A stretch of 64,000 bases of DNA from Salinivirgaceae bacterium. Lineage in GTDB: Bacteria > Bacteroidota > Bacteroidia > Bacteroidales > SZUA-534. Below the pieces are notes generated by a model. That model had not been told where the DNA came from. It saw nothing but the letters and a program-made list of their open reading frames with translations, and did no database searches. Every line of letters starts with the position of its first letter. The first letter of the stretch is position 1. The stretch is taken from assembly GCA_024405635.1 (NCBI GenBank), contig JAKSOL010000003.1, positions 64,001-128,000 on the forward strand, read 5' to 3'. This document shows positions 1-64,000 of the stretch, one piece after another. Made by a program: the position numbers and the translations under genes.

Positions 1-38
1 GTTGATTGTAAATTGTTTTTCTTGCAAAAAAAACGAAC

Positions 39-983
39 TTAACATTCAGTCTCTTTGCGTTTGCGCCAGAGTTGGTATGAGTTGAAACAATTTTGCCAAA
101 GCACATAAGTGCCAGCAGCAACACTCGATATTGGTTCAAGATAAGTGTATGACATCCAAATGGCAAGCACTGTGTTTTTTTGGCCTAACGATTGTCCTGC
201 ACTTATTACATCGTTGTTGCGGCGACCAATGGCCTTTCCAACAGTAAATTGCAGAGCGCACGCAAGCATACTTACCGCACTTAGTCCAAACACAATGCCT
301 ATTTGTCCCGAATCGTCAACAATCGATTTGGCTGTTTTGCCTGTTACCATTGCCAACGATACTGCCCACAAGTAAAAAGCCCAACTCGAATGGTTGTGCA
401 TCCAGTTGTAAACGGGGCGTATAATGTATCGGAAAATAACCATGAGCAAGAAAGGAAACAGCAACAATGGCAACACTTTTCCCAACATTTTTAAAAATGC
501 AGCGGTAAACACCATTCCGTCGTGTGGGTAAATAATTGGAAACACAGTTGGAACGTAAATAGCAGCAACCAAATTTATAAGCACGGTGTAGGTTATGAGC
601 GTTTCGGCGCAACCGCCAAGTTTTTGTGTTACAACCGATGCCGCAGTGGCTGTTGGGCAAATAAGGCAAACCAATGCGCCTTGTGCCAAAATGGGGTTAA
701 ACTGAGCTATCGCAATATATGCCACCGACGACACAACTACCTGAAACACAATGAACCACAAGTGCCAACGGGTAAATTTGAAATTCTTTGGCTCGGTTTT
801 ACAAAATGCTAGCAAAAGTTGCATAAAGATTAGCAACGGAGTGGCCGTTTCTTCAATTTGACGCACTGCAGGTTTTGTGGGTTCCAAAAAACTAAAATTG
901 TGAAACGCAAGGTAAATTAGCACTCCAGTAACCATTGAAATGGGAAGAGTCCAATCTTTTATAAATGTTACAACTTTGTTCAT
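39..983 (-). CDS. Bile acid:sodium symporter (BASS)-like membrane transporter
   Basis: Multi-pass hydrophobic protein with CPTATAASVVT..LGG and SAGQSLGQKNT motifs typical of this Bacteroidales family; likely ATG at 983. Confidence 0.75.
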   Translation of the reverse strand: MNKVVTFIKDWTLPISMVTGVLIYLAFHNFSFLEPTKPAVRQIEETATPLLIFMQLLLAFCKTEPKNFKFTRWHLWFIVFQVVVSSVAYIAIAQFNPILAQGALVCLICPTATAASVVTQKLGGCAETLITYTVLINLVAAIYVPTVFPIIYPHDGMVFTAAFLKMLGKVLPLLLFPFLLMVIFRYIIRPVYNWMHNHSSWAFYLWAVSLAMVTGKTAKSIVDDSGQIGIVFGLSAVSMLACALQFTVGKAIGRRNNDVISAGQSLGQKNTVLAIWMSYTYLEPISSVAAGTYVLWQNCFNSYQLWRKRKETEC

Positions 984-1181
984 TGCCAAAAAAATGAGCC
1001 GCAAAAATAAGCAGATGCCTGTTTTTTGTCACTTGTTGTCAACCATTTTTTTCTTCGTTGTATATGCCTATAAATATCACCTGTTCAGTCACATTTTTAA
1101 CCCATAATATTTGGGCATAAAACGGCAACCCTTAGGCATAACCTACACCTATTTTTGCAATAGGAATAAAAGAACGTGTAA

Positions 1182-1877
1182 ATGGGTAAATTGTACGATC
1201 AACTTGCTGAAGATGTGCGACTTGAGGAGGGATTGAATGCTTGTATGAACTGCGGCATGTGTACCGCCATTTGTCCCGCCGCCGAGTTTTATGAATACGA
1301 TCCTCGCCGCATTGCCGATATGGTTCAAAAAAAAGACGATGCTATTATTGAGGACTTGTTAAAATCGGAAACCATTTGGTACTGTGGACAATGCATGAGT
1401 TGCAAAACCCGTTGTCCGCGTGGCAACGCTCCTGGATTCATTATTCAGGCATTGCGCAAATTATCGATTAAAATGGGCTACTTTACATGTTCTGAAAAAG
1501 GTCGCCAACAATTTGCACTTAAGCGTACAATTGGCGAAAACATATTGAAACACGGTTATTGCGTGTCGCCAAAATTGGTAACTCCGTGGATGCATCCCGA
1601 ACAAGGCCCAATGTGGGAATGGTATTATAGTAATGTTGAGGGCGTTATGGCTCGTTTGGGTGGTAACTATCAGCAAGATGGTGCAGGCACAATGCGCAAA
1701 ATTAGGCAAGAGGATCTTGACGAACTTAAAAGCATTTTTGACACCACTGGCGGAACCGAAATGTATGAGGCCATTGAGCGCTTTTCTGAACAAAAAGCTA
1801 AGGAAATGGGTGTCGATTTTGAAAATGGCGACTACTTCAACCTCGTTTACCACACTAATTCTCAAAACGAAGACTAA
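1182..1877 (+). CDS. hdrC: Heterodisulfide reductase subunit C-like 2x[4Fe-4S] protein (sHdrC1-like)
   Basis: Two CxxCxxCxxxCP motifs (CMNCGMCTAICP, CGQCMSCKTRCP); stop overlaps start of hdrB-like gene. Confidence 0.85.
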   Translation: MGKLYDQLAEDVRLEEGLNACMNCGMCTAICPAAEFYEYDPRRIADMVQKKDDAIIEDLLKSETIWYCGQCMSCKTRCPRGNAPGFIIQALRKLSIKMGYFTCSEKGRQQFALKRTIGENILKHGYCVSPKLVTPWMHPEQGPMWEWYYSNVEGVMARLGGNYQQDGAGTMRKIRQEDLDELKSIFDTTGGTEMYEAIERFSEQKAKEMGVDFENGDYFNLVYHTNSQNED

Positions 1878-2926
1878 TGGAACAGGAACTTGGAAAAAAT
1901 GCTGTTTGGGCTAATTACCAAAAAGATATAGCCGACGACCATTATTATTATTGTCGCAGTTGCATCCGACAAGCTTTTTTGCCAGGCTCGGAGCGTATGT
2001 TCCTGCATATTGTTGGCAATGTTCTTGGTAAAGATATTTACGACGACCCAAAGCACACCACTTGCACAGGCATTGCTTACCACTCCGACCTTGTGCCACA
2101 AGAAACCACAGCCACTGTCATTGCTCGCCATTTTGCACTGATGACCGAAGCTGGTTACGAAAACATGGCCATTTCGTGCATCACATCGTTTGGCCTTTAT
2201 ACCGAAATTCTTGAAACTTGGAAAGAGCATCCCGAAGAAGAAGAAAAAGTTCGCGATTACTTGTGGAAAGCCACTCGCCGCGAATTCAAAATACCTAAAA
2301 ACATAGCTCATACTTCCGACATCATCTTCCACTTTCGCCACCAAATTGCCGAAAAAGCAACACGTAGATTGGTCGATGTGAATGGCAATCCGCTTAAAGT
2401 GGTTGACCATATTGGGTGCCACTACGCCAAATTGTTTCCAAGCAAAGGAGTTGGCGGTGCCGAATTTCCGTACGTGTTGGCAGGAATGGTTGATGCGTGG
2501 GGAGGCCAACAAGTTGATTATCCAGAGCGACGTCACTGCTGCGGATTTGGTTTTCGCAACTATTTGGTAATGGCAAACCGCGGATATTCGGTTGCAAACT
2601 CGCATAAAAAACTTGAGTCGATGAAACCCTATCAACCTGATTTAATTGTGGCAAACTGCCCAGGTTGCGCCATGTTTCTCGACCGTTGGCAATACACAAT
2701 TGAGCAGATGGAGGGCAAAACCTACGGTGCAAATGGCCAAGGTATTCCAGTGCTGACTTACGAAGAAATGGCAGGTTTGGTTCTAGGCTACAATCCTTGG
2801 GACCTTGGCATGCAACTACATCAAATTGATGTTGAGCCACTTTTGCTTAAAATGGGAATAGATTACAACCCTGCCGGCAAACACGAGTTGGGTGCTCGTC
2901 AACTAACCATTCCAACACTAAAATAG
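1877..2926 (+). CDS. hdrB: Heterodisulfide reductase subunit B-like CCG-domain protein (sHdrB1-like)
   Basis: One degenerate CCG domain (TCTG...CITSFG) and one canonical CCG domain (HIGCH, HCCGFGF, NCPGC). Confidence 0.85.
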   Translation: MEQELGKNAVWANYQKDIADDHYYYCRSCIRQAFLPGSERMFLHIVGNVLGKDIYDDPKHTTCTGIAYHSDLVPQETTATVIARHFALMTEAGYENMAISCITSFGLYTEILETWKEHPEEEEKVRDYLWKATRREFKIPKNIAHTSDIIFHFRHQIAEKATRRLVDVNGNPLKVVDHIGCHYAKLFPSKGVGGAEFPYVLAGMVDAWGGQQVDYPERRHCCGFGFRNYLVMANRGYSVANSHKKLESMKPYQPDLIVANCPGCAMFLDRWQYTIEQMEGKTYGANGQGIPVLTYEEMAGLVLGYNPWDLGMQLHQIDVEPLLLKMGIDYNPAGKHELGARQLTIPTLK

Positions 2927-2927
2927 T

Positions 2928-3941
2928 ATGAAACACATCGCAATAATTGGCGGAGGTCCCGCAGGAATTGAATCGGCTGCAAGCCTTGCACAACTAGGCT
3001 ACCGTGTAAGCTTGATTGAAAAATCGGCAGAGTTGGGCGGCCATTTGAGCCAAATGTTTACCCTTTTCCCCGACGGCCGAAACGCTGCCGAGGTGCTCTC
3101 TGAACTAATTGCTCATGCTCGACAAAAAAACATAAACGTAATGCTTAATACCGAAGTGATTGATGCTCAACGTAATTTGTCGGGATTTACAATCACACTT
3201 TCAAACCAAAAAACCGTTACTGCCGATGCTTTGCTTATTGCAACAGGTTTCCGTTTGTTTAATGTGGCTCGCAAAGAGGAATACGGTTACGGCATTTACA
3301 AAAATGTGATTAACAGCCTGCAAATGGAAAAGAAATTGCGCACTGGCGACCTAACCATGGCCAACGGTCAAATGCCAAAACGTGTTGTCTTTTTGCATTG
3401 CGTGGGCTCGCGCGACGAAAAAGTTGGTAATAACTACTGCTCAAAAGTTTGCTGCGTAACTGCTGTAAAACAGGCTATTGAGATTAAAAAAATGAATCCC
3501 GAAATTGAAACTTTCTGCTTCTATATGGACATTCGTATGTTTGGACCTTATTACGAGGAACTGTATCGCGAGGCCCAAGAGAAATGGAAAGTGGTGTTTG
3601 TGCGAGGAAAAATTTCAGAGGCAGCCGAAAATATCGACGGACGTTTGCAAATAAAAGCCGAAGATACCTTGATTGGAAAACCACTGCGTATGCAATGTGA
3701 TATGCTTGTGGCCATGGCCGGAATGGAATCAACTGCCGATGCCAAATTTGCTCAAACTCTTAATGTGGCTCGTGGTTTGAATCGTTTTTATAGTTCAACC
3801 GACAACTATTTGCGCTACAACAATACTAACGTTGAAGGCGTGTTTACTGCCGGAACATGCACAGCACCTATGAACATAATCGACACAATTGCCAATGCGC
3901 GTGCTGCTGCATTGAGCATTCACCAATACTTCAGCAAATAA
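2928..3941 (+). CDS. hdrA: Short heterodisulfide reductase subunit A-like flavoprotein
   Basis: GGGPAG FAD motif, CVGSRD...YCSKVCC cluster motif, YMDIRMFG; only 337 aa with no ferredoxin insert. Confidence 0.85.
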   Translation: MKHIAIIGGGPAGIESAASLAQLGYRVSLIEKSAELGGHLSQMFTLFPDGRNAAEVLSELIAHARQKNINVMLNTEVIDAQRNLSGFTITLSNQKTVTADALLIATGFRLFNVARKEEYGYGIYKNVINSLQMEKKLRTGDLTMANGQMPKRVVFLHCVGSRDEKVGNNYCSKVCCVTAVKQAIEIKKMNPEIETFCFYMDIRMFGPYYEELYREAQEKWKVVFVRGKISEAAENIDGRLQIKAEDTLIGKPLRMQCDMLVAMAGMESTADAKFAQTLNVARGLNRFYSSTDNYLRYNNTNVEGVFTAGTCTAPMNIIDTIANARAAALSIHQYFSK

Positions 3942-3944
3942 ACT

Positions 3945-4301
3945 ATGTGGGGTTATTCTATTGCTAAATCGCAAAGCATTGTGTACGACCAAAACGATCG
4001 CACAATAATCAACTACGTGCTTGAGCAAGAACCTTCGTTGCGTACATGTATGGCTTGTGGCGGTTGCACATCAACTTGCTCGGCTGGTAATCTTGTGCCT
4101 TTTAATATTCGCCGACTCAACACTTTGCTGCAACGCGGCGAGTATTCTCAGGTGAAAAAAGAGATATACAATTGCATGCTTTGCGGAAAATGTACCATTG
4201 TGTGTCCACGTGGTGTTAACATTCGCAACGTGGTGCTTAAAACACGCGAGGCTATTATGAACTCAGAAAAATCAGATGCAAATGACACAAATGCCATTTG
4301 A
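3945..4301 (+). CDS. Small 2x[4Fe-4S] HdrC-like protein
   Basis: CMACGGCTSTCS and CMLCGKCTIVCP motifs; operonic. Confidence 0.85.
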   Translation: MWGYSIAKSQSIVYDQNDRTIINYVLEQEPSLRTCMACGGCTSTCSAGNLVPFNIRRLNTLLQRGEYSQVKKEIYNCMLCGKCTIVCPRGVNIRNVVLKTREAIMNSEKSDANDTNAI

Positions 4302-6054
4302 TATATTCGTCCTTCCTTTTACGCTCGGCATGAGTTTGCTGTTTGCGTACCTTTTGCTCAAATACGCACACTGGATTTGGTTGCTTCCAACCGATGACAA
4401 ACTGCGCATCTTGAAAGGCTTTTTTAGTCAGAAGTCATTGCGAGCTTGCGGCGAGATATTTATGGAAAGTTTGCTGCACCGCAAAATCTTTAGAGTTGAC
4501 AAACGCCTTGGTTTTATGCACATGAGCCTAGCTTTTGGCTGGTTTTTGCTTATAGTTATTGGCGCAATTGAGGCACACACATACGCTGGCGGTAGCGCAC
4601 CATTCTATTTCCCTATTTTCTTCCGATTTTTTGTTCCCTACGAGGCCGATTTTTTTCTTTCATCGGTTTATGTGCAACTGATGGACGCCGCCTTGTTGCT
4701 TGTTTTAACAGGCGTAGGCATGGCATTCGCCAAACGATTTAAATCGAACATAGTGGGAATGAAAAAGACCACAAAACTTCGTCGCCGCGACAAGGCAGTG
4801 CTTTATTCTTTGTGGCTTATCTTCCCAATGCGTTTGTTGGCCGAGAGCACAACAAGTGGATTGCACAACTCGGGCGGCTTTCTTACAGGAACGCTCGGCA
4901 CCATCATGTCGTACATTTTGCCTTTGCAATATATGGAGTACCCACTCTGGTGGGGCTATTCAATAGTGTTGTGCATCTTCTTTTTGGGTTTGCCAACAAG
5001 CCGATACATGCACATTCCAACCGAAATGGTGCTCATCTTCTTCCGCAATTGGGGCATCAAGCTCCGTCCCGATAATCCAATTCTTGAAGAGGTGATGATT
5101 CTGTCGTGCCCACGTTGCGGCATTTGCATTGACCGCTGTCAACTCAATACCAATCTTAACATTAACGATACTCAGGCGGTTTATTTCTTGCAGCGCATAC
5201 GTCGAAACGAAGACTATACCGCACAAGCAAACAATTGTTTAATGTGTGGTCGATGCGCATCGGTATGTCCAGTTGGCATCGATTTAAATGCAATCCGAAA
5301 CCGACGCCGATTGAATTTTACTCCAAAAGAGGTGGTTTTGCCATACGATAATAAGCAGCAACGCCAAGCCAAAGTAGTCTATTTTGCAGGTTGCATGGGG
5401 CATCTTACGCCGCATATCAAAAACGCAATGGTGAAGATTTTGCAAGCATCGGGCGACGATTTTTGGTTTATGGACGAAGAGGGCGGAGTGTGCTGTGGCC
5501 GACCAATGAAACTTGCCGGGCAGGTTGATGCCGCTCGTCAGTTGATGGATAAAAATCGTGCCACTATTTTGCAAAGCGGTGCTACAGTTTTAGTTACGTC
5601 GTGCCCAATTTGCTATAAAGTTTTTAAAGAAGAATATAATCTGAATATCAGCATTTTACATCACACTGAATACATTGAGCAGTTACTAAAAAGCGGAAAA
5701 CTAAAAGTTACTCGTCAAGATATGATGGCGGTTTATCATGACCCTTGCGAATTAGGTCGTGGCAGTGGCATTTATGAGCAACCTCGCAATGTTTTGTCAG
5801 CAGTGGCAAACCTAACTGAAAGTAGCAACGAGCGCCGCGACTCGCTTTGCTGTGGTGGTAGTTTGGCCAACCTTACTCTGCCATCGGCAAAAAAACACGA
5901 ACTGGCAAAGCAAACCATGCAAGTGCTTACTGCCAACAATCCCGATTTGGTAGCAACAGCCTGCCCATTGTGCAAACGAACTTTGCAACGTGCTGGCGAC
6001 ACTTTGGTTATGGACATTGCCGAAGTTGTTGCTAAAGCAATGGAATGCAAATAG
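4276..6054 (+). CDS. Membrane-anchored Fe-S oxidoreductase (TM domain + 2x[4Fe-4S] + two CCG domains; HdrE/HdrD-like fusion)
   Basis: N-terminal TM helices with His (FMHMS, RYMHIP); CPRCGICIDRC, CLMCGRCASVCP; AGC/CCG/SCPIC and HDPC/CCGG/ACPLC. Confidence 0.82.
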   Translation: MQMTQMPFDIFVLPFTLGMSLLFAYLLLKYAHWIWLLPTDDKLRILKGFFSQKSLRACGEIFMESLLHRKIFRVDKRLGFMHMSLAFGWFLLIVIGAIEAHTYAGGSAPFYFPIFFRFFVPYEADFFLSSVYVQLMDAALLLVLTGVGMAFAKRFKSNIVGMKKTTKLRRRDKAVLYSLWLIFPMRLLAESTTSGLHNSGGFLTGTLGTIMSYILPLQYMEYPLWWGYSIVLCIFFLGLPTSRYMHIPTEMVLIFFRNWGIKLRPDNPILEEVMILSCPRCGICIDRCQLNTNLNINDTQAVYFLQRIRRNEDYTAQANNCLMCGRCASVCPVGIDLNAIRNRRRLNFTPKEVVLPYDNKQQRQAKVVYFAGCMGHLTPHIKNAMVKILQASGDDFWFMDEEGGVCCGRPMKLAGQVDAARQLMDKNRATILQSGATVLVTSCPICYKVFKEEYNLNISILHHTEYIEQLLKSGKLKVTRQDMMAVYHDPCELGRGSGIYEQPRNVLSAVANLTESSNERRDSLCCGGSLANLTLPSAKKHELAKQTMQVLTANNPDLVATACPLCKRTLQRAGDTLVMDIAEVVAKAMECK

Positions 6055-6072
6055 AAAAGCCAGCGTAAATAA

Positions 6073-6112
6073 AAAAGCCGCTTTCAAAATTTTTTTTTTG
6101 AAAGCGGCTTTT
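6073..6112. terminator. Bidirectional intrinsic terminator
   Basis: aaaagccgctttcaaaa...ttttgaaagcggctttt hairpin between convergent genes. Confidence 0.85.
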
Positions 6113-6130
6113 CATTTATAATCAAGAATG

Positions 6131-6637
6131 TTACTCTTCGCTCTTTTTAGCCGATTTTTTAGCAGCAGTTTTCTTTGCTTTAGGTTTTTCTTCAGCAACA
6201 GGAGCCTCTTCAACCTTTGCTTGTTCTGCCTCTGCAGCAACTTCATCGTCTTTGTCAAGCTCTGAAAGTAGGTTGTTAGCTTGCAGAATGTTGTACCATG
6301 TCAACACTTTTTTAATGTGCGAAACATAAACACGATCTTGGTCATAGTTTGGCATAGCCTCAAGAAAATAACTTTTCAAGGTTTTGTCGTCAGACTTTGC
6401 GCTCACAGCTGCACCACCATTTTCTTTTGCACGAATTGCTTTAAATACGTCAACTAGTGGCATATCGGTGCCGTCGTTGCAAAAAATTGCAATATCGCCC
6501 ATTGAGCTGATTTTTGACGTGGCAAAAGCTGGCATACGTTTTTTAGTCTCAACATTCTCAACCAATACACCGTTTTTGGTGCTCGAAATAAGTTTGAATA
6601 AACCTGAATAGCCCGAAATGGCTAAAATGTCTTTCAT
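6131..6637 (-). CDS. DUF5606-family conserved Bacteroidota protein
   Basis: ILAISGYSGLFKL start, PNYDQDRVYVSHIKKVLTWYNIL motif, acidic/Lys-Ala tail. Confidence 0.75.
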   Translation of the reverse strand: MKDILAISGYSGLFKLISSTKNGVLVENVETKKRMPAFATSKISSMGDIAIFCNDGTDMPLVDVFKAIRAKENGGAAVSAKSDDKTLKSYFLEAMPNYDQDRVYVSHIKKVLTWYNILQANNLLSELDKDDEVAAEAEQAKVEEAPVAEEKPKAKKTAAKKSAKKSEE

Positions 6638-6814
6638 ATTGTTTTCGTTTTAAAATTCTGGTGGCAAATGTATCAATTATTGCAAATCGTCAATCAAACT
6701 GATGCGGCAAAACGCGTGAGTGAATTTGTCTGCATTATTATTTTGTTCGTCAATTAAAATCGTTCATTTATATGTCAAATTGTGGCTTTTCGTATTTTTG
6801 CGCAATTTATATAC

Positions 6815-9800
6815 ATGAAACATTGGCTCACCATATATCTAATTTTGATTGCCCAACTATTGTCGGCGCAAGTGAATAAGTATGGTAACATGTTGGTTAC
6901 CAACTACACAAACAACGACTATGGGGCAAATCCGCAAAACTGGGGAATTACTCAAGACCCCCGTGGTGTGATTTATGTGGCCAATACCGATGGCGTTCTT
7001 GAGTACGACGGATACGCATGGAAACTCATTTCATTAAATGACGAACAAACAGCACGCTCCGTTGCCAGCGACTTTTCCGATGGTACTATTTATGTAGGCT
7101 CAATGGCCGAAATAGGCTACCTGGCTGCCGATAGCATAGGTTCGTTGTGCTATGTATCGTTAATGGATAAAGTTCCTCATGGCATTGAATTTAGCAACGT
7201 TGATAAAATCTTTTTTGATACTCTAAATGTTTATTTCTGTGCTCCAGAATATATTCTTGTTCTTAGCAAATCAACTCATACCATTGAAAGTTGGCCAATG
7301 CCTGTTAGCACATTCTTATCATTTATGGTTAATGGCAATCTGCTCACTTCAACAAGATACGAGGGTTTAAAACAAACATCGTCAACCGGCATTGTAACAA
7401 TGAAAAATGCGCAAACAATGGAGCCGTTGATTGACGTTGAGGCTATTGACAATGAAAATATTATTGTTGAAAGTAGAACTCAATTTTATCAGTATAATAT
7501 AAACACTGGCGAAAAAACACCATTTCCAAAAGCCAAAGAGGTGTTTGATTATATGAACAAAAACATGGCGCTAGTTTATGGTTTGGAAAAAACCACCGAC
7601 GGCCGTTTTGTTATGGGAGCTGCGCTAAGTAAGGATTATGTACTCACTTTCTTCGATAAAAACTTTGAAGTAAGCAATGTTGTTAACCGTTACAACGGAA
7701 TTCAAGACAACACAACATTCGATATGAAGGCTACCAACGATGGAAACGTATGGGCCGCAATGAATGTTGGAGTGTCGCGCGTTGAATCACACTTACCTTT
7801 GGCAAAATTTGGTACCGAATCGGGGCTTGAAGGCGTTATGCTTGAAGGCGTTAATGTTAATGGTGAACTATATTTTTCTACTTCCGAAGGTCTGTTTTAT
7901 CGCTCCCAAAACAAACTTGGCTTTGCCGAATTGAAAAAAGTAGAAGGACTTGATATTCCTGTTATAACGGTTATTGAGTACACGGAGCCATACTCAAAAA
8001 AGAAAATGTTGATGGCTGGCACTCAAAATGGCCTTTTCAAAATAATTGACCATAAAGCAAGGCTTATTGATACCTATCCTGCCAATAAAATATACCAATC
8101 GAAAATTGACCCACGCATTTTATATGTTAACTGTTACGAACTTGTTCATTTTGAATTTAATACCGACGATAAGTTCGTGATAAAAGAAAATATACCAGGC
8201 TACGAAAAAGTGCGAAATTACGCAATGGGCGTTTGCGAAGATGCGAATGGCGACTTTTGGATTTCGCCTGAAATGCAGGGCGTAATGCGCAAACCCGCTG
8301 GTCAAGATACGCTAATACCATACGGCTTGCAAAACGGATTGCCAATTATGCAGCATATTACCATCTTTACAAGCCACAAAGGTGAACCTTTATTCTGCAC
8401 ACCCAAGGGCGTTTATACTTTTAATCGTCAAACCGACCAATTTGAACCTTATGCTCCGTTTATTGGTTTAAGTTCCAACGAAACCGACCAAATAGTTAGC
8501 CTTTGCCATTACGGAAAAGGTTATGCTGTTTTGCGTAAAAATGGAATTAAGAATTGGTTCGAAATTCTTTTGCCCGACTCAACCGGTCAACTAAAAATTT
8601 TTGATACACCATTAAAACGCATGCCAGGTACCATGAGCGAAATGCTTTATGTTGACGATGAAGGTGTGTTGTGGATGGGGCAAAATACTGATGTATATAG
8701 TTTTAAGGGTGACACATCATTGTCATTCGAGAGCATGGTTAACCATTACTCATGCGCAAAGCCTTTTAATACTCTGATTCGTAAAGTGTCGAGCCGTAAT
8801 GTTGAGCTATACAATGGTGCTCCAATTAAAACTAGCAACTATGACAAAATAGCGACTCTTCCGTATTCTGATAATAACGTCGATTTTAGATTCTCGGCAA
8901 CTTTCTTTGAGCAAGAACAAAAAACCGAATTCTCGTGGATGCTTGTTGGTCAAGATAAAGAATGGTCGTCGTGGGCGCTGCATCACCATGTAAATTACAA
9001 TAACCTAAAAGAAGGATTGTATAAGTTTAAGGTTAAATCGCGTAACATTTATGGTCAAGAAGGTTCAATTGAGACTTTTGCTTTTCGTGTTAAACCGCCA
9101 TTTTATCGTACCTTATTAGCGTATGTTTTATACACACTGATAGGAACCTTCATAATGTTCTGCATTGTTAAACTTAACAACCAACGTTTGTTTTACGAAA
9201 AAGAACAACTTGCAAATGAGGTTCATAAGCATACTATTGAAATTGAATATCAGAAAGAGGCTATTGAGACACAAAAAGAGGAGATTGAACAAAGTATTCG
9301 ATATGCAAGTCGTATTCAGCGAGCTTTGTTTCCTCCGCAAGATGTTATTGATGCAGTTTTCCCAAAAAACTTCTTGATTTATCAACCTCGCAACGTGGTA
9401 AGTGGCGATTTTTATTGGATTTCGCAAACTGCCAATCGCAAAATATGTGTTGTTGCCGATTGTACAGGGCATGGCGTTCCTGGCGGTTTTATGAGTATGC
9501 TTGGTTTTGCGTTTCTTAACCAAATTGTTGACGATACAATATCTTGTGAAAATATATTGTATGAGCTACGAACATTAATTATCAGCAACTTGCGTCAAGA
9601 GGTGACAAACGAAAATAGTAACCGCGATGGTATGGACGTAGGCGTTTTTACCCTTGATACCAAGACTAATCATTTTGAATTTGCAGGAGCCAACCGCCCT
9701 GCTATTATAATACGAGGCGAGGAGTTGATTTACATTAAGGGCGACCGTATGGCCATCAGTATTGACGACCACTTTAACGACAGATTCACAAAAAGAACTT

Positions 9801-10030
9801 TCGATTTGGAATCTGGTGATAAAATATACATGTTCTCCGATGGTTATGTTGACCAATTTGGCGGCGAACACGGTAACAAACTATTAATCAAGAATTTTAA
9901 AGATGTATTGATGCGCGTGAGTAAAATGCCTATGAAGGATCAAAAACGAGAATTAGAGTCGTACTTGGTTAAATGGCAAGGCAAAAATATGCGCACCGAC
10001 GACGTGATAGTGTTAGGTATCGAAATTTAG
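6815..10030 (+). CDS. Membrane sensor with beta-propeller/Y_Y_Y periplasmic region and cytoplasmic SpoIIE/PP2C phosphatase
   Basis: Signal peptide, propeller repeats, YNNLKEGLYKFKV, TM helix, coiled coil, SGDFYW / ADCTGHGVPG / DGMD / FSDGYVDQFGG / DD motifs. Confidence 0.88.
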   Translation: MKHWLTIYLILIAQLLSAQVNKYGNMLVTNYTNNDYGANPQNWGITQDPRGVIYVANTDGVLEYDGYAWKLISLNDEQTARSVASDFSDGTIYVGSMAEIGYLAADSIGSLCYVSLMDKVPHGIEFSNVDKIFFDTLNVYFCAPEYILVLSKSTHTIESWPMPVSTFLSFMVNGNLLTSTRYEGLKQTSSTGIVTMKNAQTMEPLIDVEAIDNENIIVESRTQFYQYNINTGEKTPFPKAKEVFDYMNKNMALVYGLEKTTDGRFVMGAALSKDYVLTFFDKNFEVSNVVNRYNGIQDNTTFDMKATNDGNVWAAMNVGVSRVESHLPLAKFGTESGLEGVMLEGVNVNGELYFSTSEGLFYRSQNKLGFAELKKVEGLDIPVITVIEYTEPYSKKKMLMAGTQNGLFKIIDHKARLIDTYPANKIYQSKIDPRILYVNCYELVHFEFNTDDKFVIKENIPGYEKVRNYAMGVCEDANGDFWISPEMQGVMRKPAGQDTLIPYGLQNGLPIMQHITIFTSHKGEPLFCTPKGVYTFNRQTDQFEPYAPFIGLSSNETDQIVSLCHYGKGYAVLRKNGIKNWFEILLPDSTGQLKIFDTPLKRMPGTMSEMLYVDDEGVLWMGQNTDVYSFKGDTSLSFESMVNHYSCAKPFNTLIRKVSSRNVELYNGAPIKTSNYDKIATLPYSDNNVDFRFSATFFEQEQKTEFSWMLVGQDKEWSSWALHHHVNYNNLKEGLYKFKVKSRNIYGQEGSIETFAFRVKPPFYRTLLAYVLYTLIGTFIMFCIVKLNNQRLFYEKEQLANEVHKHTIEIEYQKEAIETQKEEIEQSIRYASRIQRALFPPQDVIDAVFPKNFLIYQPRNVVSGDFYWISQTANRKICVVADCTGHGVPGGFMSMLGFAFLNQIVDDTISCENILYELRTLIISNLRQEVTNENSNRDGMDVGVFTLDTKTNHFEFAGANRPAIIIRGEELIYIKGDRMAISIDDHFNDRFTKRTFDLESGDKIYMFSDGYVDQFGGEHGNKLLIKNFKDVLMRVSKMPMKDQKRELESYLVKWQGKNMRTDDVIVLGIEI

Positions 10031-10086
10031 TGTTGTTAACTAAATGTGTATCGATATCGATTTTCTTAACTATAACTAGCTGTAAA

Positions 10087-10848
10087 TCAGCCATTTTGTC
10101 GCATAAACTCTGCGCAAGTTATTGCAGTTGCTATTGATACGTTCAACGATTCAATCCCTCCGTTTTCTTTTGCATACGATGGTATTAAAAGGTTGTTACT
10201 CATCGCCTTGCTTATTTCTGGCGATAAACCTTTTGACTCGTTTCCCATAAATACAATGGCCGATTTAGGCAGTTTGTGTTTGTAAATATTGCTGCCATCA
10301 AGGCGAGTGCCGTAGGTAGCAATACCAAGTTTATTGGCCTCAATTATTAAATCTGAAAGGTATGTGTAGCAAACATTTACACGAAAAATGGCGCCCATGG
10401 TCGATTGTATAACTTTTGGGTTGAAAAGGTCAACAGTTTCGGGCGAGCAAAAAACTGTGTTTACGCCAAACCATGCGGCAGTTCTAACAATAGTACCAAG
10501 GTTGCCTGGGTCTTGAATATTGTCAAGGGCAATGCTCAACCCATTTGGAATGCGCAATTCACTCTCTTTTGGCAATCGAACCAAACCTAGTGCTTGGTTG
10601 GGGGTTTTTAAAAAACTAATGCGATTTAAATCTTTTTCGCTTATCTCGCTAATAATTTGACCTTTGCGCGTGAGTTGAGATAATTCGTTAAACAATGGTT
10701 GGGTAGCAAAAATCTCAACCACATCAAATTTGCTGGTTAACAGTTCTTTAATCATTTTTTCGCCCTCAACTACAAATAGTCCGTTTTCGCGACGCGATTT
10801 TTTTGAATCAAGAGTCTTAATTAGTTTTATTGTATTGTTAGTCAGCAT
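10087..10848 (-). CDS. TrmH/SpoU-family RNA methyltransferase
   Basis: DNIQDPGNLGTIVRTA, GNESKG, ESLNVSIA SPOUT motifs. Confidence 0.9.
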   Translation of the reverse strand: MLTNNTIKLIKTLDSKKSRRENGLFVVEGEKMIKELLTSKFDVVEIFATQPLFNELSQLTRKGQIISEISEKDLNRISFLKTPNQALGLVRLPKESELRIPNGLSIALDNIQDPGNLGTIVRTAAWFGVNTVFCSPETVDLFNPKVIQSTMGAIFRVNVCYTYLSDLIIEANKLGIATYGTRLDGSNIYKHKLPKSAIVFMGNESKGLSPEISKAMSNNLLIPSYAKENGGIESLNVSIATAITCAEFMRQNG

Positions 10849-10854
10849 ATTAAA

Positions 10855-13785
10855 TCAACTAAATAGTTCCATTATAGTGTCCATTGATAGGCCTTTAAGC
10901 GGGTTGTTTGTGTTTATAAACATGTTTGACAACTCCGTCTTTCGGTCTTGCAATTTTATTATTTTTTCTTCAATGGTGTTTTGTGTTATAAATCTGTAAA
11001 CAAATACGTTACGAGTTTGACCAATTCGGTGTGCGCGGTCAATGGCCTGGTTTTCGGCTGCTGGGTTCCACCATGGGTCAAGTATAAATACATAATCGGC
11101 CGAGGTAAGGTTGATGCCAACGCCGCCAGCTTTGAGCGAAATGAGAAAAACTTGGCGTTTGCTGTCGTTTTGAAATTGTTCTATTGTTGACTTGCGGTCG
11201 ACAGTTTGTCCTGTTAGTTTGCTATATCCAATTTTTTGTTGCTGAAAATACTGCTCGTATATTTCGAGTTGCGACACAAATGAGCTGAAAATAAGCACTT
11301 TGTGGTTTTCGGAAAGAATGGTTTCAAGCACTCGTATAACTTCGTTGAATTTGCCCGAAGGCAAGTCAGAACCTGCAAGCTGAGGGTGGCACGCAAGTAG
11401 TCGCAGTTTGGTAAGCGACTGAAGAACCAAGGCCGATGTTGCTATTGCATCTTGTTTGTCGTATTGCGAAAGTAGAGTGTTGCGTATTTGCGACTTTTCT
11501 TTTTCGTACATTTTCGCTTGTTCGTCGTCCATGTCGCAAATGCATATTTGTTCGGTTTTGGGTGGTAAGTCCGATGCTACTTGCGATTTGGTACGCCGCA
11601 AGATAAATGGTTCAATTAGGCGTTGAAGGCGTTTGCTATGTTGTCCAGTTAGGTCGCGCTCAATTGGAGCTACGTAAGTGGATTTAAAATATTGCAAATT
11701 GCCCAATAAACCTGGGTTTACAAAGTTCATTTGAGTCCAAAGGTCAATCAAGTTATTTTCTATAGGTGTACCTGTTAGTACTAATTTATGCTCTGATTGT
11801 AAGCGAATTATGCTTTGGTAATTTTTTGAACTTGGATTTTTTATTGCTTGGCTTTCGTCTAGAATTATGTAGTGAAAGCGGAATTTTTCAAGTAGTTCGG
11901 TGTCGTTTCTAACTAGTCCGTAGGTGGTTATTACAATATCGTAAAGAGTAAATGCACTAACGTTTTTGGCGCGCGAAATGCCGCTGTGTATTAGCACTTT
12001 AAGGTGCGGGGCAAATTTTAAGATTTCAGATTTCCAGTTGTGAATTAGCGACAGCGGAACCACCAATAGCGATGTTGGTCGTGGACGAGGCTTTATATAA
12101 TCGGGTTCGGTAAATAAATCAAGTTGCAATGGGGTTTTAATCTCGCCACACTCTGCTTCAATGTTTTGTGCCGAGTCGGCAAGCAGAGTAAGCGTTTGCA
12201 ATGTTTTGCCAAGACCCATGTCGTCGGCTAAACAACCTCCTAAATTCAAATCGCGCAGTTGTTTCATCCAATAAAAACCGGCTAACTGATACGGTCTTAA
12301 TGTCGCTTGTAGTGCAATTGGCAGAGTATCTTTTTGTGGTTGTGGATTGCAGAGTTGTTGTTGAAGTTTTATGGCATCGGGCGAATTTATGTTGGCGGCA
12401 ATAATCAGTCCAAAGTGCTGTTTGCCAATACCAAGCGTCCCGTTTTGCTTTGGTTGCGCCATGTGCATAAGTTCGTAGTATTGGCTAAACCATTCGTTGG
12501 GAAGTATAACTATTTGCCCATCAGGTAGTTGGTATTCGCGAATGCCTTTTAGTATGTGGTTGCGCAACTTAATAAACGGAAACGAGTAACCATTGAGTGT
12601 TACATCGCCATAAAGGTCAAACCAGTCGTTGTTTGCTTTTGAACTTAAAGTTAAATCGATGTTGCCAATGTAATATTGTTGCTCAAGTTTGTCTTGTAAC
12701 ACCTTTACTCCCAATTCGTTAAGTTGGGTATAAACTTTGTTCAGCAAAGCAAGTATTTGATGCGAATTGTCGCAATGACGGTCGCAACCGGCGGGGTAGA
12801 ATGTTGTTTGGTCAACTGTTGAAAAGCCCAAAGAAGTTAGTTTTTCAATCAATTCTTTTTCAACCTGAAAATTGCGTTTTGTGCGAGTAAACGATATTTG
12901 GTCGCCATCAACTTTCATGTCGGCGAAACAACGTTCGGTATTGGTTGCATAAATTTGTTTCTGGCCGTAGTTAAAACGCAAAACCAAAGCGAGATTTAAG
13001 TTCAAATCGGTTTCAAGGTGCAAAGTGGCAACTGGCGGTTCGTCAATGCTTTTTAGCGGCATACCAATAAGGTGAACTCGTGCTGTTTTTATGCATCGTA
13101 AAATGTACTGTTCGCAGTATTTTAGTTCGTTTTCTTTGTTTATTAGAATGAAGTTTTTGCTGAAAAACGGAAGAAATTTTTTGCTGTCAAGATTTTTGAA
13201 TCGATATAATGTATTGTTTACCAAAATGTTGCATGGCTCTTGAGCGGTTAGTACCAAACTTCGTTTTCCGTGAAAAGACACCCGTTCGTTGTTGCTCAAA
13301 ATGTCGATGTGGTAATGTATGCCCTCGTTGATGCGGCTAAAAACGTAAATGGCTTGGCTGTAAGTCTCTTGAATGCTAACTTCATCGTTTTTCATCAACT
13401 TTGCTTCGCGATAATTTTGGTGAAATATTCGAATATGTTGATTTTCAATTATCTGCAAAATTTTCTTTAGACGCAGTTCAATGTATGGTCTCACACGTTG
13501 CTCAACAAATTCGGCATCAACGTGGCGTAAAAATGTAGGCATTGGCTCCTTTGAAAACTTGCGCGAAATTTCGTAATCGCTTATTTCGTCCGATATTTTT
13601 AGCAGCAAATCAAACTCGGGGCAGTATCCTTCAACATCTTTTATGTTAACGCACGAAGCATCGTCAATTGCTGAGTAAATTGAATCGGAGTCGGCAGTTG
13701 CGTTTGTGGGAGTAATAATGTGCGGAAAAAGCATTGCGCCGAACTTTCGGTGCATGCCAATAACCACAATTAGTTCGCGAGCCAT
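10855..13785 (-). CDS. SNF2-family helicase
   Basis: LRPYQ, LADDMGLGKTLQ, ILDESQAIKN, LTGTPIEN, SLKAGGVGINL, DPWWNPAAENQAIDRAHRIGQ. Confidence 0.93.
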   Translation of the reverse strand: MARELIVVIGMHRKFGAMLFPHIITPTNATADSDSIYSAIDDASCVNIKDVEGYCPEFDLLLKISDEISDYEISRKFSKEPMPTFLRHVDAEFVEQRVRPYIELRLKKILQIIENQHIRIFHQNYREAKLMKNDEVSIQETYSQAIYVFSRINEGIHYHIDILSNNERVSFHGKRSLVLTAQEPCNILVNNTLYRFKNLDSKKFLPFFSKNFILINKENELKYCEQYILRCIKTARVHLIGMPLKSIDEPPVATLHLETDLNLNLALVLRFNYGQKQIYATNTERCFADMKVDGDQISFTRTKRNFQVEKELIEKLTSLGFSTVDQTTFYPAGCDRHCDNSHQILALLNKVYTQLNELGVKVLQDKLEQQYYIGNIDLTLSSKANNDWFDLYGDVTLNGYSFPFIKLRNHILKGIREYQLPDGQIVILPNEWFSQYYELMHMAQPKQNGTLGIGKQHFGLIIAANINSPDAIKLQQQLCNPQPQKDTLPIALQATLRPYQLAGFYWMKQLRDLNLGGCLADDMGLGKTLQTLTLLADSAQNIEAECGEIKTPLQLDLFTEPDYIKPRPRPTSLLVVPLSLIHNWKSEILKFAPHLKVLIHSGISRAKNVSAFTLYDIVITTYGLVRNDTELLEKFRFHYIILDESQAIKNPSSKNYQSIIRLQSEHKLVLTGTPIENNLIDLWTQMNFVNPGLLGNLQYFKSTYVAPIERDLTGQHSKRLQRLIEPFILRRTKSQVASDLPPKTEQICICDMDDEQAKMYEKEKSQIRNTLLSQYDKQDAIATSALVLQSLTKLRLLACHPQLAGSDLPSGKFNEVIRVLETILSENHKVLIFSSFVSQLEIYEQYFQQQKIGYSKLTGQTVDRKSTIEQFQNDSKRQVFLISLKAGGVGINLTSADYVFILDPWWNPAAENQAIDRAHRIGQTRNVFVYRFITQNTIEEKIIKLQDRKTELSNMFINTNNPLKGLSMDTIMELFS

Positions 13786-13810
13786 TAGGTTGCCTATTGT
13801 TTTCTTGAAA

Positions 13811-14170
13811 TTATATAACCTTTACTTTGTATCCGGCAGCGGTAAGAATATCGGCAACTTTTTGCTTAAACTCACCTTGAATAATCACCTCTCCATCTTT
13901 AACTGAACCACCTACACCGCATTTGTTTTTTAGTAATCGGCCTAGTTCTTTTAAATCATCGTCAGTGCCAACAAATCCCTGAACAAGCGTAACCGATTTG
14001 CCAGCACGTTGCTTGCGGTCAATGCTAACTTTTAAATGTTGTTTTGCAGGCTCAAGAGTCTCAGCCTCAGGCTCTTCGTCGGTTTGATAAACAAAATCAG
14101 GATTGGTAGAGTAAACTACATTTAGGCGATCTTTCCAATCGTTACTTGGCTTAGTATTGTTCTTTCCCAT
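13811..14170 (-). CDS. yciH: SUI1/YciH-family translation initiation factor
   Basis: VYSTNPDF, RAGKSVTLV, LKNKCGVGGSVKDGEVIIQG; likely ATG at 14170. Confidence 0.88.
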   Translation of the reverse strand: MGKNNTKPSNDWKDRLNVVYSTNPDFVYQTDEEPEAETLEPAKQHLKVSIDRKQRAGKSVTLVQGFVGTDDDLKELGRLLKNKCGVGGSVKDGEVIIQGEFKQKVADILTAAGYKVKVI

Positions 14171-14394
14171 TTTTGGTGAATTAGTTCTTTTAAGTGTACA
14201 ATGTAACATTGCAAAGATAGGCACATTAGCAAGTTTTGAGAACCGATTTATTTACTTGAAGCCAAAAAACAAATTGGTTGAATATAAAAGGTAGCTTTTT
14301 ATTGATTCAACTTTGCAACCTTTGTTGGAATAAAGTAGAGAGTTGGTAAATTTGCCGCTCGTAAAAATCGATTTACAATTAAAACTAAATACAA

Positions 14395-15477
14395 ATGGGA
14401 AAAACATTGAATATCGCCGTTTTGGCTGGCGATGGAATTGGTCCTGAGGTTGTTAAACAAGCCTTAGACGTTACAAAAGTTGTGTGCGAAAAATTTGGTC
14501 ACACATTGAATTACAAAGAGGCGCTTACCGGAGCTTGCGCTATTGAGGCTTACGGCGATGCTTATCCAGAGTCAACTCATCAACTTTGCATGGAGTCTGA
14601 TGCTGTGTTGTTTGGTGCAGTTGGTGATCCTAAATTTGATAACGATCCAAACGCAAAAGTTCGTCCTGAACAAGGTTTGTTGGCAATGCGTAAAAAATTG
14701 GGCTTGTTTGCAAACATTCGTCCAGTTCAAACATTTGACTGCCTTATCCACAAATCTCCATTGAAAGAAGAGTTGGTGAAAAATGCTGATTTTATTTGCA
14801 TTCGCGAGTTGACAGGAGGTATGTACTTTGGTAAAAAACAAGAACCAGCAATTAATGCCGATGGTGTAGAAGATGCTTTGGATACTAATTATTATAGCCG
14901 TCCTGAAATTGAACGCATTCTTAAAGTTGCGTTTGAATATGCTGGCAAACGTCGCAAACATGTAACTGTGGTTGATAAAGCTAATGTGTTGGCTTCAAGT
15001 CGTTTGTGGAGAAAAGTTGCACAAGAAATAGCACCTAAGTATCCAGATATTACAACAGATTATATGTATGTTGACAACGCTGCAATGCGCATGATTCAAG
15101 ACCCTCGTTTCTTCGACGTTATGGTAACCGAAAACACATTTGGCGACATTTTGACCGACGAGGCATCAGTAATCTCAGGCTCAATGGGATTGTTGCCATC
15201 AGCATCAATCGGTGAACATACCAGTGTGTTTGAGCCAATACATGGTTCGTATCCACAAGCAAAAGGCAAAAACATTGCAAACCCATTGGCTACTATTTTG
15301 TCGGCTGCAATGATGTTTGAGTATGCTTTTGATATGAAAGAAGAAGGCGCAATTATTCGTAAGGCCGTTGACGCATCGCTTGATGCAAACTACGTTACCG
15401 AGGATATTGATAAATCGGTAGCTCACAGCACATCTGAAGTGGGCGAGTGGATTTGCAATTGGATTAAAAACGCATAA
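14395..15477 (+). CDS. leuB: 3-isopropylmalate dehydrogenase
   Basis: [44 protein letters not shown]. Confidence 0.96.
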
Positions 15478-15501
15478 TTCAATATCAATTCAAATAAAAA
15501 G

Positions 15502-15534
15502 AGCCGTTGTGCAAAAGCGCAGCGGCTTTTTTTT
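15502..15534 (+). terminator. Intrinsic terminator after leuB
   Basis: agccgttgtgc-aaaa-gcgcagcggct followed by a T run. Confidence 0.8.
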
Positions 15535-15630
15535 ATGCAAAAACTTATCAAAAATGAATCGCCAATGCCTAACGTTGGGGTTTGATAATTTCAAAAGAGT
15601 TCTATCTTTGTGCAAATTTTGATAAGTCTA

Positions 15631-15921
15631 ATGGAACAACTACAACTTTTAGGAGGTTTTAAGCAAAAATTTGAGCAGTTTGTAGAACTGTATCAATCGC
15701 TAAAATCTGAGAATAAAAGTCTTAAGGAGGAAAATATTAGACTAAAAAATGCTTTGTCTGCCAAAGAGTCTGAATTAGAACAGACTAAAAAACAGCAGGA
15801 ATTGAATCAAATGGCTGGCATTTTTACGGCTGCTAACGGAGGAAATAAGTTAGAGGCAAAAAACAAAATTGCCAGACTAGTGCGGGAGATTGATAATTGC
15901 ATTGCTTTGCTCAACAGATAG
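15631..15921 (+). CDS. Coiled-coil protein upstream of zapA (ZapB-like)
   Basis: Coiled coil ending in LVREIDNCIALLN; TATCTTTG promoter box at 15603-15610. Confidence 0.72.
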   Translation: MEQLQLLGGFKQKFEQFVELYQSLKSENKSLKEENIRLKNALSAKESELEQTKKQQELNQMAGIFTAANGGNKLEAKNKIARLVREIDNCIALLNR

Positions 15922-15929
15922 GACTTAAT

Positions 15930-16250
15930 ATGGACTCTGTAAATAAACAACGGATAAATATTGCGATTGCAGATAGAACTTACCCTCTGCAAATCGATCC
16001 AGCTGATGAGGAAAGAATTAGAAAGGCAGCAAAAAAGATAAACGAGACAATCGCTCAATATCAGGAAAGGAAGTACAGTACCAAAGACATTCAAGATTAT
16101 TTGGCTATGGTGGCTTTGCAGTATGCGTCAAAACTATTGGCATCAAATGGTGACAAATCATCAGATAACCAACTTTCCGAAGAAATTGGAGATGTTGATA
16201 AAATGTTGACTGACTTGCTTTTGCAAGCACGACAAGAAGGTTCTATTTAA
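15930..16250 (+). CDS. zapA: Cell division protein ZapA
   Basis: INIAIADRTYPL...EERIRKAAKKIN...QDYLAMVALQ; context upstream of rny. Confidence 0.88.
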   Translation: MDSVNKQRINIAIADRTYPLQIDPADEERIRKAAKKINETIAQYQERKYSTKDIQDYLAMVALQYASKLLASNGDKSSDNQLSEEIGDVDKMLTDLLLQARQEGSI

Positions 16251-16261
16251 TAGCAAAACAC

Positions 16262-16459
16262 AACCCGCATCGGTTTTGTATAGATTGGGAAACTCAACAC
16301 TAAAATTTTTAAGAAGTTAGTGTTAGTGTTTATGTAAGACAGGCCTCACCATCGAAAGATGGGTTCCGTTTTTTGGAACCAGTGGAAGTAAGAATTAAGC
16401 AACACGGCTTCGCCCATGTTTTTACAGGGGTTTCCTCAATACACACACCGTTGCGGGTT
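16262..16459 (+). ncRNA. ssrS: 6S RNA
   Basis: ~200 nt whose ends pair (aacccgcatcggt / accgttgcgggtt; attgggaaactc / ggggtttcctcaat) as a rod with a central bubble; downstream of zapA, a usual 6S position. Confidence 0.8.
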
Positions 16460-16487
16460 TTTTATTTATATACTAAAACACAAACAA

Positions 16488-18032
16488 ATGGAGAACTTAC
16501 AAGTAATTGTAATTGTAGCCGCCATTGCTGCCATAGTAGGTGGATTGGTGGTGTTCACCCTCTCAAAATTAGGGTTGAACAAAAAGGCTAAAAAAATAAT
16601 TGAAGATGCTGAGGCTGAAGCTGATATGCTCATTAAAGAAAAAAATCTTCAAGCGAAGGAAAAATTGCTTCAACTTAAGTCGGAACAAGAAAAGGCAATG
16701 AACGAGCGTAATAGCAAGATTGCAGCAAACGAAACTCGCTTAAAACAAAAAGAAGCAGGCCTAAACCAAAAAATTGAGGAGTATAACCGCAAGAAAAAAG
16801 AGGTTGACGGCATGAAAGACAGCCTAACTGCTCAAAAAGAGATGCTTGAAAAGAAAAGTGAAGAACTTGATAAAATTAACAAGCAACGTGTCGAGCAATT
16901 AGTGGCAATTTCAGGTTTGTCGGTTGATGAGGCTAAAAACCAATTGATGGACTCGTTGAAAGACGAGGCTCGCACACAAGCAATGTCAGAGATTAACGAA
17001 ATTCTTGACGAGGCTAAACTTACCGCAAATAAAGAAGCAAAGCGCATCGTTCTTCAAACAATTCAACGCGTTGCATCAGAACATACAATCGAAAATTCAG
17101 TAACAGTTTTCCATATTGATAATGACGATGTTAAAGGTCGCATTATTGGTCGTGAAGGACGTAATATTCGTGCTCTTGAGGCTGCTACAGGTGTTGAAAT
17201 TATTGTTGACGACACTCCAGAGGCTATCATTCTTTCGGCTTTTGACCCAGTTCGCCGCGAGGTGGCACGTTTGGCATTGCACCAACTTGTAACCGATGGT
17301 CGTATCCACCCTGCACGCATTGAGGAGGTGGTAGCTAAAACCCAAAAAATGGTTGAAGAGGAAATGATTGAAACCGGTAAACGCACCACAATCGATCTTG
17401 GAATACATGGTCTTCATCCAGAACTTATTCGTTTGATTGGTAAGATGAAATACCGTTCATCGTACGGTCAAAACTTGTTGCAACACTCGCGTGAGGTTGC
17501 TAACCTTGCTGCCATTATGGCATCGGAACTTGGTTTGAATCCAAAACTAGCAAAACGTGCAGGCTTGTTGCACGATATTGGTAAAGTGCCTGATGACGAA
17601 CCAGAGTTGCCACATGCAATTCTTGGTATGCAGTTGGCTGAAAAGTATAAAGAGAAACCAGAAGTTTGCAACGCTATTGGTGCTCACCACGATGAGGTTG
17701 AGATGAATTCACTTATTTCGCCTATAGTTCAAGTTTGTGATGCTATTTCAGGAGCTCGTCCAGGTGCTCGTCGCGAGGTAGTTGAGTCTTACATTAAACG
17801 CTTGAAAGAACTTGAGGATTTGGCTCTTTCGTATCCAGGTGTGCTTAAAACATACGCTATTCAAGCAGGTCGTGAATTGCGCGTGATAGTTGGTAGCGAG
17901 AAAGTTAGCGATGCTGATGCAGAAACACTTTCGTACGATATTGCTAAGAAAATTCAAGACGAAATGACTTATCCTGGTCAAATTCGTATTACAGTTATTC
18001 GCGAAACTCGTGCTGTTAGTTTCGCAAAATAA
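16488..18032 (+). CDS. rny: Ribonuclease Y
   Basis: N-terminal TM, coiled coil, KH ([13 protein letters not shown]), HD (LLHDIGK), [10 protein letters not shown]; true ATG at 16488. Confidence 0.96.
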
Positions 18033-18057
18033 TGGTGATAAAAGCAGACAAGATAAA

Positions 18058-18091
18058 GTAGAGCCGATGTTTTTCGGCTCTATTTTTTTTT
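18058..18091 (+). terminator. Intrinsic terminator after rny
   Basis: tagagccga-tgttt-ttcggctcta followed by a T run. Confidence 0.8.
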
Positions 18092-18132
18092 ATCCAATAC
18101 ACTAAATTTTGGTAATTTAGTTCAGTAAAAAA

Positions 18133-19268
18133 ATGCCTATGCGACCTTTATCAATGGTTGACTTAAAAAGTCAATACAAAAACATAAAAACTGAGATTGA
18201 TGCAGCTATTCAAGGCGTTATTGATTCGTCTCAATTTATTAAAGGTCAAGATGTTACATTGCTTCAGTCTGAGCTGGCTTCGTATCTTGGAGTTAAACAT
18301 GTTATAGCCTGTGGTAACGGAACCGATGCATTGCAGATAGCTCTTATGGCGCTTGGCCTAAAACCTGGCGATGAGGTTATTACTACCGATTTTACTTTTA
18401 TAGCAACTGTTGAGGTTGTTGCACTTCTTGGACTTAAACCTGTTTTGGTTGATGTAGACCCTAAAACTTTTTGCATCAATGCAGATAAAATTGAAGAAAA
18501 GATAACTCCACAAACAAAAGCAATAGTTCCTGTTCATCTTTTTGGGCAGTGTGCTGATATGCAGAAGATTATGGATATAGCAAATCGCCATAATTTGTTT
18601 GTGGTTGAGGATACTGCGCAAGCTCTTGGGGCCGATTTTTCTTTTGATGATGGTAAAAAGTTGAAAGCAGGTACTATTGGTCATGTGGGCTGTACATCGT
18701 TTTTTCCATCAAAAAACCTTGGTTGTTACGGCGATGGAGGAGCTTTGTTTACCAATAATGATGAAATAGCAGAGCAAATACGATACATATCAAATCACGG
18801 AATGAAAGTTCGTTATCACCATGATATGATTGGCGTGAATTCTCGTCTTGATACAATTCAAGCTGCAATATTGCGTGTAAAATTGCCACGTCTTGATTCG
18901 TATAATAAGGCTCGACAAGAGGCTGCTGCTAAATATAACATAGAGTTAGAAAATGTTGAAGGTGTTGTAACTCCTTCAAAAATAGATAGTTCAAGTCATA
19001 TATATCATCAATATACTTTGCTTGTTAAAGATGGCCGTCGAAACGATTTGAAGAAATTCCTTGACGAAAAAGGAATTCCATGCATGATATATTATCCTAT
19101 ACCTATTCATCAGCAAAAGGCATTTGCTCCATATGTTGACGAAAATGAAATGTTTTCAGTGTCGCAACAACTAGCCGACGAAGTTTTGTCGTTGCCTATG
19201 CACACAGAACTTGACGATGAACAAATTTCGGTAATAACTACTGCTGTTAAATCATTTTTTCAAAAGCA

Positions 19269-19272
<4 letters not shown>
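18133..19272 (+). CDS. DegT/DnrJ/EryC1/StrS PLP aminotransferase (WbpE-like)
   Basis: [43 protein letters not shown]. Confidence 0.9.
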
Positions 19273-20788
<1,516 letters not shown>

Positions 20789-20793
20789 AATAT

Positions 20794-21666
20794 ATGAAAG
20801 GAATAATTCTAGCAGGAGGTAGCGGCACTCGTCTTTATCCAATAACAAAAGGAGTGTCAAAACAAATGTTGCCGATATACGATAAACCGATGATTTACTA
20901 TCCGTTGTCGGTTTTAATGTTGGCTGGAATAAACGAGATACTTGTTATTTCGACACCTCAAGATTTGCCAGGATTTAAACGTTTGCTTGGCGATGGTAGC
21001 AATTGGGGCATAAAACTAGAATATGCTGAGCAACCTTCGCCCGATGGTTTGGCGCAAGCATTTATCATTGGTGAAAAATTCATAGGAAACGATTCGGTTT
21101 GTCTTATCCTTGGCGATAATATTTTCTATGGTCATGGTTTGCCAGAAAAACTTAAGGATGCTCGTTGGAATGTGGAACAAAACGGTGATGCTACTGTTTT
21201 TGGTTACTATGTGAATGACCCTGAACGTTATGGTGTTGCTGAATTTGATGCCAATGGAAAAGTTATTTCAATTGAAGAAAAACCGTTGCAACCAAAATCA
21301 AACTATGCAGTTGTAGGACTTTATTTCTATCCAAATTCGGTGGTTCAGATAGCCAAAACAATTAAACCTTCGGCTCGTGGCGAATTGGAAATAACAACCG
21401 TTAATCAAGAATATTTGCAATCGGGCAAATTGTCGCTTGAACTTATGGGCCGTGGATTTGCATGGCTCGATACAGGAACATACGAGAGTTTGATTGAGGC
21501 TAGCAATTTTGTTGAGACTTTGCAAAAACGTACAGGACTTATGGTGAGTTGTCCCGAAGAAATTGCCTATAAATCGGGCTTGATTGGAAAAGATAAACTT
21601 GCCGAACTTGCTGCTCCAATGCTTAAAAACGACTATGGTAAGTATTTGATGAAACTTATCAAGTGA
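20794..21666 (+). CDS. rfbA: Glucose-1-phosphate thymidylyltransferase
   Basis: [44 protein letters not shown]. Confidence 0.96.
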
Positions 21667-21686
21667 TTGTAAATAAAACAATTGGT

Positions 21687-22253
21687 ATGAAAATTATTGA
21701 TACTGAAATAGCCGAAGTTAAAATTCTAGAGCCGACAGTATTTGCCGACAATCGCGGCTACTTTTTTGAGAGTTTTCGTGATAACGAATTTTGCGAGCAA
21801 GTATGCAAAACAAAATTTGTTCAAGAAAATGAATCATCATCAAGTAAAGGTGTACTACGTGGGTTGCACTATCAAAGTGGCATGCATTCGCAAGCAAAAT
21901 TGGTGCGAGTTGTAGTAGGCGAGGTGTTTGATGTGGCTGTTGATATTCGCAAAGGTTCTCCAACATTTGGCAAATATGTTGGCGTAGTCCTTTCTGCCGA
22001 AAATAAACGACAATTCTTTATTCCTCGCGGATTTGCCCATGGCTTTATGGTGTTGAGTAACACTGCAGTGTTTACATACAAGTGTGACAATTATTACAAT
22101 AAAGCTAGCGAGCGTAGCATAATATATAACGACCCTACACTTAACATTGAGTGGCCTAAGTGCGACAATGTTATTTTGTCAGAAAAAGATACGGCTGGTA
22201 AGCAACTTGCCGATGCAGATTTGTTTAACTATTCAGATAAATTATATGAGTGA
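21687..22253 (+). CDS. rfbC: dTDP-4-dehydrorhamnose 3,5-epimerase
   Basis: DNRGYFFE, GVLRGLHYQ, DVAVDIRKGSPTFG, PRGFAHGF. Confidence 0.95.
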   Translation: MKIIDTEIAEVKILEPTVFADNRGYFFESFRDNEFCEQVCKTKFVQENESSSSKGVLRGLHYQSGMHSQAKLVRVVVGEVFDVAVDIRKGSPTFGKYVGVVLSAENKRQFFIPRGFAHGFMVLSNTAVFTYKCDNYYNKASERSIIYNDPTLNIEWPKCDNVILSEKDTAGKQLADADLFNYSDKLYE

Positions 22254-23259
22254 ATCAATTTTAGTAACAGGTGGAGCGGGATTTATCGGCTCTAATTTTA
22301 TTCCTTATTTTATAGAGGAACATCCTGAATATCATATCATAAACCTCGATAAACTAACTTATGCAGGCAATGTTGAAAACCTTGCCGACGTTGAGCATAA
22401 TCCAAATTATACCTTTGTTAAAGGTGATATTTGCAACCGTGAATTGGTTGAATTCCTTTTCAAAACATATCACATTCGTGGAGTAATTCATTTTGCAGCC
22501 GAATCGCATGTCGATAATTCAATTAATGGTCCCGAAGTGTTTATTCAAACAAACATCAACGGAACATTTACATTGCTCGACGTTGCCCGAAAATTTTGGA
22601 TGGAAGCTCCATTTAAGTATAAAAAAGACTTTGAAGGTTGTCGTTTTCATCACATTTCAACCGACGAGGTTTATGGAACTTTAGGCGCTGAAGGTTTGTT
22701 TACCGAAACAACACCATACGCACCAAACAGTCCGTATTCGGCAGCAAAAGCTAGTTCAGATTTAATAGTTAGAGCATATCACCATACATACGGAATGAAT
22801 GTTACAACTAGCAATTGCTCAAATAATTACGGGCCAAAACAGCACAACGAAAAACTAATTCCTACCATAATACGTAAAGCATTGGCAGGTGAAAACATAC
22901 CAATTTATGGCGACGGAAAAAATATTCGTGATTGGTTGTATGTGCTTGATCATTGTAAAGGAATTGACCTTGTGTATCATCGAGGAAAAGCGGGCGAGAC
23001 CTACAATGTAGGAGGCAGAAATGAGCGAACAAACCTTGAAATTGTTGATACTATCTGTGGTTTGTTAGATGCTATGCGTCCACGTCAAGATGGAAAATCG
23101 TATAAAGAACAGATAACTTTTGTTCAAGATCGCGCAGGTCATGATCGCCGTTATGCAATTGATGCAACTAAACTTGAAACAGAGCTACGTTGGCGTGCCG
23201 ATGAGAATTTTGATAGCGGCATTATGAAGACCATCAAATGGTATATGAATAAATTCTAA
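22246..23259 (+). CDS. rfbB: dTDP-glucose 4,6-dehydratase
   Basis: VTGGAGFIG, DKLTYAGN, AAESHVD, STDEVYG, YSAAK, GHDRRYAID. Confidence 0.95.
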   Translation: MSESILVTGGAGFIGSNFIPYFIEEHPEYHIINLDKLTYAGNVENLADVEHNPNYTFVKGDICNRELVEFLFKTYHIRGVIHFAAESHVDNSINGPEVFIQTNINGTFTLLDVARKFWMEAPFKYKKDFEGCRFHHISTDEVYGTLGAEGLFTETTPYAPNSPYSAAKASSDLIVRAYHHTYGMNVTTSNCSNNYGPKQHNEKLIPTIIRKALAGENIPIYGDGKNIRDWLYVLDHCKGIDLVYHRGKAGETYNVGGRNERTNLEIVDTICGLLDAMRPRQDGKSYKEQITFVQDRAGHDRRYAIDATKLETELRWRADENFDSGIMKTIKWYMNKF

Positions 23260-23278
23260 TAAAAGGTAATATTATCGT

Positions 23279-23320
23279 AAACGAGTCCTTGCTATTAGCA
23301 AGGGCTCGTTTTTCTTTTTT
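23279..23320 (+). terminator. Intrinsic terminator after the wbp/rfb operon
   Basis: aaacgagtccttgcta-t-tagcaagggctcgttt followed by a T run. Confidence 0.8.
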
Positions 23321-23377
23321 GGGAAAAATCAATAATATTGGAAATGTTTTGTAATTCAACCAATTAATAATATTTAT

Positions 23378-24553
23378 ATGGAAAATTTCTCTTTCTATTC
23401 ACCAACTTTTTTTGAGTTTGGAAAAGATGCCGAAAACAATGCAGGTTCTTTAGTAAAACGCTTTGGCGGTTCAAAGGTGCTAATTCACTATGGAGGTGGA
23501 AGTGTTGTACGTTCGGGCTTGCTCGATAGAGTTAAAGCTTCGCTTAAGGCATCAAATGTTCAGTTTGTTGAACTTGGTGGAGTTAAACCAAATCCTCGTA
23601 GTGGACTAGTTTACGAAGGTATTGAACTTTGCAAAAAGGAAAATGTTGACTTTATTCTTGCTGTTGGAGGAGGAAGTACAATCGATTCGTCAAAAGCTAT
23701 AGCAGCAGGTGTGGTTTACGATGGCGATTTTTGGGACTTTTATATGGGAAAAACAATTGAGCAAGCTTTGCCTGTTGGAACAATATTAACAATAGCCGCA
23801 GCCGGAAGCGAGGGTAGTCCAGATTCTGTTATCACAAAAGAGGAAGGCATGTTTAAACGCGGAGCAAGTGGTGATGCTATTCGTCCTCGTTTTAGCATAC
23901 TGAATCCTGCTTTAACTCAAACATTGCCTGCTTATCAAACAGCATGTGGCATTACCGACATAATGGCTCATTTGTATGAACGATATTTGACTAATTCTAC
24001 TGAAGTTGAAGTAACCGATCGTATGATTGAGGCTTTAATGCTCACTTTGGTTCATGAAGGTCCTCGTGTTATTGAAAATCCAAATAATTATGAGGCTCGT
24101 GCTAATATTTTATGGGCAGGCATGATGGCTCACAACAACGCATGTGGAGTAGGCCGTAGCCAAGATTGGAATAGCCATAATATTGAGCACGAATTGTCAG
24201 CGACTTACGATTGTGCACACGGAGCTGGTTTGGCAGTAACAATGCCTGCTGTATTTACTTATGTAATGAACCACAATGTTATGCGTTTTGCTCAAGTTGC
24301 AGTGCGTGTTTGGGGTTGCCAAATGGATTTTGAACACCCAGAGGTAACTGCAAAAGCTGGTATAAAATGCTTGCAAAACTTTTTAATAGCATTAGGTATG
24401 CCAAAGAATTTTGCGGAACTTGGTGCTAATGAAAAAGATATACCGCAATTGGTAAATACTCTATGCTATGGCGATGGTCGCACAGGTTCAATTTCTGGTT
24501 TTGTAACATTGAATACCGACGATTGTACAAATATCTATAAACTGATGCTTTAG
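23378..24553 (+). CDS. Iron-containing alcohol dehydrogenase (butanol dehydrogenase/YqhD-like)
   Basis: GGGSVVRSGL, GGVKPNP, AVGGGSTID, HNIEHELSA..DCAHGAGLA. Confidence 0.92.
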   Translation: MENFSFYSPTFFEFGKDAENNAGSLVKRFGGSKVLIHYGGGSVVRSGLLDRVKASLKASNVQFVELGGVKPNPRSGLVYEGIELCKKENVDFILAVGGGSTIDSSKAIAAGVVYDGDFWDFYMGKTIEQALPVGTILTIAAAGSEGSPDSVITKEEGMFKRGASGDAIRPRFSILNPALTQTLPAYQTACGITDIMAHLYERYLTNSTEVEVTDRMIEALMLTLVHEGPRVIENPNNYEARANILWAGMMAHNNACGVGRSQDWNSHNIEHELSATYDCAHGAGLAVTMPAVFTYVMNHNVMRFAQVAVRVWGCQMDFEHPEVTAKAGIKCLQNFLIALGMPKNFAELGANEKDIPQLVNTLCYGDGRTGSISGFVTLNTDDCTNIYKLML

Positions 24554-24568
24554 ATAAGATAATAGCAG

Positions 24569-24673
24569 AAAAGGCGTTACCAATGTTGGTAGCGCCTTTT
24601 TGTTTGCAATAAATGATTAAGGAATTGTATGTACAAAGCAAAAAAAAACGCATCAGTTTCTGATGCGTTTTTT
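24569..24673. terminator. Two intrinsic terminators between convergent operons
   Basis: aaaaggcgttacc...ggtagcgcctttt and aaaaaacgcatcag-ttt-ctgatgcgtttttt. Confidence 0.8.
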
Positions 24674-24695
24674 ATATGAATAACCTATAATATTA

Positions 24696-25433
24696 TTATT
24701 CAAGAGGTTCTTCGTCTTCGGTGTAGCCAGTAGCACGATAACCAGATACTCGATAATAGATATCTTCTGCATAGTCATCGTTGTATTTAATGTAGAAGAT
24801 AATAGAGTCGGTTTTAATACCTGAAACAGGAGAAGTAGCAGCGCCTTTCAAAATTTTGCCACCAAGAACAACAACGCCTTCATCTGTTCCGTATGAAGAA
24901 CTGATGGTTTCAGTTTTTCCGCCGTCCATTTCAACTTCGTAGGCCAAGTCATCGCTTAATTGACCAGAGCAGTCAAATGTCATTTTACTTGAGTTTACAA
25001 TGCAACGGGTTTTAGTTCCCCAAAAATTGTCTTCAAGCCACAAATCGGTTTTGTTGTTGTCGGCTGTGTTATATGTTTGGAACATAATGGTTCCTACACC
25101 ATATTCGTCTTCCCATCTCTTAGCATAATCATCCGATTCAAGGTCTTGCAAATCAACAACACCATCTCCATTTACGTCTGGGTTATAGAATCCGTAGCCC
25201 TCTTTGGCACATTCAGGGTCGGCAGCAATTTCGGCAACGGTTTCAAAAATTTCTTCGCCTATTAAGTATTGAGGGAACCAATAAGCGGCGTTACATTCAA
25301 CAGTACACATCCATGTTCCGCACATGTTTTGTAGCGCAACGCCTTCTACTTCAAAGTCGCCACCAAACTTGCCTTCTTTGCAAGAGGTGAAAGCAAATGC
25401 GGCTGCAATAGCAATGAATAATATCTTTTTCAT
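24696..25433 (-). CDS. Surface lipoprotein, BT_2261-like
   Basis: Lipobox FTSC; TYNTADN..LW, GKILKGAATS..G.KTDSIIFYI, SGYRATGY motifs; last gene of the SusCD operon. Confidence 0.72.
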   Translation of the reverse strand: MKKILFIAIAAAFAFTSCKEGKFGGDFEVEGVALQNMCGTWMCTVECNAAYWFPQYLIGEEIFETVAEIAADPECAKEGYGFYNPDVNGDGVVDLQDLESDDYAKRWEDEYGVGTIMFQTYNTADNNKTDLWLEDNFWGTKTRCIVNSSKMTFDCSGQLSDDLAYEVEMDGGKTETISSSYGTDEGVVVLGGKILKGAATSPVSGIKTDSIIFYIKYNDDYAEDIYYRVSGYRATGYTEDEEPLE

Positions 25434-25455
25434 GTTTCTTGTGTTTTTAATTTAG

Positions 25456-26181
25456 TTATTCAACCTTGTCGGCAGTAACGTTGAATATCATACCTTCAAC
25501 GTATTCGGCAACCCATTGTGCTGAAGTAGTTCCAGATACTTGGGTGAATTTGGCCTCGGTAAAACCGACCAATTCGTCTGCCCAACCGCCTACCATTTTA
25601 TTGTAGGTAAGGTTAATGGTTCCATCGTTGGCAATTTCAAATTTGCCTGCAATACAATATTCTTCTCCATAACCAGCACGTTGCCAATACCAACCACCTA
25701 GTAAATCGTTGATTGAATATGTGCCGTCGCCTTGATTTATAATTATCAAAGGCTCCTCAACATATTCTTTGGCATTGTATATGACAGTTTCGCCACCGCT
25801 TAAACGATAACTCTCATTTGTGCGTACATTGTAAATACCTGCATATTGATCAGCAGGATCTTTAACTAGAACATAGCGCGATGCTGATGCCGAAAATCCG
25901 TCTTCATTAACAACGGTATATGTAAGAGTGTACATGCCACTTTCTTCGGTATCAACTTCTCCTTTAACTATAACCATGTCGCTAACATCTTTACCTTTCA
26001 TAGTGGCAGTTACTCCTGGGTCAACAAAATCTTCGCCAAGAGTTGCATACATATATTGGTCACCGTTCAAATCTACTTGTGCGTAGTATGTTATTTTGGT
26101 AAGTCCAGTTTCGGGCTCCTCACAACTTGCAGCAACAAATAGTACAAGGCTTATTGCTATTAGTTTAAGTATGTTTTTCAT
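25456..26181 (-). CDS. Surface lipoprotein with Ig-like DUF5011/DUF5012 domains, BT_2262-like
   Basis: Lipobox AASC; ITYY, FVDPGVTA, GMYTLTYTVVNEDGF, DLLGGWYWQRAGYG. Confidence 0.75.
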   Translation of the reverse strand: MKNILKLIAISLVLFVAASCEEPETGLTKITYYAQVDLNGDQYMYATLGEDFVDPGVTATMKGKDVSDMVIVKGEVDTEESGMYTLTYTVVNEDGFSASASRYVLVKDPADQYAGIYNVRTNESYRLSGGETVIYNAKEYVEEPLIIINQGDGTYSINDLLGGWYWQRAGYGEEYCIAGKFEIANDGTINLTYNKMVGGWADELVGFTEAKFTQVSGTTSAQWVAEYVEGMIFNVTADKVE

Positions 26182-26207
26182 AATCAATTTTCAATTAAGA
26201 TTAAACA

Positions 26208-27731
26208 TTATTTAGCAGCCCAAAATACAGGAACAGTAGGCTCTTTGGTAGCAGGAGCATTGCTATTGTATTGTTTTGAGTCTGATGCGTAATCAAAGCG
26301 TTGAGCAAGTTTGCCTACGCCAACTTTTGGCTCTACATTTTTTGGAGTGTAAAGAGTTCCAATTTGGTAGTCAACTGCAACTTCTCTCCATTCTGAAACA
26401 TCTTTAAGTGGTGTTTTGTAGTCAATGAAGGTGTTGCTTTTTTCATCTTTTTCGAAAGTTGGATAACCCAAACGGCGAACTTCGCACCATGCCTCAAAAC
26501 CATTCATTACGGTACCAAGAATAATCCATTTTTGGATGCCAATCGATTGAATAGCATTTGAGCTATCAAATTTGTATGAAGCAAGGACTTTATCAACTGC
26601 GGTGCAACCGCACAAGTCGCAGTTTGATTCAATAGCTGCGTTGTAGTATTCTTCGGCTTTGGTCATGTTGCTTGCCATTGTTGCATAATACTCTGCAATA
26701 AATAAATCAATTTCAGCAAGTGTCATAATCCAAATAGGTTGGTTAAATCGGTACTTAGGCTGAGCAAAATCCGATGTTTTAGAACCTGGCATTTCGGTTG
26801 AAAGGTTTGTTCCTGAAATTGAACCAATCATTCCATGTGCACCTTTTTCGTAATTGTAATACAAACGAGTGTCACTTTCGCATTGAGCAACTGTTGCAGT
26901 AAGTGCATAGTTTGGAGTAATGTCGCTTGTCGTTATTTCTTTCTTTTCAGCGTACAATGGAGACCAAGAACCTTTAGCATCACTCCAACATTTGTCAAAG
27001 CCAACGTTGGTTGTTGGGAAGTTATCTTCAGCAATCAAGGCTTCAACTTTACTTTTAACGTCAACCACTGCACTTTCGCGCATATATAGTTTAAGTAACA
27101 CGGCATTGGCAAATTGAATCCAAGGTTCAGCTTTTGTATTTGATGCTTTGTCAACACTGCTGAAAAGGAAATTGTTGCACACATTATCGTAAGCTGAAGC
27201 ATTAGCTTTAGCTGTTTCGAGTTTTTCAATAATGTCTGCATAAATGTCTTTGCCGTCATCGTATTTTGGTTGTGTGTTTGTTGCGTCAAATGCCTCAGAA
27301 TAAGGAATTTCGCCGTAAGCATCAACCAAAATTTGGAAAGTGTATGCTTTTAATGTAGCACAAGCTAACAATGTTCCAGTTTCATCTTCTTTTGTTTGTT
27401 TTTCAATTACATCAAGTTGAGCAAGAACTCTGGCAAATAATTGTGAGTATGATCTTGTTGTATTGGTTGCTGAAAATTGGAATTGTGAGTAGTTCAAGTA
27501 GTTTGAGCATCCTGCATTTTGAGAATAGATTTCAGCCGCATAACCACCATTAATATTGAAACCTACGCCCATTGTGGCTGCTAGGTTGACTTCAGCAGTT
27601 GGGAAAATAAAGTCGTTGCCCACCTCGGTGATGGCATTTGGATCTTGGTTAATGTCAAGATAGTCTTTACAACTAACCATTGTTAATGCTGTTAAAACAG
27701 CAGCAAAAGTCAATATCTTATTCATTTTCAT
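26208..27731 (-). CDS. susD: SusD/RagB-family lipoprotein
   Basis: Lipobox SCKDYLDINQDPN, LVDAYGEIPYSEA, PKYDDG, IQKWI..GFEAW.E.RR.GYP. Confidence 0.92.
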   Translation of the reverse strand: MKMNKILTFAAVLTALTMVSCKDYLDINQDPNAITEVGNDFIFPTAEVNLAATMGVGFNINGGYAAEIYSQNAGCSNYLNYSQFQFSATNTTRSYSQLFARVLAQLDVIEKQTKEDETGTLLACATLKAYTFQILVDAYGEIPYSEAFDATNTQPKYDDGKDIYADIIEKLETAKANASAYDNVCNNFLFSSVDKASNTKAEPWIQFANAVLLKLYMRESAVVDVKSKVEALIAEDNFPTTNVGFDKCWSDAKGSWSPLYAEKKEITTSDITPNYALTATVAQCESDTRLYYNYEKGAHGMIGSISGTNLSTEMPGSKTSDFAQPKYRFNQPIWIMTLAEIDLFIAEYYATMASNMTKAEEYYNAAIESNCDLCGCTAVDKVLASYKFDSSNAIQSIGIQKWIILGTVMNGFEAWCEVRRLGYPTFEKDEKSNTFIDYKTPLKDVSEWREVAVDYQIGTLYTPKNVEPKVGVGKLAQRFDYASDSKQYNSNAPATKEPTVPVFWAAK

Positions 27732-27750
27732 AATTGTAGAATTTTAATGT

Positions 27751-30700
27751 TTAGAATTTGACTTGAATATTGAAACCAAATCTGCGGCTTGTTGGGGTTG
27801 AATATAACTCACCAAACATTCCTTCAAGACCAGTACCGTATGATGAAACATCAGGATCGATATAGCAGTTAGATGCTGGTGTCCAAGTAAACAAGTTGCT
27901 TGCTACGGCAGACAGACGTATGTTTTGCAAACCGATTTTTGATACAAGATTTTTAGGCATATCGTATGATAATGATACATTACGCAATTTGACGAACGAA
28001 CGGTTGATTAAGAATCCTTCGCCGCCAATGTTTCCGCCAAGGTCGTACCAACTTTGAATACCTCCATTATATTGTGTAAGTGGAGTTGAGTTTTCAACGT
28101 ATTCACCACTTTCAGCGTCAAGCACTACTGAGTTAGGAATTACAAAGGCTTGGCGGTCGTTGTATGTTGACGAAATGCCGTTGCCAGTAAATCGCATCAA
28201 ATCGCTTGTGCGCGAGAACATGTAACCGCCCATACGAATATCAAAAGCACCGCTAAGTGTTAAATCTTTCCATCTAAGAGAAGTGTTAACACCGCCTGTC
28301 CATTTGTTCATTGCACTTTTGCCTGTAGCAACAACATCGTTTGTCATAACAGGTAAACCTTGCTCGTTTACAACCATTTGACCATTTCCTTTAAACTCTT
28401 TGTTTAAATCTAGGTTACCCTCGGCGTTATAGTCATATTTCAAGTTTCCAGCATCGTCAACGTATTGTGTACGGTAGGTGTAGAATTGACCCATCGACTC
28501 GCCAACAATGGCTTTCATATATACTGCAGAATTTGATGTTGAGAAGTCTTTGATTGCATACTCACCATTCAATTCTTTTGGCAACTCAACTACCTTGTTA
28601 ATGTTTTTATTATAGTTGAACGACAAATCCCATTCCCAATCTTTGGTTTTAACTGGAGTAAAGTCAACCATTAACTCAATACCCTTATTGCTTACTTTAC
28701 CATAGTTGCGTGCAATGAATATATAACCAACTGCAGGGTCGCAGTTCAAAATCATAATTTGATCATCGGTATTTCGGTTGTAGTAAGAAAGGTCGAAACC
28801 CATACGGTTGTTGAAGAATTTCATCTCAGTACCCAACTCCCATTCTGTTGTCATCTCAGGGCGCAAATCTGAAGAACCCAAAGTGTTTTGGGTTTTGTAA
28901 GAGTTGGTTCCGTTATTCATTGGGAATTTTGTAACCTCGCTAGTATAAATGGTATTAGAATAACCAGAAACAAATGTTTTGCCTGTTTTGTAAGGATCAG
29001 CATCGTTACCAGTTTTACCAAATGCTGCACGAACCTTACCAAAGGTGATGTATTTCTTAACATCGTTGTTGAGCAAGGTTGTGAACAAGAAACTTGCTGT
29101 TACACCTGGATAGAAGAAACTATTGTTTTCTTTTGGTAGAGTTGATGACCAGTCGTTACGACCTGTAATGTCAAGATAAATCAAATCGTTGTAACCAAGG
29201 TTAATGTCGGCAAACAATGCGGTTGAGCGACGTTTTTCTTGTTTCTCAGTTGCTGGCTTTTGTGTTCCTGCATTTGCTAAATGCCACCAACCACTTTCAA
29301 TTGTAAGGTCGCTACCTTCTGCTGTCATTTCGGTATAGAATTGCTCGTTAATGTTTGAACCAACTACGGCAGACATGTCAATTGCACCAAACTTTTTGTT
29401 GTATGCTGCCATAATATCGTGGTTGGTTTCGTATTCGCGATGATATTGTGCGTAAATAGTACCCAAGTACATGTTATCTCCTGATGTCGATGGGTTGTCT
29501 GTTGTGATTTTTGCTTCGGCGGCTTTGTCGTCATAATCCAAATAGTCGAAACCAAAACGATAGGTAAATGTCAAGTCTTGCATTGGAGTGATGTCGGCTT
29601 GAAGTTTACCATACAATTTCTTTTGGTTCATTACCTCATAGTTGTTTTCAATAGCCCAATAAGGGTTAGTGATACCATATTCGGTAAAGTATGCCAATGG
29701 TGTATTAAATGGAGATGAAAGGTCTTTCAAATCGGCAACGCTAATGTTACGAGGCATTTCATACAAACCATCAATCACTGTTGTTCCTTGGTCGGTTGGA
29801 ACTGAACTTGTGCGTGAAGTTGCAAGGTTAATTGATGAAGAGAATTTAATAAACTCGTTGCATACATGCGAACCGCGCATTGCAAAAGTATTACGTTCGT
29901 ATTTGTCTTTTGCTCCAGGAATAATACCATCGTCTGATGAACGGCTATATGACAAGTAGTAGGTTGATGCTACTTGACCTTCTTCGTTAACTGAGCGTCC
30001 TGAAACTCCAATGCCGAAGTTCTTGGTGTAACCTGTTTCAAAGAAATTCTTTACGTTGTTTTTAACGGCTTTGAATTGTTGCATCAATTGTGCGTTTTCG
30101 TATTCCGCGCCATAAACACGCCATGCACCGTCCATTGCTGGGCCCCACGATCCGTTCTCGTCAAGAGTACGAACACCATTCCAACCTTGACCATATTTGT
30201 CTTGCATTTGTGGAAGGTTGGCTACGCGGCTCATTTGAATACCTGCGTTTGCTTCAACCTCAAAACCACGTTTTGCTTTGCTACCGTTTTTGGTTGTAAT
30301 GATAATAACACCATTTGCAGCACGAGAACCATATAGTGCTGTTGCGGCAGCACCTTTTAGGATGTTCATGCTCTCAATGTCGTCTTGGTTAATGTTGTTA
30401 GAACCTGCACCCTTTACACCATCACCGTTATGAGACTCAACGGTGGTTGTTTGAATTGGCACACCATCAATAACCCAAAGTGGCTCGTTGTTTCCAGTAA
30501 GTGAACTACAGCCACGAATGCTGATTGATGTTGCTGCTCCTGGTTCTGTACTTGTAGATGCTACGCTAACACCTGCAACACGTCCAGCTAGTGCTTCTGA
30601 CACGTTTGCGCGTGGAACAGATTGTATGTCTTCTGATTTAACAACTGAAGTGGCAAAACCTACAGCTTTTTCAGCTTTTGTAATACCCAATGCGGTAACC

Positions 30701-31020
30701 ACAACTTCTTCCAAGTCGGTTGATTCTGGTTCCATTGTAACATTGAATGTTGTTTGAGTGCCAATGGCAATCTCTTGCGAAACCATACCGATGTACGAAA
30801 ATACCAATGCTACTGCATCTTCTGGTACTTTTAAAACAAAGTTACCATCAATGTCGGTAATGGTACCTTGTGTTGTTCCTTTTACAAAAACGTTAACACC
30901 TGGCATTGTTTCACCGTCTTCGGCGGATTTTACAACACCAGATACCGTTTTGGTCTGTGCATTTGCCACTTGAAAGCATAGGAACATTAAGCTCACAAGT
31001 AACATCACATACTTCTTCAT
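27751..31020 (-). CDS. susC: SusC/RagA-family TonB-dependent transporter
   Basis: LEEVVVTALG TonB box, ILKGAAATALYGSRAANGVIIITTK, RNDWSSTLP, C-terminal F; ATG at 31020. Confidence 0.95.
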   Translation of the reverse strand: MKKYVMLLVSLMFLCFQVANAQTKTVSGVVKSAEDGETMPGVNVFVKGTTQGTITDIDGNFVLKVPEDAVALVFSYIGMVSQEIAIGTQTTFNVTMEPESTDLEEVVVTALGITKAEKAVGFATSVVKSEDIQSVPRANVSEALAGRVAGVSVASTSTEPGAATSISIRGCSSLTGNNEPLWVIDGVPIQTTTVESHNGDGVKGAGSNNINQDDIESMNILKGAAATALYGSRAANGVIIITTKNGSKAKRGFEVEANAGIQMSRVANLPQMQDKYGQGWNGVRTLDENGSWGPAMDGAWRVYGAEYENAQLMQQFKAVKNNVKNFFETGYTKNFGIGVSGRSVNEEGQVASTYYLSYSRSSDDGIIPGAKDKYERNTFAMRGSHVCNEFIKFSSSINLATSRTSSVPTDQGTTVIDGLYEMPRNISVADLKDLSSPFNTPLAYFTEYGITNPYWAIENNYEVMNQKKLYGKLQADITPMQDLTFTYRFGFDYLDYDDKAAEAKITTDNPSTSGDNMYLGTIYAQYHREYETNHDIMAAYNKKFGAIDMSAVVGSNINEQFYTEMTAEGSDLTIESGWWHLANAGTQKPATEKQEKRRSTALFADINLGYNDLIYLDITGRNDWSSTLPKENNSFFYPGVTASFLFTTLLNNDVKKYITFGKVRAAFGKTGNDADPYKTGKTFVSGYSNTIYTSEVTKFPMNNGTNSYKTQNTLGSSDLRPEMTTEWELGTEMKFFNNRMGFDLSYYNRNTDDQIMILNCDPAVGYIFIARNYGKVSNKGIELMVDFTPVKTKDWEWDLSFNYNKNINKVVELPKELNGEYAIKDFSTSNSAVYMKAIVGESMGQFYTYRTQYVDDAGNLKYDYNAEGNLDLNKEFKGNGQMVVNEQGLPVMTNDVVATGKSAMNKWTGGVNTSLRWKDLTLSGAFDIRMGGYMFSRTSDLMRFTGNGISSTYNDRQAFVIPNSVVLDAESGEYVENSTPLTQYNGGIQSWYDLGGNIGGEGFLINRSFVKLRNVSLSYDMPKNLVSKIGLQNIRLSAVASNLFTWTPASNCYIDPDVSSYGTGLEGMFGELYSTPTSRRFGFNIQVKF

Positions 31021-31183
31021 AAACTTTTTTAGTTTTTTAGATAAATTTTTGTTGCTATCGCGCAAATTTATAAAAAATAGTGTTAAGCCTTTGTGTTTAC
31101 TTTCAAATTTGCATCACGTTAAGATTTTCTCTTACAATTCTTTTTGTTTTTTAGGAGATACAATTCAAGTTGTTTTTGTCGAT

Positions 31184-32086
31184 TTATTTTATTGGCTCAA
31201 TGTGTATTATTACTTGTGTTGAGTCACCGTATTGGGTTCGCAACTTTTGCTCAATTTGCTTTGTTATTTCGTGCGATTCGTTAACAGTCATTTCGCCATG
31301 CACGCGCACGTGAAATTCAATGGCTATGCTTGCTCCAATTCGACGTGTTTTTAGGTTGTGTAGGTCGCTTAAACGGTTGTCGTTCATTACGATGCATTCA
31401 ATTTCGTCTTCTTGTTCTTTTGGAAGCGAGCGCTCTAAAAGTTCGTTTAGACTAGGGATTATAAGGTCGTATGAAACTTTTATAATTAGGGCGCCAACAA
31501 CAATGGCGGCAAGAGGGTCGAGTATGCGCCATTTTTCGCTTAAAAAGAATGCTCCACCAATGCCTAAAAGTGTACCAATTGACGAAAAAGCATCGCTCCG
31601 GTGATGCCACGCGTTTGCTTTAAGTGCTTGAGATTCTGTTTTGTTTGCAACCGATATGGTGTACCAATAAAGTATTTCTTTTGAAATGATTGACACTACG
31701 GCAGCAACCATAGCAATAATACCTGGCCGGTTAAGTGGCTGCCCGTTTATGTACGATGCGATTCGTTGAGCATTGCTTGTGAATATACCTATGGCTACGC
31801 CTGCTAACATTAATCCAATAACAATGGTTGCTAGTGTCTCGTATTTTCCATGCCCGTAATCGTGGTCTTCGTCTTTAGGTTTTGCCGATATTTTTACAAA
31901 TACCAAAACAATGATGTCTGTTATAAAATCGCTTGTTGAGTGTATGGCGTCGGCAACCATTGCTCCGCTTCGTCCTAAAATTCCGGCTATAAGTTTTCCT
32001 ACTGAAAGAAATACGTTTACCCCAAAGCCAACCCAAGTTGCTTTGCTTATTGCTTTTTCTCGCTGGTTGTTGGTAAGTGTTGGCAT
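31184..32086 (-). CDS. Cation diffusion facilitator (FieF-like) metal efflux transporter
   Basis: ADAIHSTSD, HDYGHGKYE, AWHHRSDA, C-terminal IHIEP. Confidence 0.93.
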   Translation of the reverse strand: MPTLTNNQREKAISKATWVGFGVNVFLSVGKLIAGILGRSGAMVADAIHSTSDFITDIIVLVFVKISAKPKDEDHDYGHGKYETLATIVIGLMLAGVAIGIFTSNAQRIASYINGQPLNRPGIIAMVAAVVSIISKEILYWYTISVANKTESQALKANAWHHRSDAFSSIGTLLGIGGAFFLSEKWRILDPLAAIVVGALIIKVSYDLIIPSLNELLERSLPKEQEDEIECIVMNDNRLSDLHNLKTRRIGASIAIEFHVRVHGEMTVNESHEITKQIEQKLRTQYGDSTQVIIHIEPIK

Positions 32087-32213
32087 GCTTTTACAGGTTG
32101 AAATGCGTATAGTTTGAGTTTATTTTTGATTAGTGCCTTGCCTTGCGTTGTGGTAGTAATGTTTCCTTTTCGACAAATTTATGTCTTTTTGTGTTTTAAA
32201 AAGTAAATGAAAC

Positions 32214-32255
32214 AAAAAAGCGCCCCAAATTGGTTTAATTCAACTTGGGGCGCTT
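32214..32255 (-). terminator. Intrinsic terminator after carB
   Basis: aagcgccccaa...ttggggcgctt with an A run on the + strand (U tail on the - strand). Confidence 0.75.
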
Positions 32256-32296
32256 GGCTTATTGTAAAAGTCTGGTTTGTGCGACTTTACATTTTA

Positions 32297-35200
32297 TTAA
32301 ATGTACTCTTGCCAACTGCGAATTGCAATGTCCGAAATGTTTTTCTCGGTAAATGCAGTGATGAATGCACTTGCAAGACGAGCATTGGTTAGCAATGGAA
32401 TGTTATGGTCGATTGCCGAGCGGCGAATTTTGTATCCATTGGTTAACTCGCGTTTTGTTTGGTTCTTTGGAAGGTTTATAACCAAATCAATCTTGTGCTC
32501 TTGCATCAAGTGCATAACATTGTCGTTGTTGTTCTCGTCTGGCAAATATGCGCGCAAAGCTTCAATTCCATTTTCGGCAAGGAATTTTTGAGTGCCTTCG
32601 GTTGCATAAATTTTCAAGCCGGTTTTGCTCAATTCGCGGCAAGCCTCAAGCAAGTCAACTTTGCCTTTTGCATCGCCCGACGATACTAGTACGCCTTTGG
32701 TTGGAATGTTAACACCAACTGAAATCATTGCGTTAAGCAAAGCCTCGTTAAAATCGGCACCAAGACAACCAACCTCACCAGTTGAGCTCATGTCAACGCC
32801 AAGAACAGGGTCGGCTTTGTGCAAGCGAGCAAACGAGAATTGTGATGCTTTAACACCTACGCGGTCAACATCGTATGTTGAAGAGTCTTTCTTCTCAACG
32901 TTTTGGTCGAGCATAATTTTGGTTGCGGTTTCAATAAAGTTGCGTTTCAACACTTTTGATACAAATGGGAACGAACGTGAAGCGCGCAAGTTGCACTCAA
33001 TAACTTTAACATCGTTGTTCTTTGCAAGGTATTGAATGTTGAAAGGTCCGCTAATGTTCAATTCTTTAGCAATCTTAGCCGAAATTTGTTTGATGCGGCG
33101 AGCGGTTGCCATGTATATTTTTTGTGCAGGGAACACCAAAGTAGCGTCGCCAGAGTGAACTCCAGCAAACTCAACGTGCTCGCTAATAGCGTATTCAATT
33201 ATCTCACCGTTTTTAGCAACAGCGTCAAATTCAACCTCTTTTGCGTTTTGCAAGAATTTTGAAACCACAACAGGGTATTCTTTTGAAACTTTTGCAGCAG
33301 CACCAAGGAATGTGTGAAGTTGGTCTTTGTCGTAGCAAACGTTCATTGCAGCACCCGATAGTACATACGATGGACGAACAAGAACAGGGAATCCAATCTC
33401 GTCAATAAATCCATCAATATCGTCGTAGCTTGTTAGTTCTTTCCAACGTGGTTGGTCAATGCCAAGTTGGTCAAGCATTGCCGAGAATTTGAAGCGGTTT
33501 TCTGCACGGTCAATTGAAACTGGCGAAGTACCAAGAATTGGCACGTTTTGACGGTGAAGTTTCATTGCCAAGTTGTTTGGAATTTGGCCGCCAGTTGACA
33601 CAATAACGCCGCGTGGAGTTTCCAAGTCAATTACGTCAAGAACACGTTCAAAGCTCAACTCGTCAAAGTACAAACGGTCGCACATGTCGTAATCGGTTGA
33701 AACGGTCTCGGGGTTGTAGTTAATCATAATTGATTTGTAGCCCAACTTGCGAGCGGTTTGTGTAGCGTTAACCGAGCACCAATCAAACTCAACTGATGAA
33801 CCGATGCGGTAAGCTCCCGAACCAAGAACGATAATGGTCTTTTCGTTTTTGTAGTCGTAGCTAATTGAGTGTTCGTCAACGCCGTAAGTCATATACAAGT
33901 AGTTTGTTAGCTCAGGATGTTCTGAAGCAACAGTGTTGATGCGACGAACGGCTGGTTTAATGTTTGCTTTTTTGCGAGCTGCGCGCACACGCAAAATCTC
34001 AGATTCCATATTGCCTTGAGGATCCTCAACGTAACGTGCAATTTGGAAGTCGCTAAAGCCAAGGCGTTTAGCTTCTTTTAGTACGTCGGCTGGAAGGTCT
34101 TCAATTTTGTTGTATTGCGAAAGAACTTTGGTGTAGTCAACAATGTTTTTCAGTTTGTTGATAAACCAAATATCGATTTTTGTAAGATCAACAATGCGCT
34201 CAGGAGTGTAGCCTGCTTCCAAAGCTTTTGCAATGGCAAAGATGCGCAAGTCGGTAGGGTGCGAAAGTTCATAGTCAAGGTCCTCAAACTCAAGGTCGTT
34301 GTTGCCAACAAAACCATGCATGCCTTGGCCAATCATGCGCAAACCTTTTTGCATAATTTCCTCAAACGATTTACCGATTGACATAATCTCGCCAACCGAT
34401 TTCATTGAAGAACCAATTTGGCGGTCAACGCCAACAAATTTGGTCAAGTCCCAACGTGGAATTTTTGCAATGATGTAGTCAACTGAAGGTGCAACGTAAG
34501 CTGAGTTTGGAGTGCCCATTTCGCCAATTTGGTCAAGGCTATAGCCCAAAGCCAATTTAGCAGCCACAAAAGCCAATGGATAACCCGATGCTTTTGAAGC
34601 CAAAGCTGACGAACGGCTTAAACGTGCATTGATTTCGATAATGCGGTAGTCGTTGGTTACTGCGTTGAATGCAAATTGAATGTTGCACTCGCCAACAATG
34701 CCGATGTGACGAACTACTTGTTTCGAAATTTCTTGCAACATGCTTATTTGCTCTTGCGACAACGAAATGATAGGTGCCACTACAATAGACTCACCAGTGT
34801 GTATGCCAAGTGGGTCAAAGTTTTCCATTGGAACAACGGTAAAGCAGTGGTCGTTTTTGTCGCGAATTACCTCAAACTCAATCTCTTTCCAACCTTTAAG
34901 CGACTCTTCGACAAGAATTTGTGGTGAATGAGTAAGTGCGCTTTCGCAAAGCTCAACAAATTCTTTTTCATTTTGGCAAATGCCAGAGCCCAAACCGCCA
35001 AGAGCGTAGGCCGAACGAACCATAACAGGGAAACCAATTTTGTTTGCAGCTTTTAGCGCATCTTCCATAGTTTCAACAGCTTGCGAAACTGGAGTTTTAG
35101 CCGAAATCTCGTTTAGTTTCTTTACAAACAAATCGCGGTCTTCGGTAATCATAATGGCATCAACAGAGGTTCCTAAAACCTTTACGCCATATTTTTCAAG

Positions 35201-35515
35201 AGTACCACTTGTGTAAAGTTCAGTACCACAGTTTAATGCTGTTTGTCCACCAAACGAAAGCATAATGCCGTCGGGGCGCTCTTTCTTAATAATCTCCTCA
35301 ACAAAATAAGGAGTGATTGGTAAAAAGTAAACGCGGTCGGCCACTCCTTCTGATGTTTGAATGGTGGCAATGTTTGGGTTGATAAGAACAGTTTGAATGC
35401 CTTCTTCGCGCATTGCTTTTAGCGCTTGCGAACCAGAGTAGTCAAACTCGCCAGCTTGACCAATCTTTAATGCTCCTGAACCTAAAAGGAGCACCTTTTT
35501 AATTGAGTTTTCCAT
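32297..35515 (-). CDS. carB: Carbamoyl-phosphate synthase large subunit
   Basis: GSGALKIGQAGEFDYSGSQA, two ATP-grasp domains, NPETVSTDYD, C-terminal MGS domain. Confidence 0.96.
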   Translation of the reverse strand: MENSIKKVLLLGSGALKIGQAGEFDYSGSQALKAMREEGIQTVLINPNIATIQTSEGVADRVYFLPITPYFVEEIIKKERPDGIMLSFGGQTALNCGTELYTSGTLEKYGVKVLGTSVDAIMITEDRDLFVKKLNEISAKTPVSQAVETMEDALKAANKIGFPVMVRSAYALGGLGSGICQNEKEFVELCESALTHSPQILVEESLKGWKEIEFEVIRDKNDHCFTVVPMENFDPLGIHTGESIVVAPIISLSQEQISMLQEISKQVVRHIGIVGECNIQFAFNAVTNDYRIIEINARLSRSSALASKASGYPLAFVAAKLALGYSLDQIGEMGTPNSAYVAPSVDYIIAKIPRWDLTKFVGVDRQIGSSMKSVGEIMSIGKSFEEIMQKGLRMIGQGMHGFVGNNDLEFEDLDYELSHPTDLRIFAIAKALEAGYTPERIVDLTKIDIWFINKLKNIVDYTKVLSQYNKIEDLPADVLKEAKRLGFSDFQIARYVEDPQGNMESEILRVRAARKKANIKPAVRRINTVASEHPELTNYLYMTYGVDEHSISYDYKNEKTIIVLGSGAYRIGSSVEFDWCSVNATQTARKLGYKSIMINYNPETVSTDYDMCDRLYFDELSFERVLDVIDLETPRGVIVSTGGQIPNNLAMKLHRQNVPILGTSPVSIDRAENRFKFSAMLDQLGIDQPRWKELTSYDDIDGFIDEIGFPVLVRPSYVLSGAAMNVCYDKDQLHTFLGAAAKVSKEYPVVVSKFLQNAKEVEFDAVAKNGEIIEYAISEHVEFAGVHSGDATLVFPAQKIYMATARRIKQISAKIAKELNISGPFNIQYLAKNNDVKVIECNLRASRSFPFVSKVLKRNFIETATKIMLDQNVEKKDSSTYDVDRVGVKASQFSFARLHKADPVLGVDMSSTGEVGCLGADFNEALLNAMISVGVNIPTKGVLVSSGDAKGKVDLLEACRELSKTGLKIYATEGTQKFLAENGIEALRAYLPDENNNDNVMHLMQEHKIDLVINLPKNQTKRELTNGYKIRRSAIDHNIPLLTNARLASAFITAFTEKNISDIAIRSWQEYI

Positions 35516-35547
35516 CGTGTATTATTTAGTTTAACTTGCTTGCATAC

Positions 35548-35583
35548 AAAAAAAAGCATCGATTGAAAAATCAATCAATGCTT
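35548..35583 (-). terminator. Intrinsic terminator in the carB 5' leader (candidate attenuator)
   Basis: Minus strand aagcattgattga-tttt-tcaatcgatgctt with a U run, about 30 nt before the carB ATG. Confidence 0.65.
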
Positions 35584-35591
35584 AAATTTTT

Positions 35592-35669
35592 TTAAAACAA
35601 ACACCCAACGTTTGCCAAGGTTAAAACCATGTGCTTTTTAGACGAGGAATGTTCGTTTTTCATTTTCAT
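35592..35669 (-). CDS. Putative 25-aa carB leader peptide MKMKNEHSSSKKHMVLTLANVGCLF
   Basis: Read by hand; starts just after a TATATTTG box (35686-35693) and stops 8 nt before the leader hairpin. Confidence 0.35.
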   Translation of the reverse strand: MKMKNEHSSSKKHMVLTLANVGCLF

Positions 35670-35823
35670 CGTTTCATCGTTTTGGCAAATATAGAACCAT
35701 TTTTTCGTTTTTCTGTCCTTCAAAACCTGATTGTTGGCAATTACTTGCTACAAGTTTTCAACCATTTGTTATTTGTTGTTTTTTGTATGTTGATAAATGT
35801 GTAACAATTTGTAAATGTGTTGC

Positions 35824-36303
35824 TTACAATACGTCTTTTGTAAACGATAGCGATAAAAGGTCGGATGCACTATTGACTGAGTAGGTGTGGTTTGCGCCAA
35901 CCATAATAACCTCTAGTTTGCTGTTGTATCGAGTTTCGGTTTCGAGCAAAACTTGTCGGCACATGCCGCATGGGGTTATGGGCTCGTCGAGCAACTTGCC
36001 GTTGTTGAATGCTGCAATGGCTATGGCAACTGGAACAGCTTCGGGGTATGTTGAATTTGCGTAAAACATGGCAGTTCGTTCGGCGCAAATTCCGCAAGGG
36101 TACGATGCGTTTTCTTGGTTCGACCCTTCAATCATTTGTCCGTTGTTGAGCAAAACACAAGCGCCTACGTTAAATTTTGAGTATGGTGCATAGGCTCGTT
36201 TGGCTGCCGATTGTGCTCGTTTTGCTATTTCTTGTCGGCTTTGTTCTAGTTCGGCAATGCTATTAAACTGTTTTACGTTTATGCTTGATGTTAAGTTGTT
36301 CAT
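35824..36303 (-). CDS. cdd: Cytidine deaminase
   Basis: AYAPYSKFNVGA, NQENASYP, CAERTA, PCGMCRQ. Confidence 0.94.
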   Translation of the reverse strand: MNNLTSSINVKQFNSIAELEQSRQEIAKRAQSAAKRAYAPYSKFNVGACVLLNNGQMIEGSNQENASYPCGICAERTAMFYANSTYPEAVPVAIAIAAFNNGKLLDEPITPCGMCRQVLLETETRYNSKLEVIMVGANHTYSVNSASDLLSLSFTKDVL

Positions 36304-36305
36304 AA

Positions 36306-37766
36306 TCAAAGTTTTTGGGCGTTTTTTAAAATGTCGAGCAAAAAGTTATAGAACATTGCAACGGTGGCAATTTCAACTTTTTCGCTAGGCGAGTGCACGT
36401 TTCGCAATGTTGGACCAACTGAAATCATGTCCATTTCGGGATATTTTTCTAAGAACAATCCACACTCCAAGCCGGCGTGAATGGCCTTTACTTTTGGTTC
36501 TTTTCCAAAGCGTTGCTTGTAACAATTGATGGCTACTGAAAGCAGTTGTGAGTTTGGATTTGGGTTCCAACCCGGATAACCTTCGGAGTGATTTATTTCG
36601 GCGCCATTGCTTTTAAAGGCGTTTGCAACCACAAGCGCAATGTTGTATTTCGAGTCTTCGACTGAACTGCGTTGGCTGGTTGCAATTTCTATTTTGTCGG
36701 CATCAATAAATTTGATTGATGCTAGGTTGGTTGATGTTTCAACCAGATTATCAATCGATTGGCTCATTGCAATAACGCCATTTGGGCAGGCCATTAGCGA
36801 GTTGAGCAACTTGTCGCGGTTTTCGGTTGCGAGTATTGTTGCAGGAGTTTCGTTTTTTTCAGCCAGCAAATTCATGTTTGGTTCGGTTTGGCTGAATTGG
36901 TTTGTTACTTGTTGTTTGTAGTTTTCAACGTAGGCAACAAAATCGGTTTCGGCATTTGCATCAACAGTAACAATGGCGTAGCAGTCGCGTGGAATGGCGT
37001 TGCGAAGGTTGCCGCCTTCAATTTTTGCCACACCTATATTAAATTGGTGCGATGCCGACCAAAGCAGTTTGGCAATTATTTTGTTGGCGTTGGCAAAACC
37101 TTTGTTAATGTCGTCGCCCGAATGGCCGCCATGCAATCCACCTATTGAAATTTTGTAGGCCGATGAATTGTCGGGGCAAGCTTGTGTTTTGTACTTCATG
37201 GTGGCGGTTGTGTCGATGCCGCCAGCGCAGCCTATGAAAATTTCGCCTTCGTCTTCTGAGTCAAGATTTATAAGCGTTTTTCCGGTAAGAAAATTGTCTT
37301 TTAGTGCAAATGCGCCAGTCAGACCAGTTTCTTCGTCAACGGTAAACAAACACTCAATTGCTGGATGTTCAATGCTTTGCGATGCCAAAATAGCAAGTTG
37401 AGTTGCTACTCCCATGCCATCGTCGGCGCCAAGTGTTGTGCCGTTTGCGCAAACCCATTCGCCGTCAATAATTGGTTGAATGGCATCGGTTTCAAAATTG
37501 TGAGTTGAATTGGCGTTTTTTTCGCACACCATATCTATATGACTTTGTAGCACAATGGTTTTGTGGCTTTCAAACCCTTTGGTTGCGGGTTTTTTAATAA
37601 GCACATTGCCTATCTCGTCGCGTTGAGTTTCAAGGTTGTGGCTTTTGCCAAAGTTGAGTAGGTATTCAATTATTTTTCCTTCTTTTTTCGATGGACGAGG
37701 CACTTTGCAAATTTCGGCAAAGTATTTCCAAACATCGGTAGGCTGAAGATTTTCTATCGAGTTCAT
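36306..37766 (-). CDS. pepD: Aminoacyl-histidine dipeptidase (M20)
   Basis: LQSHIDMV, GTTLGADDG, DEETGLTGA, INLDSE, GGHSG, IHAGLECG. Confidence 0.94.
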   Translation of the reverse strand: MNSIENLQPTDVWKYFAEICKVPRPSKKEGKIIEYLLNFGKSHNLETQRDEIGNVLIKKPATKGFESHKTIVLQSHIDMVCEKNANSTHNFETDAIQPIIDGEWVCANGTTLGADDGMGVATQLAILASQSIEHPAIECLFTVDEETGLTGAFALKDNFLTGKTLINLDSEDEGEIFIGCAGGIDTTATMKYKTQACPDNSSAYKISIGGLHGGHSGDDINKGFANANKIIAKLLWSASHQFNIGVAKIEGGNLRNAIPRDCYAIVTVDANAETDFVAYVENYKQQVTNQFSQTEPNMNLLAEKNETPATILATENRDKLLNSLMACPNGVIAMSQSIDNLVETSTNLASIKFIDADKIEIATSQRSSVEDSKYNIALVVANAFKSNGAEINHSEGYPGWNPNPNSQLLSVAINCYKQRFGKEPKVKAIHAGLECGLFLEKYPEMDMISVGPTLRNVHSPSEKVEIATVAMFYNFLLDILKNAQKL

Positions 37767-37823
37767 TTTTTATGTTTTCAATTATCAGTTAATATCAATT
37801 GGCAATGTAGAAAATGTTAGGCA

Positions 37824-38234
37824 TTACGAAACAATTGTAGCAACAATGCGGCGCGAACCGCCCCAATCGCGAAACTCGCATAGGTAAATGCCTTGCCAAG
37901 TTCCTAAATTAAGCCTGTGGTTGGTTATTGGAACAGAAACCGAAGGCCCAATTATTGAAGCTTTAATGTGCGCGGGCATATCGTCGTCGCCCTCAAGCGT
38001 GTGCTCAAAATAAGGCAGTTGCGAATCAACTGTGCGGCGAAAAAATGTTTCAAAGTCGATGCGAACTGTTGGGTCGGCATTTTCGTTTATGGTGAGTGCC
38101 GCACTTGTGTGCTGAATCATTAAATGCAGTATTCCACTTTCGGGCAATTCGGGTAATTGCTTTGTTATTTCGCTGGTAATCAAATGATAACCACGTTTGC
38201 GTTGTGGTAGCGAAAATGTAACTTGTGTAACCAT
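37824..38234 (-). CDS. yjbQ: YjbQ/UPF0047 family protein
   Basis: HTSAALTINENADP, HTLEGDDDMPAHIK, LGTWQGIYLCEFR. Confidence 0.9.
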   Translation of the reverse strand: MVTQVTFSLPQRKRGYHLITSEITKQLPELPESGILHLMIQHTSAALTINENADPTVRIDFETFFRRTVDSQLPYFEHTLEGDDDMPAHIKASIIGPSVSVPITNHRLNLGTWQGIYLCEFRDWGGSRRIVATIVS

Positions 38235-38421
38235 GTTAGTGTTGTTCAATGTTTTTTCGTGTGTCAAATTTACTTATTGGCATTGGTTCAAAAAAACAGA
38301 TTGTTATCGAATGCGGCTTTTTATTGTTTTGGTGAGCAATAAACTTGTGAGTTTTTGAGTTATTGCGGCAATCAATCTTCACATTATTTTTGTGCCACAT
38401 TCAAAAAAACAACAACGTTAA

Positions 38422-40857
38422 GTGAGGCAAATTATCACCGCCATCTTGCTCTTTTTATCTTGCTCGTTGAGTGCTCAGCAAGCCATGCTTACGGGTGTGG
38501 TTACCGATGCGTCGGGCAATGGCATCGAAATGGCTAATGTGGTGGTGAAAGATGTTGCAGGAGGCGAAACAACCGACCAAAACGGAAAATATTCAATAAA
38601 AGTTCCTGCCGGAAAATCGATTTATGTGGCTTTTTCGTGCATCGGTTTTGAAACGCATTGGGAGGAACTGATAATTGCGCCAAATCAAACTCGAAAACTT
38701 GATGTGGTGCTTAACGCATCGATGCAAGATATTGAGCAAGTGACAGTTGAAGATGCACAAGTGCGAAAAAGTACGTTGTTGCGCATCAATCCAAAGGTGA
38801 TGAACGTGTTGCCCGATGCATCAGGCTCAATTGAAAGTTTGGTGAAAACCATGCCGGGTGTGGCATCAAATAACGAGATGAGTTCGCAATACTCGGTGCG
38901 TGGCGGCAGCTTTGACGAGAATTTGGTTTATGTGAACGATGTTGAAATTTATCGCCCAATTTTGGTGCGTAGCGGCGAGCAAGAAGGCTTGAGCTTTGTA
39001 AACTCCGACATGGTTTCGAACTTGCTTTTTTCGGCTGGCGGATTTGATGCTAAGTATGGCGACAAAATGGCGTCGGTGCTCGACATTAAGTACAAACGTC
39101 CAGTTGGGTGGGGCGTTTCGGCATCGGCAAGTATGTTTGGCGGTTCGGTTACGGCTTTTGGCGACGCTTTTAACCATAGGCTGCATCACATTTCGGGCTT
39201 AAGGTACAAGCGCAACAAATATTTGCTTAACTCGCTTGAAACATCGGGCGATTACGACCCAAAATTTGCTGATTTTCAAACATATATAACCTGCGATTTA
39301 ACTGACCGCGTTGAGGTTGGCTTTTTGGGTAATTACTCAAGCAACGTGTACAATTTTTGGCCAAAAGACCGAACTACCAAATTTGGTCTTTATAACCAGC
39401 CAATGGAGTTGCGAATGTATTTTGAAGGCAGCGAGCGCGACTCGTATCGTACACTTATGGGGGCCATTACTACCAATGTTAAGATAAACGACGGTTTTCA
39501 ACTCAAGTTTACGGCATCGGCTTTTAAAACTGCCGAGCGTGAAACCTACGACATTTTGAGCGAGTATTACATAAACGAAATTGAAACCGCAGTTGGTGCT
39601 GCCAATTTTGGCGATAGCGTGAAAACATTGGGCATTGGCGGTTTTTTAGAACACGGAAGAAATTATCTTGATGCTAAAGTGTTTGCCGTTGAGCATCGTG
39701 GCTTGTTAACTGCTGAAAACCATTTTTTTAATTGGGGAATAAAAGCCAACAGGCAGATTATTGACGACGACCTGTCGGAATGGGTTATGATTGATTCGGC
39801 AGGCTATTCCATTTCGAACAATGGTAGCGGATTGTATCGCACGTTGCGAGCAAAAAATAATGTGGAGTCGGGTAGGGTAACAGCTTATGTGCAAGATGTT
39901 TACAGTTTTGTTGCCGACTCGGCCAATGTGCATGTTACTTATGGCGTGAGGGCTAATTATTGGAACTTTAACAACGAACTTTTGGTTTCGCCACGAGCAA
40001 GCATTTCGTACAAACCAAATTGGGAGGCCGACTGGCTTTTCAAATTCTCAACGGGTTTTTATTATCAGTCGCCGTTTTACAAAGAGATGCGCACGCCGCA
40101 AGGTGTTGTGAATAAAGACATTAAAGCCCAAAAATCAATTCATTTTGTGTTGGGGGCCGATTATAACTTTTCGGCATGGAACCGACCGTTTAAGTTTATT
40201 ACCGAGTTGTATTACAAAATGTTACGCGATTTGGTTTCGTATCAAGTCGATAACCTGCGAACCATTTATTCGGGCTGCAACGATGCCGACGGCTATGCGG
40301 TTGGGCTCGATATGAAGGTTGCTGGCGAATTTGTAAAAGGTGTCGATTCGTGGATTAGCCTTTCGTTAATGAAAACAGAGGAAGATATTAAAGGCGATAG
40401 TTATCAGCGAACAATCAACAACGGCACAACGCAAACCGTTTTTCCGGGCTACATTCCTCGTCCAACCGATCAGCGCGTTAACGTGAGCATGTTTTTTCAA
40501 GATTATTTACCTGGAAACGAAGCATATAAAGTGCATTTGCAGTTAAATTATGGTAGCCGTTTGCCATTTGGTCCACCCAACTCGCCACGATACATGGCAA
40601 CAGGCCGAATGCCAGCCTATCAGCGCGTTGACCTTGGTTTTTCGCGCACACTGAAAAACAAAAACCGAAACTATGCAAGCGGACACATTTTGCACTACGT
40701 GAAAGATGCGTGGATTGGCGCCGAAGTGCTCAATGTTACCGATAGACAAAATGTGGCATCGTATGAGTGGGTTACCGATTTTAACAGCCTGCAATATGCT
40801 GTTCCAAATTCGCTTACAGGCCGAAGATTTAACGTAAAACTTTCAGTTGAATTCTAA
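38422..40857 (+). CDS. TonB-dependent receptor with N-terminal carboxypeptidase-regulatory-like domain
   Basis: Signal peptide, plug motifs YSVRGGSFDENLVYVN and GGFDAKYGDKMASVLDI, C-terminal F; GTG start. Confidence 0.88.
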   Translation: MRQIITAILLFLSCSLSAQQAMLTGVVTDASGNGIEMANVVVKDVAGGETTDQNGKYSIKVPAGKSIYVAFSCIGFETHWEELIIAPNQTRKLDVVLNASMQDIEQVTVEDAQVRKSTLLRINPKVMNVLPDASGSIESLVKTMPGVASNNEMSSQYSVRGGSFDENLVYVNDVEIYRPILVRSGEQEGLSFVNSDMVSNLLFSAGGFDAKYGDKMASVLDIKYKRPVGWGVSASASMFGGSVTAFGDAFNHRLHHISGLRYKRNKYLLNSLETSGDYDPKFADFQTYITCDLTDRVEVGFLGNYSSNVYNFWPKDRTTKFGLYNQPMELRMYFEGSERDSYRTLMGAITTNVKINDGFQLKFTASAFKTAERETYDILSEYYINEIETAVGAANFGDSVKTLGIGGFLEHGRNYLDAKVFAVEHRGLLTAENHFFNWGIKANRQIIDDDLSEWVMIDSAGYSISNNGSGLYRTLRAKNNVESGRVTAYVQDVYSFVADSANVHVTYGVRANYWNFNNELLVSPRASISYKPNWEADWLFKFSTGFYYQSPFYKEMRTPQGVVNKDIKAQKSIHFVLGADYNFSAWNRPFKFITELYYKMLRDLVSYQVDNLRTIYSGCNDADGYAVGLDMKVAGEFVKGVDSWISLSLMKTEEDIKGDSYQRTINNGTTQTVFPGYIPRPTDQRVNVSMFFQDYLPGNEAYKVHLQLNYGSRLPFGPPNSPRYMATGRMPAYQRVDLGFSRTLKNKNRNYASGHILHYVKDAWIGAEVLNVTDRQNVASYEWVTDFNSLQYAVPNSLTGRRFNVKLSVEF

Positions 40858-40879
40858 AAAAAACTAAACAAGCAAAGCC

Positions 40880-41866
40880 ATGTCGCAACTAGCCGAATCG
40901 CTAAAATACATTTACACCAAAGGCAAAAACTCGTGCATCATTTTGTTTAAGCTGATGATACCTGCATCAATAATAATCAGGGTTATTCAGCAACTCAATT
41001 TGCTGCCATATATATCGGAGTGGCTCGATCCGGTGATGCGAGTGGTTGATTTGCCAGCCGAAATGTCGTTGGTGTGGCTCACCGCCATTATGGTGAACAT
41101 TTACGGTGCGTTTTTGGCATTGTTTGGCATTTACCCAAATTTGGCTGAGCCGCTAACTGTGGCCCAAATGACAACGCTTTGCACAATGATTTTGTTGGCA
41201 CACTCGTTTCCCATTGAGTTGGTGGTGGCAAAAAAAACAGGCACCAAACTTTGGATAATGTTCATCATTAGGTTTGGTTTTGCCATTTTGTTGGGATTCA
41301 TAATGTCGCGAACCTACCTTTTGCTTGGTTGGTTGCAGCAATCGGCAACCATTGCGACTTTTCTTACCGCCAAATCAACCTTGTGGACCGATTGGATAAT
41401 AAACGAGCTAAAGAATTATGCCATAATAACTTGCGTCATTTTTGCATTGGTAACAATGATACGCATTCTCGAAATAACGGGAATGATAAAAATTGTGAAT
41501 AAAGTAATGGGCCCAATGCTCAATTGGCTCAAAATAAGTAATCAAATGATGCCACTTACTGTGGTTGGACTTACACTTGGCATTGGTTATGGTGGCGGTT
41601 TAATTATTGAAGAAAGTAGGCGACAAGCAATGAAACCAAAAGGTATTTTTTATGCAATGATGCTCATGGGGCTATTTCACAGCATTTTTGAGGACACCAT
41701 TCTGATGCTTTCAATGGGAGGGCATTGGTCGGGCGTTATAGTGTTCAGATTAATTTTTGCGGTTGTAATAACTTTTTGCTTTGTGCGGCTCACTCAAAAT
41801 ATTGACGATCAAAAGTTTGCGCGCCTTTTTATGACTCGCGAATTTCTAAATAGAAAATATGAGTAA
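40880..41866 (+). CDS. Nucleoside-recognition (Gate) domain membrane protein
   Basis: Multi-pass TM; LLAHSFPIE, GLTLGIGYGGGLII, HSIFEDT motifs. Confidence 0.7.
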   Translation: MSQLAESLKYIYTKGKNSCIILFKLMIPASIIIRVIQQLNLLPYISEWLDPVMRVVDLPAEMSLVWLTAIMVNIYGAFLALFGIYPNLAEPLTVAQMTTLCTMILLAHSFPIELVVAKKTGTKLWIMFIIRFGFAILLGFIMSRTYLLLGWLQQSATIATFLTAKSTLWTDWIINELKNYAIITCVIFALVTMIRILEITGMIKIVNKVMGPMLNWLKISNQMMPLTVVGLTLGIGYGGGLIIEESRRQAMKPKGIFYAMMLMGLFHSIFEDTILMLSMGGHWSGVIVFRLIFAVVITFCFVRLTQNIDDQKFARLFMTREFLNRKYE

Positions 41867-41958
41867 CGGCAAACTATGTTGTTTGTAGAAACCATAAGGT
41901 TCCCCCGCAAGGGCAAAAAGTCTATATTTGCAGTTCAAAAACATAAATACAACAAATC

Positions 41959-42987
41959 GTGAAGAAGTTTCTTTCGGCACTTAAATACGTGCTTTTTCTG
42001 GCAATAGGCATTGCTGTTTTCTACTACATATACAAAGAATTTAAATGGGACGAACTAAAAGGCCAATTGTCGTCGCTCAAATGGGGTTGGATAGTTTTAG
42101 GTTTGGCAATAGGTTTGGTTAGTCACACATGCCGAGCCTTGCGTTGGAATATGCTAATCAATCCGTTAGGCTACAAAACCAACCTTTTTCGCACCTTTTG
42201 TGCGGTAATGTCAATGTATTTCACCAACCTGATTATTCCACGAGGCGGCGAGTTTGTACGTTGCACGGCACTCAATCGTTCCGATCGCATACCATTTGCA
42301 GTGTTGCTAGGTACTGTGGTGGTTGAGCGCTCGGTTGATATTATTTTGCTTATAGTGTTGGTAATCATCACCTTTTGCATTCAATTGCCATTTTTTAAAG
42401 ACTTTTTTAGCCAACCTGGGCACGAAATTGATGTTCAAAAATTTGAACTTTTTCTTTCGCCTTGGTTTTGGGTTATAACCGTGTTGGCATGTGTAGCAAT
42501 TGTGTTTGTGCTATGGAAAATGCGCAAAACAATAAGCCAATGGCGCATAATGCAACCAGTTATTGAGTTGATGCACAAATTCTTAGACGGACTGAAATCG
42601 GTAACCAAACTGAAAAATCCATGGCTCTTTGGGTTCTACTCGTTGTTTATCTATTTCACCTATTTCCTAATGACATTTGTGGTGTTTTACAGCTTTGAAC
42701 CAACTCAAAATCTGACCTTTTCGGCTGGACTAACCACCTTTATTATGGGAGGTTTGGCAATGCTTGTTCCTGTGCAAGGCGGCATAGGTCCATGGCACTT
42801 TATGGTTTACGAAACATTGGCGCTTTATGGCATTCAAATTGCTGACGGAAAGGTGTTTGCACTTATTTGCCACACATCAACCAATGCCTTTATGTTGGTG
42901 GTTGGTGCAGCTTGTTTGGTTTACTTGACATTGGTGGGGCGCCAAAACACAAATATTGAACAAACCGCAACGGTTAATGAAAAATAA
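41959..42987 (+). CDS. Lysylphosphatidylglycerol synthase TM-domain / flippase-like protein
   Basis: RALRWNMLI, PRGGEFVRC, GTVVVERSVD, PVQGGIGPWH. Confidence 0.82.
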   Translation: MKKFLSALKYVLFLAIGIAVFYYIYKEFKWDELKGQLSSLKWGWIVLGLAIGLVSHTCRALRWNMLINPLGYKTNLFRTFCAVMSMYFTNLIIPRGGEFVRCTALNRSDRIPFAVLLGTVVVERSVDIILLIVLVIITFCIQLPFFKDFFSQPGHEIDVQKFELFLSPWFWVITVLACVAIVFVLWKMRKTISQWRIMQPVIELMHKFLDGLKSVTKLKNPWLFGFYSLFIYFTYFLMTFVVFYSFEPTQNLTFSAGLTTFIMGGLAMLVPVQGGIGPWHFMVYETLALYGIQIADGKVFALICHTSTNAFMLVVGAACLVYLTLVGRQNTNIEQTATVNEK

Positions 42988-44257
42988 CTTGTTAAACATT
43001 TTCAGTTTGTTGGTGGCGTTGCTCGTTTTGGCAATGCCATTCAGTCAAGTACTAACAAATTTTTTGCTCACACTTGTTTGTTGCGTTGCACTTACTCAAA
43101 ACTTTAAGTTTCAAATTTACCGATATAACAAACTGCAACTTTGTGTAATTCTGCTTGTTGCGGCTTATTTTTTAGTTAATCTGCAAGGCTTTGTTGTTTC
43201 GTCCGACAAGTATCACGCACAGCAAAATTTGTCAAAACTAACGCCATTTGCCGCATTGCCGTTGTTGGCTCTTTTGTTTGGCGAACAACTGGCTCAACAA
43301 TACAAACGTGTGTTAAAATGGTTTGTTGCGGCCGTAACCATAGCATCGTTAACTTGTTTAGCGTTAGCCGTTTATAGGTCGATATACATAACCCCCGATG
43401 GCTGGCAATTCAATCCATTTATAGGCTATCGCACACAGTTTGTTTACACATATTTGTCGGTTTTTCTCTACACCAACAGTTTTGCAATGTACGTGGTGTT
43501 TGCCTTGGCAGTGTTGTTGTGGCTGGCATTGTTTGGTGGCGTTAAACCACGAGTAGGTTTTTGGTTGCTTGTAACACTTTGTGTAGCAATGGTTTATTTG
43601 TTATCGTCGCGCACCAATGTGTACTCAATGTTCCTAATCTTGTATTTCACCATTGCCGTTTATTATTTGCTAAAGCGTAACATTCGCACAACAATTATTA
43701 TGCTGATAGGCGTTAGTGCGTTGCTCTACTTTTTTCAGAACTGCAACATGCGCGTTCACAATCTGTCGGACAAAGTTGCTGAATACGTTGAAGGTGGCGA
43801 GGTTGAAATTGTGTTAGACGACGGAACTGTTGTGGTTCGCGAGTATAAGGCAAGCGATGTAAATGTGCGAGTGGCAATGTGGCAATGTGGTTTGAAACTA
43901 GTAGCCGAAAAACCACTAACAGGCTTTGGCTTAGGCGATTATAACAATGAATTGCGTCGTGCTTATGCCGAAAACGACCTTTGGGAGGCCGTTGATAAAT
44001 TCTACGACCAACATAATCAGTATCTTGAAACTTTAGGCCGAAACGGAATTTTGGGTTTGATAGTGATGCTAGGACTTCTTTTATCGGCATTTGTTTTGGC
44101 AATAAAGCAACGTAACTACTTGATGGCGTGTTTGTTAATAGTGGTGTCGCTCAACATGCTTATGGAATCGATATTCAATCGCTACAGCAACTCTATTTTT
44201 GTTTGCCTTATGCTGATGCTAGCAATGTTTGGCGAGGGAAAAAATAAGCAGAATTAA
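42977..44257 (+). CDS. O-antigen ligase (Wzy_C) family protein
   Basis: Multi-pass TM; SSRT, RVAMW, PLTGFGLG, HNQYLE motifs. Confidence 0.82.
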   Translation: MKNNLLNIFSLLVALLVLAMPFSQVLTNFLLTLVCCVALTQNFKFQIYRYNKLQLCVILLVAAYFLVNLQGFVVSSDKYHAQQNLSKLTPFAALPLLALLFGEQLAQQYKRVLKWFVAAVTIASLTCLALAVYRSIYITPDGWQFNPFIGYRTQFVYTYLSVFLYTNSFAMYVVFALAVLLWLALFGGVKPRVGFWLLVTLCVAMVYLLSSRTNVYSMFLILYFTIAVYYLLKRNIRTTIIMLIGVSALLYFFQNCNMRVHNLSDKVAEYVEGGEVEIVLDDGTVVVREYKASDVNVRVAMWQCGLKLVAEKPLTGFGLGDYNNELRRAYAENDLWEAVDKFYDQHNQYLETLGRNGILGLIVMLGLLLSAFVLAIKQRNYLMACLLIVVSLNMLMESIFNRYSNSIFVCLMLMLAMFGEGKNKQN

Positions 44258-44702
44258 GTAAGTTGTTGGGTTGTTTAACAAGCATAAAATCTGTTTAGTT
44301 AATAATATTAATTAAATAAATTTTGGTTGCGGTTTGCGTTGAATTTTAGATTGTTAAGCATGATTAATGACTGATTGCCAAAGTGAGAGTGGACTTTTTT
44401 AATCCAGGTTGAAAAAACTCAAACAAAAATTTGGAAGTTTGTTTTTTTTGGCGCTGTTGGTGTAATTGGCGGAATGTTGTTTTCAATCGTTGCTTTTGTT
44501 TTGTTTATGCCAATTTGGTTTCCTGTTGAGGCTCGTTGCCAAAAATTGAAATAAATAATTCCTTGTGCATTATTTCAAAATGCAAGATTTTTCTCGTTCT
44601 TTGATGTAAAGTTATTTGTGCAATTAACCGTTTGATAACCAATTGAATGCACGGTTTTTTTGCATCAATTTTATAGTAATCGTTAACAAAACAAAAAACA
44701 AT

Positions 44703-45215
44703 ATGGACTTTCTAAAGCTAGTGCAAGAGCGCTATTCTTGCAAAAAGATGAACGGCGAGAAAATAACCGAACAACAACTGAACATTATACTCGAGGCAGG
44801 CCGATGGGCGCCAACTGCCAAAAACTTGCAAGAGCAACGCATATATGTAGTGGAGTCGGCCGAAGGTTTGGCAAAAATCGATTCTGTTACGCCATGCCGA
44901 TACGGAGCATCAACCGTGTTGGTTGTTGCATGGAACAAAAACAACGTGTTTACCTATCCCGGTGGGCAATGCAATTCGGGTTGCGAAGATGCCACCATTG
45001 TAGCAACTCACATGATGTTGGCTGCCAAATCGGTTGGCGTTGAAAGTTGCTGGATAAAATTTTTCGATCCCGAAAAAACGGCCCAAGTGCTAGGCTTGCC
45101 CAACAACGAGGAGGTGCTAATGATGCTTAACCTTGGTTTTCCTGCCGATGGTGGCCAACCACTTGCTAATCATGCATCGCGAAAACCTATTTCCGAAACT
45201 GTAACTCGTTTATAA
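44703..45215 (+). CDS. Nitroreductase family protein
   Basis: RYSCKK, EAGRWAPTAKNLQ, DATIVATHMMLAA..GV.SCW. Confidence 0.9.
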   Translation: MDFLKLVQERYSCKKMNGEKITEQQLNIILEAGRWAPTAKNLQEQRIYVVESAEGLAKIDSVTPCRYGASTVLVVAWNKNNVFTYPGGQCNSGCEDATIVATHMMLAAKSVGVESCWIKFFDPEKTAQVLGLPNNEEVLMMLNLGFPADGGQPLANHASRKPISETVTRL

Positions 45216-45233
45216 TAAAAACATTACGCAGCA

Positions 45234-46208
45234 ATGTTCGTCGTACTCACACTTTTCTTGTGCATCTTTTTGGCACTAGTTCCCAATGTGCTTTACCTTG
45301 TTTGCTACATAATTGCATTGCCGTTTCATTATCATTTGCCATATCGTTTTTTTGGCTACACGGCTATAACTCTGGTTGTTGTGTGCGCAAGTTTGTTGTT
45401 GTACGGCAATCTTATAGGCCGATTTCTTCATCAAGTAAAGCAAGTCAATTATGTTAATGCCGATGTCCCAAATGCGTTTGTTGGTTACCGAATTGTGCAC
45501 ATAAGCGACCTTCATCTCGATAGTTGGAAGGGACATAGCCGTCAACTTGAAAAACGCATCAACGAGATTAATAACCTTAATCCTGACCTTATTTGCTTTA
45601 CCGGCGATTTGGTGTCGATGTCGGCAAACGAAATTGAGCCGAATATTGAAATTCTGAAAAAACTGAAAGCAAAAGATGGGGTAGTGTCGGTGTTGGGAAA
45701 TCACGATTACATGCCTTATAGCCGCATTAGTGCTGAACAGCGGAACGAAGCAATTGAAAGCGTTGTGCGCAGTCAACGAAACGATTTAGGTTGGCAACTG
45801 CTACTAAATGAGCATGTTATGTTGCATCTAGGAACCGATAGCATAAAAATAATTGGTTGCGAAAACCATAGCGTTGGAGCACATTCGGTAGTTCAGCGTG
45901 GCAATTTGGCTAGGGCAATGGGGGAACCGCAAATGGCTGGTTTCCAAGTTCTTTTAACTCACGACCCTTCGCATTGGCGACACGAAGTGCTTGAAAAAAC
46001 GCCTATTCAATTAACCTTGAGCGGACACACTCACGCAATGCAGTTCCGCATTTTTGGTTGGACACCTTCGCGGTGGCTATATCCCGAGTGCGATGGCCTT
46101 TACACCGAAAACAACCAAACGCTGTACGTAAACATCGGTTTGGGCGGAACAGCTCCGTTTCGTATAGGTGCGATACCTGAAATAACACTTATCACTCTTG
46201 CTAAATAA
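45234..46208 (+). CDS. Membrane-anchored metallophosphoesterase
   Basis: SDLH, FTGD, LGNHD, THDP, SGHTH calcineurin-like motifs. Confidence 0.9.
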   Translation: MFVVLTLFLCIFLALVPNVLYLVCYIIALPFHYHLPYRFFGYTAITLVVVCASLLLYGNLIGRFLHQVKQVNYVNADVPNAFVGYRIVHISDLHLDSWKGHSRQLEKRINEINNLNPDLICFTGDLVSMSANEIEPNIEILKKLKAKDGVVSVLGNHDYMPYSRISAEQRNEAIESVVRSQRNDLGWQLLLNEHVMLHLGTDSIKIIGCENHSVGAHSVVQRGNLARAMGEPQMAGFQVLLTHDPSHWRHEVLEKTPIQLTLSGHTHAMQFRIFGWTPSRWLYPECDGLYTENNQTLYVNIGLGGTAPFRIGAIPEITLITLAK

Positions 46209-46225
46209 TTGAAACCGAGCTAACT

Positions 46226-47479
46226 ATGAAAGCGTTTAGTCCGTTGCTCTTCTTTTTTGTGGCCTATGTTGGTGGTAGCATTTTGCTGCACGATTTTTAT
46301 GCCATACCAATTATTGTGGCTTTTGTAGCGGCAAGTCTTTATGCTCTTTTTGTTTTTCGCACAAAACCATTTAACAACATAGTAATGGCGTTTGCACGAG
46401 GCGCAGGCAACGAGAACATTATGTACATGATTCTCATTTTTATTCTTGCAGGAGCATTTGCCTCGCTTGCTAAAAGCATTGGTGCGATTGATGCCACAGT
46501 TAATCTTTGCTTGTACTTTTTGCCTACATCGTTGTTGCTACCCGGACTTTTTATTGCCACATGTTTGGTGTCGATGAGCATAGGTACATCGGTTGGCTCA
46601 ATAGTGGCAATGGTGCCACTTGCGGCAGGATTGGCTACACAAACAGGAAACAGCGTGGCTCTTTACACAGCTTGTATAGTTGGTGGCGCGTTTTTTGGCG
46701 ACAATTTGTCGTTTATTAGCGATACCACTATTGTAGCAACTCGCACGCAAGGTATTGCCATGCACGAAAAATTTAAGGCCAACTTGCGCATTGTGTTGCC
46801 AGCCGCTTTGATTGCAATGGTTATTTATGCGGTTATTGGTTTTGGCAGTTCGGCAACTCATAGTGTCGATGCTCCCGACATTGTTAGAGTGCTGCCATAC
46901 TTGGTGGTGCTTGTTACAGCCATTTGTGGGTTTAATGTAATTGTGGTGCTTGCCATTGGTCTGTTGCTTTGTTCGGCTTTGGCACTTGGGTTATATTCAT
47001 TAACTATTACTAGTGTAATGCAATCTGTTGATAGCGGTGTAAAGGCAATGTGTGAACTTATAGTGGTTACAATGCTTGCTGGTGGACTAATGGAAATGGT
47101 TCGCATCAACGGTGGTATCGATTCGTTGATGAACAAAATAAGTAGGCGCATTAAAAATCGTCAAGGTGCTGAACTGAGCATCGGTGCGCTTGTTGTTTTG
47201 GCCGATTTCTGCACAGCCAACAACACCATTGCCATTTTAACCGTAAGCAGCATAGCCAAACAAATTGCTGAACGATTTGGCATTGCTCCGCAACGTGTGG
47301 CTAGTTTGCTCGATACTTGGAGTTGCTTTGCTCAATCGCTTATTCCGTATGGCGCTCAGTTGTTAATAGCCTCAGGTTTAGCCGGCATTGCGCCAACTCA
47401 AATAATACAATTCTTGTTCTATCCGTTTGTATTGGCATTGGTCACACTGGGTTCAAGTTTGGTTAAAAAGGGCAAATGA
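46226..47479 (+). CDS. NhaC-family Na+/H+ antiporter-like transporter
   Basis: SIGTSVGS, GAFFGDNLSFISDTTI, ANNTIAI, PYGAQ. Confidence 0.85.
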   Translation: MKAFSPLLFFFVAYVGGSILLHDFYAIPIIVAFVAASLYALFVFRTKPFNNIVMAFARGAGNENIMYMILIFILAGAFASLAKSIGAIDATVNLCLYFLPTSLLLPGLFIATCLVSMSIGTSVGSIVAMVPLAAGLATQTGNSVALYTACIVGGAFFGDNLSFISDTTIVATRTQGIAMHEKFKANLRIVLPAALIAMVIYAVIGFGSSATHSVDAPDIVRVLPYLVVLVTAICGFNVIVVLAIGLLLCSALALGLYSLTITSVMQSVDSGVKAMCELIVVTMLAGGLMEMVRINGGIDSLMNKISRRIKNRQGAELSIGALVVLADFCTANNTIAILTVSSIAKQIAERFGIAPQRVASLLDTWSCFAQSLIPYGAQLLIASGLAGIAPTQIIQFLFYPFVLALVTLGSSLVKKGK

Positions 47480-47505
47480 TTAGTTATTAATCATTCCAAA
47501 GGCGG

Positions 47506-47555
47506 CTTCGGCAAGCTCAGCCACCCAATGCACCCGGTGCCTGAGCTTGTCGAAG
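47506..47555. repeat. REP-like palindromic element
   Basis: cttcggcaagctcag-(20 nt)-ctgagcttgtcgaag; 15-bp arms with one mismatch and no U tail. Confidence 0.65.
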
Positions 47556-47665
47556 GCACGGTTAGAATATTGATGCGTTGAACTGATGATTTGCTATTGA
47601 CTATTAACCGTTGACCATTGGTCGCAAAAGGCTAAAAGCTAACAGCATAGTTTATTAAACATTAA

Positions 47666-48943
47666 TCATTGTTTACAATTAGTTAGCCATTCATAAGCTG
47701 GAATGCATTGTATTTTAATACCATTAGCTTCTATTGTTTCTGAATGACTGTTGGTTATTAGCCATACGTTATTGCAATTAGTGGCATTGGCTGCCGATAC
47801 GCATCCTGAAATTTCACGTTTGCGAGTTTTGGCATTAGATATGTCGTAGCTTACTTGATAAATACCTGTAACGCTATTGCCACTTGTTGTTACAAAATCG
47901 CATTCGCTCTTTTGTACAGCATAATAATAAATGTCCTCATTGGTGTACTTTATGCGTCTGCGTAACTCTAAATAGACAATGGTTTCTAACCTCCAACCCA
48001 AATTGTTGCCTGCCAACGCATTTTCCCTCTTGTTCATCATGGCCACATCTATAGCATATATTTTTTCGCTTTGGGTTCTTATGCTGCTCTTGTTTGAAAA
48101 CTTTTTTATGGGCAAAATGAGATATGCTTGAGTTAAATACGAAAGGTAGTTGTCCATTGTAATAGGCGACTTCATTTCAAATAATTTTCGGAGATTGGGT
48201 TTGTTGATTATTGCTGGTGATATGTTCAAAAGATGTTGCGACAATAGTCTCAAACCCTCAATGTTTTTTACATTGAATCTTCGTTTAATATCTTGAGTTA
48301 TTATGCTTTCATATAATGAATTTACGTAGCCTAAAGAATTTTTTTCGTGCAGAAGTTCAGGCAACCCACCTTGTGCAATATACTGGTCGAAACATCTTGC
48401 CAACAATCCTCTGTTTTTTGTTGTTAATGGGGTTGTTGCCACTTTGTTGTAATTGCAAAATTCGGCGAAAGAAAAGGGCAGTAGTTCTATTTTTGAATGT
48501 CTTCCAGTTAGGTGCGTAGCTAAGTCTTGCGACAATAATTTTGAATTACTGCCAGTTATCAATAAATGCTTGCCTTGACGTAATAGCCTGTTAATGAATA
48601 ATTCCCAGTGATTAATGTTCTGTATTTCGTCAAAAAAGAAATAGTCCAAGTCGCCATGAATTTGATATAGCGTCATCAGAATGTCATCAAGTTCCTCGGT
48701 TTTTAGTTCTACAAGGCGTTCGTCGTCATAGTTCACATATCCAAACTTAACGGCTGCTTTTTGCAAAACATTCTTGCACAATGTTGATTTGCCGCACCGC
48801 CTAACTCCTATTACAACTTGGGCAAGCTGACTATGTAAATCAACTAAATCTTCCTCCTTGCGATGACAAAGATTAGGTATTGTCCTTGTATCAAGTTCAT
48901 CTGCTTGATCTATAATAATTTGCTTTAATTTCTCTTTGTCCAT
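47666..48943 (-). CDS. AAA_14 ATPase with DUF4143 / PD-(D/E)XK-like C-terminus
   Basis: Walker A GVRRCGKS, Walker B FFDEIQ, ITGSNS, LTGRH, GGLPE, KIYAID, LETIVYLEL...ECDFV...YQV. Confidence 0.9.
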   Translation of the reverse strand: MDKEKLKQIIIDQADELDTRTIPNLCHRKEEDLVDLHSQLAQVVIGVRRCGKSTLCKNVLQKAAVKFGYVNYDDERLVELKTEELDDILMTLYQIHGDLDYFFFDEIQNINHWELFINRLLRQGKHLLITGSNSKLLSQDLATHLTGRHSKIELLPFSFAEFCNYNKVATTPLTTKNRGLLARCFDQYIAQGGLPELLHEKNSLGYVNSLYESIITQDIKRRFNVKNIEGLRLLSQHLLNISPAIINKPNLRKLFEMKSPITMDNYLSYLTQAYLILPIKKFSNKSSIRTQSEKIYAIDVAMMNKRENALAGNNLGWRLETIVYLELRRRIKYTNEDIYYYAVQKSECDFVTTSGNSVTGIYQVSYDISNAKTRKREISGCVSAANATNCNNVWLITNSHSETIEANGIKIQCIPAYEWLTNCKQ

Positions 48944-48989
48944 AATAGTCGGTTTTTATTCGCAAATATACACTTATCTTCTATTCAAA

Positions 48990-49073
48990 TATATTATCTC
49001 GGTCCAAAATGGCATGTTCTACTATATTATCTCGGTCTAAAATGGCACTTGCTACTATATTATCTCGGTCCAG
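48990..49073. repeat. 33-bp tandem repeat (~2.5 copies) upstream of the AAA ATPase
   Basis: tatattatctcggtc at 48990, 49023 and 49056; intervening caaaatggcatgttctac / taaaatggcacttgctac. Confidence 0.9.
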
Positions 49074-49271
49074 ATATGAGGCTCGCGAACGGATGGCCTT
49101 TATCCGTTAACCGTGGTAAAATGTTGATTTGCTGAACCGTTGAGTGGTTGAGGCTCAGGTAACGTAAAACGCACTATGTGTGCTGAAATATTTTTTTTGT
49201 GTAAAAATACTTCGGCAAAAGAAATGTTGTAAAGTGCAGTATAACAGCTTGTTCCTGTTGACAAACATCGG

Positions 49272-50186
49272 TTACCGATAAGCAAATTTTCGGTATTCGG
49301 TGGGAGTGATGCTCGTAAAACGTTTGAAGAAGTTGGAGAGATGGGCTTGCGACGAAAATTCAAGTTCGTAAGCTATTTCTTGAATGGTTTTGTCGGTTAG
49401 TAGTAGCTCTTTTATTTTGTTTAAAAGAGTGTTGTCTATTATCGATTTTGGCGACTGTGATGCTACTTTTCGAGTTACTTGCGATAGGTATCGGGCCGAA
49501 ACGTTAAGTCGCGATGCATAGTAATTTACATCGTGGCTGTTTTTGCACTCGTCGGTTTGCATGGCTGTAAAACTGCTATATAGAGTAATGCAACGGCTTG
49601 AGTTTTCGGGGTTTACGTTTGTCGGAAGCATGAATTTTGCCTTTTTTTCGGCCTTGTCAAGAGTCATTTCTTGGCATAGCAAAGTTGCAATGGTTGAGCA
49701 CAATTCGTTGCATCGGCCGTGGCTATCGTCGGCTACAATGGTGTGTTCGGCTATAAAGTGGTTGCTATCGCGCTTGCGAACAACAACAGCATGGCACAAA
49801 GGAATTAGTTTTTGCTGAATGCGGTCAATCAGTTCGTCGCTCATCATCATCTCCTCGTGGCTTGAGTAAACCACAGGCGAAAACAGAACCCACTGCGGTT
49901 TGTATCGCACTATGCAGCGTATTATGGCATCAAGTGTGTAAATGTTGCGTATCAGTCCTATTTTGAAAACAAAAGGCGAAAAATCTTCGGCAACAGCATC
50001 TATCTGGCGTTCAACCATTTCGGCAGGAATGTCAAAATAATCTTGAATGCCAAGCGTGTTTTGCATTGTGAGCGTAGTGATTACCGAAAGAGCCTTGCCT
50101 CCAAGTCCAGTTATGGTTTTTATGTCGGCTTGTATTCCAGCACCTCCAGCGCTATCCGATCCTGTTATTGTAAGTGTTGCGTTCAT
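49272..50186 (-). CDS. ThiD-like (HMP kinase) domain fused to an AraC HTH; probable transcriptional regulator
   Basis: TITGSDSAGGAGIQADIKT, TMQNTLG, KIG at the N-terminus; YYASRLNVSARYLS...TIQEIAYELEFSSQAHLSNFFKRFTSITPTEYR at the C-terminus. Confidence 0.85.
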   Translation of the reverse strand: MNATLTITGSDSAGGAGIQADIKTITGLGGKALSVITTLTMQNTLGIQDYFDIPAEMVERQIDAVAEDFSPFVFKIGLIRNIYTLDAIIRCIVRYKPQWVLFSPVVYSSHEEMMMSDELIDRIQQKLIPLCHAVVVRKRDSNHFIAEHTIVADDSHGRCNELCSTIATLLCQEMTLDKAEKKAKFMLPTNVNPENSSRCITLYSSFTAMQTDECKNSHDVNYYASRLNVSARYLSQVTRKVASQSPKSIIDNTLLNKIKELLLTDKTIQEIAYELEFSSQAHLSNFFKRFTSITPTEYRKFAYR

Positions 50187-50294
50187 TGTTGGTTGTTAAT
50201 ATAGCCATTAGTGCTCTTTGTAAAAGCAATTGTTCTCATTCTTGCAAAGATAAGCCGACAATGTGCAAAATTTGACGGTAAAATGTATGTGCAA

Positions 50295-50331
50295 ACAAAA
50301 AAAGAACCGCCCCATCAGGGACGGTTCTTTT
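50295..50331. repeat. Left direct repeat (att-like copy of the proS terminator)
   Basis: acaaaaaaagaaccgccccatCAgggacggttctttt. Confidence 0.85.
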
Positions 50332-50433
50332 GTGAAAGGGTTTTTAAAGCGTTACAAAATACCATAAGTAAATGATTCTCAGCTACATGAACAATATTCG
50401 ATACTATAATGAAACCCAGGCAGGTGGGATGGG

Positions 50434-50670
50434 GAGGCGCTATTCGTCACCCTCGCATCACCACATACGCGTCTGACCATCAGCGGAGTTGAGAAGAGAA
50501 TCAAGGAATTGGGCAAACGACTAGATATGCCCAAAGTGCATCCTCACAAGTTTAGGCGAACTATGGCGACAATGGCCATTGACAAGGGTATGCCCATCGA
50601 GCAAGTGCAGAAACTTTTGGGTCATGTGCGCATAGACACGACGCTACGCTATGCCATCGTGAACCAGAAT
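50434..50670 (+). pseudogene. Tyrosine recombinase C-terminal fragment
   Basis: EALFVTL...HPHKFRRTMAT...LLGH...TTLRY (HxxR, H, Y); N-terminus missing, in-frame stop at 50410-50412. Confidence 0.85.
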
Positions 50671-50671
50671 A

Positions 50672-50902
50672 AATTTAGTGGTATGCGACGAGTTTGGATA
50701 TGTAAACTGCGACAAGGAAGGAGGCGAACTCTTGTTCAATCACTTGTCTCTACGGGCGGGTAAGAAGGCAATAATAATCACTACTAATCTTGCTTTCAAC
50801 AGATGGAACGAGATAATTAAAGATAAGGTCCTGGTCGCGGCTATGGTAGATCGGTTGACTCATAAAGCCATGTTGGTAAACTCTCAAGTGAATTTACATT
50901 AG
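50672..50902 (+). pseudogene. istB: IS21-family IstB helper ATPase fragment
   Basis: LVVCDEFGY (Walker B), ELLFNHLSLR, IITTNL.F.RW, AAMVDRLTH; no Walker A, truncated at both ends. Confidence 0.85.
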
Positions 50903-54697
<3,795 letters not shown>

Positions 54698-54729
54698 TCC
54701 TACTAGGAGAAGTGCCAGACTAAGATATT

Positions 54730-54771
54730 AAGGTACTGATAATTCTGTTATTTCAGAATTATCAGTACCTT
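54730..54771 (+). terminator. Perfect 18-bp inverted repeat after GH2 (likely terminator)
   Basis: aaggtactgataattctg-ttattt-cagaattatcagtacctt. Confidence 0.65.
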
Positions 54772-54914
54772 TTGGTATTACAGAAAGCTACATATTAATT
54801 TAAACGCACATTGATTATGGCTAAAAAGTCATTACAGGCACTCATAGTGATTTATTTTGATGATAGTGCGGTGAGAATCAGTGTAGAATACCATTGAGAC
54901 GGAAATTTTTGCTT

Positions 54915-54947
54915 GTGCGTATGATGAGCGTATGACGTGCGTATGTG
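54915..54947. repeat. Three 11-bp direct repeats (candidate integrase arm sites)
   Basis: gtgcgtatgat gagcgtatgac gtgcgtatgtg, ~135 bp inside the right island boundary. Confidence 0.6.
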
Positions 54948-55080
54948 TTTGGAGGGAGATAGACATTGGTATTATTGGGGAAAGTATGGTCGCAAACATT
55001 CAGTACCATTTAAAAAGTGTTTGAACTTAATTGAGGAAGAATAATTTGCTAATGCGCCAAAATTGAGAGAAAAAGGGAAG

Positions 55081-55119
55081 ACAAAAAAAGAACCGCCCCA
55101 TTTGGGACGGTTCTTTTTT
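55081..55119 (-). terminator. proS terminator / right direct repeat
   Basis: aaaaaaagaaccgcccca-tt-tgggacggttctttttt just after the proS stop. Confidence 0.85.
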
Positions 55120-55142
55120 AAGTTATATGCAAAACTTGCAGT

Positions 55143-56618
55143 TTAGTAGCTGCGAGCAAACAAAACGCGTTGTTTCGAAGGTTTGCCAGAGTAGATGCAA
55201 ACGCCATCTTCCAATGGATTGCCAATAGGAATGCAACGGATAGTGGCTTTTGTTTCTTCTTTAATTTTTTCTTCGGTTTCGGTTGTTCCGTCCCAGTGAG
55301 CATAAACAAAGCCGCCTTTTTCGTCAAGCACACGTTTAAATTCATCGTAAGTATCAACTTTGGTAATCATGCCATCGCGGTACTCTTTTGCTTTGTTGAA
55401 TATGTTAGCTTGAATGTCGTCAAGCAACTTAACAATAGCTTCGTCAATGCCGTCAAGCGACATTTGCTCTTTGGTTAACGTGTCGCGGCGAGCCACTTCA
55501 ACGCTGTTATTCTCCAAGTCGCGGTTGCCAATAGCTAAACGTACAGGAACACCTTTTAGTTCGTATTCAGCAAACTTCCAACCTGGTTTCTTTTGGTCGT
55601 TGTCGTCAAACTTAACCGAAATGCCTTTTGCTTTAAGTTTTGCAACAATTTCGTTCACTTTTGCCGAAATAGCTTCAAGTTCTTCGGCTTTTTTGTAAAT
55701 AGGAACAATAACAACCTGAGTAGGAGCCAAGCATGGAGGCAATACAAGGCCGTTATCGTCGGAGTGAGTCATAATTAAAGCACCCATTAGTCGGGTTGAA
55801 ACGCCCCACGATGTTGCCCAAACATATTCAAGTTGGTTTTCTTTGTTAACAAACTGAACCTCAAAGGCTTTAGCAAAGTTTTGTCCCAAGAAGTGCGATG
55901 TTCCAGCTTGAAGCGCTTTACCATCTTGCATCATAGCCTCAATGGTGTAAGTGTCAAGTGCACCAGCAAAACGCTCGTTAGCACTTTTAACACCTTTCAC
56001 AACAGGCACAGCCATGTATTTTTCAGCAAATTCGGCATAAACCTCAAGCATCTTTTTTGCCTCAGCTTCAGCCTCTTCGCGAGTAGCGTGAGCGGTGTGT
56101 CCTTCTTGCCACAAGAATTCGGCGGTGCGCAAGAACAATCGTGTGCGCATCTCCCAACGCATTACGTTAGCCCATTGGTTGCACAAAATAGGAAGGTCGC
56201 GATACGACGAAATCCAGTTTTTATATGTGTTCCAAATAATGGTTTCTGATGTTGGGCGAATGATGAGTTCTTCTTCCAATCGAGCTTCGGGGTCAACAAC
56301 AACACCTTTGCCATTAGGGTCGTTCATTAAACGATGGTGAGTTACAACGGCGCATTCTTTAGCAAAACCTTCAACATGTTCGGCTTCTTTGCTCAAAAAC
56401 GATTTTGGAATCAAAAGGGGGAAATAAGCGTTAACGTGACCAGTTTCTTTAAACATGTTGTCAAGCTGACGTTGCATTTTTTCCCAAATGGCATATCCAT
56501 AAGGTTTTATAACCATACAGCCGCGCACTGCCGATGTTTCGGCCAAGTCGGCTTTTACAACTAATTCGTTGTACCATTGCGAGTAATTCTCGCTGCGTGA
56601 TGTTAAAAATTTGCCCAT
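55143..56618 (-). CDS. proS: Proline--tRNA ligase (archaeal/eukaryote type)
   Basis: [54 protein letters not shown]-terminal FARSY. Confidence 0.97.
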
Positions 56619-56723
56619 CTTTCTGTCAAGAGTATAATTGAATTGTTATATTCGCATTGCATAGTTTATGCTTAATTGTGCGCAAAGAAAACATTTTAAT
56701 AAACACACTAAAAATCTAACGAC

Positions 56724-58061
56724 ATGAAAAATTTCAACCAACTCTTAATGGTGCTGCTCATGGCGGTTACAATGTCGTCGTGTGCTTCGTTAACTAGTAT
56801 GAATTCATATTATAACGATGCGTATTATAATCCAAGTGTAAAAGCAACTCCTGTTGCACAACAACCAGTTACTACTCAAGAGCAATCTTCTGAAAAATCA
56901 ACTGTTTCTGATGATGCAACTGCTGCGGTTGCTGACGAAGAAATGGGCGACATTGAACGCCGTTTGGTTCGCTTTAGCGACGATTATAATGGCGCTTATT
57001 TTACTGAAGAAGAAAAAGAAGCCAATGTTAATGTGTATCTCAATGTAGTAAACGATGGTTGGGAACTTGGTTGGTATCGTCCATTGTATAGCGATTTTTG
57101 GTGGAACTCCTCATACTACTATGGCTCATATCGTTTTGGTTATCCTTATTATGGATATTACTATCGTCATGGCTATTATATGTATGGTTTGTATGATTAT
57201 CCGTATTTTGACTATGCGTTGACATCTTACTATGGTTATCCTTACTATTATGGATATCCATACTATTATTACCCAAATTATGGTCATCACCATCATCATT
57301 GTGGTTATCCATACTATCATTATCACAATAATTATGGTTTTGCAACCAATACAAGCCATACAATGAATTCGTCACGCAGAATGTCGCAAACAACAAATTC
57401 TCGTTTTGAGGATGTTGAGGCTCGTATGAATTTGGGAGGAAGTACTCGTGCATCGCGAGGAGGAACAACCTCGGCAATAAAAAATGTTAAGCCAGCCCAA
57501 GGTATAAGAAACAACGCTGCAGCTAGTCATATTTCATCTGATAGAACTCCAACCACGGTTTCAAAAAATAGTGGTTCTAAATTGTCAACTGAAAGTAAGC
57601 GCACTAACTCGCATATTAAGTCACAAGGCACGGGTCGTGGACCAATTGTTTCGCCTTCAACTTCTTCAACCACTCAAACACGACAAGGCACAATACAACA
57701 ACGTGCTGAGCGTCAAAAGGAGTCTCAACAACGAGCAATGCAACAACGTACTACAACCACAACTCAAACTCAACGAGTTAGTACACAACCACAACGTGCA
57801 ACTACAACCACTCGTTCTACAACAACAGGTGTACGCACAAATACTTCGTCGGGTGTGCAACAACGTAGTCATGTAAATACAACAAACCGTTCAACAAGTA
57901 CACAAAACCGAAGCAATCCTACTCCTCGAGTTCAAAATAGTTCAACAACACCGCGTACAAGTACCCCTTCATACAATAGCGGAACACGTTCAAGTGGAGG
58001 TTCTTATGGTGGAGGATCTCACTCAAGTGGTGGTTCTCATTCAGGAGGTCGTGGCCGTTAA
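56724..58061 (+). CDS. Low-complexity lipoprotein (Tyr-rich core, poly-His, Ser/Thr/Arg/Gln-rich tail)
   Basis: Lipobox MSSC, NDAYY motif, GYPYYY repeats, HHHHH, disordered tail ending SGGRGR. Confidence 0.75.
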   Translation: MKNFNQLLMVLLMAVTMSSCASLTSMNSYYNDAYYNPSVKATPVAQQPVTTQEQSSEKSTVSDDATAAVADEEMGDIERRLVRFSDDYNGAYFTEEEKEANVNVYLNVVNDGWELGWYRPLYSDFWWNSSYYYGSYRFGYPYYGYYYRHGYYMYGLYDYPYFDYALTSYYGYPYYYGYPYYYYPNYGHHHHHCGYPYYHYHNNYGFATNTSHTMNSSRRMSQTTNSRFEDVEARMNLGGSTRASRGGTTSAIKNVKPAQGIRNNAAASHISSDRTPTTVSKNSGSKLSTESKRTNSHIKSQGTGRGPIVSPSTSSTTQTRQGTIQQRAERQKESQQRAMQQRTTTTTQTQRVSTQPQRATTTTRSTTTGVRTNTSSGVQQRSHVNTTNRSTSTQNRSNPTPRVQNSSTTPRTSTPSYNSGTRSSGGSYGGGSHSSGGSHSGGRGR

Positions 58062-58089
58062 AGGAAAATGTTTCAAAAAAGTAAGGTAA

Positions 58090-59535
58090 ATGAAACTAAA
58101 GTTTTTTTCTGTATTAACATTGGCATTATTGGCTTTTGCATCCACAGCGCAAAATATCGACGATGCCATTCGTTATAATTATTTGGCTCCAGTTGGTTCT
58201 GCAAAATCTGTAGCAATGGGTGGCGCTCTTGGGTCCATTGGTGCCGACATTTCTGCGGTGTCAACCAACCCTGCAAGTGTTGGCGTTTTTCGAACTAATT
58301 ATTTTTCTTTCACGCCATCGTTCAATATGAGCAAAAGTACTGCGTCGTATTATGGAAATGATTCAAAAGTGAGCAAGAGCAAGTTCAATATGTTTGACGA
58401 TGTTGGTGTGGTTTTTTCGCTTGATACTGAACGCGAAAAGGGGTGCAAAATGGTTAACTTTTCTTTTGCATACGATAAATTTCACGATTTTCGTTTGAAT
58501 AGGATGAATGTTAGTGGAGCCAATAATAAGGGGTCGTTTCTTGATGGCGAGGTTTATTATTATTGCGAAAATCCTAGCGACGATAATATGTATTTAGAGG
58601 CTGGTGCTATCCTTATTGATACTTTGGCTAACGAGTGCTTTAATAGTTATCAAGAATATGGCCAGTATGGTTCTACTCAATTGTATGAAGAAAAACCTTC
58701 GGGCTCAATAGGAGTATTGAATTTTAGCATTGGTTGCAATTTAAACGACAAATTCTATATCGGAGGCTCGCTTGATATTTATGATGTGAACTATTCTATG
58801 GATAGCCGTTTTAAGGAAGTGTCAATGCTTCCTACTGATTTTGAAAATCTTTCGCTCAGCAAGTATTTTTCGTCCAAAGGTTCAGGTGTTGGAGTAAAGT
58901 TGGGTGGCATTGTTTGGCTTAACCAATTTGTTCGTGTTGGAGCTGCAATGCATTCGCCTGTGCTACTATCAATGAACGATGTGTTTAATAGTCGCGAAAC
59001 AGTTTCAACAACATACATTAAAACACCAAATCAAGGTTCGTCGTACGACGACTTTAAATGGACAATGACTTTGCCTGGCAAACTAGTAGGTAGTGTGGCT
59101 ATGGTTATCCCTAGTTTTGCAATGTTGTCGGTCGATTGTGAGTATGTAAACTATGCCAATACATCAATGGATGATGGAGATGACGAAATTTTTTCATACA
59201 ACTCGTTAAGTGGTGTAAATGACGAAATTGAACAAACATTGCACAACGCGCTTAACCTTAAGGCTGGTGCCGAAATTAATTTAGGTCCTGCTGTTGTTCG
59301 TGGCGGATTTGCTTACTTTGGTAGCCCTTACAAAAGTGGCGAAGTAAACGAGTCGGCTAAAAAAATGGTATATAGTGCAGGTATAGGATTTGGAGGAGCC
59401 GTTGCTTCTTTTGATTTGGCATATAGGTTTGAACATAACAAACTAAATAGTAGAATATATTCAACCAACGATAGCCAATATGTATTAAAGAATAATATTG
59501 GATCTGTTGTAGCAACTTTTGGTTTCCGATTTTAA
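58090..59535 (+). CDS. OmpP1/FadL-like outer-membrane beta-barrel
   Basis: Signal peptide, GSAKSVAMGGALGSIGAD...NPASVGVF, amphipathic strands, C-terminal GFRF. Confidence 0.82.
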   Translation: MKLKFFSVLTLALLAFASTAQNIDDAIRYNYLAPVGSAKSVAMGGALGSIGADISAVSTNPASVGVFRTNYFSFTPSFNMSKSTASYYGNDSKVSKSKFNMFDDVGVVFSLDTEREKGCKMVNFSFAYDKFHDFRLNRMNVSGANNKGSFLDGEVYYYCENPSDDNMYLEAGAILIDTLANECFNSYQEYGQYGSTQLYEEKPSGSIGVLNFSIGCNLNDKFYIGGSLDIYDVNYSMDSRFKEVSMLPTDFENLSLSKYFSSKGSGVGVKLGGIVWLNQFVRVGAAMHSPVLLSMNDVFNSRETVSTTYIKTPNQGSSYDDFKWTMTLPGKLVGSVAMVIPSFAMLSVDCEYVNYANTSMDDGDDEIFSYNSLSGVNDEIEQTLHNALNLKAGAEINLGPAVVRGGFAYFGSPYKSGEVNESAKKMVYSAGIGFGGAVASFDLAYRFEHNKLNSRIYSTNDSQYVLKNNIGSVVATFGFRF

Positions 59536-59616
59536 GCAACTTGAGTTTTAATAAAAAAGGCTAATTAAAAAAGATTGACACAAACAAACTTTAAATTTGA
59601 GGAGTGAAATTATAAT

Positions 59617-59994
59617 ATGAAACCGCTAATTATTACAGGAACATCGTCAACGCCATCAATTGTTTTGGACAAGGATGGTGGTGTTTTTGAAATTCAGGGT
59701 ATTTCGCGACCTGAAGATACGTTGACATTCTTTCGTCCTGTTGTTGATTGGTTTAAGGAGTATTCAATAAATCCTAACCCAGTAACCAATGTGGCGTTTA
59801 AAATGATTTACCAAAATTCGTCTTCGTCGCGAATGTTTATGAGCATCCTTCTTAGTTTGAAACAGAATTTGGTGCTTAAAGGAAACCAAGTTAATGTTGA
59901 GTGGCATTATGTTAAGGTTGACGAATCGCAACGTGAGGTTGGCGAGGACTTTTCTTCGTTACTTGATATGCCATTTGATTTTGTAGAAATGTAA
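59617..59994 (+). CDS. SiaC/DUF1987-family protein
   Basis: TSSTP, GISRPED...[21 protein letters not shown]...DE...GEDF. Confidence 0.8.
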
Positions 59995-60004
59995 TATCGT
60001 AACA

Positions 60005-60382
60005 ATGAAAAAGGTTATTGCAACATCAAACGCTCCTGCTGCTATTGGCCCATATAGCCAAGCAATTGAAACAAATGGTTTTGTTTTTGTGTCTGGTCAA
60101 ATTCCAATTGTTCCTCAAACCGGAAATCTTGTTGATGGCGGTATTGAACAGCAAACTGAGCAAGTTTTGAAAAACATAGCAGCAATTTTAGAAGCTGCAG
60201 GTCTTTCGTTGGCCAATGTTGTAAAAACAACAGTGCTACTCAAGAGCATTAACGATTTTGCAGCAATGAATGCGATATATGCAAAGTTTTTCACTAACGA
60301 AGCACCAGCGCGCGCTGCGTATGAAGTGGTTAATTTGCCAAAAGGAGCTTTGATTGAGATTGAAGCTATTGCAGCTCGATAA
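60005..60382 (+). CDS. ridA: RidA-family reactive intermediate deaminase
   Basis: [35 protein letters not shown]. Confidence 0.93.
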
Positions 60383-60395
60383 GTATTTTTGTAAG

Positions 60396-61421
60396 TTAAT
60401 TTTGTTTGCTTTTATCTGACGAGGCCCTAACTATAAGTGTTGCGGGTACAATAATCTCTTTACCTTCGGCTACAGGCTTACCTTCTATTTGGTCAAACAA
60501 TAGTTTAGCTGCCAAAATTCCAATTTTCAAAGGATTTTGGTCCAATGTACTTAATGCAGGTTCCATATAACTAGAGCGACGGCTGTTTGAAAAACCAACA
60601 ACAGCAACATCATCAGGAATACTTAATCCTTTTTCTTTAATTGCATATAGTGCGCCAATTGCAACGTCGTCGTTAATGCCAAATATAGCATCAGGTGGAT
60701 TCTTTAGGTTTAGCAATTCGCTTGTGGCTTGTTTTGCATTGTCAACGGTAAGATTGCAGCGTACAATTAAACTATTGTCAATTGGTAGCCCGTGGTTTGT
60801 TAGTGCAGCTCGGTATCCTCTAAATCTGTTGCGACCTATCAACATGTGCTCTGGGCCTGTTATTAACGCTACTCGTTTTGCTCCGTTTTCAATAAGATGA
60901 GAAACTGCCATGTATGCGGCATCGGCATCGTTAGCAACAACTTTTGGCACGTTTATTTCTTTTGATGTGCGGTCAAATAGTACCAATGGTACGTTGTCGC
61001 CTTCAATTCGGTGAATATGTACAAACTCATCGGTTGCTTTTGATAGCGATACTATCATACCATCAACTCTATGATCAAGAAAACCATATACGTTTTGCAT
61101 TTCTTTTATCATGTCTTCGTTTGACGATGATACAAAAACTTGATAACCAAGTTCGTTTGCAACTTGTTCAATGCCTTGAACAACAGTAGCATAAAAGAAA
61201 CTTACAATTTGAGGTACAACTACTCCAATTGAATATGTTTTGCGCGTTTTTAGGGCAACCGCCATTGTGTTTGGCCTATATTGGAGTTTAGCTGCGGTGT
61301 CGCGAACAAGTTGTTTTGTCTCGTCAGATATTTCTGGCTTGTCTTGTAGCGCTCGCGATACTGTTGAAACCGAAACCCCAAGTTCTTTGGCAATGTCTTT
61401 TATTGTTGCTGCTTTTTTCAT
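60396..61421 (-). CDS. LacI-family transcriptional regulator
   Basis: TIKDIAKELGVSVSTVSRAL, YRPN, DAIFGIND, IPDDVAVVGF. Confidence 0.94.
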   Translation of the reverse strand: MKKAATIKDIAKELGVSVSTVSRALQDKPEISDETKQLVRDTAAKLQYRPNTMAVALKTRKTYSIGVVVPQIVSFFYATVVQGIEQVANELGYQVFVSSSNEDMIKEMQNVYGFLDHRVDGMIVSLSKATDEFVHIHRIEGDNVPLVLFDRTSKEINVPKVVANDADAAYMAVSHLIENGAKRVALITGPEHMLIGRNRFRGYRAALTNHGLPIDNSLIVRCNLTVDNAKQATSELLNLKNPPDAIFGINDDVAIGALYAIKEKGLSIPDDVAVVGFSNSRRSSYMEPALSTLDQNPLKIGILAAKLLFDQIEGKPVAEGKEIIVPATLIVRASSDKSKQN

Positions 61422-61522
61422 AACAAGTAGTTGTTTTACTATAGGTATCGGTTTACCTTACAAATATATATTTTTTGAGTTCGTTTTCTTTATGGCGTTG
61501 GTTACATGTGAGAAAAACATAT

Positions 61523-61556
61523 AAAAAAAGCCGCATTCTATAGGAATGCGGCTTTT
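61523..61556 (-). terminator. Intrinsic terminator after glgP
   Basis: aaaaaaagccgcattc-tatag-gaatgcggctttt. Confidence 0.82.
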
Positions 61557-61576
61557 GTATGTTATTGCCTTTTGTA

Positions 61577-64000
61577 TTAAATCCAACGAAGCAATGGAAG
61601 GTCTTGACGATGAGGCAATTCTGGATGTTTTGCAAACACGCGAATACCGTAATCGTACGAACCTGGTAGGTCAAGTTGGAAATCAATTGCAAAGAATGCC
61701 ATTGAATTTACCGATTTAGAAAGTGTTAATTCACGGCAACCAATGAATTTATTTCCATCAGGTTGAACAAGAACCAATTCAACGCCTATGTCGTTAATAT
61801 TTAGGTCTTTAATGTCAAGGGCTACTTCGCCGTGGTAGTTTTGACCAGTTCTAAAATCGCTATTCAATGTGTTAGGGAAGTCAACTGATACAATTTCAAT
61901 TTTGTCCCAATTCTCCATAAGTTTTGCTTTCCAACTAGTAAGTTCACGAGCCAATTGATAGTTGTTATCAATGATTTTTTTGCTGCGAACGTATTGCTTG
62001 CTATAGTATTGAGCAATGTAGTCGTCAAGCATACGTTTTGTTGTAAAGTTAGGAGCGATGCTTGCAATTGAACGTTTGATGTATTGTACCCATTCTGTTG
62101 GAACACCATCTTCGCCACGTTGGTAGAACAATGGGATGATTTCGTTCTCAAGAATACTGTAAATAGTGGCAGCATCAAGTTCGTCTTGGAATTGAGTGTC
62201 TTGGTATGTTTGTTTTTCAGTTAAAGCCCAACCAGCTTTTTCTTTGTAACCTTCGCACCACCAACCGTCAAGCACACTAAAGTTTAGTACACCATTCATT
62301 TCGGCTTTTTGACCACTTGTACCACTGGCCTCAAGTGGGCGAGTTGGGTTGTTCAACCATACGTCAACACCGCGAACCAAACGTTTTGCTAGGTCAATAT
62401 CGTAGTTCTCAAGGAACAATATTTTGCCAATGAATTCAGGACGACGCGAAATCTCAATAATGTTTTTGATAAGGTCTTGACCTGGTTTGTCGTGTGGGTG
62501 AGCTTTACCAGCAAACAAGAATTGAACTGGACGCTCTGGGTTGTTTACGATTTTAGCCAAACGGTCAATATCGCTGAACAACAAGTGTGCACGTTTGTAT
62601 GTAGCAAAACGGCGAGCAAAACCAATTGTCAAGGTGTTCTCGTTAATTGAGTTAAGAGTCTTAACGATGTATTTTGGGCTCTCGTGACGACGAATGAAAC
62701 TATCCTCGTAACGTGATTTTACGTAATCGATAAGTTTTTTGCGGAGTTTGTTTCTCAAATCCCAAATAACGTTGTCTTTTACTTTGAATATTTTCTCCCA
62801 ATAGTCTGTGTTTGATTGGTCTTGCATCCAACCTTCGCCAAATTCTTGCTCATACAAACGACGCCATTCGTTTGCTGTCCATGTTGGCATGTGAACACCA
62901 TTGGTAACGTAGTTGATGTATAGTTCTTCTGTAAAGAAGCCTTTCCACATATATTTAAACATCTCCTTTGTTACTTCACCATGCAAGCGGCTTACACCGT
63001 TCATTTCTTGCGAAGTTTTTGTTGCCAAAACGCTCATTGAGAATTTGTCGGTTTGGCTTCCTTCGTGTTCGCGACCTAGGTTTAAGAATACCTCCCAATC
63101 AACTTTCAAGCGCTCTGGAATTGGGCGCAAGTAAGTTCTAATCATTTGTTGGTCAAAGGCATCGTGGCCAGCGGCAACAGGTGTGTGTGTGGTAAACAAT
63201 GATGATGAGCGAACTACTTCAAGAGCCTCGCCAAATGTCAAGTTCTCGTGTTGAACAAGGTCGCACAAGCGTTCAACGTTGATAAGAGCTGCGTGGCCCT
63301 CATTGCAGTGATATACGTTAGGTTTGATGCCTAATGCTTTTAATACTCGAATACCACCCAAGCCAAGGAACATTTCTTGTTTCAATCGGTTTTCCCAGTC
63401 ACCACCATAAAGTTGGTGTGTAATGGTACGATCCTCTGGTGAGTTTTCAGGGCATTCTGTATCAAGCAAATACAATGGAACGCGACCTACTTGAACTATC
63501 CAAACTTTAGCCATTACCATACGACCTGGCAGGTTCAATGTAATCATCAAATGGTGATTGAACTCGTCAAGAACTGGTTTGATTGGAAGGCTATCAAGGT
63601 TTTGTGGAATCAAACTAGCTTGTTGCTCGCCTGATACTGTTAATTCTTGTGTAAAGTATCCGTATTTGTATAGGAAACCAATTGCAACCATGGGCATGTT
63701 AGAGTCGCTGGCTTCTTTCAAGTAGTCACCTGCCAAAATACCCAAACCGCCCGAGAATATTTTAAGGTTGTCAGTCAAACCATACTCCATGCTGAAATAG
63801 CCAACTAGTGGCATATCGGTACGTGGAGCAACGCTCATGTATTTTGAAAAGTCGTTGTAAACTTTTTCATATTGTGCAAGGAAAACAGGGTCTTTGCTTA
63901 ATTCGTTCAAACGAGCTGTTGAAACTCGTTTAAGTAAGGTGATTGGGTTCTTTTCGCTCTTTTTCCAAAGTTCTGGATCAATGTATTTAAACATATCTAG
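61577..64000 (-). CDS. glgP: Alpha-glucan (glycogen/starch) phosphorylase, 5' end beyond the window
   Basis: YFSMEYG, SGGLGILAGD, HCNEGH, GFARRFATYKR, EASGTSGQK; frame open to the window edge. Confidence 0.93.
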   Translation of the reverse strand, partial: LDMFKYIDPELWKKSEKNPITLLKRVSTARLNELSKDPVFLAQYEKVYNDFSKYMSVAPRTDMPLVGYFSMEYGLTDNLKIFSGGLGILAGDYLKEASDSNMPMVAIGFLYKYGYFTQELTVSGEQQASLIPQNLDSLPIKPVLDEFNHHLMITLNLPGRMVMAKVWIVQVGRVPLYLLDTECPENSPEDRTITHQLYGGDWENRLKQEMFLGLGGIRVLKALGIKPNVYHCNEGHAALINVERLCDLVQHENLTFGEALEVVRSSSLFTTHTPVAAGHDAFDQQMIRTYLRPIPERLKVDWEVFLNLGREHEGSQTDKFSMSVLATKTSQEMNGVSRLHGEVTKEMFKYMWKGFFTEELYINYVTNGVHMPTWTANEWRRLYEQEFGEGWMQDQSNTDYWEKIFKVKDNVIWDLRNKLRKKLIDYVKSRYEDSFIRRHESPKYIVKTLNSINENTLTIGFARRFATYKRAHLLFSDIDRLAKIVNNPERPVQFLFAGKAHPHDKPGQDLIKNIIEISRRPEFIGKILFLENYDIDLAKRLVRGVDVWLNNPTRPLEASGTSGQKAEMNGVLNFSVLDGWWCEGYKEKAGWALTEKQTYQDTQFQDELDAATIYSILENEIIPLFYQRGEDGVPTEWVQYIKRSIASIAPNFTTKRMLDDYIAQYYSKQYVRSKKIIDNNYQLARELTSWKAKLMENWDKIEIVSVDFPNTLNSDFRTGQNYHGEVALDIKDLNINDIGVELVLVQPDGNKFIGCRELTLSKSVNSMAFFAIDFQLDLPGSYDYGIRVFAKHPELPHRQDLPLLRWI

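What the first reader, a model, noticed from the sequence alone, without database searches (positions are those of the whole stretch)
1182..6054. sHdr-like heterodisulfide-reductase operon with a membrane anchor in a fermentative Bacteroidota
Seen: a tightly coupled five-gene operon hdrC-hdrB-short hdrA-small ferredoxin-TM/Fe-S/CCG fusion with its own terminator. HdrA is only 337 aa and lacks ferredoxin inserts. HdrB has a degenerate first CCG domain (TTCTG...SCITSFGLY) and CCGFGFR in the second. Knowledge (from memory of the family): the C-B-short-A order and these motifs match the sulfur-oxidising sHdrC1B1A of Hyphomicrobium/Acidithiobacillus better than methanogen HdrABC. No MvhD, hydrogenase, Flx, lipoate-binding protein, TusA or DsrE genes lie nearby. 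Inference: an uncharacterised sulfur-redox complex, possibly running in reverse to reduce disulfide, persulfide or polysulfide with electrons from the membrane.
Basis: partly seen in the sequence, partly recalled or inferred. Interest (0 to 1): 0.72.

Follow-up and report, generated by a model that had tools for sequence, protein, structure and literature searches.

The report
Quinone-linked Hdr-like operon in Bacteroidales
Five tightly packed genes encode an uncharacterised iron-sulfur flavoenzyme, related to heterodisulfide reductases, that is probably wired to the membrane quinone pool; it occurs in about a third of Bacteroidales families and its substrate is unknown.

Summary
In detail: five co-oriented, abutting genes (1182-6054) end in a strong hairpin. 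They encode HdrC-like, HdrB-like, short HdrA, a small 2x[4Fe-4S] ferredoxin, and a membrane protein. The membrane protein has a NarI-like cytochrome b domain, two cubane clusters and two complete CCG domains, and its model matches mycobacterial EtfD (9OJN) over its whole length.

All five genes keep this order in 67 of 80 named Bacteroidales loci. The membrane protein occurs in 53 of 151 genomes sampled across the order. The same five genes, in order, occur on an Altiarchaeales-labelled contig, there followed by a GcvH-type lipoate-binding gene.

It is not a member of the sulfur-oxidising sHdr system. There is no sHdrH, and this 99.78%-complete genome has no LbpA/GcvH, lipoate assembly, TusA, DsrE or DsrC. 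It is also not canonical HdrABC: every score is far under the cut-offs and there is no MvhD.

Best reading: a membrane-anchored Hdr-like complex that passes electrons between a cytoplasmic thiol/disulfide or sulfane-sulfur couple and menaquinone, most likely towards menaquinone and fumarate reductase. The substrate is not known.

Two earlier notes of this scan reached the same reading on other genomes. My searches found no printed description.

The parts
1150..1157 (+). Possible Bacteroidota-type -7 promoter element (TAnnTTTG), 25 bases before the first start codon
   Evidence: The motif is not enriched in the window (78 found, 84 expected), so only its position speaks for it. The consensus itself is recalled, not taken from a call. 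Weak.
1182..1877 (+). HdrC-like subunit (231 aa): two cubane [4Fe-4S] motifs plus a C-terminal extension
   Evidence: Fer4_8 at 1.8e-11. HdrC NF041779 scores 96.5 bits against a cut-off of 350. Methanogen HdrC chains give E 7e-13. Eight Cys plus C127 are invariant and H138 is present in 99% of 67 sequences.
1877..2926 (+). HdrB-like subunit (349 aa): complete C-terminal CCG set, altered N-terminal set (3 of 5 Cys)
   Evidence: CCG Pfam hit on residues 178-269 only. HdrB NF041780 scores 140.8 bits against a cut-off of 450. 9sfi_C scores 95.9 bits. C29, C63, C101 and C181, C221, C222, C261, C264 are invariant in 63 sequences; positions 62 and 104 are T/S and S.
2928..3941 (+). Short HdrA (337 aa): FAD plus one [4Fe-4S], no ferredoxin inserts
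   Evidence: 6TJR sHdrA scores 210.6 bits in one stretch, 1-331 to 1-336. Methanogen HdrA scores 213-231 bits in two pieces. C158, C171, C175 and C176 are invariant in 78 sequences.
3945..4301 (+). Small 2x[4Fe-4S] ferredoxin (118 aa), like the N-terminal half of HdrC; stands in the position of sHdrC2
   Evidence: Fer4_8 at 9.6e-9. TIGR03290 scores 44.1 bits against a cut-off of 160. Eight Cys are invariant in 54 sequences. It is conserved between HdrA and the membrane gene.
4276..6054 (+). Membrane subunit (592 aa): five long helices with invariant H68, H82 and H246, two cubane motifs and two complete CCG (noncubane cluster) domains; HdrDE/EMO/EtfD architecture
   Evidence: Pfam gives CCG x2 and Fer4. 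9ojn_A scores 65.2 bits. The model has pLDDT 87.8 and pTM 0.78. Foldseek's top hit is 9ojn at E 4.3e-20, TMq 0.66, over 752 columns.
6073..6112 (.). Hairpin terminator shared with the convergent downstream gene
   Evidence: 17-pair stem with 6 G-C pairs and a T/A run in the loop.

Best explanation
The five genes encode one membrane-anchored Hdr-like iron-sulfur flavoenzyme.

Shown: the domain make-up of each subunit, the conserved cofactor ligands, the conserved gene order across two domains of life, and the presence of a menaquinone pool and fumarate reductase in this genome.

Inferred: the last protein is an HdrDE/EMO/EtfD-type module. Its heme b (ligands H82/H246) and two cubane clusters connect menaquinone in the membrane with a pair of canonical noncubane clusters on the cytoplasmic side. 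A short-HdrA flavoprotein core, probably a dimer by analogy with sHdrA, joins two arms. One arm is HdrC-HdrB, a soluble site with one canonical and one altered noncubane-cluster site. The other arm is the small ferredoxin, which leads to the membrane subunit.

The complex moves electrons between a cytoplasmic thiol/disulfide or sulfane-sulfur couple and menaquinone. Because menaquinone is more positive than most thiol/disulfide couples (recalled potentials), the likely direction is thiol or persulfide oxidation feeding menaquinone and then fumarate reductase.

In this organism the substrate is not a lipoyl carrier protein, DsrC or TusA, because none of these is encoded. What the substrate is remains unknown.
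For: Subunit identities.

Membrane subunit: the confident model matches EtfD 9OJN over its whole length. The EtfD heme ligands His78/His241 (paper passages) align with H82/H246 here (that stretch is not significant on its own), and both are invariant. Both CCG sets keep five Cys, unlike EtfD, which has Thr and His at two positions and is called non-catalytic.

One unit: the genes abut or overlap. All five are in order in 67 of 80 genome loci and in 24 of 26 Bacteroidota-type metagenome loci with enough flank. The same five are in order on contig L102, whose HdrB is identical to a protein named Altiarchaeales.

The module goes with quinone anchors: the sister peat group has C-B-A followed by an Fe-S/NrfD fusion and a molybdopterin oxidoreductase.

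This genome: MenA scores 236 bits and the fumarate reductase cytochrome b 224 bits, both over their cut-offs. The operon's two CCG proteins are the only ones in the genome.

Expression: contigs of an RNA library cover 27 of 30 bins at 99% identity or more and bridge the C/B and B/A junctions.
Against: There is no biochemical datum for any member of this family. Physical association of the subunits is not shown.

The N-terminal site of HdrB lacks two of five Cys, so that subunit may only carry electrons or may do other chemistry.

No substrate candidate is linked in this genome, and neighbours differ between clades.

In 5 of 80 loci the HdrA homolog lacks the full partner set although the flanks have room: it stands alone in L076 and L080-L082, and with HdrB only in L091. 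So HdrA can work in other contexts.

The RNA-library contigs cannot exclude DNA carry-over and give no strand or level.

The heme count and the quinone site rest on a model and on homology only.
Confidence: 0.6

Rival explanations
1. Quinone-dependent flavin-based electron bifurcation or confurcation. The FAD of short HdrA splits an electron pair from a mid-potential donor between menaquinone (through the ferredoxin and the membrane subunit) and a low-potential acceptor reached through HdrC-HdrB, or runs in reverse. This would be an Hdr-based analogue of the Fix/EtfABCX logic.
For: HdrA is the bifurcating subunit of methanogen Hdr (established knowledge, recalled). Two separate Fe-S arms leave one flavoprotein. 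One arm ends at the quinone pool. Anaerobes of this kind need reduced ferredoxin.
Against: Short HdrA lacks the ferredoxin domains that carry the low-potential branch in methanogens. No ferredoxin- or NAD(P)H-binding module is encoded in the operon. No data exist.
Confidence: 0.15
2. The membrane protein is the cell's ETF:menaquinone oxidoreductase (EMO/EtfD function), taking electrons from EtfAB and acyl-CoA dehydrogenase. HdrCBA plus the ferredoxin would be an additional or alternative input module.
For: Its only solved relative is EtfD. It is the only EMO-type protein in a genome that has EtfAB next to an acyl-CoA dehydrogenase. All 53 operon-positive genomes of the order sample have ETF.
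Against: ETF is also present in 87 of the 98 genomes that lack the protein, so ETF in this order does not need it. etfAB is on another contig, never in the operon. Both characterised EMO/EtfD proteins have an altered distal cluster, and the papers say the clusters are not catalytic sites, whereas this protein keeps both canonical five-Cys sets. Linkage to HdrCBA is conserved across domains.
Confidence: 0.12
3. A non-sulfur dehydrogenase of the CCG-protein kind (lactate/glycolate/glycerol-3-phosphate/succinate type), in which the noncubane clusters only carry electrons to quinone.
For: CCG domains serve such enzymes, and the EMO preprint lists GlcF, GlpC, D-iLDH and SdhE clades (section read). 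The fifth protein hits TfrB, LdhH and GlpC models weakly. The second-best fold match is a LutA model.
Against: All those hits are far under their cut-offs. No substrate-binding dehydrogenase subunit (LutB/C, GlpA/B, GlcD/E, SdhA) is in the operon. In the tree, the HdrB subunit nests among HdrB sequences.
Confidence: 0.08
4. A true member of the sulfur-oxidising sHdr pathway, in which sulfane sulfur bound to a lipoate-binding protein is oxidised to sulfite.
For: C-B-short-A order with a C2-like gene and then a CCG protein. The Altiarchaeales-labelled copy is followed by a GcvH-family gene.
Against: This 99.78%-complete genome has no GcvH/LbpA, and the weak hit is a biotin carrier. It has no lipoyl synthase or LplA/LipB domain, no TusA, DsrE or DsrC and no sHdrH gene. 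In the order sample, 4 of 53 operon-positive genomes lack GcvH.
Confidence: 0.03

Closest known systems
sHdr, the sulfur-oxidising heterodisulfide-reductase-like complex (type I shdrC1B1AHC2B2; type II shdrC1B1AHB3-etfAB-emo; Tanabe et al. 2024, PMC11094781, passages read)
   Same: The gene order is C, B, short A, then a C2-like ferredoxin, then a CCG protein. HdrA has the sHdrA architecture (6TJR end to end). Type II clusters also end in a membrane EMO that is proposed to pass electrons to menaquinone.
   Different: There is no sHdrH. There is no free B2 or B3; a membrane-fused HdrD-like protein stands there instead. There is no etfAB in the cluster. The genome has no LbpA, lipoate assembly, TusA or DsrE. 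HdrB has only 3 of 5 Cys in its first domain. The host is an anaerobic fermenter.
HdrDE, the membrane-bound heterodisulfide reductase of Methanosarcina
   Same: A NarI-like cytochrome b, two cubane clusters and two complete noncubane-cluster (CCG) motifs. The EtfD and EMO papers show that HdrDE models superpose on EtfD/EMO.
   Different: Here it is one fused polypeptide. It is linked to an HdrCBA-like module and to menaquinone instead of methanophenazine. The host makes no CoM or CoB as far as is known (recalled). No HdrD/HdrE sequence was compared directly.
EMO / EtfD, ETF:(methyl)menaquinone oxidoreductases (9OJN, PMC13083937; S. aciditrophicus EMO, bioRxiv 10.64898/2026.08.18.745454)
   Same: The three-domain fold matches over the whole length. 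The heme b ligands align. It is a single polypeptide.
   Different: EtfD has Thr in place of the second Cys of the CC pair and a His ligand, and EMO has a [4Fe-5S] distal cluster. Both papers state that these clusters are not catalytic sites. This protein keeps Cys407 and has Ile445 at those positions. Its partner genes are hdrCBA plus a ferredoxin, not etfAB.
DsrMK(JOP) and QmoABC of sulfate reducers
   Same: Hdr-related cytoplasmic subunits are coupled to a quinone-interacting membrane cytochrome b. Qmo uses short HdrA-like flavoproteins (recalled).
   Different: The DsrK model scores 59 bits against a cut-off of 400, and qmoC scores 49 against 300. The genome has no DsrC and no sulfite reductase. 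Qmo has no CCG subunit (recalled).

Membership tests
sHdr type I | Syntenic shdrC1-B1-A-H-C2-B2 cluster (criterion in Tanabe et al. 2024) | tested here: not met
   C, B and A are present. There is no H gene between A and the ferredoxin (3-base gap). There is no free B2; a 592-aa membrane fusion stands there.
sHdr type I/II | A lipoate-binding protein LbpA and lipoate assembly genes in the genome ('inevitably associated', Cao et al. 2018 abstract) | tested here: not met
   GCV_H scores only 18.9 bits, on a biotin carrier beside OAD beta/gamma genes. LipA scores 21.9 bits against a cut-off of 310, and LplA-B_cat gives no hit. The genome is 99.78% complete.
sHdr type I/II | Accompanying sulfur transferases TusA and DsrE-type (Tanabe et al. 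2024 abstract) | tested here: not met
   PF01206 and PF02635 give no hit. One rhodanese lies on another contig, and that family is not diagnostic.
sHdr type II | shdrC1B1AHB3 and etfAB in one syntenic cluster | tested here: not met
   etfAB lies on contig C2 beside an acyl-CoA dehydrogenase, not in this operon. There is no B3-type soluble fusion.
sHdr | Short HdrA with FAD and a single [4Fe-4S] cluster | tested here: met
   One end-to-end stretch to 6TJR at 210.6 bits, with four invariant cluster Cys.
sHdr | Subunits group with bona fide sHdrC1/B1/A in a phylogeny | not testable with these tools
   No sHdrB1/C1 sequence from a known sulfur oxidiser could be fetched. None of the 30 representatives whose clusters I looked up carried such a name.
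Canonical HdrABC (methanogen type) | Scores over the NCBIfam equivalog cut-offs | tested here: not met
   HdrC scores 96.5 against 350, HdrB 140.8 against 450, and HdrA2 260.7 against 1100.
Canonical HdrABC (methanogen type) | Long HdrA with N-terminal and inserted ferredoxin domains, and MvhD or another electron-input partner | tested here: not met
   HdrA is 337 aa and matches methanogen HdrA in two pieces only. FlpD/MvhD PF02662 gives no hit in the genome.
Canonical HdrABC (methanogen type) | HdrB with ten cluster Cys (two noncubane clusters) | tested here: not met
   Positions 62 and 104 are T and S. The more distant HdrBs in the same alignment have all ten.
HdrDE/EMO/EtfD-type membrane NCB proteins (fifth protein) | NarI-like helical membrane domain, two-cubane domain and two CCG/NCB domains in one chain or pair | tested here: met
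   Pfam domains. Five long helices in the model. Whole-length fold match to 9OJN.
HdrDE/EMO/EtfD-type membrane NCB proteins (fifth protein) | Heme b bound by two His of the membrane domain | tested here: inconclusive
   H82 and H246 are invariant and align with EtfD His78/His241, but that stretch of the alignment is not significant by itself. No cofactor can be seen with these tools.
EMO/EtfD (functional subfamily) | Altered, non-catalytic distal cluster and ETF as electron donor | tested here: not met
   Both CCG sets are canonical. No etf genes are linked.
DsrMK | DsrK equivalog score and DsrC substrate in the genome | tested here: not met
   DsrK NF045796 scores 59 bits against a cut-off of 400. 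PF04358 gives no hit.

The most novel reading that the evidence does not exclude
The complex is a new class of quinone-coupled, Hdr-based electron-bifurcating (or confurcating) enzyme. Short HdrA splits electrons between the menaquinone pool, through the ferredoxin and the HdrDE-like membrane subunit, and a low-potential or thiol-based acceptor at the altered HdrB site. That would give many anaerobic Bacteroidales, and some archaea, a previously unknown link between thiol or sulfur redox chemistry, ferredoxin and respiration.
Probability: 0.15. Interest if true: 0.85.

Novelty: new variant of a known kind. Interest (0 to 1): 0.6.

Why it matters
Hdr-type enzymes are central to energy conservation in methanogens, sulfate reducers and sulfur oxidisers. 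Here a distinct, membrane-wired version appears in about a third of sampled Bacteroidales families, including rumen lineages where RNA-library contigs cover it, and in an archaeal-labelled lineage.

It is one of very few candidate inputs to the menaquinone/fumarate-reductase chain of these fermenters, and it has never been assigned a substrate. Finding the substrate could change how electron flow, succinate/propionate formation and sulfur or thiol handling are modelled in gut, rumen and sediment Bacteroidales.

The three contexts of the same HdrCBA clade make the question experimentally approachable: an HdrDE-like anchor, an NrfD/molybdoenzyme anchor, and a soluble C2-B2 form.

Tried and rejected
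- Complex prediction (HdrA + cytoplasmic part of the membrane protein + ferredoxin as partner) returned 'no answer'. The median score was 0.73, but a control with HdrA replaced scored 0.78. It is evidence neither way.
- ETF co-occurrence was uninformative because ETF is in 140 of 151 genomes. GcvH co-occurrence showed no association: 49 of 53 operon-positive genomes against 92 of 98 operon-negative ones.
- DsrC beside stand-alone HdrA in L076 looked like a lead, but the two genes between them are thymidylate synthase and GDP-mannose dehydratase. I rejected it.
- I tested whether the membrane protein's CCG domain is the ortholog of the soluble B2-like protein of L105. This is not supported: that protein hits the window's HdrB at 52 bits and the membrane protein at 28.5 bits. 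The correspondence is positional only.
- The sigma-70 promoter scan was at chance (12 found, 11.2 expected). TAnnTTTG is not enriched.
- Rfam found no family and ARAGORN no tRNA in the window.
- The protein atlas returned mostly Bacteroidota clusters, presumably this protein's own family, plus one Thermodesulfobacteriota cluster at 0.91.
- RNA run X2 holds only small pieces, 7 of 30 bins. I draw no conclusion from it.
- Ernst et al. 2021 (FEBS J) is not held.
- The first tree run ended on the time limit with only a quick tree.

Full report

One search lists five + strand ORFs at exactly the stated coordinates: 1182-1877 (231 aa), 1877-2926 (349 aa), 2928-3941 (337 aa), 3945-4301 (118 aa) and 4276-6054 (592 aa). 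The genes overlap or are at most 3 bases apart. A 17-pair hairpin with a T run (6073-6112) separates the last gene from a convergent gene. A TAnnTTTG element lies 25 bases before the first ATG. That motif is not enriched in the window, so this is a weak pointer.

**What the proteins are**

- **Protein 1** carries two cubane [4Fe-4S] motifs and is HdrC-like.
- **Protein 2** is HdrB-like, but the Pfam CCG model hits only its second half.
- **Protein 3** is an HdrA flavoprotein. It aligns end to end with the 349-aa sHdrA structure 6TJR (210.6 bits, one stretch). Methanogen HdrA chains of 654-658 aa match in two pieces around their inserted ferredoxin domain, at similar scores of 213-231 bits.
- **Protein 4** is a 2x[4Fe-4S] ferredoxin resembling the N-terminal half of HdrC.
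- **Protein 5** has a hydrophobic N-terminal half, a dicluster domain and two CCG domains.

Every NCBIfam hit is far under its curated cut-off: HdrC 96.5 against 350, HdrB 140.8 against 450, HdrA2 260.7 against 1100, DsrK 59 against 400, and qmoC 49 against 300. So none of the proteins is an equivalog of a named enzyme.

**Conserved ligands** (54 to 78 sequences per subunit)

- Proteins 1 and 4 keep all eight cubane Cys.
- HdrA keeps the four cluster Cys.
- HdrB keeps the full C-terminal set (C181, C221, C222, C261, C264) but only C29, C63 and C101 in the N-terminal domain. The alignment with methanogen HdrB shows that the CC pair falls on positions 62-63 and the CxxC on 101-104, so Cys 62 and Cys 104 are replaced by T and S. 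The three remaining Cys, and H69, are invariant. This is therefore a fixed alteration, not decay.
- Protein 5 keeps eight cubane Cys and both five-Cys CCG sets, plus invariant H68, H82 and H246 in the membrane half.

**The membrane subunit**

Its only sequence match among solved structures is 9OJN (65.2 bits). An AlphaFold model built on 36 sequences is confident (pLDDT 87.8, pTM 0.78, five long N-terminal helices). Its best fold match is 9OJN over the whole length (E 4.3e-20, TMq 0.66, 752 columns).

9OJN is M. smegmatis EtfD. It has five TM helices, one heme b bound by His78 and His241, two cubane clusters, a linear [3Fe-4S] cluster and a His-ligated noncubane cluster. The noncubane cluster is described as non-catalytic (PMC13083937, passages). 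A preprint on S. aciditrophicus EMO describes the same three-domain plan, a NarI-like membrane domain, and similarity to HdrDE (sections 5 and 10 read).

In the alignment, H82 and H246 fall on EtfD His78 and His241. That stretch is not significant alone. EtfD's Thr539 position is Cys407 here, and its His583 position is Ile445. So the protein has the EMO/EtfD/HdrDE architecture but the canonical, Hdr-type pair of noncubane-cluster motifs.

Twelve of 66 family members, including the window, also have His at positions 101 and 197. Whether these bind a second heme is open.

**Conservation and host**

An HdrA-based scan of one genome per species gave 198 confirmed loci, of which the best 80 were kept. 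The nearest are rumen MAGs labelled Salinivirgaceae. Others are labelled Marinilabiliales, Prolixibacteraceae (including Gaoshiqia sediminis and Mangrovibacterium), Lentimicrobiaceae, Rikenellaceae and Butyricimonas.

The synteny count over those 80 loci is:

| Outcome | Loci |
|---|---|
| All five genes in the window's order | 67 |
| Cut by a contig or locus end | 8 |
| Room available but partners missing | 5 |

The five in the last row are HdrA alone in L076 and L080-L082, and HdrB plus HdrA in L091.

In the rumen clade, 8 of 12 loci have 0.7-2.9 kb inserted between HdrA and the ferredoxin gene. In L015 the insert is a Listeria-Bacteroides repeat protein.

Flanking genes (purL, peptidases, DUF3788, DUF3795, PAP2, a lipoprotein-like 183-aa ORF) are conserved only within subclades.

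Across 151 genomes drawn evenly from the order, the membrane protein is found in 53, and in 52 of the 138 high-quality genomes.

**Beyond Bacteroidota**

An exhaustive search of 1.84 billion representatives with HdrB found only 722 hits at E <= 0.001 and 58 at E <= 1e-30. I looked up cluster names for 30 of the 38 listed hits of 285 aa or more. The nearest named cluster is Altiarchaeales HdrB (46% identity), followed by Methanomassiliicoccales, Halobacteriota, Methanosphaera and Bacillota. None is named as an sHdr subunit of a known sulfur oxidiser.

The careful maximum-likelihood tree has 52 rows. It leaves out the 112 hits shorter than 285 aa, four truncated or chimeric hits, one full-length own-family representative, and one picked locus that failed the length filter. 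Its main groupings are:

- The Bacteroidota family has 100/100 support.
- Its sister is a peat-metagenome group (97/90).
- These two plus the Altiarchaeales-labelled group form a 100/100 clade, nested among HdrBs whose named members are mostly archaeal.
- Ser at position 104 marks the whole clade. T/S at position 62 marks the Bacteroidota and Altiarchaeales groups.

**Three contexts of that clade**

1. Contig L102, whose HdrB is identical (351 of 351 residues) to the protein named Altiarchaeales WOR_SM1_86-2, has all five genes in the window's order at 39-47% identity. A GcvH-family gene (130.8 bits) follows 47 bases after the membrane gene.
2. L105, of the same archaeal-type group, has C, B, A, a 210-aa C2-like ferredoxin, a soluble 290-aa protein with two CCG domains and all ten Cys, and an FAD disulfide-oxidoreductase-like protein. 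That is the soluble C1-B1-A-C2-B2 pattern.
3. The peat group has an Fe-S protein, then C, B, A, then an Fe-S/NrfD fusion and a molybdopterin oxidoreductase.

Among metagenome loci with enough flank, 24 of 26 Bacteroidota-type loci and 2 of 11 others have the full five-gene order.

Thus the same HdrCBA clade is joined either to a soluble C2-B2 pair or to one of two unrelated quinone-interacting anchors. The B2-like protein is not the ortholog of the membrane protein's CCG domain, so the correspondence is one of position.

**Test of sHdr membership**

Tanabe et al. 2024 define type I by syntenic shdrC1B1AHC2B2 and type II by shdrC1B1AHB3 with etfAB. [quoted passage not shown] Cao et al. 2018 call the link to LbpA inevitable (abstract).

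The window's genome (2.66 Mb, 99.78% complete) gives these results:

| Feature searched | Result |
|---|---|
| TusA | no hit |
| DsrE | no hit |
| DsrC | no hit |
| Sulfite reductase domain | no hit |
| MvhD | no hit |
| Lipoyl synthase | 21.9 bits against a cut-off of 310 |
| LplA/LipB domain | no hit |
| GcvH | 18.9 bits, on the biotin carrier of an Na+-decarboxylase |
| Rhodanese | one, on another contig |

In the order sample, 4 of 53 operon-positive genomes have no GcvH. The operon is therefore not a member of the sHdr system, although it is organised like one. A lipoyl carrier cannot be its general substrate in Bacteroidales.

**Context for a mechanism**

The genome encodes MenA (236 bits) and the b558-type fumarate reductase cytochrome b (224 bits), both over their cut-offs, and no cytochrome bd. 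The two CCG proteins of the operon are the only ones in the genome. EtfAB is present beside an acyl-CoA dehydrogenase on another contig.

All 53 operon-positive genomes have ETF, but so do 87 of 98 operon-negative ones. An ETF link is therefore neither excluded nor needed.

Contigs of a metatranscriptome library cover 27 of 30 bins of 600-6800 at 99% identity or more and bridge the C/B and B/A junctions. DNA carry-over cannot be excluded, and contigs give no strand or level.

**Most likely mechanism (inference)**

The model is a short-HdrA core with two Fe-S arms: HdrC-HdrB, and the ferredoxin leading to the membrane subunit. The membrane subunit's cubane clusters and heme b connect to menaquinone.

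Menaquinone is more positive than typical thiol/disulfide or sulfide/sulfur couples (recalled values, about -74 mV against about -200 to -300 mV).

The canonical two-cluster site sits in the membrane subunit. The altered site in HdrB may do different chemistry or only carry electrons.

I give 0.6 to the quinone-linked thiol/sulfur redox reading as a whole, 0.15 to a bifurcating or confurcating version, 0.12 to an ETF:menaquinone role, 0.08 to a non-sulfur dehydrogenase, and 0.03 to true sHdr function.

**Novelty and limits**

Full-text searches found no description of this operon:

- sHdr + Bacteroidetes: 0 papers.
- Heterodisulfide reductase + Bacteroidales + hdrA: 12 papers. I read passages of two of them, and neither concerns a Bacteroidales Hdr-like system.
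- Heterodisulfide reductase + Marinilabiliales: 0 papers.
- Hdr-like + Bacteroidota + menaquinone: 0 papers.
- Altiarchae + heterodisulfide reductase: 21 papers. Passages of two gave only generic HdrABC statements.

Subscription journals are mostly not covered.

Two earlier notes of this scan (e1-3227151 and e1-2419542) describe the same operon in other Bacteroidales genomes with the same reading. They are not independent evidence.

- the comparison with the EtfD/EMO structures;
- the cross-domain five-gene copy with an adjacent GcvH gene;
- the soluble and NrfD-linked sister contexts;
- the exclusion of lipoate metabolism in this host.

No sHdrB1, sHdrC1, HdrD or DsrK sequence could be placed in a tree, and nothing here is biochemical.

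Noticed in passing
L102:11666-12082 (+), 47 bases after the membrane gene of the Altiarchaeales-labelled five-gene operon: A GcvH-family lipoate-binding protein gene (PF01597, 130.8 bits) directly follows the operon. This is the protein class that sHdr systems use as LbpA. Whether it is an LbpA-type or an ordinary GcvH was not resolved.
   Followed up: partly
L125:4683-13450 (also L124, L132, L134, L137, L138, L147): A sister group of the HdrCBA module from peat metagenomes is followed by a fused Fe-S/NrfD membrane protein (509 aa) and a 949-aa molybdopterin oxidoreductase, and is preceded by a 436-aa Fe-S protein. This looks like a Psr/Phs-type module joined to Hdr-like subunits. The phylum is unknown.
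   Followed up: partly
L105:1271-7786: An archaeal-type locus has the soluble layout HdrC-HdrB-HdrA(368 aa), then a C2-like ferredoxin (210 aa), a two-CCG protein with all ten Cys (290 aa) and an FAD pyridine-nucleotide-disulfide-oxidoreductase-like protein (435 aa).
   Followed up: partly
L031, L034, L037, L046, L048, L061, L062 (2.5-5 kb upstream of the operon, opposite strand): Fen and peat Bacteroidales carry a divergent cluster of a DsrE/DsrF/DrsH-like protein (PF13686), DsrC and a 410-aa FAD oxidoreductase near the operon; in L031, L046 and L048 a cysteine-desulfurase-like aminotransferase is also seen. It occurs in one clade only, and the window's genome has none of these sulfur carriers.
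   Followed up: partly
L015:10078-11355, L020:2178-4830 and 6 further rumen-clade loci: In 8 of 12 rumen Salinivirgaceae-type loci, 0.7-2.9 kb is inserted between HdrA and the ferredoxin gene. In L015 the insert is a Listeria-Bacteroides repeat (Flg_new) protein on the same strand. The window itself has no insert.
   Followed up: partly
L076, L080, L081, L082 (termite-gut MAGs): A 49%-identical short HdrA stands alone, directly after thymidylate synthase and GDP-mannose dehydratase genes, with none of the other four subunits detected in the locus.
   Followed up: partly
window 4276-6054, residues 101 and 197: His at both positions in 12 of 66 family members (the window, the rumen clade and L027), at the outer ends of helices 2 and 4. 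Most others have Asp/Tyr. This is a possible second heme site in this subclade.
   Followed up: partly
35 related loci, e.g. L034:12350-12898 (+): A conserved ~183-aa ORF with a lipoprotein-like N-terminus and no Pfam match directly follows the membrane gene in environmental Bacteroidales. It has no counterpart in the window.
   Followed up: partly
window 6131-6637 (-): The convergent downstream gene encodes a DUF5606/DUF6852 protein with a Lys/Ala/Glu-rich tail. Its function is unknown.
   Followed up: no
window 49272-50186 (-): A 304-aa ORF joins the first half of a phosphomethylpyrimidine kinase domain (profile positions 1-123 of 246) to an AraC-type HTH, which is an unusual fusion.
   Followed up: no
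window 56724-58061 and 58090-59535 (+): Two adjacent ORFs of 445 and 481 aa have no Pfam family at E <= 1e-5.
   Followed up: no
whole genome G000: This rumen-type Bacteroidales genome (2.66 Mb, 99.78% complete) gave no hit for GcvH, lipoyl synthase, the LplA/LipB domain or cytochrome bd. All of these ring in the Bacteroides thetaiotaomicron control.
   Followed up: partly
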